A stretch of DNA of 37,461 nt from an uncultured Bdellovibrionales bacterium. GTDB lineage: Bacteria > Patescibacteriota > Minisyncoccia > Moranbacterales > DUUL01. A program made the position numbers and the translations under genes. Shown here one piece after another: positions 1-37,461 of the stretch. The stretch lies in assembly GCA_964406325.1 (NCBI GenBank), contig CAYORE010000018.1, positions 1 to 37,461 on the forward strand, in the 5' to 3' direction. Every line of letters begins with the position of its first letter. Position 1 is the first letter of the stretch. The notes under the pieces are model-generated. The model did not search any database. It was not told the DNA's origin and saw nothing but the letters and a program-made list of their open reading frames with translations.

Positions 1-10
1 AATACAAAAA

Positions 11-39
11 AACGGTCGCATCCTAAGGATGCGACCGTT
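11..39 (-). terminator. Intrinsic terminator downstream of rnj
   Basis: Perfect 13-bp stem aacggtcgcatcc / ggatgcgaccgtt with a 3-nt loop. On the minus strand it is followed by a T-run (the a-run at 6-10 on plus). It lies about 50 nt past the rnj stop. Confidence 0.6.
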
Positions 40-87
40 ACTTGTTTTTTATTTGTGTAGTATTTATTTTTTAATTGAGTCTATTTG

Positions 88-2010
88 TTAAACCTCAATA
101 ATCACCGGAATAATCATTGGACGGCGTTGGGTTTTTTGAAAAAGAAAAGTTCCCACTTCTTCCCGAATTCGTTTATTAAGAATCCCCCAATTGATTTTGG
201 TTTTACTGGACTTGGAAGTATTTTTGGCAATAACTTTTTTAACCGTTTCTTTGGTGGCATTAATCAAGTCAAAATTTTCCTTAACATGAACAAATCCTCT
301 GGAAGTTACTTGAACATTCCCGTTTACTTTCTTGGTTTTACTGTCAATAATTACCGTGATCATAAAAATACCATCTTCCGCTAACATTTGCCGATCTCGC
401 AAGACGATATGTTCCACTTCGTTAACTCCCAGTCCGTCAATAAATACATAATCCGTCGGTACTTTTTCCTTAAGAACTTGCGGTTTGTTTTTGTGGATAT
501 TAAAAATATTTCCATTGTCCAAAATAAAAATATTTTTTGCTTTCATCCCGATTTCCAACGCCAACTTGCGAGCTTCTTTGAGAAAATAGTGATAAGCGTA
601 AACGGGGATATAATAATCCGGTTTAACTTGTTTAAGCATTGCTTGAATATCGGAGGCGTTACAGTGTCCACTGACATGAATGTCCATCATATTACTGTGA
701 ATAACATTATCGCATTTACGATAAAGATTATCCTTTAGTCTTTGAATGGTGTTTTCATTGCCGGGAATAACCGAAGAGGAAAAGACAACCGTATCTTTTT
801 TCTTAAGTTTAACAAAGCGATGATTATCCGTAACAATTTTAGATAAAGCGGCATTACTTTCCCCTTGAGCACCGGTACAAAGGATTACCAATTTATCTTC
901 AGGGTAATTGTGGATATGTTTAATATCAATCAGAGCCCGTTTATTGGTTTTAATATAACCGAGTTCTTGGGCTAGCTTGATATTTAATTTCATACTATAA
1001 CCATCCAAGGCCACCTTTTTGCCGAATTTATCCGCTATCTCAATAATATTTTTAATCCGATCAATTTGAGAAGAAAACATTCCAATAATAACCTTACCCT
1101 TAGCTTCGGTGATAATTTTTTCTAAATTGTCATACATAGTTTTTTCGGAAGTGGGACTATTGTGATCGGTTGCCCCCAAACTTTCCAACATTAAGATGGT
1201 GGGGCGGGGCAGTTTCGCCAATTCACTGTAATCCATTGTTCGTTGTCCCCGGTCGTCGCGAGCAACCGTCCAGTCTCCGGGATGTATTACGGTACCGTCC
1301 GGTGTTTCCAAAATAACTCCGACCGCATCCATAATAGAGTGTTCAATTTTAAAGAAACTGACCTTAAAATTTCCGAATTTAAATGTTTGTTTAATATCCT
1401 TGATGTGAGTAGCTTTCAATCTTTTGGCTGATCCTTTCTGGTGGTCTTCCATTCGGTTTTTAATCAGAGCCAAAGTGAAATCTCGCCCAACAACGGGAGG
1501 ATAGTTTAATTGCTCCAAAAGAATGGGGGCGGCCCCAATGTGATCCAAATGTCCGTGGCTAAAAATAACCGCTCGGATACGCTTTTCTTTTCCACGCAGG
1601 TAAGAAATATCGGGAACAATATAATCCACTCCCGGCATATCTTCTTCCGGGAATTGAATACCCATATCCAAAATAACAATATCATTTCCATATTCAAATA
1701 CGGTCATATTTCTTCCAACTTCTTCCTGTCCGCCCAAGGGAATTATTTTTAAGCCCTTGATTTTTGTTAAATCAAGAGAGCTTTTATCTTTTTGTCCCTT
1801 GGTTATTTTTGTAGAAGTTGCTCGTCGCCCTCGTTTCTTTTGATTGGTGTTGCTTTTTCTCGCGGGTCGCTTCTTCTGCTTCTTAACGGTCTCTTTTTCC
1901 AAGTGAGCCGTTCTTTTTTTAAGACTTTTTTGATGAGCTTTCATCTCGTCAATAAGACTGTTTATCGCCGATTTAGGTTCGGCGTATTTCACCTGTCGTT
2001 TTTTAGTCAT
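88..2010 (-). CDS. rnj: Ribonuclease J (metallo-beta-lactamase / beta-CASP fold) with a lysine/arginine-rich N-terminal extension of about 85 aa
   Basis: 640-aa ORF. The core starts LKIIPLGGQEEVGRNMTVFEY. It carries the HGHLDHIGA zinc-binding motif and a typical RNase J C-terminal region. Confidence 0.9.
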   Translation of the reverse strand: MTKKRQVKYAEPKSAINSLIDEMKAHQKSLKKRTAHLEKETVKKQKKRPARKSNTNQKKRGRRATSTKITKGQKDKSSLDLTKIKGLKIIPLGGQEEVGRNMTVFEYGNDIVILDMGIQFPEEDMPGVDYIVPDISYLRGKEKRIRAVIFSHGHLDHIGAAPILLEQLNYPPVVGRDFTLALIKNRMEDHQKGSAKRLKATHIKDIKQTFKFGNFKVSFFKIEHSIMDAVGVILETPDGTVIHPGDWTVARDDRGQRTMDYSELAKLPRPTILMLESLGATDHNSPTSEKTMYDNLEKIITEAKGKVIIGMFSSQIDRIKNIIEIADKFGKKVALDGYSMKLNIKLAQELGYIKTNKRALIDIKHIHNYPEDKLVILCTGAQGESNAALSKIVTDNHRFVKLKKKDTVVFSSSVIPGNENTIQRLKDNLYRKCDNVIHSNMMDIHVSGHCNASDIQAMLKQVKPDYYIPVYAYHYFLKEARKLALEIGMKAKNIFILDNGNIFNIHKNKPQVLKEKVPTDYVFIDGLGVNEVEHIVLRDRQMLAEDGIFMITVIIDSKTKKVNGNVQVTSRGFVHVKENFDLINATKETVKKVIAKNTSKSSKTKINWGILNKRIREEVGTFLFQKTQRRPMIIPVIIEV

Positions 2011-2214
2011 ATTTTTTGATTTACTAATTTTTTAGAAACAACAAAAATAAAAATCATTTTGTCAAATGACCAAATTTCAGTTGTAGTAAAGGAATTAAAA
2101 TAATTCCCTAATAGTTAAAATATTTTTATTTGATACTTTTAGAAATCTTCTGAAAATCGGCGATTGGTACTTGCAGAAAATTTCTAAAAATAATTAAAAG
2201 TATTTATTAATTTA

Positions 2215-3231
2215 TTAAAAAGTGTTTAATTCTTTTTTAAATTCCTCAATCATCGGTACGGCGTTAGGGTCGGTTTGGTAGTGTAGGGCCAAGTAATAAG
2301 ATGTCCAATCAGCCAGGATGATATTGGAAAAAATTTTAAAGAAAATATTTTCCGAAGAGAGATTTATTGCTGAACCGGAAATATTCTTCTCGGCTAAAAA
2401 TTTAGCCGTTAGATCATATCGCTTTAAGTTGCGAGGATCGTCTTCGGGGTCACGAAGCATTATAATAAAATAATCCGTTTGGGGATTGGTAAAACCGATA
2501 AATTCATTATGATTTAACTCGGGAAAAACATTGAAAAAAGCCGGAATTTTGGTATTTTCGTTAAATTTAATCTTCCAAATCATCGCCAAGGAAGAAAAAG
2601 TATTGGAAGAATATATCAAAGGTGTTTTTTGGTGTAATTTTTCGGAAAATTCTTTACCGTTTTTCTCTAACCATTCGGCTTTGTCGTTTAACTTTTGGGC
2701 GGAATCTGTAATTTCAGCGGTTAAATCCGGTAATTTTCGTTCGTTGATTAATATTTGAATGAGTGCAAAGAAGAAATACCCGACAGCCATTCGTGGTTGA
2801 AAATCTTTTGACGGTTTTGGTAGTTTAATATGAGGAACACCGTTCTTCAAGGCCATCTTTTCCACTAATCCTCCACTGGAAATGGCAATTATGTTTAAAT
2901 TATTAACAAGCGCTTCTTGAAAAGAGGAGACGGTTTCCTCAGTATTCCCGGAATAAGAACAAATAATATTTAAACAATCATCAAAAGCTTCCGGAGGTAA
3001 TTTATAGGAACGATTCCGATGAATTCTCATTATAGCATTATTTTTATTTCTTGTCAAGCTTCTTTGATAGGTATCTAAAATTTCTCCCGGTAAAGCGCTT
3101 CCACCCATGCCGGAAATAACAATTTGAGAAAAGTCTTTCACTGACCGAACATTTTCAGCCAATTTTAATCCCTGGGTAAATTGCTCCGGCAAAGACAAGA
3201 TGCTTTGACGAAAATCTGTTTCTGAAGGCAT
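2215..3231 (-). CDS. Bifunctional phosphoglucose/phosphomannose isomerase family protein (SIS domain)
   Basis: 338-aa ORF with the SIS-type GMGGSALPGEIL motif near the N-terminus. Its length and C-terminal part are typical of the PGI/PMI family. Confidence 0.7.
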   Translation of the reverse strand: MPSETDFRQSILSLPEQFTQGLKLAENVRSVKDFSQIVISGMGGSALPGEILDTYQRSLTRNKNNAIMRIHRNRSYKLPPEAFDDCLNIICSYSGNTEETVSSFQEALVNNLNIIAISSGGLVEKMALKNGVPHIKLPKPSKDFQPRMAVGYFFFALIQILINERKLPDLTAEITDSAQKLNDKAEWLEKNGKEFSEKLHQKTPLIYSSNTFSSLAMIWKIKFNENTKIPAFFNVFPELNHNEFIGFTNPQTDYFIIMLRDPEDDPRNLKRYDLTAKFLAEKNISGSAINLSSENIFFKIFSNIILADWTSYYLALHYQTDPNAVPMIEEFKKELNTF

Positions 3232-3241
3232 TTTTAAGATT

Positions 3242-4993
3242 TTATTTTTTAATTCGTTTTGTTTTGATGTACCAGTTGTTGAGGTTGTTTAAGCGACTGC
3301 CGGTTTTAATAATGGCCTTTTCTTCAACCCCTTTTATTTTGCTGTTTAAAACATAGATATACTTTGGACTGTAAAGGAAAATTGCCGGAGAGTCTTTTAA
3401 CAGATGTTTACTTATCTCAATATATTTTTTATTTTCATCAGAAATAGAAGTGGCCTTTTTTGATTCTTCCAATAATTTATCCACATCTTTATTGTCATAA
3501 AGAGTAAAGTTTAATCCCGGATTCTTCTTTCCACTGGAGTGCCAAAAGAAAAATAAATTGGGGTCATTACCGGAATATTGCAGACCTAAGATGAGACTTT
3601 CAAACTTTCGGGGGTTTAGATATTTCTGTCGGATATCCAGCTGGTTGTCGCTGTTAACTATTTCCACCGCTACACCTACTTTTTGCCACTGTTCTTTGAT
3701 TATCTCGGCGGTTTTCAGTAAGTCATCGGTAGAACTTACCACCAATTGCAATTTTAATTCACTGCCTTCTTTAGTGCGAACGGAAGAATTTTTTTCTATA
3801 TTCCAGCCGGCCTTTTCTAAAAGTTTTATAGCTTTCTCCGGCGAATATTCCGTTAATTCACTGTCATAATTAAAATCTTCTTTAATAAAAGGTTTAATCA
3901 AAGGAGAGTATATTTTTTCGGCATAGCCATGAAAAATTTTGTCTATAATTTCGTCACGATTGGTTGCTAAGCGAAGAGCTTGACGCACTCTTTCATCGGC
4001 CAGAGGTACGGAACCGCCCTGGTTTAAAAGAACGGTAAAATATTGGGGGATATTAAGACTGTGCAAGTTGGTGTCTTGACGATTTTGAAAATCACTGATT
4101 TTGTCATATTTAATTAAACCAAACCCGTTAATCTCTTTCTTATTGTAAGCATTAATCACTTCCTCCTGATTGGCGTAAAAGTTAAATATCAGTCTGTTTA
4201 AATATGGTTTTTGCCCGTAATAATTTTTATTGGCAATCAATTTGTAGGAAATAATTTCATCACGATCGTTCTTTTTGATTTCATCAAAAATAAATGGTCC
4301 GGAACCAACCGGATTCAAATTTAATTCAACCAAAGAAAATTTATCACCGGATATTGATGACCAAAGATGTTTTGGTAAAACGCCAAAGGTTAACTTGCTG
4401 AGAAAGGGGGCGTAGGGTTCCGATAATTCAAAGATAACCGTTTGTTCGTCCGGATTGGAAACTTTAATGGTTTCTTTATTCCACTCCTTAATTCCGGAGG
4501 GATTATAATTGGGATCTTGTAATAATTGTACGGTAAAAACGATATCTTCGGCGGTTAGGCGTTCTCCGTCATGCCACAAAACATTATCTTTCAAGTGAAG
4601 AGTGTATTTTTTACCATCGTCGGAGATGTTATAATCCTTAACCAAATCATTTTTTAACTGTCCTTCATTATCATAAGTAAATAAAGCGGAAAAAACCACG
4701 GAAGAAATTAACTCATCTATGGGACGAGCAATGGACAAAATGGGGTTGATATTTTTCGGTGTCCCGGCGGAATTTACCGGAATACCCTCGGTGTATTCTC
4801 CGCCGAAGGCCGGCACAACCTTGGTGGCGGAAAAATAGTACCTGACGGAGCCACCGAGCAACAATAAAACAAATAAAGAAAGAGCTGTATAAAGAGCTAA
4901 TTTTTCTTTCGGTTTTAATATTTTACCGAGATATTTCAGTTTGGTTAGAAAAGATATTTTTGTTGGTTGATCGTTTTTATCATCAGAAGACAT
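3242..4993 (-). CDS. ABC transporter substrate-binding protein, peptide/nickel type (SBP family 5), membrane-anchored
   Basis: 583-aa ORF with an N-terminal hydrophobic anchor (LALYTALSLFVLLLLGG). Length and sequence style fit the family-5 solute-binding fold (LHLKDNVLWHDGERLTAEDIVFT). Confidence 0.75.
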   Translation of the reverse strand: MSSDDKNDQPTKISFLTKLKYLGKILKPKEKLALYTALSLFVLLLLGGSVRYYFSATKVVPAFGGEYTEGIPVNSAGTPKNINPILSIARPIDELISSVVFSALFTYDNEGQLKNDLVKDYNISDDGKKYTLHLKDNVLWHDGERLTAEDIVFTVQLLQDPNYNPSGIKEWNKETIKVSNPDEQTVIFELSEPYAPFLSKLTFGVLPKHLWSSISGDKFSLVELNLNPVGSGPFIFDEIKKNDRDEIISYKLIANKNYYGQKPYLNRLIFNFYANQEEVINAYNKKEINGFGLIKYDKISDFQNRQDTNLHSLNIPQYFTVLLNQGGSVPLADERVRQALRLATNRDEIIDKIFHGYAEKIYSPLIKPFIKEDFNYDSELTEYSPEKAIKLLEKAGWNIEKNSSVRTKEGSELKLQLVVSSTDDLLKTAEIIKEQWQKVGVAVEIVNSDNQLDIRQKYLNPRKFESLILGLQYSGNDPNLFFFWHSSGKKNPGLNFTLYDNKDVDKLLEESKKATSISDENKKYIEISKHLLKDSPAIFLYSPKYIYVLNSKIKGVEEKAIIKTGSRLNNLNNWYIKTKRIKK

Positions 4994-5188
4994 TGTGTTG
5001 TATTTAATAAGTTACCTGAAAAGATTTTGTCAAATACAAAAACGGTAGCAATAACTTAATTTTTAATAAATTAATTAACAAACCGAACTGTTAAGAATGA
5101 AAAATAATTAAATTTAAAATTAAAATCGTTAAAAGCGGTTCCATTCAATTTGACCTTAACCTGAAAAAGTTAAGCGGAAATCCTTTTT

Positions 5189-5416
5189 TTAACCGGCTAC
5201 GCTAACGACAAAAATAATACCGGCATTTAAAATAAACAATCCTCCCAAAATAGCGGAGGTGATGGTAAGAAATTTTTCCATTCCTCTCTTGGTGTGAAAA
5301 CCGGAAAAGTCACCACCAAAAGTTGCGGACAATCCGGTCCCCTTATTTTGCAACAAAATAGTAATCATTAAACTGAGGGAGAGGATAATTTGTAAACCGT
5401 ATAAAAATTTTAACAT
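5189..5416 (-). CDS. secG: Preprotein translocase subunit SecG
   Basis: 75-aa two-TM protein with the SecG signature LLQNKGTGLSATFGG. Its start codon shares one nucleotide with the stop of the upstream gene (TAATG). Confidence 0.8.
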   Translation of the reverse strand: MLKFLYGLQIILSLSLMITILLQNKGTGLSATFGGDFSGFHTKRGMEKFLTITSAILGGLFILNAGIIFVVSVAG

Positions 5417-5769
5417 TAGTTTTCAAAAATATTTATAATTAAAGAATTGACAATACTGATAATTATTAAGCCCAGTACTCCGGCTACGAGAGAATTAATG
5501 GTAAAGAAACTGAAAAGAGAACTGGTGTAATACAAAAGAAGGATATTAATCACAAAACTGAATAGACCGAAAGTTAAAAGGATTAACGGGAATGACAACA
5601 GTTTTACTAACGGTCGTACCAAAGTGTTGATAATTCCCAGTACGGCACCGATTTTTAGAAATCCGACATAATCGGTACTTATCTGAAAGCCGGGAATTAA
5701 CTTGCTGGCCACATAAAGAGCCAAGGCGTTGCTGACTACCAAAATAATCAACTTAAATAATAGTTTCAT
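5416..5769 (-). CDS. Small multi-pass membrane protein, phage-holin-4_2 / DUF360-like
   Basis: 117 aa, 3-4 predicted TM helices. The N-terminal LIPGFQI motif is typical of this family. Confidence 0.55.
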   Translation of the reverse strand: MKLLFKLIILVVSNALALYVASKLIPGFQISTDYVGFLKIGAVLGIINTLVRPLVKLLSFPLILLTFGLFSFVINILLLYYTSSLFSFFTINSLVAGVLGLIIISIVNSLIINIFEN

Positions 5770-6040
5770 TGTTTTTTGATTGAAGGTTTATAATTTAAAG
5801 CACTTTTAATATTTTCGTTTGAAATTATATGGAAAAAATAAAATAATTTCCAAACATTACAAATATAATTCACTGTATGAAGAATTTAAGATAAAAAATT
5901 CAAACCTGACCAAAATCATTGTTATTCCATCGTTATCAACTATAACAGGGAAAAGTTAGGTAGTCAACCTTGACAAAAACAATAAAATGTTTCTTTATTG
6001 TTTAATCATTAAAGCAGTCATCTTTACAGAGTGTTTATTA

Positions 6041-6205
6041 TGATATAATATTAAACAAGAGCAAGGAGATGATTGGAGTGTTGGTAAAAACTGATGTGAA
6101 AAAGTGGTCTGAAAAAGCAATTAATATTTACCAACCAACTCCCCGAATCGTCCTGACGGAGAAATGCCGTCAGAAATGAAGGGTGTCGGGAGGTGAAAGG
6201 TTTAT
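6041..6205 (+). promoter_or_regulatory. Extended -10 promoter (TGaTATAAT, 6041-6049) followed by a GC-enriched, structured leader of about 150 nt
   Basis: Long-range helix 6075-6088 with 6127-6142 (9 bp, a 2-nt bulge, then 5 bp). 7-bp hairpin ctgacgg/ccgtcag at 6153-6173. cccga (6142-6146) can pair with tcggg (6186-6190), which overlaps the GGAGG at 6189-6193. Confidence 0.3.
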
Positions 6206-6760
6206 TTGAAAAATAATTTATTAATTCGGAATATGGATATTTTGGAAATCGTAACAAGTGTAAATGAATTTTTAAACCGGTCTGCTATTTTTCAAGGTAT
6301 AAAATTTGTTTTGGCAATTTATTTAATTGTATTGTTTTTGGATATTGCGTTAATGATTTTTGTTATGGTAAAAAAACGAGGGTACTGGTATGATTTTTCT
6401 TTCGGGCGAACTATTCCCAAAATAATCGGCACTATGGATAAGCGATGGAAAGAAGTGGCGGAAATGATAAAAAGAGGAAATCCAAATGATTATAAATCGG
6501 CGGTGGTGGAAGCGGGAGAAATGGTTTACGAAATTCTGAAAAAAATAGGGTATCCCGGAGAAACTTTAACTGAACAATTGGACAAAATGGTTGGTTATCA
6601 AATCTCAAACTTGGAGAAAGTAAGAAAAGCCACTGCTTTGAGAGATGCCATTTTAGCCGATGCCAACTATGAAATTTCCGAGGAAGAAGCCAAAGAAGCG
6701 GTAATTGAATTTGGAGAAGTTTTGAAAGAAATGGAGGCAATTCATAATATTTTAATTTAG
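6206..6760 (+). CDS. Hypothetical membrane-anchored protein (one N-terminal TM, helical C-terminal domain)
   Basis: 184-aa ORF with a TTG start 12 nt downstream of GGAGG. An in-frame alternative ATG lies at 6233. TM segment IKFVLAIYLIVLFLDIALMIFVMV. No recognisable catalytic motif. Confidence 0.6.
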   Translation: MKNNLLIRNMDILEIVTSVNEFLNRSAIFQGIKFVLAIYLIVLFLDIALMIFVMVKKRGYWYDFSFGRTIPKIIGTMDKRWKEVAEMIKRGNPNDYKSAVVEAGEMVYEILKKIGYPGETLTEQLDKMVGYQISNLEKVRKATALRDAILADANYEISEEEAKEAVIEFGEVLKEMEAIHNILI

Positions 6761-6769
6761 AGACATTTT

Positions 6770-7879
6770 ATGAAAGATATTGTAGAAATAGATTTTAACA
6801 ATCCGGATATTTATCAAGAAAAAATTTGGGGAAATAGTGAAGAAGTCCTTTCTTTTGTTGGTAGGGACAAAGATGATTTCGCCGGTAAAAATATCGGCGA
6901 GATATTTTTGGTATCCACTCACCCGGCCGGTTTAAGCAAGTTTACCAACGGGCGATTGTTAAGAGATGAAATACATAATGAAGAATCCGTCTTTGGTAAA
7001 ACCGTCGGACCAAAAGGAGATTTTCCTTTGCTTTTAAAAGTGTTATCTGCCAAAGAAGCTTTATCTATTCAAACCCATTACAAAAATAAAACTGAATCCT
7101 GGTACGCCTTGTCTGACGGGGAGATGCTTTACGGCTTGACGGAGAAAGGAGAGCAAATTATTCAAACAATTGAAGGGCGAAAAAAAATGGCAAATATTTT
7201 GGCGACAGCCACAACGGTTGAAGAGGTGTCTGAATATTTTAATTATGTTAAATTTAAAGCCGGTGAAACTTTTTTGATTTACGCCGGCATACCGCATGCT
7301 TTGTTAAGAGGAACAATTTTGGAACCGCAAAAGAATTCCAATTTGACCATCAGAGGCGGTGATTGGGGAAGAAAAAATCCAAATCGTCCCTTACACATTG
7401 AAGATTTTTTTGCCTCCATCTATCCTTATCAAATTTCCACTAAGCCCATTGCCCCCAAGAGTAAAATTTATCGAACAGATAAAGAAACACCGATTAATTC
7501 GGAACACACTTGTCTGGTGGCGACAAAAGATTTTGCCTTGGATAAAATAGTTTTAGAAGACGGCAAAAGGATGTTGGAGACTTTTACGGATAGATTTTTT
7601 ATTGTTTTGGTAAAGCGAGGAGAGATAGAAATTAATAATGGAGTAGTATATAAAAAAGTAAAAAAAGGAGAGATTTTCATTTTGGGAGCGACCGCTAACG
7701 AGTGGACCTTTCAAGGGACGGGAGAAGTTTTGTTGGTGTATGTTCCTCACTTAAAAAAAGGGATAATCACTCCCTTAAAAAACAGTGGCTACACTTATGA
7801 AGAAATTGCCGAAATTGGCGGACCAACCTTGAAAGAAAACGATGTTTATATTGAAATGAAAGAGTTGGGGTTATTGTAA
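6770..7879 (+). CDS. Class I phosphomannose isomerase-like cupin protein
   Basis: 369-aa ORF. LSIQTHYKNKTESWYAL matches the type I PMI metal-binding Q-x-H ... E-x-W-Y pattern. A later GIPHAL supplies the distal His. Confidence 0.6.
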   Translation: MKDIVEIDFNNPDIYQEKIWGNSEEVLSFVGRDKDDFAGKNIGEIFLVSTHPAGLSKFTNGRLLRDEIHNEESVFGKTVGPKGDFPLLLKVLSAKEALSIQTHYKNKTESWYALSDGEMLYGLTEKGEQIIQTIEGRKKMANILATATTVEEVSEYFNYVKFKAGETFLIYAGIPHALLRGTILEPQKNSNLTIRGGDWGRKNPNRPLHIEDFFASIYPYQISTKPIAPKSKIYRTDKETPINSEHTCLVATKDFALDKIVLEDGKRMLETFTDRFFIVLVKRGEIEINNGVVYKKVKKGEIFILGATANEWTFQGTGEVLLVYVPHLKKGIITPLKNSGYTYEEIAEIGGPTLKENDVYIEMKELGLL

Positions 7880-8045
7880 AAATATTTTTGAAAAAAGCAA
7901 TAAAAATATCCTTTTCAATTGTCGGTAATCGGTGATCAGCGACCGGTGGCCGGTAGACGGTGATCAGTTTAATTAAAAATTATATCTATCAAGGAAGGAT
8001 TTAAAAAATCTAATTTGTGAAATTGGAATTTTATTTACCTAATAA

Positions 8046-8079
8046 TAGTCCGACCACCGGAAATCTGGTGGTCGGACTA
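8046..8079. terminator. Bidirectional hairpin terminator between convergent genes
   Basis: 13-bp stem tagtccgaccacc / ggtggtcggacta with an 8-nt loop, flanked by A/T-rich runs. It lies between the 3' ends of 6770-7879 (+) and 8119-9420 (-). Confidence 0.6.
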
Positions 8080-8118
8080 TTAATTGTCGGTTAAATTGTC
8101 AGTTGTAAAAAAATCTAT

Positions 8119-9420
8119 TTAAGCTCGCTCATTATCATCCCCTTTTTCTTCTGTTAGTTTGAGCATTTTAGAAAAATACATATTAACATCTCTAATCCAC
8201 TTATTGGCGGCCGCTTGTCCGCCGGTAGCGTTACAATCAGAACCACACTTCCAAAGAACCATCTCCTGGGGAGTGTCCACTCCGGATTTTATCAATCTTT
8301 CAATTCTTCCCCCAACCGTATTAACAGCATCTTCCGGACTGTCAAAACAAGTGTGTCCGCCGGTACCCATCTTTTTACGAATTCCCCGATAGCCCCAATA
8401 ATTGAAACAATCTTTCCCGTTTAAAACCGGCACCCGACGACCGTAATTGCTTTCTTTTTTGGCAATGCCGACCAAAAACGCCGCCACTTTTTTATCTTTT
8501 TTGGCTATGTAGGGAGCCATTTTTTCCATCGGCGTTCCGGCAACCATTTTTAGGATTTTTTCTTCCAATTTGTCGGCTTTTGTTTCTTCAAATTCCCGTA
8601 AAGTATTTAAAACAATAGGGTCAATACTTTGGTTGTCGGCGTCAGAGTTGATAATATTTTTTTCATCTTTGGCTCCCAGGACGGCAACTTCATTTTTAAA
8701 ACCATTCCCCGGTAATTCCTCTTTATTGACAACCAGGTTCTGTTGTTTTTTGGTAAGAGCGGTTAAAATTTCTTTATTTGATTGGTTGTTCAAATAAATG
8801 ATTATTCCGGTAGCAATTAAAAGAACAATGGCAAAATTCGCCACAAATAATTTTGTTTGAAAAATTGATCGGTAATTGGAAGTAAGGAGAAGATTGATTG
8901 ATTTTTTCCGATAAAAGGATTTGTCAAGCCGATTTTGTTGTTGTGCCGGTAGTAACTGTTGCTCAAGTGATTGTTTGTTGTCATAAAACGAGTTAGCAAA
9001 CTTTCGTTTAGTGGGTTTGGTAATTAATGGTTGATTGTTTTGGTGAGAGTGGAGTGATTGTTTTCTTTCGCTAGTTCGTTTTTGCAAGGTAATAACTTTT
9101 TCCGTTTTAGGAGAATGAATAATTTTTTGAAAATATATTTCCGGCTTAACAGTGTCAACCAGAGAAACTTTCTTGGTTCCTAATTTAACCCAACATCCCT
9201 TCTTGATGTTAACCAATTTTTCTTTATCTATAAAATCTTTTTTTATGCCATCTATAAAGAAATCTCTGCGATGCTTAGATACAAACAAAGTCTCTCCCTG
9301 AGAAGAGTTTTTTATTTGTCTTCTTTTTCTCTCCGCATCCTCCCGGTTGGTAAAAAGATATCTGAAATCCGGCTTATTATTACTATCCGTTAAACAATAG
9401 TAATAATGTTTAATTTTCAT
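8119..9420 (-). CDS. Membrane-anchored hypothetical protein; its C-terminal Cys-containing domain of about 130 aa is shared with the 9662-10471 product
   Basis: 433 aa with one TM (FVANFAIVLLIATGIIIYL). C-terminal block GTPMEKM...FLVGIAKKES...CFNYWGYRG...GTGGHTCFDSPEDAV...WKCG..C...WI.DV..YF is roughly 55-60% identical by eye to the neighbouring paralog. Confidence 0.8.
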   Translation of the reverse strand: MKIKHYYYCLTDSNNKPDFRYLFTNREDAERKRRQIKNSSQGETLFVSKHRRDFFIDGIKKDFIDKEKLVNIKKGCWVKLGTKKVSLVDTVKPEIYFQKIIHSPKTEKVITLQKRTSERKQSLHSHQNNQPLITKPTKRKFANSFYDNKQSLEQQLLPAQQQNRLDKSFYRKKSINLLLTSNYRSIFQTKLFVANFAIVLLIATGIIIYLNNQSNKEILTALTKKQQNLVVNKEELPGNGFKNEVAVLGAKDEKNIINSDADNQSIDPIVLNTLREFEETKADKLEEKILKMVAGTPMEKMAPYIAKKDKKVAAFLVGIAKKESNYGRRVPVLNGKDCFNYWGYRGIRKKMGTGGHTCFDSPEDAVNTVGGRIERLIKSGVDTPQEMVLWKCGSDCNATGGQAAANKWIRDVNMYFSKMLKLTEEKGDDNERA

Positions 9421-9457
9421 TTGGGTGATTTTAGTATTTTTAACAATAACTATATAA

Positions 9458-9486
9458 AGTATATATCAATACAAGCATCTTGTCAA
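9458..9486 (-). promoter_or_regulatory. Sigma70-like promoter for the 8119-9420 gene
   Basis: Minus strand reads TTGACA, a 17-nt spacer, then TATACT, about 40 nt upstream of the start codon. Confidence 0.5.
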
Positions 9487-9661
9487 AATAACAAGATTGT
9501 TTCCATATCTCTTTTTTGTCTACCTTTTTAAGCCGACAATCGGTAAATCAGTAATCTATTGGTTGGTGGCAGTTTTTGATTGATGGGTGAAGGGGTAACA
9601 CCAAAAACGGAACTTGGAAGTAGTCCCTTTTAAAGTTTTTTAGCCATTAAGACCAAAAAAA

Positions 9662-10471
9662 TTAAGAATTATTTATTTTATTAAAGTAAATGGAAACATC
9701 TTTAATCCATTTGGAAACACTTTCCGGTGAATGATTGGCACAAGAATTGCCACACTTCCAAATAATCATTTTGTCGGGAGTGTTACGATGTTGAGCAATG
9801 GCCAAAGTTTGCAGTCTTTTGGCAACCGTTTCAACGGCGTCTTCCGGACTGTCAAAACAGGTGTGTCCACCGGTGCCCATTCGCACTCTCTTTCCACGAT
9901 AGCCCCAATAGTTGAAACAATCTTGTCCGTTAAGCTTAGGGGAATGTTTTCCCAGTTGACTTTCTTTAAGGGCGATACCAACCAAAAAAGCGGCGATAAG
10001 TTTATCTTGTTGACTAATCGGTTCAATCATTTTTTCCATCGGTGTACCCGATAAGATTAAGTTAAGTTGTTTTTTTAAATTATCCTCCGTTTGATTTTGT
10101 TTTATCTTCTCTTGTATTTTTTTAAAATCGTTTTTGTTTATTTGTTGCAGACTGATAGACGAACTTGAACAAACTTTCGTTTGTTTTTTCTTTTTCACTT
10201 TTTTCGGGGAAGGAGTTTTTTGGGAGGAAATATTCGCAGAGAGTAGTTGTTTTTCCGGAGAGAATATTTTTTCCAACTCATCATTGATTATATGCGAAGT
10301 ATCGGAAGTATTCGGAATATTTGATATTTTGGCTTGACTTGATTGAGAATAAAAAAAGCCACCAATAACAATAACTAAGGTCGCTCCGATAAGAAATAGA
10401 GATTTATTTGTTAGATTGTTTGTTGAGTAATTATTGGTCGGTTGATGTTTGACCAATGAATAAAGTTTCAT
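9662..10471 (-). CDS. Membrane-anchored hypothetical protein, shorter paralog of the 8119-9420 product
   Basis: 269 aa with an N-terminal TM (LFLIGATLVIVIGGFFY) and a Ser/Lys-rich linker. It has the same conserved C-terminal domain with four conserved Cys. Confidence 0.8.
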   Translation of the reverse strand: MKLYSLVKHQPTNNYSTNNLTNKSLFLIGATLVIVIGGFFYSQSSQAKISNIPNTSDTSHIINDELEKIFSPEKQLLSANISSQKTPSPKKVKKKKQTKVCSSSSISLQQINKNDFKKIQEKIKQNQTEDNLKKQLNLILSGTPMEKMIEPISQQDKLIAAFLVGIALKESQLGKHSPKLNGQDCFNYWGYRGKRVRMGTGGHTCFDSPEDAVETVAKRLQTLAIAQHRNTPDKMIIWKCGNSCANHSPESVSKWIKDVSIYFNKINNS

Positions 10472-10606
10472 AAATCATTATTAATATATTAGTCAATTAC
10501 ATCAAGGTATAATCCCTTAATGCAATTGCCCAAAATTTTTCAAAAACAATTGATTTCGAAAAGATTTTTGGGAATAAAAAAGTGCTTTGATTTAAGCACG
10601 GATTTC

Positions 10607-10635
10607 AGTATATTAAAAATACAAATTATTGTCAA
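10607..10635 (-). promoter_or_regulatory. Sigma70-like promoter for the 9662-10471 gene
   Basis: Minus strand reads TTGACA, a 17-nt spacer, then TATACT, about 135 nt upstream of the start codon. Confidence 0.45.
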
Positions 10636-10686
10636 GTGTGGACAACTGTGATATTATAAACTTTGTGTGACGGATTTACCGGTCTA

Positions 10687-10714
10687 TTGACAAATTTTTT
10701 ATTTATAGTAAGAT
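10687..10714 (+). promoter_or_regulatory. Sigma70-like promoter upstream of tRNA-Glu / greA
   Basis: TTGACA (10687-10692), a 16-nt spacer, then TAAGAT (10709-10714). Confidence 0.4.
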
Positions 10715-10825
10715 GTATGGCATTGAGTGTTTGCAAGTTGATGATTAGACGGCGGAAAAGGGAGTGAAAATTGTTTAATTTAACAATTTGGTAAATAAAA
10801 AAACGGTTATTTAAATTATTTATTT

Positions 10826-10897
10826 GGCGCCATCGTCTAGTGGTTAGGACGCCAGGTTTTCATCCTGGTAACGGGGGTTCGATTCCCCCTGGCGCTA
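10826..10897 (+). tRNA. tRNA-Glu (anticodon UUC)
   Basis: Manual cloverleaf: acceptor GGCGCCA/TGGCGCT, D arm GTCT-AGTGGTTA-GGAC, anticodon arm CCAGG-TTTTCAT-CCTGG, T arm GGGGG-TTCGATT-CCCCC, discriminator A. CCA is not encoded. Confidence 0.9.
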
Positions 10898-10959
10898 CGG
10901 AACGGACGAAGCGGGACGATTACTTAATCAAAAAACATTAACGGATTAAATTAAAATAA

Positions 10960-11424
10960 ATGACACAAAAATACTTAACTAAAGCCGGTTACGAAAAATT
11001 GAAAGCAGAGTTGGATGATTGTAAGTTGAATAAAAGAAAAAAAATTGCCCAAGCGATTAAAGAAGCTAAAGAACAAGGTGATTTAAGTGAAAATGCTGAA
11101 TACACCGAAGCAAAAAGACAACAACGAGAGAATGAATCGCGAATTATGAAATTGGAAAATATTATCAGAACAGCAGAAGTTATTAGCGATGATGTTTCTA
11201 CTGATAGCGTACAGATAGGATGTGTTATTGATATTGAAGCCAAGGGAGTTAAGAGTACCTTCCACATTGTCGGAGCCAATGAAGCGGATCCGGCTAAGGG
11301 TTTTATCTCCAATGAATCACCGATTGGAGAGGGTTTGATGGGAAAGAAGAAAGGGGAAACGGTTGATATTGTTTTGCCAAACGGTAAAAAAGTACAGTAT
11401 AAAATCATTTCCATTAAGAGGTAA
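10960..11424 (+). CDS. greA: Transcription elongation factor GreA
   Basis: 154 aa. The N-terminal coiled-coil carries the GDLSENAEY acidic tip motif. The C-terminal domain has ISNESPIGEGLMGKKKGE. Confidence 0.9.
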   Translation: MTQKYLTKAGYEKLKAELDDCKLNKRKKIAQAIKEAKEQGDLSENAEYTEAKRQQRENESRIMKLENIIRTAEVISDDVSTDSVQIGCVIDIEAKGVKSTFHIVGANEADPAKGFISNESPIGEGLMGKKKGETVDIVLPNGKKVQYKIISIKR

Positions 11425-11432
11425 TACCTCTT
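11416..11432 (+). terminator. Weak hairpin overlapping the greA stop codon
   Basis: 6-bp stem aagagg/cctctt with a 5-nt loop, followed by T-rich sequence. Confidence 0.3.
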
Positions 11433-11683
11433 TATTATTGACAGTCTGATTGCCGAAGTGTAAATTTTTCAAAAAAGTCCGAATTGGAAAAAATTAACAG
11501 TACTCAGAATTTAGAGGCAATTCTCTTATTTAATAAAAAATCATTTTTCGCAACTGAGAGCGGGAAATGATTTTTTATTTGTTGATTTTTATAAAATGAG
11601 GTATAATTTTAATGTGTTACAATATTGTCAAAAGTAATATTTTGATAAATTTAAGTAAATCCGGAAAATAAAATAAAAATATA

Positions 11684-13216
11684 ATGCCTAAACAAAAAGA
11701 TTCAATAAATGCTCGGTTGTTGGGAGTAGAAAAAGAAGAACAAAGCGGTCCCTTTAAAAGACTGCGAGTTTTTGGTTTGACAAATATTAAGTCTCTAGGA
11801 AAACAAGTTGCCGGAGATATTAAAGAAAAGACTAAAAGAATTTTTTCCGGAGCTTTAAATTGGTTTCGGGGAGATGGTGATGAAAGCAATGAGAGGAGAG
11901 TAGATGGAGGTGGAGAAAATGTGTACGATTTGGATAGTGACGCTCCGGATAATGGTATGGAGGATAATGGTATGGAACGAAGCGAAAGAAATGAAAAAAA
12001 AATTGCCGAGTTTGAGGTTTATGGGCTTAATGATTTGTATAATAAACTAAAAGAAATTTATTTTCAAGCGAATGAAGGCAGGAGAAGGAGGGGTGAAAAG
12101 CTAAAGGATAAGGAAAGTATTAAAATTATGATTTTGAGACAGATTGTCAATTTTGAGAGAGGTGTAGTTAAAAAATGTACTCAGGTGTATGGTATGTCTG
12201 AAGAAGATGGGCTTAAATTTGTTGGTCGTCGCTTTTTTTTAGCTGGTCAAGCAATTAATGCTCCGACATTTAAATTGGTGCTGACGACAGGGAGTGATGG
12301 AAAGCGACGCGTTAAATTAATTTCCGATAATTTTCTCACTTTTATGCCGGGGCCAAAGAAAAAAAGGGAGGAGGTTGATACAATTATTAATGAGATAGTG
12401 AGTGACGGAGGATTAACAGTTGAGAGGGATATTGGAAAAACGAGTAGCAGGCGGGACAAGAGAAGAAAAAGAGAAGATGGGCGTGAGTGGAAAGAAAATA
12501 AAAAAGAAGTGAGTATTCCCTCTTTACTACCAACCGCTTTGAGTGAAGTTTTAAGAGAGGCCGGCAGTGAGTTGAAAGGGCAGGTTAATTTTTATAATGA
12601 TTATCACGAAGTATTTGAAATGCCGGTTGAAAAAATCGTTAAAATTTTAGACAAATTAAAACAAAAAGGGGAGTTTACCCAAGAGGATCAGGAGAAAATT
12701 GATAAGGTGTTACACCTTTTAATTGGTGAAAATTCCAAAAGAGATACTTTGGATGATTATTTAAATAAATATTTGTGGGGAGAAGAGGTGACAAGAATTT
12801 ATCAAGAGATAAAAGAGAAGTTTTTAGATGAGGAAAAAGATATTGATAGTATGCCAGCCAAGCAACTTCTGGGTGAAGTGGTCGCCAAGACGAGTGTTTT
12901 TTCCAGTCAATTTATAGCTGATTTATTTAAATTAATGCCCAAAATTAAAGAAAGCCCTCCCGGTAATAACGAAACTCTCAAAGTGTACTTTACCAGATTG
13001 TTGCAAGGTAAAATTAATAACAATAAAGAACAAAGGAAAAAGTTTGAAATGCGTTCCAAAGTTGTAGTTGGTTTTGTGCGAAGAGTAGCCCCTATTTTAC
13101 ACAAATTTATATTGTTGGATAAATACAGAAATTTAAGTAATAAGAACAGAAAGCATGGAGGTAAGGGCGACAATGCTCGGGAAGTACCGTATTATGATCG
13201 AATAGTTCCTGAATAA
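11684..13216 (+). CDS. Hypothetical protein (highly charged orphan, no recognisable domain)
   Basis: 510-aa ORF preceded by a GGTATAAT -10-like box at about 11600. Several K/R/E-rich stretches. Contains a 15-bp in-frame tandem duplication (DNGME x2, 11948-11977). Confidence 0.65.
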   Translation: MPKQKDSINARLLGVEKEEQSGPFKRLRVFGLTNIKSLGKQVAGDIKEKTKRIFSGALNWFRGDGDESNERRVDGGGENVYDLDSDAPDNGMEDNGMERSERNEKKIAEFEVYGLNDLYNKLKEIYFQANEGRRRRGEKLKDKESIKIMILRQIVNFERGVVKKCTQVYGMSEEDGLKFVGRRFFLAGQAINAPTFKLVLTTGSDGKRRVKLISDNFLTFMPGPKKKREEVDTIINEIVSDGGLTVERDIGKTSSRRDKRRKREDGREWKENKKEVSIPSLLPTALSEVLREAGSELKGQVNFYNDYHEVFEMPVEKIVKILDKLKQKGEFTQEDQEKIDKVLHLLIGENSKRDTLDDYLNKYLWGEEVTRIYQEIKEKFLDEEKDIDSMPAKQLLGEVVAKTSVFSSQFIADLFKLMPKIKESPPGNNETLKVYFTRLLQGKINNNKEQRKKFEMRSKVVVGFVRRVAPILHKFILLDKYRNLSNKNRKHGGKGDNAREVPYYDRIVPE

Positions 13217-13309
13217 AAAATAAAAATAAAACAAAAAAGAGTAAATAAAGATACTGACTGATTGCATCGGTCTTAATAAAAAATAAAGAATAATAATTTT
13301 CAAAAAAAT

Positions 13310-13615
13310 ATGGAAAAAGTTTTAGAAGATATTGTTGACGAATTATTATCCGAAACTGATTTAAGCGGTTATTCTTCGGAAGAATTGATGGATTTGAAAA
13401 TTAAAATATTGGATAACTTTTATGAAGAGATTATTTTACGGGCGATTGAGCAAATTGATTACAATAATAAGGAAATATTTTTAAATAACTTGAGAAAAAG
13501 TGAAGGTGATGTTGATTCGGTAATGGAAGTAATTGGAAAATACATCACCGAACCGGAGAAATTAATTGGAGAAACAATAACTGTTTTTAAAAAAGATATA
13601 AAAAAGTATTTGTAA
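13310..13615 (+). CDS. Small acidic helical protein, DUF5663-like (tentative)
   Basis: 101 aa. The pattern LSGYSSEELMDLKIKILDNFYEEIILRAIEQI...FLNNL resembles the DUF5663 family as I recall it. This was not verified by a search. Confidence 0.5.
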   Translation: MEKVLEDIVDELLSETDLSGYSSEELMDLKIKILDNFYEEIILRAIEQIDYNNKEIFLNNLRKSEGDVDSVMEVIGKYITEPEKLIGETITVFKKDIKKYL

Positions 13616-13638
13616 TTGTGTTTTAAAGGGTAATTTAA

Positions 13639-13674
13639 AAATCAAAAACCGGTTTTAAAACCGGTTTTTGATTT
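13639..13674. terminator. Bidirectional terminator between the 13310-13615 gene and gyrA
   Basis: 14-bp perfect stem aaatcaaaaaccgg / ccggtttttgattt around ttttaaaa, lying between convergent 3' ends. Confidence 0.65.
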
Positions 13675-13704
13675 CCGAAATATAACATTGCTCTTAATTA
13701 TTCG

Positions 13705-16164
13705 CTACATCACGGTAACGGCGGCAATTTTTTCTCCGGCTTTAAGGTTCATAATTTTAACTCCCTGAGTGGCTCGTCCCAGAGTGGAGATTGAATCTAC
13801 GGCTGTACGAATAATCTGACCCTTATTGGAGCTGGCAATTAAAGTTGCCTCTTTGTTCTCAATTTCATCAATCACTCGACTGGATACCAAATGACCGACC
13901 TTGGGAGTAACTTTTAAAGTTTTCAAGCCGGAACCGCTTCTGGTTTGTTTTTTGTATTTACCGATAGGAGTTTTTTTACTGTAACCATTTTCGGTAATTA
14001 CCAATAGAAGCGGTTTTTGCATGTCTTTTCTGACAACATTCATACCCACCACTTGATCATCTTTTTTCAAACGAATGGCCTTAACACCGGCGGCATTTCT
14101 TCCCATCGGTCTTACCTGAGTTTCATTAAAGTGAATGGCTTGACCGTTTTTGGTGGTGATGATAATACTGTCTTTACCGGAGGTTGTTTGCACCCAATTT
14201 AAAGTGTCGCCTTTGGCCAATTTAATAGCGATTAAACCGCTTCGCCGTACTTTTTCAAAGTCTTTTAAGGCGGTTTTTTTAATTTTTCCCTGAGCGGTTT
14301 GCATAACCATAAATTTAGCATCACCATCTTTCGGAATTGGCAAAACAGCGGTTATTTTTTCATTGGAGTCTATTTGTAAGAAATTTACAATGGATTGCCC
14401 TTTGGCGGTTCGGGAAGAAACCGGCAATTCATAGGCCTTAATACAAAATACCTTTCCGGTGTCGGTAAAGAAAAATAAGTCATCGTGAGTCATAGCTCCC
14501 AAGACCTTGTCAACGGCGTCACCTTCTTTAATATTTCCACCGATAATTCCTCGTCCGCCCCGTTTTTGAGTACGAAAAGCGGTGGTAGGCAATCTTTTAA
14601 TATAACCATCTTCAGTTATGCTAATGATGGTTTCTTCGTTTGCTACCAAATCCTCCTGAGAAAAGTCACCAACCTTACCTTTAACAACTTTAGTGCGACG
14701 GGGAGTGCCGTATTTTTCTTTTAGATATAAAAGTTCATCCTTGATAATTTTTAAGATTTTTTTCGGACTTTTTAAGATGGCTTCCAAATTCCTGATTATT
14801 CTTAATTTTTCTTTTAACTCATCTTCTATTTTTTTTCTTTCCAAACCGGCTAGGGTTTGCAATTTCATTTCCAGAATGGCCTCCGCTTGCCGATCGGATA
14901 ATTTAAATTTTTTCACCAAATTTTTGTGAGCGGTTTCTTTGGTGCGAGATTGTTTGATGGTTTTGATGACAGCATCAATATGATCCAGAGCTATCTTCAA
15001 TCCTTCTAAAATATGAGCTCTTTCTTTAGCTTTATTTAATTCAAATTGTACTCGACGAGTTACAACACTTTGTCGATGAGAAATGTATTCTTCCAAAATT
15101 GATTTTAAATTGAGAATTCTCGGTTCAATACCATTAACCAATGCTAACATATTGAGATGAAAGGTTTTTTGCAGTTCGGTCATTTTGTATAAAAGATTGA
15201 GAATTTTTTTCGGAAAAGCGTCTTTTTTAAGTTCAATAACCACCCGAACACCATCTCGATCCGACTCATCGCGAATATCTTTAATTCCTTGAATTTTTCC
15301 CTCTTTGACCAAGTCGGCCAACTTAAGAATCAAATTAGCTTTATTGGTTTGGTAGGTTAATTCACTGATAATAATACTGAATTTTCCTTTGGAGTTTTCC
15401 ACTATATCCGCCTTAGCTCTGGTGACAATACCACCTTTGCCGGTCTGGTAGGCCTCTAAAATATCTTTTTGATTATAAATTATGCCGGCAGTGGGGAAGT
15501 CCGGTCCTTTGATAAATTGCAACAATTCCTCCACGGAGGCATTTTTGTGATCTATTAAATAAACCAATCCGTCGATCAATTCTTCCAAATTATGAGGAGG
15601 AATGTTGGTGGCCATACCAACGGCAATTCCCATAGTACCGTTTAACAATAACTGAGGAAGTTTGGCGGGGAGAAAAGCCGGTTCCTTACGAGTCCCATCA
15701 TAATTATCCACCCAGTCAACCGTATCTTTTTCTATGTCCACTAACATTTCTTCCGCTACGGCGGAAAGGCGAGCTTCGGTATAACGCATAGCTGCCGCTC
15801 CGTCTCCGTCCATTGAGCCAAAGTTACCCTGTCCGTCAATCAAAGGATCTCGCAGAGAAAAGTCTTGAGCCATTCTTACCATAGCTTCGTAAACGGCGGA
15901 GTCTCCGTGAGGATGGTATTTACCCAACACCTCTCCAACTACAGTGGCCGATTTTCTAAATTTGGCATTGTGCTTTAATCCCAGTTTCCACATGGCGTAA
16001 AGAATTCGCCGTTGGACCGGTTTTAGTCCGTCTCGAACATCCGGTAACGCCCGAGAGACGATAACACTCATAGCGTAAGATAAATATGATTCCTCCATTT
16101 CTTGTACTATCGGTCTGTTTTGAATTTTCCCGATAGCATTTTCTGTTTCCGGTTTTTTGGTCAT
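13705..16164 (-). CDS. gyrA: DNA gyrase subunit A
   Basis: 819 aa. N-terminus [43 protein letters not shown] with the catalytic Tyr, and a C-terminal beta-pinwheel repeat region. Confidence 0.95.
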
Positions 16165-16165
16165 A

Positions 16166-16226
16166 ATTTTTTATTTAACAATAATATCTTTTTTTATTTA
16201 ATAATAATATCTTTTTTTATTTAACG
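16166..16226. repeat. 23-bp AT-rich tandem repeat (2 full units plus a partial unit) immediately upstream of the gyrA start codon
   Basis: Units atttaacaataatatcttttttt (16173-16195) and atttaataataatatcttttttt (16196-16218) differ at one position. A partial atttaacgg begins at 16219. Confidence 0.85.
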
Positions 16227-16236
16227 GTTATTTTTC

Positions 16237-16488
16237 TTAATTATTTTTTGTTTCCATATTCTTTTCTAATTCGCTGGGAATTGTCTGTTTGTTATTTATG
16301 GATGGCAGACTTTCACGAAATTGTTCAGTGGCCGTTTTCTGAGGTTCCTTGTCCTTGAATACTTTTTTAACGTTGTATCGGGTTATAATAAGCCAAATGA
16401 TAAAAATAACAATCCCAATCAGGGCGGTAACAACAAAAGCCACTCTGCGACGATAACTTTCTGATTTTGTTAGTAATTCATCCAGCAT
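16237..16488 (-). CDS. Small single-TM hypothetical protein
   Basis: 83-aa ORF with TM VAFVVTALIGIVIFIIWLIIT, tightly packed between the MBL-fold gene and gyrA. Confidence 0.5.
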   Translation of the reverse strand: MLDELLTKSESYRRRVAFVVTALIGIVIFIIWLIITRYNVKKVFKDKEPQKTATEQFRESLPSINNKQTIPSELEKNMETKNN

Positions 16489-16494
16489 ATTTTT

Positions 16495-17151
16495 TTAGCT
16501 AACCTTTAAAACAACCAAATTATTTTCCAGGTCTTTAACATTTTTTTCTTTAATAACCAGTTTTGTTTCTCCTTGTTGACGAGCACTGCCAAATTCTTTA
16601 CAGAAATCTTGGCAACCATTTATCTTATCTTTTAATCCCTTTACTTTGTAATTCATTGGGATGATAATGCCCGGTTCCAACTGCCCGATTATTTCTTTAA
16701 TTTGCTTAAGAGTTAAAAGATCCTCCCTGCCAACGGGAATTAATAAAATATCAACTTCACCAATATTATCCACCTGTTCCTCGTTAAGGACATGTCCGAT
16801 ATTTCCCAAATGACAAACTCTAATTCCCTCACTTTCTATGGTAAAAATGGTATTTCGTCCTCGCAATTCACCGCCTTTGTCGTCTTGAAAGGATTCTATG
16901 CCCGTAATATTCACTCCTTTAATACTGTATTCTCCGGCAGAATCAATTGTAAACGGTTCGCCCTTAAATCTTTTTAGATCATTTTTGGTATAATTAATGT
17001 TGGATAAGGTGACAATGTTTGTCTGTCCTTGTGGTGGTCTTAATCCTATTTTTTTATTAAAAGGATCGGTAACAATGATTGTATCATTATCCCCCCGTTT
17101 TGCTTTTGTTTGGATTTTAAAGCAATTTTCTCCATACCAAGATAAATGCAT
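16495..17151 (-). CDS. MBL-fold (UPF0173 / Lactamase_B_3-like) protein lacking the canonical HxHxDH motif
   Basis: 218 aa. Start MHLSWYGENCFKIQT, then VTDPF and CHLGNIGH typical of this family. The position of the usual HGHxDH motif reads TLSNINY. Confidence 0.65.
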   Translation of the reverse strand: MHLSWYGENCFKIQTKAKRGDNDTIIVTDPFNKKIGLRPPQGQTNIVTLSNINYTKNDLKRFKGEPFTIDSAGEYSIKGVNITGIESFQDDKGGELRGRNTIFTIESEGIRVCHLGNIGHVLNEEQVDNIGEVDILLIPVGREDLLTLKQIKEIIGQLEPGIIIPMNYKVKGLKDKINGCQDFCKEFGSARQQGETKLVIKEKNVKDLENNLVVLKVS

Positions 17152-17311
17152 ATTTTTATTATTTATAATTTTATTTAGTTTGTGGACAATTAAACAAAGA
17201 ATGTTGACAAGAAATTATCAGACAACAAGAGTTTTGAATAATCGCTTAAAACGGTTTTCGCTACCTGTTTATTCTATCATATTGTAAATATTTTATCAAT
17301 ATTGACAAGGG

Positions 17312-17340
17312 TTGACTTTTGATTAAATCGGGGGTATATT
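17312..17340 (+). promoter_or_regulatory. Sigma70-like promoter upstream of tRNA-Pro
   Basis: TTGACT (17312-17317), a 17-nt spacer, then TATATT (17335-17340), about 65 nt upstream of the mature tRNA 5' end. Confidence 0.5.
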
Positions 17341-17409
17341 TAGTAAAGTGATATTTCAGAACGATTTAATTAAGTTGATTAAATAAGAAATTTTAATATT
17401 TGTCAAAAG

Positions 17410-17482
17410 CGGGGCATGGTGTCAACGGCTAGCACGCACGGTTTGGGACCGTGTAGACTGGGTTCGAATCCCAGTGCCCCGA
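17410..17482 (+). tRNA. tRNA-Pro (anticodon UGG)
   Basis: Manual cloverleaf: acceptor CGGGGCA/TGCCCCG, anticodon arm CACGG-TTTGGGA-CCGTG, T arm CTGGG-TTCGAAT-CCCAG, discriminator A. CCA is not encoded. Confidence 0.9.
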
Positions 17483-17695
17483 CAGGAAGATCACCCGCGC
17501 GGTGATTTTTTATTTTAATTTTTATTTTCTGGCAGAAGGGTACAGTGTGATAGAAAGCACTGGGATTCGAAGGGCGTTAAGAAAAATTCGAGCGAAAAGC
17601 GAGGATTTTTTAGCCCCGGCCCGAAGGGGAATCCCAGTGCCCCGACAGGAAGATCACCCGCGCGGTGATTTTTTTTATTTTAATTTTTATTTTTT
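17466..17695 (+). repeat. Direct repeat of the tRNA-Pro T-loop-to-3'-end plus terminator (17466-17528 and 17629-17695) bracketing a 100-nt GC-rich insert
   Basis: The two copies are identical except for T-run lengths, with an offset of 163 bp. The insert contains a T-arm-like ctgggattcgaa. gcactggga (17557-17565) is complementary to tcccagtgc (17632-17640). Confidence 0.9.
17490..17511 (+). terminator. Intrinsic terminator of tRNA-Pro
   Basis: Stem atcacc/ggtgat (6 bp) with loop cgcgc, followed by a 6-T run. An identical hairpin recurs at 17653-17676. Confidence 0.6.
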
Positions 17696-17784
17696 ATAAA
17701 AACTGACGAATAAAAGAAAGATAAATGAACAAAGGGAAGATAGGTAAATAAAAGAATGAGGGAAAAATAAACAAAAATAACATG

Positions 17785-17854
17785 CACTACCATATTACGA
17801 AATATGGTAGTGGTAAACAAAAATAGCATACTACTATATTTCGTAATATGGTAG
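17785..17854. repeat. Two related palindromes (28 nt and 24 nt) spaced 44 bp centre to centre
   Basis: cactaccatatt-acga-aatatggtagtg (17785-17812) has perfect 12-bp arms. ctactatatt-tcgt-aatatggtag (17831-17854) has 10-bp arms with one T:G position. The central tetranucleotides are reverse complements of each other. Confidence 0.85.
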
Positions 17855-18169
17855 CGTTGATAACATCAGTAATGCCGTAGTAATTGTAGTAGTAGTGATG
17901 GCGTAATTAGTATTAGTATTAGTGAACTTATCTAGGGTTTTTAAAAATAATCAGAATTAATGGTAAAATAAACTAAAAATTTAAACTCCGAAAGAGTATG
18001 CTAAACAGATAGTTTATTAACAGGTTAATTTTACAATTTTGTTTACAGAAAAGTGTTAAAATGTTAAATAACTTTTTATAAAAGTTATTATTGACTATGC
18101 TAATATTTTAGTACCTTTCTGGGGATAATCTTAGATGAGTTAAGTATTAGTATTAGTGGGGAGGAAATA

Positions 18170-18413
18170 TTTTTAATATTTTCCACCAAAAAACCGCCTA
18201 CATCGGTAGCCGGTTTTTTTAATTGTGGTTTGGTGGACGCTAAGGGACTCGCCCTAACGGGCCGGCCCCTCCCCGTGCAAAGCACAAGGGTCCGGGCTTC
18301 GAGTCCCAAGTCCAAAAGCCAAGCAGTTGGCTTTTTAATATTTTCCACCAAAAAACCGCCTACATCGGTAGCCGGTTTTTTTAATTGTTGTTTGGTGGAC
18401 GCTAAGGGACTCG
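18170..18413 (-). repeat. Direct repeat of the tRNA-Val T-loop-to-CCA end plus terminator (18332-18413 and 18170-18251) bracketing an 80-nt GC-rich insert
   Basis: The two 82-bp copies differ at one position, with an offset of 162 bp. The insert carries an 8-bp arm (18300-18307) complementary to 18244-18251. Confidence 0.9.
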
Positions 18414-18470
18414 AACCCCTGACCCCTTCGGTGTAAACGAAGTGCTCTAAACCAACTGAGCTAAGCGTCC
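18393..18470 (-). tRNA. tRNA-Val (anticodon UAC), CCA encoded
   Basis: The reverse complement folds as GGACGCT-TA-GCTC-AGTTGGTTTA-GAGC-A-CTTCG-TTTACAC-CGAAG-GGGTC-AGGGG-TTCGAGT-CCCTT-AGCGTCC-A-CCA. Confidence 0.9.
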
Positions 18471-18622
18471 TTAAATATTTTTGGTAAGAGTAAGTGATTT
18501 TAAATTACTCAAAGCCTTTAACTGTTTGGCAGGGAAGAGTGTTTATTTCATTGCTTGAATCGCAATTCCTTAACCAATTTTTTGCAATAAATGATAATCA
18601 CTTATTTTCCTTGATTAAGATG

Positions 18623-18703
18623 TGCCCCGAAAGGGATTTGAACCCTTATGCCCAAAGGCCACGGCCCTCAACCGTGCGTGTATACCAATTCCACCATCGG
18701 GGC
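18623..18703 (-). tRNA. tRNA-Leu (anticodon GAG), long variable arm
   Basis: The reverse complement starts GCCCCGATGGTGGAATTGGTATACAC. Anticodon arm CACGG-TTGAGGG-CCGTG, variable arm GCCTTTGGGCAT, T arm AAGGG-TTCAAAT-CCCTT, 3' acceptor TCGGGGC-A. CCA is not encoded. Confidence 0.85.
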
Positions 18704-18719
18704 CGTCAATCCAAAATAT

Positions 18720-19301
18720 CTATTTTTTTTCCTTCTCTTCTTTATTCTCTTCTTTATTCTCTTCTTTATTCTCTTCTTTCTCTTCAGCTTTTTTCTTACC
18801 ACCTTGTTTATCTTCGTTACTTTTATTCTCTGCCTTTTCAGTTATTGTTTCTTTTTTGGCGTTGTCTGATACTTTGGTGCTTGTATCATCCTTCTTGTTG
18901 CCATCTTTATCATCAGTATTCTTTTGTTGATCGTTGATTAACTCTTCCTCCTCAACTTCAATAGCTTTCATTTTAGCGGCCTTACCAAATCGTTCCCGCA
19001 TATAGTACAACTTTGATCGACGCACCTTGCTGTGACGAAGGATTTCAATTTTTTGAACAACCGGACTAAAAATTGGGAAAATCATTTCAATACCGACTCC
19101 GCCGGACACACGACGAACGGTGATTGTCGGTGAAGAACTTTGTTTTCCTTTAACGGCAATTACCAAACCCTTGAAAACCTGAATTCTTTCTTTTTCTCCT
19201 TCTTTAATTTTTCGGTGTACTCTAACAATATCACCAACCTTAACTTTCGGCAAGTTGTTTTTCTGAAGTGATTTGTTGAAATCTACAATTTGTTGATCCA
19301 T
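18720..19301 (-). CDS. rplS: 50S ribosomal protein L19 with an acidic/lysine-rich C-terminal extension of about 75 aa
   Basis: The first 115 aa or so are canonical L19 (LPKVKVGDIVRVH...ERIQVFKGLVIAVKG...RRSKLYYMRER). The tail ends in (EENK)n, encoded by a 12-bp tandem repeat at 18735-18782. Confidence 0.9.
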   Translation of the reverse strand: MDQQIVDFNKSLQKNNLPKVKVGDIVRVHRKIKEGEKERIQVFKGLVIAVKGKQSSSPTITVRRVSGGVGIEMIFPIFSPVVQKIEILRHSKVRRSKLYYMRERFGKAAKMKAIEVEEEELINDQQKNTDDKDGNKKDDTSTKVSDNAKKETITEKAENKSNEDKQGGKKKAEEKEENKEENKEENKEEKEKK

Positions 19302-19380
19302 AGTATTATTATCTTATCCTTTTATTCCCTGTTAACTATTCTTTCAAAATAAAAAATAGCTTGTAAACAGCTCTTTCAAT

Positions 19381-19409
19381 AGAATAGTCTATTTTTTGAA
19401 AATAGTCAA
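19381..19409 (-). promoter_or_regulatory. Sigma70-like promoter for rplS / tRNA-Leu / tRNA-Val
   Basis: Minus strand reads TTGACT, a 17-nt spacer, then TATTCT, about 80 nt upstream of the rplS start. Confidence 0.4.
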
Positions 19410-19639
19410 GGGGTTGGTTTTTTTAGAGAAAATATGTTATGATTTATGGTGTAAGAATGGCTTGAAAAAAACTTAAAGAGTTTTCGGGAATAATTGATGA
19501 ATTGACAATTGGGAGAAATAATCATTTAAGAGCGGTCCGTTTGAAATTTGAAATTATCTTTGAACGGATTGGAGGTGGTCTCTGGAGATAAAAGGGACTG
19601 CTTATTTATAATTTACCTTATTTATATTTACAAAACAAA

Positions 19640-22165
19640 ATGACTAAACAAAGAAAAAAGAAAACCGGTAAAAAAAATAAAAATGAAGAAGTTTTACGAA
19701 GCGATGTAAAAAAACACATTGTGGCGGTGGTTTTGTTTTTATTCGCTTTAATTTTTACTTTGAGCATTTTTAATCAAGCCGGAATTGTAGGGAGGTTTAT
19801 AGGAAATATTTTGACGGCCCTTTTTGGCGTTGGTAAATATGCCTTACCTGTCTTGATGATGTCTTTGGGGGTAATGTATTTTAAGAAAATGCAACCAATC
19901 AGATATGCTCTGGCAACGACGGGAATGATTTTATTTTTTTTGTCGGGGCTTGGCTTGCTGCACCTTTTTTATGATTTGGATAAAATGGTAGACATTGCCA
20001 GAGAGGGATTGGGTGGCGGTTATATCGGTTTTGGAATCGCTTATTCTTTGTTGAAATTGGTGGGAAAATTCGTGGGAGCGATTACACTGTTTGCTTTAGC
20101 TTTAATCGGTTTTATGCTTTTGTTTAATTTGTCAATCTTCAACCTCCTTTATCGTTTGAAAGACAGTCTAAAGGATGAAGATGAAGGTGGGGATTTACCT
20201 GAACATTCCGGAGAGCCTCTTTTGTCAAAGGGAGATCAAGGCGAGAGTCTGATGAAAAGTTTAAATAAATCAACCGAAAGTGCTTCTTTACCGGAAAAGA
20301 AGAGGGGATTGTTTTCCGGATTGTTTAAGTGGAGAAAAAAGGAAAATGAAACACCGGTCAAAGAAAAAGAAGTAATGGTCAAGTCTGAAAACAAGGAGGA
20401 AGGGATTACCAAGAAAGATTTAAAAAATAACATTAAATCCATTAAATTTATTGACGATGGTTTGCCGGAAGTTAAAGACAATTCTAAAAACAACTCTACT
20501 CAAAATACCACCATTAAAAGTGTTACCACCGGAGGTGAAAATATTTTGACGGACACGAAAAAAAGCGGACAATCGGCGGTGAGAAAAACTTTTTCCAAGA
20601 AAAAGTTGGGCGAAAAAACCGATTGGAAACAACCGAAGGTTTCCATTTTTGAAAAAAGTCAAGATAACGAAGGAGAGGCGAATGTTGAGCAGAATATTGA
20701 GATTATCCAGCGAACTCTGGCGGACTTTGGAATTATCGTTGAGCCGGCCGGATATAATATCGGTCCAACCGTTACACAGTACACTTTTACTCCACCTTCC
20801 GGAGTAATGCTTAGTAAAATAGTCAATTTGCAAAGCAATTTGGCGTTGAGTTTGGCGGCACCGGCCGTTCGGGTGGAGGCGCCTATTCCGGGGACTTCCC
20901 TAATCGGCATAGAGGTTCCCAACACCAAACCGACTATGGTTCGTTTGGGAGGGTTGTTGGAAGAGGCGGAATTTCAAGCGGACGATTCTCATTTAACCAT
21001 CGCTTTGGGAAATGATGTTAATGGTAATTCCATCATTACTTCTTTGGAAAAAATGCCCCACCTGTTAGTGGCCGGTTCCACCAATACGGGAAAAAGTGTT
21101 TGTATTAATGTAATCCTTTCTTCTTTATTATTCAAAAACTCTCCTGATGATTTGCAATTAATTCTGGTTGACCCAAAACGAGTGGAACTTTCTTTTTATA
21201 ACGGCATTCCCCACTTATTGACTAAAGTTGTGGTGGATATGAATAAAGTGGTTGGTGTTTTGCGTTGGGCGACGGGAGAAATGGATACTCGTTATAAACT
21301 ACTGGAAGAAGCCGGCTCAAAAAATATCGTTACTTACAATGAAAAGGTGGAAATGGGAGAAATGCGTAAAATTACCAATGTGGAGACCGGCGAAATAACC
21401 GAAGAGCCATTTGAAAAAATGCCTTACTTGGTAATTGTAATAGACGAATTGGCCGATTTAATGGCTACTCACGGCAAAGAAGTGGAAGGCCTAATTGTTC
21501 GCTTGTCTCAAATGGCTCGGGCGGTTGGCATCCATTTAATTCTTTCCACTCAACGACCGGATACCAATGTTATTACGGGAACCATTAAAAATAATATTCC
21601 CGCCCGAATTGCTTTTAAAGTTGCCAGTCAAATTGACTCTCGAACAATTTTGGATAGACCGGGGGCGGAAAAATTATTGGGTAATGGAGATATGTTGTAT
21701 TTAGGACCGGGTTATCCTCAACCAATCAGAATTCAAGGACCTTTTGTTTCCGAATCGGAAACTCGCAAGTTGATTAAATATATCAAAAATCAAGGAAAGC
21801 GAACCAATTTTAACAGGAACGAAAAATTAAGAGAATCTTTGGAAAACAAATTGGAAGAAAAAATTGTAGCCGGCGATGTTTTGGAGGGAGAAAATTCAGA
21901 TGATGATGAATTATATCCGCAAGCCAAAGAGTTGGTAATTCAAGCTGGAAAGGCCTCCATTTCTTCCATTCAGAGAAAATTGCGGATTGGATATAATCGG
22001 GCGGCGAGAATAGTTGACTTATTGGAGAAAAACGGAGTGGTTGGCCCGGAAAACGGTTCTAAGCCCCGAGAGGTTTTAATTGCCGGTGAGCAGATGATGG
22101 ATGAAGTTTCCGGTCCGGAAGACGATATGGAGGTGCAAGCGGAAAGAGATCGCAGAGAGTTTTAA
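19640..22165 (+). CDS. ftsK: DNA translocase FtsK/SpoIIIE
   Basis: 841 aa: N-terminal multi-TM domain, low-complexity linker, motor domain with Walker A GSTNTGKS and Walker B VIVIDELADL, and a C-terminal gamma winged-helix (ISSIQRKLRIGYNRAARIVDLLE). Confidence 0.95.
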   Translation: MTKQRKKKTGKKNKNEEVLRSDVKKHIVAVVLFLFALIFTLSIFNQAGIVGRFIGNILTALFGVGKYALPVLMMSLGVMYFKKMQPIRYALATTGMILFFLSGLGLLHLFYDLDKMVDIAREGLGGGYIGFGIAYSLLKLVGKFVGAITLFALALIGFMLLFNLSIFNLLYRLKDSLKDEDEGGDLPEHSGEPLLSKGDQGESLMKSLNKSTESASLPEKKRGLFSGLFKWRKKENETPVKEKEVMVKSENKEEGITKKDLKNNIKSIKFIDDGLPEVKDNSKNNSTQNTTIKSVTTGGENILTDTKKSGQSAVRKTFSKKKLGEKTDWKQPKVSIFEKSQDNEGEANVEQNIEIIQRTLADFGIIVEPAGYNIGPTVTQYTFTPPSGVMLSKIVNLQSNLALSLAAPAVRVEAPIPGTSLIGIEVPNTKPTMVRLGGLLEEAEFQADDSHLTIALGNDVNGNSIITSLEKMPHLLVAGSTNTGKSVCINVILSSLLFKNSPDDLQLILVDPKRVELSFYNGIPHLLTKVVVDMNKVVGVLRWATGEMDTRYKLLEEAGSKNIVTYNEKVEMGEMRKITNVETGEITEEPFEKMPYLVIVIDELADLMATHGKEVEGLIVRLSQMARAVGIHLILSTQRPDTNVITGTIKNNIPARIAFKVASQIDSRTILDRPGAEKLLGNGDMLYLGPGYPQPIRIQGPFVSESETRKLIKYIKNQGKRTNFNRNEKLRESLENKLEEKIVAGDVLEGENSDDDELYPQAKELVIQAGKASISSIQRKLRIGYNRAARIVDLLEKNGVVGPENGSKPREVLIAGEQMMDEVSGPEDDMEVQAERDRREF

Positions 22166-22232
22166 GAGAATAGTTGGAAGAGTGACCCCAAAGTGATTTG
22201 CGGTTAATGATTAAATTTTTAATTTTCAAATT

Positions 22233-22940
22233 ATGCTGTTGGGTGGTTGGCAAAAAATGACTTTAATAGATTATCCGGGGAAAATTGCAACAACCGTTTT
22301 TACGGCCGGCTGTAATTTTCGGTGCCCGTTTTGTCACAATCCCGAATTGGTTTTAAGTTCGCAATTTACCGTTTCCGCTGCCGATGATAGTTTGGAGAAA
22401 GAATTTTTTGAATTTTTAAAAACCAGGCAAGGTAAATTGGACGGAGTTTGCATTACCGGAGGAGAACCAACTTTGCAACCGGACTTGGTGGAGTTTATGA
22501 CAAGAATCAAAGAGTTTGGCTTTGCGGTCAAACTGGACTCCAATGGAACTCGGCCGGATATTTTAAAAACAGTCATTGATAAAAAAATAGTAGACTATTT
22601 GGCAATGGATATTAAAAGTGATCCGAAGAATTACGAAAAAATTTGTCAGACTAAAGTTGATTTGGAAAGAATAAAAGATAGTGTAAATTTAATTAAAAAT
22701 TCCGGAGTGGACTATGAATTTCGGACGACGGTTGTACCCGGCTTGCATCAAGAAAAAGATTTTGAGAAAATTGCCGAGTGGTTGACGGACAGCCGTCGCT
22801 ATGTCTTGCAAAAATATCAAGATTATGGGAAAATTTTGGATGATGGATTAAGAGATAGAATTGCCGGAAAGGCCGAACCGGATTTAGAGAAGATTAAAAA
22901 AGTATTTGAGAAAAAAGTAGCGGAGGTTTTAATCAGGTGA
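22233..22940 (+). CDS. nrdG: Anaerobic ribonucleoside-triphosphate reductase activating protein-like radical SAM enzyme
   Basis: 235 aa. N-terminus MLLGGWQKMTLIDYPGK and the CNFRCPFCHN CxxxCxxC cluster are typical of the NrdG/PflA-like activase family. No nrdD is present in the window. Confidence 0.7.
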   Translation: MLLGGWQKMTLIDYPGKIATTVFTAGCNFRCPFCHNPELVLSSQFTVSAADDSLEKEFFEFLKTRQGKLDGVCITGGEPTLQPDLVEFMTRIKEFGFAVKLDSNGTRPDILKTVIDKKIVDYLAMDIKSDPKNYEKICQTKVDLERIKDSVNLIKNSGVDYEFRTTVVPGLHQEKDFEKIAEWLTDSRRYVLQKYQDYGKILDDGLRDRIAGKAEPDLEKIKKVFEKKVAEVLIR

Positions 22941-23012
22941 TTCTAAGATATTCGCTTGAGATTTAAAAAGTTTATAAAAGTTTACCGGTTAATAATTTTA
23001 TAAAATAAGAGT

Positions 23013-23759
23013 ATGGTTGGTTTTGGTGGTAGTTTCAAAGGTAGATCTTTTAGAGGAAAACAAGTTAGAAGAAGTTTTCCCGGCGGAAATAAACCGACCG
23101 GTCGGATTGGTGGTATTGTCAACAACGACAACGGTCGTTTCGGCGGTAGAGTCGGTGTTGCTTCCGGAGATTGTCGCACTAATCAATCCGGTATGACTTC
23201 GGATAATCTTTCCGGTAGCGATAGGTATAGACAGAATACTCCTTGGCAAAAAAAGAGGACAATAAAAACCGGCTGGAAAGATTCTTTTGGTAAGGCGATT
23301 TTTGGCGACCGAGAAAGACGACAGTTGCGAAGAGAAGAAAAAAAAGAGAGAGTGTTGAATGGACAAGCTGGAGAAATAAATCGTGGCTGGCGAGATGGTA
23401 AATTGCCGGAGGAATTATTGGGAATGGAAATTAAAATTGATCACCGAGTTAAGCCCGGTGAAGTTAAGTATGATTATCGCAAGAACACCGTTTCTATCAG
23501 TGAAGCGGATGGTTTGAAAAAGAGAGAGTTGCCAAAGCAAATTATCCAGCTGGCTCAATCGGAAAAATTCAGAAAAACAACGGGTGTGGGCAGGATGACG
23601 GCGGAGAAAAAACGAAGAATTAAAAAGATGTTACGAGGGAAGGGGGGAGCAGTTGAGAGGGCAGGTCAAAAAATATCAGCGACAGCCAAGCATAGCCGTC
23701 AAGGAAGTTCCGGGCGAAAAGTTCAACTTGGTAGCCTGGTTAATAAACGATTTAAATAG
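23013..23759 (+). CDS. Hypothetical very basic protein with an RGG/FG-rich N-terminus
   Basis: 248-aa ORF. N-terminus GFGGSFKGRSFRGKQVRRSFPGGNKPTGRIGG...GRFGGRVG. The C-terminal half shows weak similarity to the next gene product. The start codon is uncertain because the RBS is weak. Confidence 0.55.
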   Translation: MVGFGGSFKGRSFRGKQVRRSFPGGNKPTGRIGGIVNNDNGRFGGRVGVASGDCRTNQSGMTSDNLSGSDRYRQNTPWQKKRTIKTGWKDSFGKAIFGDRERRQLRREEKKERVLNGQAGEINRGWRDGKLPEELLGMEIKIDHRVKPGEVKYDYRKNTVSISEADGLKKRELPKQIIQLAQSEKFRKTTGVGRMTAEKKRRIKKMLRGKGGAVERAGQKISATAKHSRQGSSGRKVQLGSLVNKRFK

Positions 23760-23803
23760 GCAGGAGAAATTTTTTCAAAAGAATTAAATATTAAATTAAA
23801 TTT

Positions 23804-24301
23804 ATGGGGTTATTTTCATCAAGAAAAAATAGAGATTTAACTGCTCAGCCCGGCCAGCCCGGAGAAGACTCAACACAAGAGGGTGGAGAGCAAGAAAAAA
23901 AGAAAGGCGGCTTCCTTTCGGCCTTGTTTGCTTCTGATAAATATCGTAAATCTCCGGAGGAAAGAGAGGCGGAAAAAGAAAAGAAACAATTATCCAGCCG
24001 TTTGGGAAATTTGAAAATCAAAAGATACAATCGTTCAATGAATTTTCGGTATAATGATAACAAAAAAAGGATTGAGGTGGGGGAAAATTTTGAGATGAAG
24101 AAATTGCCGGAAATTGTTTATTTATTGGCCGATGGCAGTACTGTTTTTCGTCGGGATATTGGGGGAAGATTTGATTTGAAAGATCGTGAAGAATTAAGAC
24201 GAATTATCAGACGAAACAAAAATAAAGTGAGGAAGATGGAGAGAGCATTAAATGAAGGAAATGAGCGAAGGCAAGTAATTTATTTGAAAGAATTATTTTA
24301 A
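23804..24301 (+). CDS. Hypothetical basic protein, weak paralog of the 23013-23759 product
   Basis: 165 aa. The segment FRYNDNKKRIEVGENFEMKKLPEIVYLLADGSTVFRRDIGGRFDLKDREELRRIIR aligns by eye with VKYDYRKNTVSISEADGLKKRELPKQIIQLAQSEKFRKTTGVGRMTAEKKRRIKKMLR. Confidence 0.55.
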   Translation: MGLFSSRKNRDLTAQPGQPGEDSTQEGGEQEKKKGGFLSALFASDKYRKSPEEREAEKEKKQLSSRLGNLKIKRYNRSMNFRYNDNKKRIEVGENFEMKKLPEIVYLLADGSTVFRRDIGGRFDLKDREELRRIIRRNKNKVRKMERALNEGNERRQVIYLKELF

Positions 24302-24350
24302 AATTTTTTGACAGGAAATTAAAGTTTGCTTAAAAAATATTTGTTGATTT

Positions 24351-24572
24351 ATGCGAATTTATATCAAGGTCATCCCCAAAAGCAGTCGGAGTAAGGTGGA
24401 GAAACTGGCGGATAATACTTATAAAGTTTGGGTAACGGTTGTTCCGGAAAAAGGCAGGGCCAATAAAGAAGTGGTTAAATTATTGGCGAAATATTTTCGG
24501 GTAAGCAAGAGTCAAGTGGATATTGTTGGCGGACAAACAACCCGCACAAAAATAGTGGATATAAATCGGTAG
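24351..24572 (+). CDS. DUF167 (YggU-like, UPF0235) family protein
   Basis: 73 aa. IKVIPKSSRSKV...VWVTVVPEKGRANKEVVKLLAKYFRVSKSQVDIVGGQTTRTKIV matches the DUF167 pattern. Confidence 0.75.
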   Translation: MRIYIKVIPKSSRSKVEKLADNTYKVWVTVVPEKGRANKEVVKLLAKYFRVSKSQVDIVGGQTTRTKIVDINR

Positions 24573-24613
24573 TTTTTAGCAATCGTTTCAAAATTGAAAA
24601 TTTCATCAAAAGC

Positions 24614-25552
24614 TTAAAGTTGATTGATAATATTTTCAACATCAGTTAAGTTGGTAATTTGCACAGCTTGTTGACGAAGTGATTTGGGAGCTTTTAAATG
24701 ACGAAGGTAGGCGGAAAATTGAGTGCGAAAACCGACCAATCCTTTCTCGGTAAAATATTTATTCACTAATTCGGCGTGTCGCCAGATATGTCGTTTTTTT
24801 GTGTTCAAAGAAATTTGCCGATGTTGATTGTATTTGAAAAAGTATTTTATTTCTGAAAAAATCCAGGGATTGCCGATAGATGCTTGCCCAATCATCAGGT
24901 TTTGACAGCCTGTTTTCTCCGAATAAAATTTAGCATCTGCGGAAGTCTTGATGCCACCATTATAAACAATTGGAATAGGTAAAGTTTGATTTAATTCTTT
25001 AATAATTTGCCAATTCGGTTCTTCGGAAAACATTCCTTGCAGAGTACGAGCGTGAACAACCAATTGATCAAGTCCGGCCTCAACCAGACGGGGAGCAAAG
25101 TTTAAAATTTCCGTCGGTTCTTTAAGTCCCAACCTGGTCTTTAAGGAAAGGGGAAGGGAGATATTTTTTTTAACCTCTTTAATGATTTCAACGACAGCGG
25201 AAATATTTTCAAGTTGAATGGCTCCATAGCCACCTTTTTGGGCTTTGGGCACCGGACAACCAAGATTAATATCTAAGCCGGTTGGTTTAATTTCCTGTTC
25301 AATGATTTTGGCGGCTATAGCCATATTTTTCGGATCAGTGCCAAAAATTTGCACCCAATAGGGATGTTCGTTTTTATTGAATTTTTTAGCTAAAGTCAAA
25401 GATTTATTATTTTTCAGATTCTGTCTGACCAAGCCCTCGCTGGAAATCATTTCACTCCAAGTAACATCACAATCTAATTCGGAAGCGATTTGTCTGGTAG
25501 CTCGGGTGGTTATGTTGCACATTGGAGCAAGGTGTAAAATTGGTTCTATCAT
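24614..25552 (-). CDS. dus: tRNA-dihydrouridine synthase (Dus family)
   Basis: 312 aa. LAPMCNITTRATRQI, DINLGCPVPKAQKGGYGAIQL and the TIM-barrel pattern are typical of Dus enzymes. Confidence 0.85.
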   Translation of the reverse strand: MIEPILHLAPMCNITTRATRQIASELDCDVTWSEMISSEGLVRQNLKNNKSLTLAKKFNKNEHPYWVQIFGTDPKNMAIAAKIIEQEIKPTGLDINLGCPVPKAQKGGYGAIQLENISAVVEIIKEVKKNISLPLSLKTRLGLKEPTEILNFAPRLVEAGLDQLVVHARTLQGMFSEEPNWQIIKELNQTLPIPIVYNGGIKTSADAKFYSEKTGCQNLMIGQASIGNPWIFSEIKYFFKYNQHRQISLNTKKRHIWRHAELVNKYFTEKGLVGFRTQFSAYLRHLKAPKSLRQQAVQITNLTDVENIINQL

Positions 25553-25689
25553 TATGAAAAAAACATTAAAAATAATTAACGACTTTCCAAATTGGGAATG
25601 TGATAAAAATAAAGAAAGCGTAGTTTTAAACTTGTTTTCAATATAACAGATTTTTTAAAAGAGGTCTATTATTAGAAATTACCACCCCC

Positions 25690-25717
25690 TTGAATTATCT
25701 TTGTTTTGTGTTATACT
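25690..25717 (+). promoter_or_regulatory. Sigma70-like promoter (extended -10) upstream of tRNA-His
   Basis: TTGAAT (25690-25695), a 16-nt spacer ending in TGt, then TATACT (25712-25717), about 30 nt upstream of the tRNA. Confidence 0.5.
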
Positions 25718-25750
25718 ATATCAGGTAAAGAAATTGACGAGGGAATACAT

Positions 25751-25822
25751 GGCGGGTATAGTTCAGTGGTAGAACACTGGTTTGTGGCACCAGGTATGAG
25801 GGTTCGATTCCCTCTACTCGCC
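25751..25822 (+). tRNA. tRNA-His (anticodon GUG) with genome-encoded G-1
   Basis: G(-1)-GCGGGTA-TA-GTTC-AGTGGTA-GAAC-A-CTGGT-TTGTGGC-ACCAG-GTAT-GAGGG-TTCGATT-CCCTC-TACTCGC-C73. CCA is not encoded. Confidence 0.9.
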
Positions 25823-26031
25823 CGGAATATGATTAGCAAATTGAAATTCGGTAAAATCGTTTGTTAAATCATAAACAGACTTCTAGAAAATAAAAGTTAA
25901 GACATCTCCAAAAGAGGCCTGTTTTGTGTGAGGTAAGTTTTTGTATCCTCAATAATCTCAACAACAAATTATTTTTACCGTCAAGATTTAGTCAAATTAG
26001 TTAAAGACAATTAATCATTAATTTTAAAGAT

Positions 26032-27342
26032 ATGAAAACAAAAAAAACTTATTCCCTGACAATGGGGAAATTATTGGGAGTTATTTTAATATCCTTAATT
26101 ATCGGAGGGAGCTTGTTTTACTCCGGTACTCAAGCGGTCACTTGGTGTTCTGCCAAATATAAGGCCTACACGGAAAAGTTGAGCAAGAAAGAGAAAAAGT
26201 TTAATTGGCGTAATTTTAGTTTGCGAGAATTATTACAGACCAAACCCCAACAAAATGTCCAACCGGTAAAAGTGGTCTCGGAGCAGTCACAGGTAATTGA
26301 AGTTGTAAAAAAAGCATCACCGGCCGTAGTGAGCATTGTCGCTTCCGCCGAAGTTCCAAAATTTGAAACTTATTACGAAGACCCTTTTGGTGATTTACCC
26401 GGCGGTTTTGGGGATTTCTTTAACTTTCGCGTTCCTCAACGGCGACAAAATGGCACCGAAGAAGTAAAGATAGGTGCCGGTACCGGCTTTTTGGTTTCCG
26501 CCGATGGTTACATCGTTACTAACGGGCATGTGGTTAGTGATAAAAATGCCAAGTATGTTGTTTATCTAAATACGGAAGATAGTCGAGGAGAAAAAATTGA
26601 AGCTAAGGTTTTAGCTCGAGATCCAAATACCGACTTAGCAATTTTAAAAATAGATAGAGATAATTTACCTTATCTGCAATTTAGTGACTCCGGCAAATTA
26701 CAGGTTGGACAAACAGCTATTACTATCGGATATGCTTTGGGAGAATTTGATAATACGGTAAGTAAAGGGGTTGTCTCCGGACTATCCAGAACCATAACCG
26801 CCGGAGGATGGGGGATGCGTTCCGAAAAATTAAAAAATTTAATTCAGACTGATGCCGCCATTAATCCGGGAAATTCCGGCGGACCAATGTTGGATATAGA
26901 AGGAAATGTTATCGGCGTAAATGTGGCAATGGCCAACGCGGAAAATATCGGTTTTGCCATTCCCGGCAATGACGCCAAGCGGGCATTTGAGGAGGTCAAG
27001 CAAAATGGAAAGATAGCCAAAATTAAGAAGGCCTTTTTGGGCGTACGATATATTCCCATAGATAAAGAAATGCAAAAAAAGAACAATCTCCCTTATGATT
27101 ATGGAGCTTTGATTATTCGGGGAGAAAAGATGAGTGATTTAGCTGTTACACCCGGTTCTCCGGCGGACAAAGCCGGTTTAGTGGAGAATGATATTATTTT
27201 AGAAGTTAACGGTAAGAGAGTTAATTCCAGAAATCAACTGGCTGACTTAATCTCCAAGTATAAAGCCGGTGATAAAATTAAATTAAAAATCTATCACAAG
27301 GGCAAAGAAAAAGAGGTAGAGGTTCAATTGGGGGATATTTAA
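26032..27342 (+). CDS. HtrA/DegP-family trypsin-like serine protease with a C-terminal PDZ domain, membrane-anchored
   Basis: 436 aa with an N-terminal TM. Catalytic His (TNGHVV), Asp (DLAILK) and Ser (GNSGGPM). PDZ-like GSPADKAGLVENDIILEVNG. Confidence 0.9.
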   Translation: MKTKKTYSLTMGKLLGVILISLIIGGSLFYSGTQAVTWCSAKYKAYTEKLSKKEKKFNWRNFSLRELLQTKPQQNVQPVKVVSEQSQVIEVVKKASPAVVSIVASAEVPKFETYYEDPFGDLPGGFGDFFNFRVPQRRQNGTEEVKIGAGTGFLVSADGYIVTNGHVVSDKNAKYVVYLNTEDSRGEKIEAKVLARDPNTDLAILKIDRDNLPYLQFSDSGKLQVGQTAITIGYALGEFDNTVSKGVVSGLSRTITAGGWGMRSEKLKNLIQTDAAINPGNSGGPMLDIEGNVIGVNVAMANAENIGFAIPGNDAKRAFEEVKQNGKIAKIKKAFLGVRYIPIDKEMQKKNNLPYDYGALIIRGEKMSDLAVTPGSPADKAGLVENDIILEVNGKRVNSRNQLADLISKYKAGDKIKLKIYHKGKEKEVEVQLGDI

Positions 27343-27380
27343 GGAGAATTATTGCTCGTAAATAAAATTTTTAACCACAA

Positions 27381-27404
27381 AATAACCGCCGGCCGGCGGT
27401 TATT
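27381..27404. terminator. Bidirectional GC-rich hairpin between convergent htrA-like and vanW-like genes
   Basis: Perfect 24-nt palindrome aataaccgccgg/ccggcggttatt. Confidence 0.6.
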
Positions 27405-27451
27405 AATTTGCTTATTAATAATCAATAACAAGTAAACACTTCATCAATCAA

Positions 27452-28879
27452 TTACATCCCATGTTCTCTTTTGTATCTTTTCCATTCCTTTCCGGACCAA
27501 TCTTTCGGTTTAGAAGTTAAAATTTCCGGCTGATGATCATGGAAACTGGCGGCGTTTTGATAAAAACTCCAAAAACCGTTTTTGGCAAGTTGATTACCAT
27601 CTTTATCTTTAATAATTTGGTAGTAAACATATTTCTTTCCACCATCCGGAGTGCGTTTTAGGAGTATTGGACCTTCAGTTTCCACTTGTCGGCCATCGGA
27701 AGTTCCGAAAATATCAAAAGATAAAATTGTTCCCTGAAAATAAGGTTGAATTAAAATGTAGCCGGGAGTATCGTTGATAAATTGCAAATCCGGTTTAGGG
27801 ATATAAACGGTAGCATCAGTTCCTTGGGGAGCGTAGTATTGGACGGGATAAGCATGATTTCTTCGTTCGGTTATTTTTAAGCCGGTATTTACCGCCGCTC
27901 GAAACAAGGTGGTGGAAACTTGACAAACACCTCCCCCAAATTCCGGGATGGTTTTGTGGTTTTTAATCACCAATTCCTCTTTGTATCCCGTTGAAGCATC
28001 AACCGGACCAAGATTTTTAACGAAAGAAAAAGTTTCTCCCGGAGGTACAACCACTCCTTCAAACTTACCGGCGGCATTATGAATATTGTGAATTCTATTT
28101 TTCGGCGAACCTCTAAAGTTCGATTCCCCGTGTCCGATTTTTTTTCTAATTCCCATTTCCCGATAATTTTGACTGGTTATGAGAGGGGGGATAATTTTTA
28201 GAGGAAGTTTCATTGTTTTATTTTCGCCCAGTTTGTTAAAATAATTTAAAGAATTTTCTACAATATTATCAATATCCAACTCATAACCATAAACTTCCTT
28301 AGTAGTTACTAAAATATTTCCATTTTCATCGGCCTTAAGACGAACATTTGACGGCTTTCTTTTAACGGTTTCATTTAAGTCCGTTAAATACTTTTTTAAC
28401 TTGTTTTTGTTAATTTCAAAAATCGTTTTTCGTTTAATTGCCAATTTCTTGTCGGAGGTTGTCGTTAGATGACAATAAACAAAATCAGATAAAATATCTT
28501 TTCGGTTGCAAATGTTGATATTTTCTATCTCCGGACGATGGGTTTGGTTGGGAGAATACTCCAGAATTGTTTTTTTACTTGAAAAAACATTTATTTCAAT
28601 CGGAATAATTTCATCTTTCACTTTGGCAAAATATTCCGAGTTTTCACCTTCCGAAGAAGTGACTTCTTCCGCCAAAACGGTAGTGGCGGTAATATTTTCT
28701 TTATTTTTAATATCAGCCTTATTTTCATTGAATTGTTGCTGGGTAATTTTTGGTGAAGACAAAATCTCAGTAGTTGCCTTAGCGGGGTGGACATTTGTCA
28801 GCAAAAAACAACAACTTGTTAACATAAACAAGCCGGCTGTTGTTGTGAAAAAACAATTGTTGTAAAATGCGTTGTTCAT
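27452..28879 (-). CDS. VanW-domain protein, N-terminally anchored
   Basis: 475 aa. The motif GGGVCQVSTTLFRAAVNTGL...ERRNHAYPV is characteristic of the VanW family. Confidence 0.8.
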   Translation of the reverse strand: MNNAFYNNCFFTTTAGLFMLTSCCFLLTNVHPAKATTEILSSPKITQQQFNENKADIKNKENITATTVLAEEVTSSEGENSEYFAKVKDEIIPIEINVFSSKKTILEYSPNQTHRPEIENINICNRKDILSDFVYCHLTTTSDKKLAIKRKTIFEINKNKLKKYLTDLNETVKRKPSNVRLKADENGNILVTTKEVYGYELDIDNIVENSLNYFNKLGENKTMKLPLKIIPPLITSQNYREMGIRKKIGHGESNFRGSPKNRIHNIHNAAGKFEGVVVPPGETFSFVKNLGPVDASTGYKEELVIKNHKTIPEFGGGVCQVSTTLFRAAVNTGLKITERRNHAYPVQYYAPQGTDATVYIPKPDLQFINDTPGYILIQPYFQGTILSFDIFGTSDGRQVETEGPILLKRTPDGGKKYVYYQIIKDKDGNQLAKNGFWSFYQNAASFHDHQPEILTSKPKDWSGKEWKRYKREHGM

Positions 28880-29073
28880 TTACACCTTCTAATTATTTTA
28901 TTTAAAAATAATCCCTTAAGGTAAAAAAATCTAAAAAGACCATTTTCAAGCTTTATTTTTGATTAATTTTTTCTCTTATTTGTAAACTGGATTAGCAACT
29001 TCACAGTAAGACCGGTTTGTAAATTTTCCCCAACCGGTAAATATCGGTCTTGACTTTATTAATCTTACAGACT

Positions 29074-29135
29074 CTTGACCGGCGAATGCTCGGTCTTGAC
29101 CGGCGAATGCTCGGTCTTGACCGGCGAATGTCGGT
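29074..29135. repeat. 21-bp tandem repeat, 3 units (the last lacks one base), in the intergenic region downstream of hsp20 and upstream of the vanW-like gene
   Basis: cttgaccggcgaatgctcggt at 29074-29094 and 29095-29115. cttgaccggcgaatgtcggt at 29116-29135. A partial cggtcttgact lies at 29045-29055. Confidence 0.9.
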
Positions 29136-29250
29136 TTTAACCGCAAACATAAACCGCCGATTGTTGATTACTGATTGTTAATTATCAACTACTGAAAATG
29201 CAGAATTTGGAAGTAGTACCGAAACACCACTTTCCAACAAAACCTTTCAA

Positions 29251-29275
29251 AAACCTGCCAAAAGAGGGCAGGTTT
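29251..29275 (-). terminator. Intrinsic terminator of the hsp20 gene
   Basis: 9-bp stem aaacctgcc/ggcaggttt with a 7-nt loop. On the minus strand it is followed by a T-run, about 30 nt past the hsp20 stop. Confidence 0.65.
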
Positions 29276-29304
29276 AGGTTTGAAATAAAATAACACCTGT
29301 ACTT

Positions 29305-29946
29305 CTAAAATCCTCTTACTTGAATTTTTCTGGTTTTAGTTGTGTCTGCCTTGGGAAGTTTTAATGTCAATATCCCATTCTTCATAATGGCCTCTGCCTT
29401 GTCGGCTACAATTTCCACCGGTAAGATAACACTTCTGGAAAATGGTCCCCAATAACATTCTTGATAATAATAATTTTCCGGAGAAATTTCTTCATCTTGT
29501 TTTCTCTCTCCGCGAATTGTAATCATATCATTATTTATACTAACATCCAAATCCTCCGGTTTTACTCCGGCAATGGTTGATTTAATCACTACTTCATCAT
29601 CGGTTTGGTAAACATCTATTGTCAGTTGTCCTTCCGGATCATCATTTTCCGGTTCCGGTGTCGTTCTTTCCGTTTGCTCTTCAGTTGCCGTTGGGGCTGT
29701 TACTTGCCCGCTACCAGCCGGTTGTCTTTCCATACTCTCTTCATAGGTTGGTTGACTTGGCAACTCATAGGCCTCATCATTAATTTCAAAAGAAGTTGGT
29801 GCGAAGGTCTGATTGTTGTTTGGCGAATCAGTATTTTCAGTTATACTTGTTCCTTCCGCATTAATAACAAATTCCTCCTCATTATTTTCATTAACCCTTT
29901 TAATTCCGGTTAATTTTTCAAAAAAAGATTTTTTTTGTTGTGTCAT
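29305..29946 (-). CDS. Hsp20/alpha-crystallin small heat-shock protein with a low-complexity N-terminal region of about 105 aa
   Basis: 213 aa. The C-terminal alpha-crystallin domain reads LTIDVYQTDDEVVIKSTIAGVKPEDLDVSINNDMITIRGERK...FSRSVILPVEIVADKAEAIMKNGILTLKLPK. Confidence 0.85.
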   Translation of the reverse strand: MTQQKKSFFEKLTGIKRVNENNEEEFVINAEGTSITENTDSPNNNQTFAPTSFEINDEAYELPSQPTYEESMERQPAGSGQVTAPTATEEQTERTTPEPENDDPEGQLTIDVYQTDDEVVIKSTIAGVKPEDLDVSINNDMITIRGERKQDEEISPENYYYQECYWGPFSRSVILPVEIVADKAEAIMKNGILTLKLPKADTTKTRKIQVRGF

Positions 29947-30080
29947 TTTTGTAATTTATTATTTATTATATTTTTCCATTAAAATAATTATGCAAAGAAT
30001 TTATCTTCATTTTTGAAGAATGGGAGTTTTTGTTTAATCAATACCTTGCCGACAGTCAAACTATCCGCCGGATAAAAGGA

Positions 30081-30530
30081 TTAAATGAAACTACCCACAA
30101 CTAAATTGTAACATAAATGAATAAAAAATGCCAATAGGGAGAGGAAAATAATTATTGTTGATAACTTTTTTCCATCCCGGTAAAATTTGGCGGAAAAACC
30201 GAGTAAAAGGGAAGTGAAAATGTGAATGAGAGTGGTATTCAGAAAAGAATAATTCAACATTTGACTGTTATTCAACAGCACCAAGATAAATTCAAAAAAA
30301 CTAAACCCCAAAGCAAAAGACATGGCCAACAAAACAGTATTTTTTAAACCGGTATTGTTTTGTTGGGAAAATAAAAAAAACAAAACTGATAATTTTAAAA
30401 ATTCCTCTATGAAAGTATCTAAAAACAACGCGGTATTTTTCGAAAAAAAATCCGGTAGAAAAATTAAGATAATTAAAGAAATAAGGGCGGTTCCAAAACC
30501 ACCGGCAAAAAAATTAAGCCAGTCCTTCAA
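30081..30530 (-). CDS. Multi-pass membrane protein, possibly a PrsW-like intramembrane protease (tentative)
   Basis: 149 aa, 4-5 TM helices. EEFLK (an E-E-x-x-K-like motif) and HLCYN (an H-x-x-x-N-like motif) resemble PrsW-family motifs. It overlaps the valS 3' end by 17 nt. Confidence 0.4.
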   Translation of the reverse strand: MKDWLNFFAGGFGTALISLIILIFLPDFFSKNTALFLDTFIEEFLKLSVLFFLFSQQNNTGLKNTVLLAMSFALGFSFFEFILVLLNNSQMLNYSFLNTTLIHIFTSLLLGFSAKFYRDGKKLSTIIIFLSLLAFFIHLCYNLVVGSFI

Positions 30531-33165
30531 GATATTTTTTTAAATTTTTTAATTTATTTTTTTGTGAAGATAATTTTTTCTTTTCTTTCTCCACAATTTC
30601 TTTGGGAGCATTGGCAACAAATCCTTGATTGGACAATTTTCGTTGCAATGTTTGAATAAATTGCTCCGTTTCAGTTATTTTCTTTCGTGTTTTTTTCACT
30701 TCCTCTTCCAAATTTATAATATCTTCCAAAGGAATGTATATTTCCACTCCTTCAATTATCTCATAATAAGAGTGAGGAATTTTCTCGCCATCCTTTTGAA
30801 TGGTCAATTCTTCAATATTTGTCCCCAGTTCGGCAATTAATTTTTTTTCGTTTTCCATAAGTGTCGTTTGGTGATGACCGTAAATTATCGTCTTAATTTT
30901 TTGATTCGGCTTAATTCCGTATTGAGAGCGAGCATTGCGGATGGCGCCAATTATTTGTTTTAACAAGGCAAATTCTTCCCCTACGATATTTTGTTGGTCG
31001 GCTTTGTCCGCCTTTGGCCAACTTTGAATCATTAACAAATTCTCTGAAAAAAGTTCTTGCCAAATTTTTTCCGTTACAAAAGGAATAAAGGGGTGCCATA
31101 ATTTTAACAAATCACCCAAGACTTTTTTAAGAATAATTTCTTTTTCCTCTTTATTTTTTTCTATTTTACTGATTTCCAAATACCAATCGGCCAATTCATT
31201 CCAAGTAAATTCTTTTAATTTTTCACCCGCTTCAGAAAAGCGATATTTTTTTATATCTTCGTCAACTTCCTGAATTAGTTGATTTGTTTTTAGTAAAATC
31301 CACCTGTCCGCCAGGGTTAAATTCTCTTTCTTTAATTCTTTCCCCCTGGAAAGTTCGCTGATTTGATAACCGGTTTCTATAAATCGAGCAATGTTCCATA
31401 ATTTATTAATCAGATTTCGCATTCCGGAAATTTTTTCTTCTCCGATTCGCAGATTATTCCCGGGAGTATTCCCAATCAACAAAGAAAGACGAACGGCATC
31501 TGTTCCGAATTGAGCGATAACATCCATCGGATCAATTCCGTTACCCTTAGACTTACTCATTTTTTTACCGTGTTCGTCTAAAACCATTCCGTGTAAATAA
31601 ACATCCTCAAAAGGAATTTCGCCTACGGCAAAAAGACTCATCATAATCATTCGGGAAACCCAAAGGGTCAAAATTTCATAACCCGTTTCCAGTACCTGAG
31701 TTGGATGAAACTTTTTCAAATCTCCGAGTTTTTTGCCATCTTGAAAATTATCCGGCCAGCCCAAAGTGGAAAAAGTCCACATTCCCGAAGAAAACCAAGT
31801 ATCCAAAACATCCGGATCTTGCGTCCAATTTTCCTCATCAGTCGGCGGTTCAGTGTCAACATAAATCTCATCATTTTTATACCAAACGGGAATGCGATGT
31901 CCAAACCAAATTTGTCTGGAAATGCACCAGTCATGTAAATTCTCCATCCAATCTATATATCTTTTTTCAAAGCGATTGGGAATAAAAGAGATTTCTTTTT
32001 TTCTGGCGACGTCAATGGCTTTTTCTTTTAGTGATTTATTATTTAAGCGTTCTATTTTTTTATTAACACTGACGAACCATTGTTTGGAGGGTAGGGGTTC
32101 AATCGGAGTGTCACAGCGATAACAAACCGATAAAGCATTATCAATTTCCTCCTCTTTTTCCAGAAGCTTATTCTCTTTCAGTTTTTGAACAATCGCTTTG
32201 CGAGCTTCTTGGACGGTTAGTCCGGAAAATTCTCCGAATCCTTGATTTATTTTGCCGTCTTCGTTGATAACTTTTTTGATTTCCAAATCGTTCTCCTCCG
32301 CCATTTTCCAGTCGGTCATAGAGTGGGCCGGGGTAACACCCAAAGCTCCCGTTCCAAAATCCATATCCACTCCTCGGTCGGCAATTATTTTTATTTTCAA
32401 GGGAACGCCGCAAAATTCACCGGAAAATTCTTGACCGATAAATTTTTTATAGCGAGCGTCTTTTGGATTAACCGCTACCGCCGTATCTCCCAGTTTTGTT
32501 TCCGGACGAGTGGTGGAAATGGCAACAGGGAAATCCTTCCAATATTTAAAAGTATAAAAACCGGCCTTTTGATCACTGTGCTCTACTTCATCATCAGCTA
32601 AAGTGGAGTGACAGCGAGGACACCAATTGACAATTCTTTCCCCTCGATAAATTACTCCCGCCTTATACATATCCACAAACATTTGTGTAACCGCTTTTTG
32701 TCGTTGTTCGTCCAGAGTAAAGGCCTCTCGCGACCAATCCAGACTGGCACCCATTTTGCGGGTTTGCTTTAAAATGGTGGCTTGAGTTTTTTCTAAAAAC
32801 TCCCAGACTTTTTCCAAGAATTTTTCCCGTCCCAAATCATGACGAGTTTTGCCTTCCGTATTTTTTAAATTTTTTTCCACCACATTTTGAGTGGCAATAG
32901 CTGCGTGATCGGTACCGGGAATCCATAGAGTTCGGTAGCCCTTCATTCGGTGGTAACGAATTAATAAATCTTCAATAGCCAACATGGAAGAATGTCCCAG
33001 ATGTAATTTGTCAGTAATGTTCGGCGGTGGAAGAACAATGGTATAAGTTGGCGCTTCTTTTGGTAAATCCAATTTGTCCGGATTGAAATAGCCGGACTCT
33101 TCCCATTTGGTGTAAATATCAGCTTCATAATTTTGTGGTTCGTAGGCCTTGGGTAATTTCTTCAT
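30514..33165 (-). CDS. valS: Valine--tRNA ligase
   Basis: 883 aa with the class I HIGH-type motif (DKLHLGHS), KMSKS, a CP1 editing domain and a C-terminal coiled-coil. Confidence 0.95.
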   Translation of the reverse strand: MKKLPKAYEPQNYEADIYTKWEESGYFNPDKLDLPKEAPTYTIVLPPPNITDKLHLGHSSMLAIEDLLIRYHRMKGYRTLWIPGTDHAAIATQNVVEKNLKNTEGKTRHDLGREKFLEKVWEFLEKTQATILKQTRKMGASLDWSREAFTLDEQRQKAVTQMFVDMYKAGVIYRGERIVNWCPRCHSTLADDEVEHSDQKAGFYTFKYWKDFPVAISTTRPETKLGDTAVAVNPKDARYKKFIGQEFSGEFCGVPLKIKIIADRGVDMDFGTGALGVTPAHSMTDWKMAEENDLEIKKVINEDGKINQGFGEFSGLTVQEARKAIVQKLKENKLLEKEEEIDNALSVCYRCDTPIEPLPSKQWFVSVNKKIERLNNKSLKEKAIDVARKKEISFIPNRFEKRYIDWMENLHDWCISRQIWFGHRIPVWYKNDEIYVDTEPPTDEENWTQDPDVLDTWFSSGMWTFSTLGWPDNFQDGKKLGDLKKFHPTQVLETGYEILTLWVSRMIMMSLFAVGEIPFEDVYLHGMVLDEHGKKMSKSKGNGIDPMDVIAQFGTDAVRLSLLIGNTPGNNLRIGEEKISGMRNLINKLWNIARFIETGYQISELSRGKELKKENLTLADRWILLKTNQLIQEVDEDIKKYRFSEAGEKLKEFTWNELADWYLEISKIEKNKEEKEIILKKVLGDLLKLWHPFIPFVTEKIWQELFSENLLMIQSWPKADKADQQNIVGEEFALLKQIIGAIRNARSQYGIKPNQKIKTIIYGHHQTTLMENEKKLIAELGTNIEELTIQKDGEKIPHSYYEIIEGVEIYIPLEDIINLEEEVKKTRKKITETEQFIQTLQRKLSNQGFVANAPKEIVEKEKKKLSSQKNKLKNLKKYLEGLA

Positions 33166-33318
33166 AATTCTAAAATAAGTTTATTGTCCAATAAAAAAGA
33201 AAATTTAAAAATAATCAACCGACTGGTGATATTTATTATGCTAACACATTGAAATTTTTTTTCAACAGCTCCAAATTGAAAACAACGGAGCTTGGAAGTA
33301 ACTTCTGAAAGCGGTCCT

Positions 33319-34725
33319 TTAAGATAATTCCCTGATTAAATAGCGGACATTTTTCAAAAGACCTTCAAAATGATATTTTGGAGAGTCAATTTTTTTGGTT
33401 TTGGGAACGGTAGCTAAGGCCAAAGCCAGCCAAAAAATCAATTGTCCCTGGGGTAATGTCCAAAAATAATGATCAAAAAAGGCAATTAAAAGGAGGGATA
33501 GAAAAAATAAATTCAAAGGATAATCCGCCAAGGAACGGAGATTTATCTTTTTTACAAGGTAGAAGACGATAGTTGCCAGAAATGATATTAATCCAAGTAG
33601 TCCGGTTTCCGCAGCGATAAGCAAGTATAAATTGTGCACCGGTTGCAATTCCCAAGGTCGTTGTCCGTAATCTGTTATTTTGGAAGAGGCGGAGGTAAAT
33701 TTGCCCAAGCCGACGCCGAATAAAGGGTGTTGACAAATAATTGTTTGAGCATTCTTTTGATATTCTTGTCTCAGTTGCCAGGAATTATCTCCGGCACACC
33801 GTAAACAAAGACGCGGAGTTAATAAATTGTATGTAACAAATACCGTTCCGAAGACCAGTAAAATAGCCAAAGTGGTTTGCAAAAAGAAAGGAATATGCAA
33901 CTTGCGACAATAATTTTTGTAAGTGGCATTAATCCATCGTCTTTGCTTAAAGGCAAAGATGAGCAACACCAGTCCGGTTAAAGTAATGGTTGTGCGAGAA
34001 TAGGTTAAAATAATTCCCAATAAAATTAAAAGAAGTTCCAGGTAAAAAATAAATCGGTATCGGGGGCGAATGTTTTTAAAGAGTCCCTTTTTAGCCAACA
34101 ATAAACTAAGTCCGGCAGACAGGGAGAATAGTAAAAAAATCCCCAAAACATTCGGGTGGGGGAAAGTGCCGTAAGCACGAATATACTTTTCTCCTTCAAA
34201 ACTAAATTTGGCGACACCAAGAATGTTTTTTCCAATCACACTTTCTCCCAACCAACCGAAACCAATAGATTTTTGAGTAATAAATTGAACCAAAGCGATT
34301 ATTGCTTGCAGGACTCCGTCAATAAATAGAATAAATCTGGCATAGGTAAGTACGGTGTATTGTTTTAGTAAATCCTGAGCGATTAGGAATAAAGAAATGG
34401 CACTCAATAATCTAAATAAATTATACCAATCCACAAAAGAATTTTTTGTAGTCCAGAAGGAGAGGATTACAAAAATAATGAAATAAAAGAGGGGGTGTTT
34501 AATTATTTTGCCAAGAAGAACCTTATTGAATTTTTTTCGATAGACCCAAAGGGATATAAGCAACAGTAAAATATTAAAAATATCAAAGAGAAAAAAAGAA
34601 ACTTCAAGTTGTCCCTTGAAGCTTTGAATATGTTTAATGTTGGAAAAATTGAATATATACCGAGAGTTGAATGGCAACAGAAAGAAAATTAAATATAGTA
34701 AAATAACCTGAATCTTTTTGAGCAT
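33319..34725 (-). CDS. O-antigen ligase (Wzy_C) family polytopic membrane protein
   Basis: 468 aa with more than 10 TM helices. It has a periplasmic-loop motif PHPNVLG and VHNLYLLIAAETGLLGLISFL, typical of O-antigen ligase-like proteins. Confidence 0.7.
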   Translation of the reverse strand: MLKKIQVILLYLIFFLLPFNSRYIFNFSNIKHIQSFKGQLEVSFFLFDIFNILLLLISLWVYRKKFNKVLLGKIIKHPLFYFIIFVILSFWTTKNSFVDWYNLFRLLSAISLFLIAQDLLKQYTVLTYARFILFIDGVLQAIIALVQFITQKSIGFGWLGESVIGKNILGVAKFSFEGEKYIRAYGTFPHPNVLGIFLLFSLSAGLSLLLAKKGLFKNIRPRYRFIFYLELLLILLGIILTYSRTTITLTGLVLLIFAFKQRRWINATYKNYCRKLHIPFFLQTTLAILLVFGTVFVTYNLLTPRLCLRCAGDNSWQLRQEYQKNAQTIICQHPLFGVGLGKFTSASSKITDYGQRPWELQPVHNLYLLIAAETGLLGLISFLATIVFYLVKKINLRSLADYPLNLFFLSLLLIAFFDHYFWTLPQGQLIFWLALALATVPKTKKIDSPKYHFEGLLKNVRYLIRELS

Positions 34726-34748
34726 AGATTAATTTAAATGGTTAGAAT

Positions 34749-35090
34749 TTAAAATCTTCTAAGAAACAAAGATATTCCGACAATTCCCAATCCGACAAAA
34801 ACAGATATAATCAAAGCTTTATCCGGAGAGAAAAAGTTGCGTAAGTCAAAGAAGGAAATTACAATCGCAACTATCACAAAAGAAACAAAGATAAAAAACA
34901 TTTGGTAGATGGGAACATATCTTTCTTCTCGGGGAGGAATAATTAACGGCAGACAAACACTGCTAACAATAATCAAGGCAAAAAACCACAGGGTGAAATG
35001 CAACCCATCCGTTTGTAGTAATTGAAAAACGGTAATCATCGCCGTTAAAACAATTGGCAGAATAAAGAAAATCCTTAGAGGAGATTTCAT
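34749..35090 (-). CDS. Small hypothetical membrane protein (4 TM)
   Basis: 113-aa hydrophobic ORF immediately upstream of, and co-oriented with, the Wzy_C-like gene. Confidence 0.5.
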   Translation of the reverse strand: MKSPLRIFFILPIVLTAMITVFQLLQTDGLHFTLWFFALIIVSSVCLPLIIPPREERYVPIYQMFFIFVSFVIVAIVISFFDLRNFFSPDKALIISVFVGLGIVGISLFLRRF

Positions 35091-35230
35091 TGGTAAATAT
35101 AACTTAATGATAAATCGAGCAACCGAGAATTAAGAGTGATTTTATAATCTCCTTAAATACTCGAACATTTTTTATCGTCTAAAGTGTAGCACATTATTTT
35201 AGATTTTACCAGAGGGAAACGGTAAAAAAA

Positions 35231-35258
35231 TTGACTGTAAAAAAATAGGGAGTATAAT
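35231..35258 (+). promoter_or_regulatory. Sigma70-like promoter for the beta-helix protein gene
   Basis: TTGACT (35231-35236), a 16-nt spacer, then TATAAT (35253-35258). Confidence 0.55.
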
Positions 35259-35343
35259 GAAAATATCGGATGATTTACCAATTTTATAATTGTCTAAAAA
35301 TAATTTTACCTAAATTATTTCCTAAAATTTTAAACTATCCTTA

Positions 35344-36789
35344 ATGATTGTTGAAGTATTTGCAAAATTTACAAATTTTTTAAAAGATAAGAAATTATTG
35401 ACAATTTTTTTGTTTGTTTTTTTGCTAAGCCCGATTATTGCTTTGGGAAAAACTTGTTATGTGGACGAAGGGGAACATAGTGGAGACGGCAGTAAAGATA
35501 AGCCCTACCGGACGATAAGCAAGGCATTAAGTAAAGGATGCGACAAAATTAAAGTAGCCGGCGGTTCTTATTCGGAAAGAATTACCATCCCCGCCGGTGT
35601 CAGTTTGGAGGGTAAGGGAAGTAAAACAAAAATTAAAGATAAGGTATTTATGTCAGATGATACCGAAGTGGAAGATTTAAGTATTGAAAATGGTGGTATC
35701 GTAGTGACTAAAAATGCCAAAGTTAAAATTAATAAAGTAAAAATAGAAGATTCTCATACCGGCATAGAAACGGAAGGGGGCGGAAAAGTTACGGTGGTAA
35801 ATTCAACCATCAGTCATAACGGCAAGGGTCTTTATTTGCGTTATGGAACAGACGTTGACTTAAGAAACAGTAAAATCACTCACAATAAAGAAGAAGGGGT
35901 GGATATTCGTGCCAATGTGGATGGGATTATTACCGGCAATGCCATCGATAGTAATAAAGAAGGGGGGATAGAGGTAATCGCCGGCAAGTCTCAATTAACT
36001 ATCAGTAATAACAGTATTCGTTACAATAAAGCCAGTGGAATTGCCATTCAATTTTATAAAGAGAATAGTGGTTTGGGCGGATTAAAAATAGCGGGGAACA
36101 CTTTAATTGGAAACGGTAATTATGGTGTTGACTGTAAAATTCCCAGCGGAGGTAATCCGGAAAAAAACTATTGGTCTAAGTCCGTTGCTTTTTCTTTTAA
36201 TAAAATTTCCGGAAACGGTAAAGGGGCTTTGGCCAAATTTTGTAAATTTAGTGTAGAGGAAATGCAACGAGCAACTAAGACGGAAGAAGAAATTAAAGAA
36301 TTGGAAAGAATAAAACAAGAAAAGAGCGAAGAGGCCAAGCGAAAATTGCGAGAAAAAATGCAAGAAGAATTAAGAAAGAAAAAAGAGGAAGAAGAGAGAG
36401 TTAAAAGAGAACAACAAAAAAGAGTTGATTTGGAATTAAAAGATAAAATTGATCAACGACGAGATGAGTATATTAAGCAGTGTAGTTATTCTCAGAACGA
36501 CCAACAAATTTTTCAGCAACAGAAAAAGTGGCAAATTTTTTTATTCGGTCCGGAGGAGGAAATAATTCAACGACGACAAGAGCGTGAAAATAAATGTCAG
36601 GAAGTTATTGTTAAACTGCAAGACAAGTTAAAGGAAATGAAAACGGAAGAAGTAAGAAAAGAGGTGGAAAGCGGTTTATTACAAGAATTAAAAAATCAAC
36701 AAGAAAAAATCAATAAAGATACGGAAGAATATAAAAATAAATTTGGACTTGTCTCCTGGTTAAAAAAAATATTCGGAAAGAGTTCGTAG
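35344..36789 (+). CDS. Secreted/anchored right-handed parallel beta-helix repeat protein (DUF1565/PbH1-like) with a charged C-terminal coiled-coil of about 190 aa
   Basis: 481 aa with an N-terminal signal/TM. GDGSKDKPYRTISKAL, then repeated ..N..I..N...GI.. beta-helix rungs, then a K/E-rich heptad-like tail. Confidence 0.7.
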   Translation: MIVEVFAKFTNFLKDKKLLTIFLFVFLLSPIIALGKTCYVDEGEHSGDGSKDKPYRTISKALSKGCDKIKVAGGSYSERITIPAGVSLEGKGSKTKIKDKVFMSDDTEVEDLSIENGGIVVTKNAKVKINKVKIEDSHTGIETEGGGKVTVVNSTISHNGKGLYLRYGTDVDLRNSKITHNKEEGVDIRANVDGIITGNAIDSNKEGGIEVIAGKSQLTISNNSIRYNKASGIAIQFYKENSGLGGLKIAGNTLIGNGNYGVDCKIPSGGNPEKNYWSKSVAFSFNKISGNGKGALAKFCKFSVEEMQRATKTEEEIKELERIKQEKSEEAKRKLREKMQEELRKKKEEEERVKREQQKRVDLELKDKIDQRRDEYIKQCSYSQNDQQIFQQQKKWQIFLFGPEEEIIQRRQERENKCQEVIVKLQDKLKEMKTEEVRKEVESGLLQELKNQQEKINKDTEEYKNKFGLVSWLKKIFGKSS

Positions 36790-36816
36790 GATTATCGGAA
36801 AGAGTTCGTAGGATTA
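36773..36816 (+). repeat. Perfect 22-bp tandem duplication spanning the stop codon of the beta-helix gene
   Basis: tcggaaagagttcgtaggatta occurs at 36773-36794 and again at 36795-36816. The TAG stop (36787-36789) lies in the first copy. Confidence 0.9.
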
Positions 36817-36914
36817 AAAGTTGAAGATGTGATTACAAACCGGTCCTGTGGAAAAGTTACTGATTTGACTCATTATTAAAAAAAATAATAAATTCCGGTT
36901 AAGATAGGCAAAAT

Positions 36915-36981
36915 AAAACAGTGGCATTCAAGCTGTTTAGCGGGGCAAATATTTCCCCGGAAACGGCACGGCTACTGTTTT
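36915..36981 (+). terminator. Compound hairpin followed by T-rich sequence (a terminator or small structured RNA)
   Basis: 11-bp outer stem aaaacagtggc/gctactgtttt (one G:T). It encloses an inner hairpin cgggg-caaatattt-ccccg and is followed by ttttattttcaatttttt. Confidence 0.45.
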
Positions 36982-37173
36982 TTATTTTCAATTTTTTATT
37001 TTTATTTTTAGGCAAAGTTAAAAGTCTAAAGTTTGGTTATTGTATTATCGGGAGATTTAAAAAAGATAATGAAAACGGAGCTCGGAAACAGTTCCATTAA
37101 AGATTTTTGGTTGAAAAAAAGAAAAAAGCGTGATAGTATCAGGATGTTAAGGATTTTTAAGATATAAAAATAA

Positions 37174-37461
37174 ATGAAAAAATTTTTTCAAAATCCCAGA
37201 CTGGTTATTTTATCCGGAACTCCCGGTACCGGAAAAACAACCCTAAGTAAAGGATTAAATGACACTCCGGGATTGCTTGATAAGTTGGCATTAACTTATT
37301 TAAGCAAGGATGTTGTAAACAATGCTTTTAGTACCGGTCGGGATAATGAAATTTATTGGAAAACCAGAAACAGTGTGTACAAGATTTTGAATAACTTGGC
37401 CCAAGAGAATTTACAACAAGGAAACAGTGTTTTAATAGAAGCAACTTATCGAGGGCAATTA
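37174..37461 (+). CDS. P-loop NTPase / AAA_33-type kinase-like protein, 5' fragment (runs off the window)
   Basis: My own translation from the ATG at 37174: MKKFFQNPRLVILSGTPGTGKTTLSKGL... It has Walker A GTPGTGKTT and stays open to the window end (96 codons). Confidence 0.6.
   Translation, partial: MKKFFQNPRLVILSGTPGTGKTTLSKGLNDTPGLLDKLALTYLSKDVVNNAFSTGRDNEIYWKTRNSVYKILNNLAQENLQQGNSVLIEATYRGQL

Follow-up and report, generated by a model that had tools for sequence, protein, structure and literature searches.

Two tRNA-linked repeat modules in a patescibacterial contig and their probable kinship with the E. coli RtT RNA

Layout of the two modules

The window, that is, the whole stretch of 37,461 nucleotides analysed here (contig CAYORE010000018.1 of an uncultured bacterium), carries two repeat-flanked modules, one behind the gene for tRNA-Pro on the plus strand and one behind the gene for tRNA-Val on the minus strand (Table 1). 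The unit behind tRNA-Pro measures 163 bp and is composed of a 100-nt insert followed by a second copy of tRNA-Pro, which runs from G57 of the T-loop through the terminator. The two copies of the resulting direct repeat (63 nt and 65 nt, at an offset of 163) differ only in a T-run, which is T6 in the first copy and T8 in the second. An earlier note on this DNA, made from the letters alone, had recognised the tail repeat and its T-run difference correctly, but had drawn its end at 17695, 2 nt beyond the actual end at 17693. The G+C content of the insert (17529-17628) is 51%, against 24-26% in the adjoining intergenic DNA, so that the previous estimate of about one half in AT-dominated surroundings is borne out by measurement. 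The arm at 17557-17571 is a perfect 15-nt inverted copy of positions 17463-17477 of the genuine tRNA-Pro. A helix of 9 bp between this arm and the second repeat copy had been proposed; the pairing exists, but it extends over 12 bp (17557-17568 with 17629-17640). Upstream of the arm, the leader GTGATAGAAAGCAC was compared by eye with TTGATAGAGGAGCAC at the trailer end of the relative L314, and it may be a decayed tRNA-Pro trailer.

The module behind tRNA-Val has the same build as the Pro module and was overlooked in the earlier note. Its direct repeats are 82 nt each, at an offset of 162, and they, too, begin within the T-loop and enclose the terminator. The Pro and Val inserts have little sequence in common and follow an identical plan, P1/GAA/P2/CGG/P3. 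In both of them P3 is CCC-G(N)NA-GGG, directly abutting G57. The Val module has CCCGUUAGGG but not the UCGAGCG hairpin.

Table 1. Positions in the window of the two host tRNA genes and of the parts of their modules
Feature	Position	Strand	Remarks
tRNA-Pro(TGG), host gene	17410..17483	+	CCA not encoded; ARAGORN and Rfam tRNA (53.8 bits)
Pro direct repeat, copy 1	17466..17528	+	T-loop G57 to tRNA 3' end, intrinsic terminator, AT-rich tail
Terminator in Pro copy 1	17485-17511	+	T6 run
Pro module leader	17529..17556	+	resembles a decayed tRNA-Pro trailer, as judged by eye
Pro P1 5' arm GCACUGGGAUUC and GAA junction	17557..17571	+	12-bp pairing with 17629-17640
Pro P2 hairpin	17572..17616	+	base GGGC/GCCC
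Pro P2 tip UCGAGCGAAAAGCGAG	17588-17603	+	tandem G.A pairs, 2-bp stem, GAAAA loop; also in E. coli RtT
Pro CGG junction and P3 hairpin CCC-GAA-GGG	17617..17628	+	family-invariant; abuts G57 of the copied tRNA end
Pro direct repeat, copy 2	17629..17693	+	P1 3' arm (T-loop G57 to tRNA 3' end), terminator, tail
Terminator in Pro copy 2	17647-17675	+	T8 run
tRNA-Val(TAC), host gene of the second module	18393..18470	-	CCA encoded; ARAGORN and Rfam
Val direct repeat, copy 1 (proximal)	18332..18413	-	T-loop to 3' end, terminator, tail
Val module insert	18252..18331	-	80 nt, 65% G+C
Val P0 hairpin GCCAACUGCUUGGC	18331-18318	-	minus-strand reading
Val GGAC	18313-18310	-	between P0 and P1 5' arm
Val P1 5' arm GGGACUCG	18307-18300	-	followed by AA
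Val P2 hairpin	18297-18265	-	base GCCC/GGGC
Val CGG junction	18264-18262	-	5' of P3
Val P3 CCCGUUAGGG	18261-18252	-	3' end of insert
Val direct repeat, copy 2 (distal)	18170..18251	-	P1 3' arm CGAGUCCC..., tRNA 3' end with CCA, terminator, tail

Related modules and their common structure

A search pattern was derived from the 3' junction shared by the two window modules, and genome and metagenome collections were scanned with it. The first scan of genome contigs used a G+C-rich pattern of 17 nt and returned mostly chance matches in high-GC genomes; only four of the loci (L054, L078, L119 and L137) were real modules. From metagenomes and genomes together, about 40 modules were recovered in several phyla, lying behind genes for tRNA-Ser, Tyr, Arg, Met, Pro and Val. 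The host tRNA was Ser at 13 loci, Arg at 2, Tyr at 1 and Met at 1, with Pro and Val in the window. Where enough flanking sequence was available, the module was found 86-163 nt downstream of the tRNA gene, except at L258 and L261. The L258 array has no tRNA gene within 9.5 kb. At L261, 2.3 kb lie between the tRNA and the module, and we considered whether this locus was a full-length parent element; the additional DNA proved to be an unrelated insertion into the P0 hairpin (described below), containing a serine-recombinase fragment and a beta-propeller protein. The repeat begins exactly at G57 in all of the modules with a detectable repeat (20/20). It is 17-82 nt long, except in the tandem L284 array, where it comprises the whole 112-nt unit.

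No recurring protein family was found beside the modules in an all-against-all BLAST of the ORFs from 25 module loci. A Pfam scan of 20 ORFs of the window gave no integrase, recombinase or reverse-transcriptase domain (7 of the 20 had no Pfam match of any kind), in agreement with the earlier statement that no integrase is present. Two scans of viral contigs returned chance matches only and no module; thus, no link to phage att sites was seen.

The modules share one anatomy: a 5' arm pairing with the copied 3' strand of the tRNA, a GAA junction, a variable P2, a CGG junction and the invariant P3, CCC(GNA)GGG. The 5' part of complete members consists of the tRNA's own acceptor 5' strand, then the hairpin P0, then the T-stem 5' strand. 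P0 is a conserved hairpin, GCCAA-CUGC-UUGGC, with covarying variants. About 12 out of 32 scored modules have P0 between the acceptor 5' strand and the T-stem arm, the former being located 23-26 nt upstream of the latter. The 5' extent varies, from the full acceptor strand together with P0, to P0 only, to the T-stem arm only. Minimum-energy folds of complete members contain a 7-bp acceptor-like stem, P0, the T-stem and the P2/P3 junction (z about -3.5 to -3.8; -3 to -4.5 over all folds of this cloverleaf-like shape). In these predictions, a complete module looks like a tRNA with an expanded T-loop but without D and anticodon arms. The Pro module of the window is shorter and has a single uninterrupted helix of 12 bp. 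It is enclosed by two intrinsic terminators, and both the acceptor 5' strand and P0 are missing from it; it may therefore be truncated or inert.

A covariance model, R1, was made from 24 modules, all from outside the window. It has two matches only in the window, one at 17558-17640 (53.9 bits, E 2e-12) and the other at 18239-18311 (34 bits, E 4.5e-7). In the model-based alignment of 39 modules, 86.3% of the cells are paired, versus 78.0% after shuffling and 41-70% with slid partners. Cells in which both partners have changed number 51, versus 16.1 +/- 3.4 after shuffling, and none of 500 shuffles reached 51; all of these cells are in P1 and P2. The result from a MAFFT alignment agrees with that from the model-based one. 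P3 gives no covariation evidence because it never varies, partly since the search pattern required it. Compensatory changes can also be followed in single relatives: in P2, AUUC-GA-GC...GC-GA-GGAU of the window corresponds to GUCC-GA-AU...AU-GA-GGAC in L314, and in P1, a C-G pair of the window Val module is a U-A pair in L311, following the T-loop base. The earlier note would have counted an absence of similar modules at other tRNA genes and of compensatory changes against its observation; such modules and such changes are both found.

The paired columns include G.A mismatches in 26 cells, against 4 cells for U.C and C.U together. The innermost pairs of P1 are Watson-Crick UC/GA in 18 sequences and tandem GA/GA in 6 others. 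The excess of G.A argues that a single-stranded structure of the sense strand is under selection; the stem counts of G.U and A.C, 11 versus 8, do not settle the strand. Judging from these substitution patterns, the selected molecule is most likely RNA.

That the 5' strands equal the acceptor and T-stem strands of the tRNA itself would agree with a decayed tandem duplicate of the tRNA gene, namely a pseudogene without function. However, the non-tRNA core (GAA, P2, CGG, P3 and P0) is shared by modules that follow unrelated tRNAs and by modules of different phyla, and neither ARAGORN nor the Rfam tRNA model (RF00005) calls the module a tRNA, the window having five genuine tRNAs only. A pseudogene is therefore scarcely credible, and we judge an assembly artefact, which is taken up below, in the same way.

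Several other classes of element were considered and set aside. Ribozymes (hammerhead, twister, pistol and HDV-like) had neither motif nor Rfam support, and the same was the case for integron attC or CTX-type single-stranded DNA hairpins. As for a MITE or an IS-type transposon, inverted arms of 12 bp exist, but one of the arms lies within the direct repeat, and a target duplication of fixed length is absent, the repeats being 17-82 nt or the 112-nt unit.

Variation among strains and persistence in relatives

Over about 8 kb, contig L001 (ENA ERZ27262694) matches the window with 99.7-99.9% identity; both modules are nevertheless precisely absent from it, and a single copy of each repeat is retained. 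The module is thus present or absent as a unit in a close strain, a comparison that the earlier note had proposed, and copy 2 of the Pro repeat equals the single copy at the empty site of L001. Within this species the copy number ranges from none in L001 to at least one unit in the window, L005 and L310, the contigs of the latter two ending inside or just after the unit; the contig of L004 runs from the Pro module into a second unit. The flanking direct repeats recombine or slip, which accounts for the 0, 1 or at least 2 units found among the strains of one species. Several contigs terminate within the repeat, as might be the case if the duplication were an artefact of assembly, a concern raised in the earlier note. 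However, three JGI assemblies made independently from different samples (L004, L005 and L310) show identical junctions, and for this reason the Pro duplication is no artefact. The source samples are JGI 3300028908, 3300039229 and 3300039288 and ENA ERZ27262694.

Going by the source names of homologues of the protein beside the modules, the bacterium of the window is a Moranbacteria-like member of the Patescibacteria. Two more distant relatives, L314 and L311, were compared; their neighbouring MBL-fold proteins share 64% and 78% identity, respectively, with that of the window. L314 carries a homologous module behind tRNA-Pro, and L311 has a module behind tRNA-Val as well as a Pro-type module, beside which lies a tRNA-Pro truncated by the contig end. 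In the Pro modules of these relatives the repeat spans the terminator version of their own lineage, and a 19-nt internal duplication in L311 is present in both copies of the repeat. The repeat copies undergo concerted evolution, and therefore the near identity of the repeats in the window is no proof of recent insertion. Since orthologous modules persist at the same tRNAs in the diverged relatives, the empty sites of L001 are most simply explained by repeat-mediated losses.

L311 and L314 both have a 3-nt deletion that affects only the module copy, and the L251 module and the Val module of L311 have a truncated copy of the 3' arm. Such damaged 3' arms in L311, L314 and L251 disfavour strict selection on a tRNA-like 3' end. 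The two tandem modules of L212 are diverged duplicates, with leader and P2 segments in common; that is, arrays duplicate and then diverge.

One possible alternative is a non-autonomous selfish element that inserts at T-loop position 57 by a target-duplicating mechanism, for example by target-primed copying of a tRNA-like RNA, the 3' arm of which is paired to the nicked tRNA gene. Under such a mechanism the 3' junction would be precise, and the length of the target duplication and the 5' extent would vary. The start at G57 is indeed constant, the repeats of 17-82 nt often take in the lineage-specific trailer and terminator, and the 5' extents do vary. Furthermore, modules from several phyla have arms that match at least six tRNA identities, no protein gene accompanies the module, and two different modules are both absent from the near-identical L001. 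However, no reverse transcriptase or nuclease is associated with the modules, and the modules of L212 are duplicates rather than independent insertions. Because there is no linked enzyme, because diverged relatives still have orthologous modules behind these tRNAs, and because concerted evolution, as seen in the lineage-specific changes common to the repeat copies, explains the repeat identity in place of recent insertion, we regard this alternative as unlikely.

The earlier note had seen in the repeats the footprint of att sites and had suggested an island scar or a miniature integrative module. The repeats would then be attL and attR of a tyrosine-integrase element with a deleted interior, which would be either the scar of an island or a mini-element of the CIME type that is mobilised in trans. 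Identity blocks that run from the T-loop past the tRNA end do resemble att sites, and direct repeats of the tRNA 3' part (63/65 and 82 nt) flank both inserts. In L002, moreover, the sequence diverges completely directly after tRNA-Pro, and the tRNA end may also be a recombination site. Against this stand the Pfam, BLAST and viral-contig results given above, namely the lack of an integrase in the scanned ORFs of the window, of a recurring family near the 25 other loci and of a module in the viral contigs. Furthermore, the interior is a covarying single-strand structure common to several phyla and to E. coli RtT, the junction is exactly at G57 every time, beside an invariant hairpin, and the modules have been kept at the same tRNAs in relatives. 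The suggestion is thus very improbable, and we abandon it.

Probable relationship to RtT RNA and comparison with known systems

RtT, the 178-bp repeat of the E. coli tyrT operon (rttR, Rfam RF00391), was reportedly described as a repeat of that operon by Egan and Landy in 1978 and by Rossi et al. in 1981. To our knowledge, the tyrT/RtT repeats of E. coli have remained for more than 40 years without an accepted function or origin, and we know of no protein partner. The proposed roles of RtT are those of an uncharged-tRNA mimic, of a modulator of the stringent response and in tRNA processing.

The E. coli RtT unit (L309) consists of GGGGAAGGAU-GAGAA ... UCGAGCGAAAGCGAGA ... (G)CCCGAAGGG, about 20 nt, and AAUCCUUCCCCCACCACCA, a sequence equal to the final 19 nt of tRNA-Tyr. 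R1 aligns three of four E. coli RtT units end to end, with scores of 17-20 bits and E values of 0.003-0.014, which are marginal. The motif TCGAGCGAAA(N)GCGAG has one occurrence in the window, inside P2, and none in 100 shuffles; among the 315 fetched loci, it was confined to the species of the window and to unit 1 of the E. coli RtT. The tyrT locus of 5,426 E. coli genomes has 0, 1, 2, 3, 4 or 6 annotated RtT units. With the RF00391 model, by which the E. coli RtT units score 133-138 bits, no match was obtained in the window at the gathering level (45 bits), none over 17300-18000 at E <= 10 and none in nine other module loci at E <= 1. The modules are therefore outside the Rfam family as defined, and would be a divergent variant of the same kind of element. 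Rfam scans of the window (gathering level, and E <= 10 around the site) and of nine related loci assigned the module itself to no family.

From the common layout, the short motifs and the marginal covariance-model scores, we consider it probable (roughly 0.65) that the window modules are new RtT-type tRNA-operon repeats, invisible to Rfam and without a protein gene. Among the alternatives listed in the earlier note, a tRNA-derived hairpin RNA would then come nearest to the truth, the module being of the kind known as RtT RNA from the E. coli tyrT operon. As an RtT-type repeat, the module would be transcribed together with the tRNA or just after it, and in the case of the Pro module of the window this would occur by read-through of the internal terminator, the one with the shorter T6 run. 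The transcript is predicted to fold into a tRNA mimic. Since the 3' end of the module is the tRNA's own, the RNA might be trimmed by the tRNA-maturation enzymes to a stable small RNA, by analogy with the rtT RNA of E. coli. A role of the window modules in the stringent response or as a mimic of uncharged tRNA, drawn from the same analogy, is only speculation. According to the passage of PMC3318445 that cites Bosl & Kersten 1991, the 171-nt rtT RNA of E. coli was reported as a processed stable RNA, and its processing is summarised in bioRxiv 10.1101/2024.07.17.603846. E. coli mobilome data in the latter preprint show an increased coverage of the tyrT/rttR region.

The RtT-type explanation leaves the origin of the first copy at a new tRNA unaccounted for. 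A further proposal, which we find quite unlikely, is that RtT and the modules form one ancient family of tRNA mimics, spread over several phyla and free of protein genes, that enters tRNA genes at T-loop position 57 by an insertion that is RNA-templated or duplicates its target in some other way, the tRNA-identical 3' arm serving to locate the target. If this were true, the family would be a bacterial analogue of the tRNA-derived SINEs, and the tyrT repeats of E. coli, unexplained since 1978, would be accounted for.

On the RtT-type reading, elements of RtT build would exist far outside the enterobacteria, in CPR bacteria, Firmicutes-type MAGs and many metagenome contigs, with a common core (P1, GAA, P2, CGG and CCC(GNA)GGG) that is often enlarged to a tRNA-like cloverleaf; such elements are overlooked by the current Rfam model. 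The modules offer a comparative data set for the structure and function of such an RNA and for the acquisition of the 3' end of the adjacent tRNA. In practice, module units cause breaks in assemblies and spurious ORF calls behind tRNA genes, and they can be mistaken for integration scars.

Like the window modules, RtT immediately follows a tRNA gene of the same orientation, and the final part of its unit repeats the 3'-terminal 17-19 nt of that tRNA, from within the T-loop onward. This copy is base-paired to a 5' arm, after which comes a (GA/UC)GAA junction. The Pro module contains the UCGAGCGAAAGCGAG hairpin as well as CCCGAAGGG, a hairpin motif of 15-16 nt being in common, and both systems are tandem with a copy number that varies between strains (0-6 in E. 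coli; 0, 1 or at least 2 in the window species). The differences are that in RtT a segment of about 20 nt, which the window modules lack, separates CCCGAAGGG from the tRNA copy; that the tRNA copy of RtT starts at A58, whereas that of the window modules starts at G57; and that RtT has another P2 region and no P0 hairpin. The host tRNA of RtT is Tyr, whereas the window modules follow tRNA-Pro and tRNA-Val in a bacterium of the Patescibacteria (CPR), and the repeats of the window take in the whole terminator.

Another relative may be sX4 of Xanthomonas, for which a size of 280-300 nt was obtained by Northern blot (PMC3300014). The Rfam consensus of sX4 (RF02223) consists of tRNA-Ser and, after it, a GGGGGGUGAGA arm paired to the T-stem and the acceptor 3' strand, and it therefore resembles a tRNA plus the start of a module of the window kind. 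However, the family model stops within the module, and sX4 has been described as an orphan sRNA only. The sX4 model gives weak matches at module loci (24-34 bits versus a threshold of 70) and no match in the window; it was these weak matches that led to the tyrT operon of E. coli.

The att sites of tyrosine integrases (T-loop class) and CIMEs have in common with the modules the direct repeats from the T-loop to the tRNA end and the presence or absence among strains. In contrast, the modules are without an integrase, are 80-100 nt in size, have a conserved covarying fold and persist at the same tRNA, and their E. coli relative is reported as a processed RNA. A literature search for tRNA-linked miniature integrative elements returned nothing relevant.

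Finally, the tRNA-like domain of tmRNA, the YrlA Y-RNA module and mascRNA are similar to the modules in having an acceptor-like helix on a T-stem-like helix and a tRNA-like 3' end. None of these families has a gathering-level Rfam match here, and a weak match of the mascRNA-menRNA model (18 bits, threshold 42.5) falls on the genuine tRNA-Pro, not on the module. Unlike these tRNA-like RNAs, the modules have a three-way junction in place of the T-loop, and their arms are copied from the neighbouring tRNA gene.

RtT units in Escherichia coli genomes

In the sampled complete genomes of E. coli, the tyrT locus, tyrT-tyrV in K-12 (L309), carried from 0 to 6 annotated units of RtT, the tyrT-operon repeat (rttR, RF00391), and some of these genomes had a single tRNA-Tyr gene at this locus. 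Matching places numbered 3 per genome at the median and 14 at the maximum; thus, RtT-like units are also present at loci beyond tyrT.

Sequences around the window modules

The two hairpins of the inter-module spacer jointly form an inverted repeat of 25 nt (96%), and the same sequence is found in L001, the 99.8%-identical strain lacking both modules. Rfam gave only weak, sub-threshold matches for these hairpins (mir-3912 and BTnc201). The spacer also contains an exact 16-nt direct repeat at a spacing of 234 nt. Mechanically derived ORFs and called genes overlap G+C-rich modules in the window and in L311, a relative of the window organism; as protein calls, they are probably spurious and caused by the modules. 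Ribosomal protein L19, encoded nearby, is extended at its C terminus by about 75 residues rich in Lys and Glu (...KEENKEENKEENKEEKEKK).

Coordinates of features in the window and in other module-bearing loci
Feature	Locus	Position	Strand
Palindromic hairpin, 12-bp stem, CACTACCATATT-ACGA-AATATGGTAGTG	window	17785-17812	
Second palindromic hairpin, 12-bp stem	window	near 17830-17854	
Inverted repeat formed by both hairpins	window	17785-17854	
Direct repeat AGTATTAGTATTAGTG	window	17909-17924 and 18143-18158	
83-aa ORF, TTG start	window	18100-18351	-
Ribosomal protein L19	window	18720-19301	-
Called gene/ORF	L311	92-253	
2.3-kb insertion splitting a tRNA-Ser module	L261	~1690-3930	-
Array of module-like units	L258	7700-9430	
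Two near-identical modules	L054	0-360	-

The tRNA-Pro end in strain L002

Upstream of the MBL gene, strain L002 (JGI 3300039273) shares 99% identity with the window as far as the end of tRNA-Pro; the acceptor 3' strand of this tRNA has T in place of C at one position (GTGCTCCGA). Beyond the tRNA, from the position corresponding to window 17484 onward, the two sequences are completely different, a possible sign of a further rearrangement or of an integration event at the end of this tRNA.

Split, paired and arrayed modules

In L261, a tRNA-Ser module has its P0 hairpin split by a 2.3-kb insertion; encoded within this insertion are a beta-propeller protein of 405 aa and part of a large serine-recombinase-like zinc-ribbon protein. 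The two modules of L054 (Bacillota MAG JAUNBC010000010) are 136 nt apart, adjoined by a masked N run, and differ in their tRNA-type 3' arms (GAATCCCATACGCGTCACCA versus GAATCCCTCGTCGGAGCG). L258 contains at least four module-like units with the ends GGGATTCGAA ... GAATCCCAC and two small ORFs between units; no tRNA gene was detected within 9.5 kb. In its layout, this array resembles a cassette array.

What the first reader, a model, noticed from the sequence alone, without database searches (positions are those of the whole stretch)
17529..18331. The two tRNA-linked modules are convergent, nearly the same length, and share a junction motif
Seen directly: the periods are 163 bp (Pro) and 162 bp (Val), although the repeat and insert lengths differ (63+100 versus 82+80). 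Both identity blocks start at the same place in the T-loop, after TTC/TT. Both inserts end, right at that junction, with CCGGCCCG followed by a 5-6 nt A/T-then-GGG segment: ccggcccg-aaggg at 17616-17628, and ccggcccg-ttaggg on the minus strand at 18265-18252. An 8-mer of pure G/C shared at the equivalent position is unlikely to be chance in such AT-rich DNA. Both inserts also carry a T-arm-like GGGAYTCGAAG upstream (ctgggattcgaaggg versus ttgggactcgaagccc). This argues for a common origin or mechanism, such as one integrase family or one RNA family, rather than two independent accidents. The modules point toward each other across a gene-free interval.
Basis: partly seen in the sequence, partly recalled or inferred. 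Interest (0 to 1): 0.65.

Follow-up and report, generated by a model that had tools for sequence, protein, structure and literature searches.

The report
Tiny structured cassettes inserted in tRNA genes
The two "modules" are two copies of a widespread, apparently undescribed family of ~120-170 bp non-coding, highly folded DNA cassettes that slip into the T-loop of tRNA genes, bring a spare tRNA 3' end with them, and come and go between nearly identical strains.

Summary
tRNA-Pro and tRNA-Val are each followed by a copy of their own 3' part (63 and 82 nt). Next comes a 100 or 80 nt insert, then the displaced original 3' part. A 99.8%-identical strain lacks both inserts precisely.

Pattern scans found the same architecture about 40 more times in very different uncultured bacteria: Patescibacteria, Firmicutes, Peptococcaceae, Chlamydiae and Gammaproteobacteria. 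Where the contig reaches upstream, most copies sit just 3' of an intact tRNA, mostly Ser. Some are in tandem and some carry a cargo ORF.

All share one fold, with covariation, that is more stable on the tRNA-sense strand: P1b, P0, P1a, GAA, P2, CGG, P3, with the junction at T-loop nucleotide 56/57. No Rfam family, phage, plasmid or paper matched. No recombinase gene is linked, in the window or recurrently elsewhere.

Best reading: non-autonomous mini-cassettes moved by site-specific recombination at the T-loop, by an enzyme acting in trans. One lead is a very conserved large serine recombinase. It heads tRNA-Ser islands in Patescibacteria, and one such island ends in these cassettes. Whether the fold works as single-stranded DNA or as RNA is undecided.

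The parts
17410..17483 (+). tRNA-Pro(UGG), intact. Its 3' part from G57 (17466) onward is the cassette-supplied copy.
   Evidence: ARAGORN; Rfam tRNA 53.8 bits.
17466..17528 (+). Proximal repeat: tRNA-Pro nt 57 to the 3' end, plus an intrinsic terminator and 17 more nt. Its T-run is T6.
   Evidence: It differs from the single copy in the empty-site strain, which has T8.
17529..17556 (+). Cassette-specific spacer. It is not shared with a related tRNA-Pro cassette variant seen in run X2.
   Evidence: section 5c.
17557..17568 (+). P1 5' strand GCACTGGGATTC, antisense to tRNA-Pro nt 57-68. It pairs with 17629-17640.
   Evidence: Inverted repeats I11 and I24; RNA and DNA folds.
17569..17571 (+). 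Junction GAA. It is the complement of T54-T55-C56 and is invariant in the family.
17572..17616 (+). P2 hairpin (GGGC...GCCC), variable in the family with compensatory changes.
   Evidence: It is far more stable on this strand (-14.4 versus -5.8 kcal/mol).
17617..17628 (+). Junction CGG (17617-17619) plus the P3 mini-hairpin CCC-GAA-GGG (17620-17628). P3 ends exactly at the junction with the displaced tRNA fragment. CCGGCCCG is 17616-17623.
17629..17691 (+). Distal repeat: the displaced original tRNA-Pro 3' part plus its terminator (T8). It continues into the native flank.
   Evidence: It is identical to the single copy of L001, the empty site.
18393..18470 (-). tRNA-Val(UAC), intact. Its 3' part from C56 (18413) onward is the cassette-supplied copy.
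   Evidence: Rfam tRNA 68.5 bits.
18332..18413 (-). Proximal repeat: tRNA-Val nt 56 to CCA, plus a bidirectional terminator and 23 more nt. It carries the variant GTTG.
   Evidence: family D2. The empty-site strain has GTGG, like the distal copy.
18314..18336 (-). P0 hairpin AAAAAGCCAACTGCTTGGCTTTT. It has the same sequence type as P0 of many family members and is terminator-like.
18300..18313 (-). P1 5' strand GGAC-TT-GGGACTCG, antisense to tRNA-Val nt 56-63 and to the acceptor GTCC. It pairs with 18244-18251 and 18235-18238.
   Evidence: Inverted repeat I6; folds.
18265..18299 (-). Junction AA (18298-18299, the complement of T54-T55) plus the P2 hairpin GCCC...GGGC.
18251..18264 (-). Junction CG plus P3 GCCC-GTTA-GGGC. 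The last C is tRNA C56, the first base of the distal repeat. CCGGCCCG is 18265-18258.
18170..18251 (-). Distal repeat: the displaced original tRNA-Val 3' part plus terminator, continuing into the native flank.
17692..18169 (.). Native non-coding spacer between the two tRNA loci. It is not part of either cassette.
   Evidence: It is present unchanged in the empty-site strain L001.

Best explanation
Each module is a small, non-coding, non-autonomous integrative cassette.

A cassette has two parts:
(i) A replacement copy of the tRNA's 3' part, running from T-loop nucleotide 56/57 to the 3' end and often including a terminator.
(ii) A structured module: P1b and P1a (antisense to the tRNA's T-loop-to-acceptor segment), hairpin P0, the junction GAA, hairpin P2, the junction CGG, and the mini-hairpin P3.

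The cassette lies between tRNA nucleotide 55/56 and the original 3' part. The tRNA therefore stays intact and its old 3' part is displaced downstream. This much is shown.

Inferred mechanism: conservative site-specific recombination of the Campbell type. One partner is the tRNA T-loop region. The other is the cassette's own junction site, made of the module end plus the tRNA 3' part. The recombinase is encoded elsewhere and acts in trans.

The right halves of the two partner sites are identical. Recombination therefore regenerates both sites. That allows repeated insertion, which gives tandem arrays, and easy loss, which gives empty sites in sister strains.

The conserved, strand-asymmetric fold rebuilds a duplex copy of the tRNA's nt 57-70 next to a hairpin that abuts the crossover point. 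I think it most likely serves as the cassette's recombination site in single-stranded form, as integron attC sites and CTX-phage attP do. P0 probably doubles as a terminator for the tRNA. The anti-tRNA strand appears to be re-templated when a module moves to another tRNA.

For Patescibacteria the candidate enzyme is a highly conserved large serine recombinase that heads tRNA-Ser islands. This is a lead, not a finding.
For: SHOWN
- Precise presence/absence. L001 is 99.75-99.86% identical to the window over 8.1 kb and lacks exactly the 163-nt and 162-nt units. It keeps the distal-type copy at both sites.
- Independent assemblies L004 and L005 carry the Pro cassette.
- The family is large. There are 15 loci with 20 copies in species-representative genomes, each beside an intact tRNA where the contig reaches it (L009 is cut). 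A further 27 true loci come from metagenomes.
- A covariance model finds 43 copies, including some that neither pattern selected.
- The fold is supported. 83.7% of cells are paired against 70.4% in shuffles. The covariation score is 0.380 against 0.153 (0 of 500 shuffles reach it), and slid controls give at most 0.12. All 9 pairs of P0 show double changes. RNAalifold recovers P0, P1a, P2 and P3 on its own.
- The fold is strand-asymmetric. P0 has 23 G.U pairs against 3 A.C. P2 is more stable on the tRNA-sense strand in 30 cases against 4 (p = 2.6e-5).
- P3 is a C-GNA-G triloop in 32 of 37 members, and P2 tips are often triloops.
- At array ends the identity block is mostly 16-21 nt, that is G57 to the tRNA 3' end, as expected for an element that must restore the gene.
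- Tandem units occur in 5 of 15 genome loci.
- Some units carry cargo ORFs: L036 and L031.
- The same module, 100% identical over 24 + 67 nt, sits at tRNA-Ser and tRNA-Leu on the same contig, with the tRNA-Ser unit complete in L052. Only the P1a strand is changed to match each tRNA.
- The same tRNA-Pro in another strain carries a different inserted element with a foreign 3' end. The site is therefore a recombination hot spot.
- The island L065-L071 runs from tRNA-Ser through a large serine recombinase and defence genes to a tail that ends in these cassettes.

FROM ESTABLISHED KNOWLEDGE
- Islands that integrate into tRNA genes restore the gene and leave a displaced fragment, and many cross over in the T-stem region (PMC4383910).
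Against: - No recombinase gene is in the window. None recurs within about 4 kb of the 15 genome loci. None is found near most held loci.
- No circular or excised intermediate was seen.
- The empty alleles could arise by plain deletion between the 63-nt and 82-nt direct repeats, without any enzyme.
- A double-strand recombinase does not need covarying hairpins.
- The end sequences that abut the junction differ between module types (CCCGNAGGG, GTAAGTTTC, GAGTGACC). They are too different for one sequence-reading enzyme.
- The tRNA-Leu cassette in L064 duplicates 56 nt of native Leu flank. A circle carrying a Ser 3' end would not produce that.
- The family also occurs outside Patescibacteria, where the serine recombinase lead was not tested.
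Confidence: 0.5

Rival explanations
1. The module is a gene for a structured small RNA. Its 3' end is a tRNA 3' fragment, giving a tRNA-like or anti-tRNA RNA. It is co-transcribed with the tRNA or read through from it and trimmed by tRNA-processing enzymes. The duplication of the tRNA end is how the gene is built, and the polymorphism reflects gain and loss of an accessory RNA gene.
For: - The fold is on the tRNA-sense strand, with G.U far more frequent than A.C.
- Covariation is strong.
- In many tRNA-Ser members P1b pairs with the acceptor 3' strand and stops at nt 72. That leaves the discriminator and CCA free, as in a tRNA.
- Many members have no terminator between the tRNA and the module, so they would be co-transcribed.
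- tRNA-Ser and tRNA-Leu, whose synthetases ignore the anticodon (own knowledge), dominate the hosts.
Against: - In the window both modules lie behind strong terminators, and no promoter-like site lies in front of them.
- P0 itself looks like a terminator placed ahead of the core.
- P1b is only 62% paired.
- Loops are mostly GNA triloops, or GTTA, rather than GNRA or UNCG tetraloops. By my own knowledge that is typical of DNA mini-hairpins.
- There is no Rfam match.
- No RNA run holding the sequence could be found, so expression is untested.
- Tandem arrays, cargo ORFs and re-targeting to other tRNAs fit a mobile element better.
Confidence: 0.17
2. Only the module moves, and the target segment from T-loop nt 56/57 to a point downstream is duplicated on insertion. 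This would be a long, variable target-site duplication. It could arise from staggered cleavage guided by pairing of the anti-T-arm strand, or from an RNA-templated (reverse transcriptase, template-switching) route that copies a tRNA transcript from its 3' end up to the T-loop.
For: - The duplicated tails are locus-specific and equal to the native flank: window 63 and 82 nt, L064 56 nt.
- The same module sits at different tRNAs, each time with the proper 3' part.
- Related strains have the same Pro module with different duplicated tails (sections 5c and 7).
- Most blocks end at the tRNA 3' end, which is an RNA landmark.
- The module carries a strand complementary to the target.
Against: - Long blocks run 2-23 nt past the terminator U-tract. 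They are therefore not copies of terminated transcripts.
- In L008 the proximal tail, with its own terminator, differs from the native tail beyond about 21 nt. The cassette therefore brings its own tail.
- Proximal and distal copies differ in the window, while the distal copy equals the empty allele.
- No reverse transcriptase or transposase is linked.
- Selection to restore the tRNA explains the ends at the tRNA 3' end equally well.
Confidence: 0.12
3. The inserts are decay remnants. They would be the leftover ends (attachment-site arms) of ordinary large integrated islands or prophages whose interior was deleted independently at each locus.
For: - tRNA genes collect islands and their fragments (PMC4383910; PMC9897764).
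- One island family (L065-L067) has a module-like structure at its distal end.
- L002 shows a different element at the same tRNA-Pro.
Against: - About 40 copies have the same complete architecture within 116-172 nt, and some are precise tandem units.
- Covariation shows the fold is maintained, not decaying.
- Identical modules occur at two tRNAs.
- Nearly all hits are next to the tRNA rather than kilobases away from it.
- There are no hits in viral, phage or plasmid collections.
Confidence: 0.06
4. Chance resemblance or an assembly artefact.
For: CCGGCCCG alone reaches 2 copies in 3 of 100 shuffles.
Against: - The composite pattern occurs in 0 of 100 shuffles.
- Independent assemblies carry the insert.
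- About 40 homologous copies exist elsewhere.
Confidence: 0.01

Closest known systems
Genomic islands and prophages that integrate into tRNA genes (Islander/Williams scheme; T-stem-region attachment sites)
   Same: - They insert in the 3' half of a tRNA gene.
- The element supplies a replacement 3' end.
- The displaced fragment marks the far end.
- Tandem arrays form at one tRNA.
- Empty and filled alleles occur in sister strains.
   Different: - The cassettes are 116-172 bp rather than kilobases.
- They have no integrase and usually no gene at all.
- They have a conserved multi-helix fold with covariation.
- The identity starts inside the T-loop at nt 56/57, so the classical 7-nt T-loop overlap is not shared.
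- The only linked recombinase seen is of the serine type, not the tyrosine type.
Integron gene cassettes with attC sites, and integrase-less attC clusters (CALIN)
   Same: - They are small cassettes, some non-coding and some with one ORF.
- They are stacked in one orientation at a fixed site.
- The recombination site is defined by a fold rather than by sequence.
- The outer stem is split by the crossover, so its 3' half belongs to the next unit.
- The fold is strand-asymmetric.
- Many arrays have no recombinase beside them.
   Different: - The target is a tRNA T-loop, not attI.
- There are no R/L boxes and no GTTRRRY core.
- The fold is a three- or four-way junction with the invariant junctions GAA and CGG.
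- No IntI is present.
- The cassette carries part of the target gene.
CTX phage and other elements that integrate as folded single-stranded DNA mimicking the host site
   Same: In single-stranded form the cassette rebuilds a duplex copy of the host target (tRNA nt 57-70) next to a hairpin at the crossover point.
   Different: The site has no dif-like sequence, no phage genes are present, and single-strandedness is inferred rather than shown.
Non-autonomous derivatives of mobile elements (MITEs; cis-mobilisable elements, CIMEs, derived from ICEs)
   Same: They have no mobility gene of their own, they depend on an enzyme acting in trans, and the same module occurs in several copies per genome.
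   Different: - MITEs have terminal inverted repeats and short fixed target duplications.
- CIMEs are kb-sized deletion products.
- Neither has this fold or this tRNA-restoring design.
Islands integrated by large serine recombinases (for example the minority of tycheposons that carry one; 10.1101/2020.12.28.424599)
   Same: In Patescibacteria an island headed by tRNA-Ser and a large serine recombinase ends in these cassettes. A crossover at a fixed dinucleotide would explain why the identity always begins at nt 56/57.
   Different: - No such gene lies near the window copies or most other copies.
- The junction-abutting sequences differ between module types.
- The attachment sites of this enzyme family are plain duplex DNA without hairpins (own knowledge).

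Membership tests
tRNA-integrating genomic island (Islander definition) | An intact tRNA gene plus a displaced 3' fragment in direct orientation bracket the element. | tested here: met
tRNA-integrating genomic island (Islander definition) | An integrase gene is on board. | tested here: not met
   The inserts are 100 and 80 nt and non-coding. The window holds no recombinase, and none recurs in the flanks.
tRNA-integrating genomic island (Islander definition) | A precise empty site exists in a related genome. | tested here: met
   L001.
Integron cassette / attC | An attC site with R''/L''-L'/R' boxes and a GTTRRRY core at the crossover. | tested here: not met
   The stem is GGGAYTC/GARTCCC and the junction is GGG|GA or GGG|CGA. 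There is no GTTRRRY.
Integron cassette / attC | An intI gene, attI and Pc at the head of the array. | tested here: not met
   The head of the array is a tRNA gene, with no integrase in the flanks.
Integron cassette / attC | A folded single strand is the substrate, with one strand favoured. | tested here: inconclusive
   Strand asymmetry and covariation are shown. Use as a single-stranded DNA substrate cannot be tested here.
MITE | Terminal inverted repeats at both ends and a short target duplication of fixed length. | tested here: not met
   The duplication is 10-82 nt and always starts at T-loop nt 56/57. The ends are not inverted repeats of each other.
IS200/IS605-type miniature element | Similar subterminal hairpins at both ends, no target duplication, and insertion 3' of a fixed tetra- or pentanucleotide. 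| tested here: not met
   The insertion is after GTTC or GTT, but the element duplicates the flank. Its two ends carry unrelated hairpins, and there is no TnpA or TnpB nearby.
Any Rfam 15 RNA family (including ribozymes, tmRNA and tRNA-like RNAs) | A covariance-model score at or near the gathering threshold. | tested here: not met
   Only the tRNAs score. The rest are weak chance hits. ARAGORN finds no tmRNA.
Element integrated by a large serine recombinase | The recombinase gene is within the element, and the common core between the attachment sites is short. | tested here: inconclusive
   This is met for the island L065-L071, which has a core of 13-16 nt. It is not met for the window cassettes.

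The most novel reading that the evidence does not exclude
These cassettes define a new recombination platform. tRNA genes would act as the docking site for stacks of fold-defined mini-cassettes, some carrying single genes. The cassettes would be exchanged as single-stranded molecules. The anti-tRNA strand would act as a programmable, re-templatable guide to the target. This would be a tRNA-based analogue of the integron, or a nucleic-acid-guided insertion system, present across uncultured bacterial phyla. It might be driven by the ultra-conserved patescibacterial serine recombinase or by an as yet unknown enzyme or ribozyme activity at the P3/P1 junction.
Probability: 0.22. Interest if true: 0.9.

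Novelty: new variant of a known kind. Interest (0 to 1): 0.76.

Why it matters
If the reading is right, the smallest known tRNA-integrating elements are about 120-bp pieces of folded DNA that carry nothing but their own attachment site and a spare tRNA end.

- They would be a hidden source of strain-level variation and of 'tRNA fragment' annotations in metagenome-assembled genomes, especially in Patescibacteria.
- They give a compact, natural and apparently re-targetable attachment site aimed at the most conserved DNA motif in biology, the T-loop. That is of interest for recombinase-based genome engineering once the enzyme is identified.
- The fold, with invariant junction nucleotides placed exactly at the crossover, makes a concrete question directly testable. 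Is a single-stranded, integron-like or guide-like mechanism used at tRNA genes?

Tried and rejected
- Known RNA families: Rfam on the window, the locus and 9 relatives gave nothing but tRNAs.
- Known ribozyme cores: hammerhead, twister, pistol, hatchet and HDV were compared by eye with the junctions. Only GAA and CGG are unpaired, so there is no match. This rests on inspection and my own knowledge.
- Phage or plasmid origin: three viral-contig scans gave 0 true hits. BLAST of a strong member against phages and plasmids found nothing.
- Expression: no RNA run holds the window locus or L008. RNA runs that matched L011 cover only the conserved tRNA-Ser words.
- Read-level polymorphism: only Logan unitigs were available. 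They confirm the insert and show other tail variants, but they cannot show circles or copy number.
- Literature: six searches, including one for the motif sequences themselves, found no description.
- IS91-like rolling-circle idea (its target is GTTC, and insertion here is after G53-T54-T55-C56): dropped. The element's 'origin' end would be tRNA-specific, and there is no HUH gene.
- RNase P, RNase Z or BHB substrate mimicry: the topology does not fit.
- Copying of terminated tRNA transcripts: the long identity blocks overrun the U-tracts.
- T-loop preference (TTCGA-R-TCC): not a firm rule. L038 has TTCGACT, and the unoccupied tRNA-Glu and tRNA-His have TTCGATT.
- Idea that the 3' strand of P3 copies the T-stem 5' strand: it fails in L017 and in variant modules.
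Full report
**1. What is in the window**

The window is ordinary chromosome of an AT-rich bacterium (about 35% GC) from hydrothermal-vent and epibiont metagenomes. The genes include RNase J, gyrA, rplS, ftsK, greA and valS.

tRNA-Pro lies at 17410-17483 on the plus strand and tRNA-Val at 18393-18470 on the minus strand. They converge on a 478-bp non-coding spacer.

Each tRNA is followed by three things, in this order:
- a block identical to its own 3' part plus terminator;
- an insert;
- the same block again.

| | Proximal block | Insert | Distal block |
|---|---|---|---|
| Pro | 17466-17528 | 17529-17628 (100 nt) | 17629-17691 |
| Val | 18332-18413 | 18252-18331 (80 nt) | 18170-18251 |

The identity begins at T-loop G57 for Pro and at C56 for Val. 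CCGGCCCG occurs only twice in the window, each time at the end of an insert. The expected count is 0.37. The composite motif is absent from 100 shuffles.

**2. The inserts are gained and lost as units**

Contig L001 comes from a different sample and assembler. It is 99.75-99.86% identical to the window over 8.1 kb. It differs structurally only by lacking exactly the 163-nt and 162-nt units.

Its single copies carry the distal-type variants: T8 in the Pro terminator and GTGG in the Val tail. The tRNA-proximal copies are therefore the ones that came with the insert.

L004 and L005 are independent assemblies that carry the Pro insert. L004 runs on into a second unit.

L002 has the same tRNA-Pro with a foreign 3' end that puts a G.U pair in the acceptor stem. 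Unrelated DNA follows, so another element has used the same site.

**3. It is a family**

A pattern built from the two modules hit 15 loci (20 copies) among one-genome-per-species contigs. The hosts were Saccharibacteria, Moraniibacteriota, Paceibacteria, a Firmicutes MAG, Peptococcaceae, Chlamydiae, Gammaproteobacteria and an unclassified bacterium.

Every hit lies just 3' of an intact tRNA, apart from L009, where the contig is cut. Most are tRNA-Ser, with Lys, Pro, Leu and Met also represented. Each is followed by a duplicate of that tRNA's 3' part starting at G57. Five loci hold two tandem units.

A looser pattern on metagenome contigs gave 27 more true loci, plus 13 GC-rich chance hits inside ORFs. 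All 15 genome hits are MAGs; none is an isolate.

**4. The anatomy**

Reading in the tRNA's sense, a unit runs as follows:
- the tRNA 3' part, from nt 56/57 to the end;
- a tail, often with a terminator;
- P1b, the complement of the acceptor 3' strand (imperfect);
- P0, a hairpin of the type AGAAAGCCAACTGCTTGGCTTTCG;
- the P1a 5' strand, the complement of nt 57-64 (GGGAYTC innermost);
- GAA, the complement of T54-T55-C56;
- P2, a variable hairpin GGG...CCC;
- CGG;
- P3, CCC-GNA-GGG;
- the next tRNA 3' part, whose first bases form the other strand of P1a and P1b.

Single-sequence folds of most of the 37 distinct members reproduce this layout. So do the window copies with RNA and with DNA parameters.

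Evidence on an alignment of 32 members:
- The structure pairs 83.7% of cells, against 70.4% in shuffles.
- The covariation score is 0.380, against 0.153 in shuffles (0 of 500 reach it) and at most 0.12 when slid.
- All nine pairs of P0 show double changes.
- RNAalifold finds the same helices, plus three more covarying pairs in P2.

A covariance model built on the alignment finds 43 copies in the sequences held. Some of these were not selected by either pattern. It also detects variant modules with a different interior. In the window it finds only the two known copies, at about 66 bits each.

**5. Which strand, and which molecule**

- G.U pairs outnumber A.C 23 to 3 in P0.
- P2 is more stable on the tRNA-sense strand in 30 cases against 4 (p = 2.6e-5).

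The fold is therefore used as a single strand of tRNA-sense polarity.

P3 is a C-GNA-G triloop in 32 of 37 members, otherwise GTGA, GTTA or GGAA. About half of the P2 tips are also triloops closed by C-G. From my own knowledge, GNA triloops are the hallmark of unusually stable DNA mini-hairpins, whereas structured RNAs favour GNRA and UNCG tetraloops.

In the window both modules sit behind terminators, with no promoter-like site in front of them. This leans towards single-stranded DNA.

P0, however, has the form of an intrinsic terminator. Its asymmetry could then be an RNA-level effect.

No RNA data could be found, so the question stays open.

**6. What the fold does geometrically**

P1a, P1b and the flush-stacked P3 rebuild a duplex copy of the tRNA gene from nt 57 to about nt 70, next to a closed hairpin. 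The 3' strand of the duplex starts exactly at the junction.

The complement of the missing T-loop bases is left as a bulge. It is GAA in type-1 modules and AA in the Val module, where the identity starts one base earlier. The fold thus presents the crossover point at a three-way junction. This holds for both window copies although they are of different sub-types.

**7. Mobility signals**

- At array ends the identity with the native sequence is mostly 16-21 nt, that is G57 to the tRNA 3' end. This is what is expected if the element must restore the gene (principle in PMC4383910).
- Longer blocks occur in the window (63 and 82 nt), and in L009, L011, L020 and L064 (24-56 nt). They include native tail.
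- In one contig (L064) the same module lies beside a tRNA-Ser 3' fragment and after tRNA-Leu. L052 shows the complete tRNA-Ser unit. The module is 100% identical over P0 (24 nt) and over P2-P3 (67 nt).
- In those copies only the roughly 10-nt P1a strand differs, each version matching its own tRNA. The Leu copy keeps a vestige of the Ser-type P1b.
- That pattern points to recent transfer between tRNAs with re-templating of the anti-tRNA strand. Template switching within the quasi-palindrome is my inference, not something shown.
- Units can carry cargo. L036 has units of 940 and 688 nt with ORFs of 170 and 92 aa. L031 has a 244-aa ORF.

**8. The enzyme**

No integrase, transposase or reverse transcriptase is in the window. 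Among 117 flank ORFs of the 15 genome loci, no recombinase family recurs.

Following the one array that had no tRNA nearby (L036) showed that it is the tail of an island of at least 18 kb. The island carries restriction-modification genes, Mrr, a PIF1 helicase and methylases. Its head is tRNA-Ser, then a conserved 35-nt sequence, a LexA/S24 gene and a large serine recombinase.

That recombinase family is very large and very conserved. At least 8000 proteins score E <= 1e-30, and the top 120 are all at least 82% identical. The sources that are named are Patescibacteria, Parcubacteria, Giovannonibacteria and Minisyncoccia.

The same layout, with tRNA-Ser 2-4 kb from the recombinase gene, recurs in 3 of the 4 contexts examined. 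The fourth abuts a module-like site instead of a tRNA.

A distant homologue lies 1.3 kb from a type-1 module in L040. No other held locus has one.

This is a lead for the trans-acting enzyme in Patescibacteria. It does not explain the Firmicutes, Chlamydiae or Gammaproteobacteria copies. The junction-abutting sequences of the different module types are also too unlike one another for a single sequence-reading enzyme.

**9. Mechanism, with confidence**

- Shown: a structured, non-coding cassette family; insertion at T-loop nt 55/56|56/57 with a spare tRNA end; presence/absence between near-identical strains; tandems; cargo; and re-targeting.
- Inferred (about 0.5): Campbell-type site-specific recombination by an enzyme acting in trans. 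Because the right halves of the partner sites are identical, both sites are regenerated, which explains both tandems and easy loss.
- More tentative: the fold is the recombination site in single-stranded form, as in integron attC or CTX attP.
- Rivals: a structured RNA gene (0.17); module-only insertion with target duplication, possibly RNA-templated (0.12); decayed island ends (0.06); chance (0.01).

**10. Comparison and novelty**

The closest known kinds are tRNA-integrating islands and integron cassettes.

| Known kind | Shared | Not shared |
|---|---|---|
| tRNA-integrating islands | Same logic | Cassettes are 10-100 times smaller, with no integrase and a conserved fold |
| Integron cassettes | Same topology of a fold split by the crossover, and stacking | Different target, sequence and enzyme |

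Rfam, viral, phage and plasmid collections and six literature searches gave no prior description. I cannot exclude a description in a paper outside the searchable library.

I file the family as a new variant of a known kind. There is roughly a one-in-five chance that it is something categorically new: a tRNA-based cassette platform or a guide-like insertion system.

Noticed in passing
L065 19667-20971; L069 6001-7305 with tRNA-Ser 9803-9892 (-); L072 6001-7326 with tRNA-Ser 9687-9776 (-); L078 10001-11323 with tRNA-Ser 13785-13876 (-): A very large and very conserved family of large serine recombinases in Patescibacteria. At least 8000 proteins score E <= 1e-30, and the top 120 are at least 82% identical. 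The gene sits 2-4 kb downstream of a tRNA-Ser gene, after a conserved about 35-nt sequence (..TTAGTATCGGnGTGACCC..) and often a LexA/S24 gene. It heads variable defence cargo: type ISP, II and III restriction-modification, ThsB-TIR, Mrr and a PIF1 helicase. The Islander paper states that serine recombinases are not known to target tRNA genes.
   Followed up: partly
L036 7666-8020, 8740-8790 and 9290-9470 (= L065 2230-4030, minus strand); L014 6726-6830; L039 920-1110 (minus strand); L010 7512-7703; L013 4063-4196: Other kinds of small units share the tRNA T-loop junction and the anti-T-arm + GAA start, but have different interiors and ends. Examples are '...GAGAGTGACC|GAATCCC' and '...GTAAGTTTC|GAATCCC'. 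There is also a repeated about 52-nt unit, GAATCCCACATCC-ACAATGACTGAAAGGAAACAAAATATCCATAAGCGTGACC. This points to a superfamily that goes beyond the CCGGCCCG type.
   Followed up: partly
L002 1-140 (minus-strand view): In another sample the same tRNA-Pro has a 3' part with a C-to-T change, giving a G.U pair in the acceptor stem. Unrelated AT-rich DNA follows directly. A different element is integrated at the same tRNA. The contig ends after 130 nt.
   Followed up: no
window 17783-17858: In the native spacer between the two tRNA loci there is a 76-nt perfect-looking double palindrome. Two 25-nt arms (ACTACCATATTACGAAATATGGTAG and its near-copy) are each palindromic themselves. Nearby are a direct repeat TAAACAAAAATARCAT (x2) and AGTATTAGTATTAGTG (x2, at 17909 and 18143). 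All of this is also present in the empty-site strain. The function is unknown.
   Followed up: no
window 17625 joined to 18349 (runs X2 and X4): Unitigs in two metagenomes join the end of a Pro-type module (...CCCGAAG) directly to the plus-strand sequence of the tRNA-Val tail region. This skips 723 nt of the window. It may be another locus or strain in which the module abuts a different sequence. It remains unexplained.
   Followed up: no
L031 2163-2262 and 3232-3331: A cargo ORF of 244 aa (no family search was run on it) lies upstream of a type-1 module. It is bracketed by inverted repeats of about 100 nt.
   Followed up: no
window 18714-18800 (rplS, minus strand): Ribosomal protein L19 (193 aa) carries a long C-terminal low-complexity extension. 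It is encoded by 12-nt tandem repeats (TTCTTTATTCTC on the plus strand).
   Followed up: no
Genome-contig scan, L007-L021: All 15 loci found among 185,579 species-representative genomes are metagenome-assembled genomes of uncultured lineages. No isolate genome was hit by the strict pattern.
   Followed up: no

Follow-up and report, generated by a model that had tools for sequence, protein, structure and literature searches.

The duplicated tail of a tRNA-Val gene in an uncultured bacterium flanks one copy of an apparently undescribed family of small, GC-rich, hairpin-forming elements, which we read as insertion elements that land at one position in the T-loop of tRNA genes, copy the tRNA's 3' end so that the gene stays intact, and occur in many uncultured bacteria. 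The window analyzed here is a 37,461-nt stretch (GenBank assembly GCA_964406325.1, contig CAYORE010000018.1, positions 1 to 37,461). ARAGORN and Rfam place tRNA-Val(tac) at 18393-18470 on the minus strand, and a repeat search gave an 82-nt direct repeat at 18170-18251 and 18332-18413, 99% identical (one A/C mismatch) and spaced by 162 nt. The tRNA 3' end (TCCCTTAGCGTCCACCA) occurs exactly twice in the window, compared to 0.03 matches expected by chance. The 80-nt spacer is 65% G+C, compared to 36% for the window and 27% for the neighboring intergenic DNA. A sister module of the same layout lies at tRNA-Pro. The features of the two modules are as follows.

18393..18470, minus strand: tRNA-Val(UAC) gene with encoded CCA (Rfam tRNA, 68.5 bits).
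18332..18413, minus strand: proximal copy of the 82-bp repeat, holding tRNA positions 56/57-76, the trailer, the terminator hairpin (arms 18350-18363 and 18368-18381), the T-run and 18 further nt.
18314..18335, minus strand: P0, a predicted 9-bp hairpin with a 4-nt loop (aaaagccaa-ctgc-ttggctttt), the first conserved helix of the element, whose first 4 nt overlap the end of the repeat.
18252..18331, minus strand: the 80-nt insert, the element proper, comprising P0, a linker, the 5' arm, GAA, P2, CG and P3.
18298..18307, minus strand: 5' arm gggactc plus gaa, the exact reverse complement of tRNA positions 54-63 (ttcgagtccc); in the predicted fold its first 7 nt form P1 with 18244-18250.
18265..18297, minus strand: P2, a variable predicted hairpin (gccc...gggc around ccuugugc-uuu-gcacgggg, with two G-U pairs).
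18251..18262, minus strand: P3, a short predicted GC hairpin (gccc-guua-gggc) abutting G57 of the distal tRNA end.
18244..18307, minus strand: core three-way junction (P1-GAA-P2-CG-P3-P1), matched by the family covariance model (43.4 bits, E = 4e-9).
18170..18251, minus strand: distal copy of the 82-bp repeat, with a second tRNA-Val 3' end including CCA (18231-18251) and a second terminator (arms 18188-18201 and 18206-18219).
17410..17483, plus strand: tRNA-Pro(UGG) gene (ARAGORN), host of the sister module.
17466..17528, plus strand: proximal repeat of the Pro module, from G57 to 17 nt past the terminator T-run.
17529..17628, plus strand: Pro-module insert; the covariance model matches its core at 17562-17635 (62.6 bits), and its 5' arm gcactgggattc (17557-17568) pairs with 17629-17640.
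17629..17693, plus strand: distal repeat of the Pro module, with two extra T's in the T-run.

The observation made in the initial annotation, of a repeated T-loop-to-CCA-plus-terminator block around a GC-rich insert, is thus confirmed. The predicted fold contains the helix it described between gggactc(g) at 18300-18307 and (c)gagtccc at 18244-18251, and the hairpin gccaa-ctgc-ttggc followed by T's is present. Two details needed correction. The distal 3' tail, described as unpaired, is not fully so in the predicted fold, where GGAC at 18310-18313 pairs with GUCC of the tail. The hairpin read as a second hairpin plus T-run is a conserved part of the element (P0) rather than an intrinsic terminator: in relatives it is followed by CG(U/G)N instead of T's, it has a fixed 9-bp stem and 4-nt loop at a fixed distance from P1, its stem covaries, and in the window the terminator scan flags it only on the opposite strand.

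Support also comes from other assemblies (L numbers denote the sequences compared). A JGI contig, L002, 99.8% identical, contains the junction between the proximal repeat and the insert of the Pro module, although it breaks inside that insert. Related species, in independent ENA, JGI and NCBI assemblies, carry homologous elements at the same two tRNAs. No second assembly of this exact strain covers the Val module (the FtsK protein is not on record, and contig L148 ends before tRNA-Val), and the window's own reads were not examined. Contig L001, 99.7-99.9% identical to the window, precisely lacks both modules; its single copies carry the variant bases of the distal copies.

To ask whether the insert is unique, we scanned genomes with a pattern built from the two window copies. 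This pattern hit 18 sites in 15 genome contigs, all of them 43-235 nt 3' of a tRNA gene (Ser, Lys, Pro, Leu or initiator Met) and on its strand, in Saccharibacteria, Moraniibacteriota, Paceibacteria, Peptococcaceae and another Firmicutes MAG. Sixteen more copies came from metagenomes. A metagenome pattern without the T-stem part was too loose: it matched at least 120 loci, and about 105 of the 120 returned were GC-rich noise. In total, patterns and the covariance model gave 36 copies (32 distinct sequences) across Patescibacteria and Firmicutes MAGs, with tRNA-Ser the dominant host. The layout is constant and runs from P0, where present, through a 5' arm complementary to tRNA positions 54-63 or further, GAA, the variable hairpin P2, CGG and the GC hairpin P3, to a second copy of the tRNA 3' end starting at G57. 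Two pattern scans of viral contigs gave zero hits or spurious GC-rich hits. BLAST of the window region against phages returned only tRNA-level matches, and BLAST of two family members against plasmids and phages returned none. Literature searches, including one for the exact core sequence, found no description of the element.

All 31 unique cores fold into the same predicted three-way junction, and the tRNA-sense strand folds better than the antisense strand in 25 of 31, with G-U pairs favoring the sense strand. Several lines of evidence indicate that structure is selected. In the alignment, 92% of pair cells are paired, compared to 82.8% in shuffles, and there are 51 double-change cells, compared to 17.9; no shuffle in 500 reached these values. 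P0 (seen in 17 of 31 cores) and P2 stems differ completely in sequence between copies but stay paired. Covariation of the 8-bp helix in homologous loci had been put forward in advance as a check, and it was found: P1, the most conserved feature of the family, covaries with T-loop position 59 (U:A 26, C:G 4 and G:C 1). P3 is conserved as CCC-loop-GGG in all family members. One caveat here is that conservation of P1 and P3 was partly imposed by the search patterns. The arm always includes GAA, the complement of T54-C56, even in divergent relatives that were not found with a pattern. Rfam searches at gathering score and at E up to 10 in the window, and at E up to 1 in five other loci, returned only tRNAs and chance hits, and thus no match to known small self-cleaving ribozymes or other curated families.

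The flanking repeats are informative as to their origin. In L157, one of the related MAGs, the same A-rich spacer plus the same element sits at tRNA-Val and at tRNA-Pro, each flanked on both sides by that tRNA's own 3' end, and one Firmicutes genome has the same subfamily at tRNA-Lys and tRNA-Ser. The right end of the duplication varies: it lies near N73 in L018, L053, L083 and L007, 3-8 nt past the T-run in L003, L006 and L146, and 17-18 nt past it in the window, so that duplications range from 17 to 82 bp. Units occur with or without the spacer, the acceptor complement and P0. Signs of turnover were also seen. Tandem arrays exist, with truncated older units lying distal to the tRNA, and a copy in one relative, L149, has 15 changes in 106, all GC-to-AT, and has lost its fold. 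The precise absence of both window modules from L001 also fits turnover, although this "empty" allele could result from an assembly collapse.

We then looked for an enzyme. In a search for a shared neighboring protein, by all-against-all BLAST of flank ORFs together with Pfam and PHROGs on about 60 ORFs, no integrase, transposase, HUH enzyme or reverse transcriptase was found in the 37-kb window or next to the other copies examined. Whole genomes and transcriptomes were outside the scope of this search.

We favor, with moderate confidence, the interpretation that the insert is one copy of a family of small (about 65-130 nt), GC-rich, non-autonomous insertion elements that target tRNA genes. 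Our data directly show that the junction is always between C56 and G57; that P3, at the element's 3' end, abuts a copy of the tRNA 3' part starting at G57 while a second copy stays joined to the tRNA body, leaving the gene intact; that the two copies form a target-site duplication with a fixed left end and a variable right end, which can stop just after the discriminator base or run past the terminator, although the evidence on this point is mixed in some arrays (see below); and that a 5' arm complementary to tRNA positions 54 to about 63-70 pairs with the displaced tRNA end and closes the three-way junction, usually preceded by P0. The mechanism, by contrast, is inferred. The element would move through a folded single strand of the tRNA-sense polarity, most simply an RNA co-transcribed with the tRNA, which would recognize the T-loop region by base pairing, its 3' GAAUCCC tail with the bottom strand and its 5' arm including GAA with TTCGAnTCC, and would be copied into a staggered break by an enzyme supplied in trans, resembling target-primed synthesis as with SINEs. 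The enzyme has not been identified, and no RNA or excised intermediate has been observed. Both window elements lie behind strong terminators with no promoter-like site, such that an RNA intermediate would need read-through transcription, and the window duplications end further beyond the T-run than a terminated transcript would reach. A more far-reaching version, possible but doubtful, is that a structured RNA (or single-stranded DNA) made as part of a tRNA transcript acts as a bacterial counterpart of a SINE, or more generally as a guide-directed insertion element, that it finds the T-loop of tRNA genes by pairing with both strands (the 5' arm with TTCGAnTCC on the top strand) and is copied into a staggered break between C56 and G57 by an enzyme supplied in trans, and that repeated insertion builds cassette-like arrays behind tRNA genes in Patescibacteria and Firmicutes.

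The interpretations offered in the initial annotation, an att scar or a tRNA-like minihelix, are partly supported. A direct repeat that starts in the T-loop and regenerates the tRNA 3' end is indeed the signature of insertion into a tRNA gene, and such repeats are the classic trace of prophages and islands (PMC9897764; PMC1762012); tRNA-Val and tRNA-Pro also lie in a gene-poor intergenic region. However, that the insert is the inert remnant of a decayed prophage or island, with all but 80 nt next to attR deleted, is very unlikely and largely refuted by the comparative data. Two tRNAs in the window and more than 30 loci elsewhere carry homologous inserts of similar size with a covarying structure and an identical junction, which random deletion remnants would not share, and there are no phage or island genes nearby. 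The insert is instead a complete copy of a conserved, structured mini-element found at many tRNA genes in several phyla. A related alternative, which we consider unlikely, is that the modules are miniature integrase-type cassettes, in which a small circle of tRNA 3' end, short cargo or terminator, and structured element recombines site-specifically with the T-loop of the tRNA gene through a tyrosine recombinase encoded elsewhere, as phages and islands do and as integron cassettes do through a folded attC, bringing its own tRNA end and pushing the original one downstream. The identity block runs from the T-loop to the tRNA end, as in T-loop attB sites such as that of Ms6 (PMC1762012). In L005 and L018, two units share a trailer while the last copy has a different one that keeps the CCA; in L013, L014 and L016, trailers are shuffled; and L012 and L076 hold arrays of at least five different, unrelated mini-units, one with a 151-aa ORF, each ending at the 13-nt repeat GAATCCCACATCC. 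These arrays fit serial cassette-like insertion as well as or better than target duplication, and the distal-copy variants in L001 are as expected for a crossover at the T-loop. Nevertheless, a circle carrying a Val end would break tRNA-Pro, contrary to what is seen in L157; no integrase was found in the window or in any flank examined; no copy was found on viral contigs, phages or plasmids in the searches above; and the window duplicates the native trailer exactly. Overall, the evidence on whether the proximal repeat is brought by the element is mixed and leans against it.

It is also unlikely that the element plus the distal tRNA end is a host-useful tRNA-like small RNA, an acceptor/T-stem minihelix capped by a three-way junction, processed by RNase P and the 3' tRNA-maturation enzymes, given a CCA end and perhaps aminoacylated or used as a decoy, with the duplicated tail and terminator supplying its 3' end. 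P1 and, in many copies, an acceptor-like helix form with the distal tRNA end, leaving an N73(CCA) tail. P0 sits where a long variable arm would emerge, and in many Ser copies no terminator separates the tRNA from the element, so the two must be co-transcribed, while a terminator follows the distal end. As to a stacked helix of about 12 bp ending in single-stranded N73-CCA, the window Val copy forms only P1 (7-8 bp) plus a 4-bp GGAC:GUCC contact, whereas L008, L015, L017, L018, L012 and L076 form 14-15 bp or more and many other copies are imperfect or truncated, an outcome that points neither way. Expression, processing by RNase P or the CCA-adding enzyme, and aminoacylation were not measured here. 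Against this reading, the acceptor complement is imperfect or missing in many copies; the distal end is often truncated right after GAATCCC(AC), as in L003 Val, L009, L012, L076 and L087, and carries a 3-nt deletion in L003 and L146; a three-way junction replaces the T-loop; no tRNA or tRNA-like Rfam hit covers the element at E up to 10, nor does ARAGORN call it; the element is missing from the 99.8% identical contig L001 and varies in copy number; and in the window it lies behind terminators. Helix-disrupting substitutions had been named beforehand as counting against a functional module, and the L149 copy has them. Finally, an assembly artefact is very unlikely. Although L001 lacks both modules and L002 breaks inside the Pro insert, the insert has no k-mer overlap with its flanks that could create a false join, and the architecture recurs in independent assemblies. 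The "empty" L001 allele is more likely a de Bruijn-graph loop collapse in a short-read assembly.

Other identities were considered and dropped. The junction lengths (3, 2-3 and 0 nt) and sequence do not fit a hammerhead or other known ribozyme; there is no domain V or internal-guide-like core, as a group II or group I intron remnant would have; the upstream tRNA is complete, unlike a split or intron-containing tRNA; the region is non-coding and has no reverse transcriptase, unlike a DGR template/variable repeat pair; and covariation at position 59 fits only an inverted, not a direct, copy of the T-stem 5' strand.

We compared the element with known systems. Integrase-bearing elements with a T-loop crossover, such as mycobacteriophage Ms6 (26-bp attP core spanning the T-arm to the 3' end; PMC1762012), likewise insert in a tRNA gene with a repeat that starts in the T-loop and regenerates the 3' end, so that the tRNA stays functional, and partial tRNA ends accumulate downstream. 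Here, however, the insert is an 80-nt, conserved, folded element with an arm complementary to the target and no recombinase in or near it, and in relatives the repeats derive from the target and vary in length. Integron attC sites and the folded single-stranded attP of CTX phage share an imperfect inverted repeat around a variable, sometimes branched tip, strand-specific folding, conservation of structure rather than sequence, and arrays of small units in one orientation next to a fixed entry site (here in L012, L076, L155 and L157), with newer units nearest that site and some units lacking an ORF. But no IntI or attI was found upstream of the tRNAs examined, there is no R/L box consensus (GTTRRRY), the junction sequence is GGG|GAATCCC and the arm GGGAYTCGAA, the junction lies at the three-way junction (the tip, or inner end, of the folded arm) rather than at the open end, the entry site is a tRNA T-loop, and the repeats are target duplications in at least some cases.

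Eukaryotic SINEs and other non-autonomous retroelements mobilized by target-primed reverse transcription are also small, structured, linked to tRNAs and non-autonomous, ride on tRNA-type transcription, and have a precise 3' junction, a variable 5' extent and target-site duplications of variable length, the last three of which were observed here. Nothing of this kind is known in bacteria, no reverse transcriptase or endonuclease partner was identified in the sequence available, the target is a single defined phosphodiester bond inside a tRNA gene, and an RNA intermediate was not assayed. MITEs and the palindrome-associated elements (PATEs) of the IS200/IS605 family are short, non-coding, hairpin-rich, multi-copy elements mobilized in trans, and in IS200/IS605 a short guide next to a hairpin pairs with the target tetranucleotide, for which the analogue would be GAA pairing with TTC. 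Here there is neither the fixed short target duplication of DDE-type MITEs nor the complete lack of duplication of IS200/IS605, no TnpA was found, and the terminal "inverted repeats" are the target tRNA's own sequence and change with the host tRNA. Viral tRNA-like structures, the tmRNA tRNA-like domain, the bacterial Y RNA YrlA and mascRNA resemble the element in a helix built on a genuine acceptor/T-stem 3' strand with an N73(CCA) tail, within a tRNA transcription unit, but differ in the absence here of a T-loop, the inconsistent acceptor pairing, the lack of an Rfam match, and the decay and strain-to-strain variation of copies.

tRNA genes are the classic landing sites for large mobile elements, which bring an integrase. 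In this case, a folded element with no gene of its own lands at one defined bond, keeps the tRNA intact, adapts its pairing arm to the host tRNA, and has spread across very distant phyla, including the reduced genomes of Patescibacteria. If it moves through an RNA or folded single strand recognized by base pairing, it would be a new type of bacterial non-autonomous element and would point to an unidentified enzyme that cuts or primes at the T-loop. On the practical side, the extra tRNA 3' ends and GC-rich hairpins will confuse tRNA annotation and break short-read assemblies, with contigs ending or collapsing at these modules, and they could also mark strain-level variation.

The duplication of the tRNA-Val tail described in the initial annotation is confirmed. 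ARAGORN and Rfam each place tRNA-Val(UAC) on the minus strand, and a repeat search recovers an 82-nt block that recurs with one mismatch at an offset of 162 nt. This block runs from inside the T-loop through the encoded CCA, the trailer, a terminator hairpin and its T-run, to 18 nt beyond, and the tRNA 3' end occurs exactly twice in the window. The 80 nt between the copies are 65% G+C, compared to 36% for the window and 27% for the intergenic region. The same layout is seen at tRNA-Pro(UGG), which lies 0.9 kb away on the other strand and has an insert of 100 nt. The relevant features are as follows.

18393-18470, minus strand: tRNA-Val(UAC)
18332-18413: 82-nt block that begins inside the T-loop of tRNA-Val
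18170-18251: second copy of the 82-nt block
18301-18307: gggactc, which pairs with gagtccc at 18244-18250
17466-17528 and 17629-17693: the two repeats of the tRNA-Pro module

The window is chromosomal DNA of a Patescibacteria (Moranbacteria-like) organism. It encodes GyrA, L19, FtsK, ValRS and RNase J, and the nearest named homologues are Patescibacteria proteins.

To compare the two inserts, we folded each on the tRNA-sense strand. Both are predicted to form the same three-way junction, consisting of a 5' arm that pairs with the start of the distal repeat (P1), GAA, a variable hairpin (P2), CG or CGG, and a short GC hairpin (P3) that abuts the distal repeat. They also share the octamer CCGGCCCG, which occurs nowhere else in the window.

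We then asked whether similar inserts exist in other genomes. A pattern built from the window copies and two copies in a related contig (L003) hit 18 sites in 15 contigs of species-representative genomes. Seventeen of these lie 43-235 nt 3' of an ARAGORN-called tRNA on the same strand, and the eighteenth follows a tRNA cut by the contig end. The host tRNAs are Ser (most), Lys, Pro, Leu and initiator Met, to which the window and its relatives add Val. The host organisms are Saccharibacteria, Moraniibacteriota, Paceibacteria and other Patescibacteria, Peptococcaceae and another Firmicutes MAG, and one MAG labelled Gammaproteobacteria. A looser pattern applied to metagenomes returned mostly GC-rich noise but also at least 16 more true copies, nearly all at tRNA-Ser. 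All 31 unique cores fold alike, and the sense strand is more stable than the antisense strand in 25 of 31, by 3.1 kcal/mol on average, because of G-U pairs.

A covariance model built from 26 copies finds exactly two copies in the window, at 17562-17635 (plus strand) and 18244-18307 (minus strand), and none in L001, a near-identical contig. On the model alignment, 92% of pair cells are paired compared to 82.8% in shuffles, and there are 51 double-change cells compared to 17.9, with none of 500 shuffles reaching these values. One caveat here is that P1 and P3 were partly fixed by the search patterns; P2 was not, nor was a further hairpin, P0 (described below), and both covary strongly. No Rfam family matches the element, and no phage, plasmid or viral contig searched carries it. 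A literature search found no paper describing it.

Many copies show a fuller anatomy downstream of the tRNA. A spacer, often without a terminator, is followed by an imperfect complement of the acceptor 3' strand, and then by P0, a 9-bp hairpin with a 4-nt loop and the form GCnnGnnAA-nnnn-TTnnCnnGC, whose stem covaries. Next come GU plus one nucleotide, the P1 5' arm, GAA, P2, CGG and P3, and finally the tRNA 3' end from G57. What the initial annotation took for a second hairpin plus T-run is P0. The 5' arm is the reverse complement of tRNA positions 54 to about 63-70. Covariation of the P1 helix in homologous loci had been put forward at the outset as a way to evaluate it, and the arm indeed follows T-loop position 59, with U:A in 26 copies, C:G in 4 and G:C in 1. 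This excludes the alternative that the arm is a direct copy of the T-stem. The arm always includes GAA, the complement of T54-C56, although the repeat starts only at G57, and this also holds in divergent relatives with other cores that were found by adjacency rather than by pattern.

The left end of the repeat is always G57 (C56/G57 in Val-type copies, because P3 ends in C), whereas the right end varies. It lies at about N73 in contigs L018, L053, L083 and L007, where the distal copy keeps the CCA and the proximal copy lacks it; 3-8 nt past the T-run in L003, L006 and L146; and 17-18 nt past the T-run in the window. In two related species (L003, 205-225; L146, 655-672), the distal copy of the tRNA-Pro 3' end carries the same 3-nt deletion (AGT) relative to window positions 17629-17647, while the 5' arm of the element still matches the intact tRNA. 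The window and L149, a close relative of L003, have the intact version. Just after each Val terminator T-run of the window lies TGGTGGA, which is complementary to the last 7 nt of the tRNA (TCCACCA) and extends the terminator into a 13-nt pairing with the tRNA 3' end (18182-18194 with 18387-18399, and 18344-18356). L001 has a G>A change inside this segment, and it is not conserved in L003.

The decisive case for the origin of the repeats is a group of NCBI MAGs that share the gene order of the window, L19 - tRNA-Leu - tRNA-Val ... tRNA-Pro - MBL-fold hydrolase. In one of these, L157, the same A-rich spacer and the same element lie behind tRNA-Val and behind tRNA-Pro, sharing the P2 sequence GGGAtttttttGCTaaaaaaaTCCC, and each is flanked on both sides by that tRNA's own 3' end. 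So the mobile unit is spacer plus element, and the tRNA ends are copied from the target; a circle carrying a Val end could not give this result without destroying tRNA-Pro. Likewise, one Firmicutes genome has one subfamily at tRNA-Lys and tRNA-Ser, with a compensating change in P1.

There are several indications of turnover. Tandem doubles (A-B-A-B-A) occur in L005, L008 and L018. In L155 and L157, a complete unit lies next to the tRNA and a truncated or decayed older unit lies distal to it. L012 and L076 hold arrays of at least five small units, each ending at GAATCCCACATCC, one of which contains a 151-aa ORF. These arrays include a second family of small elements of the same design (L076, 7700-9480; L012, 6730-6900; also L010, 4050-4200, and L085, downstream of its element), with a 5' arm complementary to the tRNA 3' end plus GAA, and often P0, but with a different core ending ...GAGAGTGACC|GAATCCC. 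Together with 40-nt mini-units, this second family forms arrays behind tRNA-Ser in Paceibacteria and Moraniibacteriota. Directly upstream of an element array in L012, ARAGORN calls a tRNA-Ser with the unusual anticodon ACT (6505-6592), while a normal tRNA-Ser(GCT) lies 1.6 kb upstream; this may be a duplicated or hybrid tRNA created by the insertions.

The Pro elements of L003 and L149 are 100% identical, yet the Val element of L149 (4779-4895, minus strand) differs from that of L003 (279-385) at 15 of 106 positions, all GC-to-AT (9 C>T, 5 G>A, 1 G>T). P1 and the base of P2 are broken, and the predicted fold is lost (-29 compared to -50 kcal/mol). This indicates either old-copy decay under AT pressure or local deamination-type hypermutation. 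The two trailer copies of the Pro module change in concert between L003 and L149. Contig L001, 99.7-99.9% identical to the window over 15.8 kb, lacks both modules exactly, and its single copies carry the distal-copy variants. This suggests recent gain or loss, although a short-read de Bruijn assembler can also skip an A-B-A loop, and hence we regard the L001 result as suggestive only. Contigs of near-identical strains (L002 and L148, from JGI 3300039288) end exactly at or near these modules, with L002 starting at the 5' arm of the Pro element; the modules evidently break short-read assemblies.

Collectively, the analysis establishes site-specific insertion at C56|G57, a target-derived duplication of variable length, a conserved sense-strand fold, an arm matched to the target, and non-autonomy, in that no integrase, transposase or reverse transcriptase was found in the window or in the flanks examined. 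The mechanism, by contrast, is inferred. The combination of one fixed and one variable cut, units variably shortened at the 5' end, co-transcription with the tRNA in many copies, and G-U pairs is most simply explained by copying of a folded single strand, most likely the tRNA trailer RNA, into a staggered break. In this view, the 3' GAAUCCC tail would pair with the bottom strand as a primer site, much as SINEs are copied. However, no enzyme has been identified, the elements in the window lie behind terminators with no promoter-like site, the window duplications run past the terminator, and some arrays fit a cassette or recombinase model better. We consider the general reading, a non-autonomous T-loop-targeting element with target duplication, somewhat more likely than not, whereas an RNA- or guide-directed mechanism is no more than a tentative possibility.

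The initial annotation proposed an att scar or a tRNA-like minihelix, and these interpretations are supported only in part. The duplication does resemble T-loop attB/attP systems such as that of phage Ms6 (PMC1762012), as well as the tRNA fragments left by integrated elements (PMC9897764), but no accompanying recombinase was found in the window or in the flanks examined, and the evidence on whether the element brings its own tRNA end, although mixed, leans against it. The folded, structure-conserved site and the arrays recall integron attC cassettes, yet the boxes, the integrase and the crossover position do not match. With regard to tRNA mimicry, there is a helix on a true acceptor/T 3' strand, but there is no T-loop, the acceptor pairing is inconsistent, and copies decay. 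Hence, we classify the element among tRNA-targeting insertion elements, as a variant distinct from each of these families.

Additional features of the window lie near the two modules. A perfect 16-nt direct repeat (AGTATTAGTATTAGTG, at 17909-17924 and 18143-18158) brackets a 234-bp, very AT-rich stretch immediately beyond the distal Val repeat; it may be the trace of another insertion or duplication, and is also present in L001. Between the Pro and Val modules (17785-17854), two nearly identical 28-nt perfect hairpins (cactaccatatt-acga-aatatggtagtg) lie in inverted orientation 18 nt apart. These are scored as a terminator-like site and as chance miRNA-like hits, with no known function. Finally, the ribosomal protein L19 gene (18720-19301, minus strand) has a C-terminal extension built from 12-bp tandem repeats in its 3' part (18714-18840). 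A 97% identical homologue (P0121) is 8 residues shorter, so the repeat number varies between strains.
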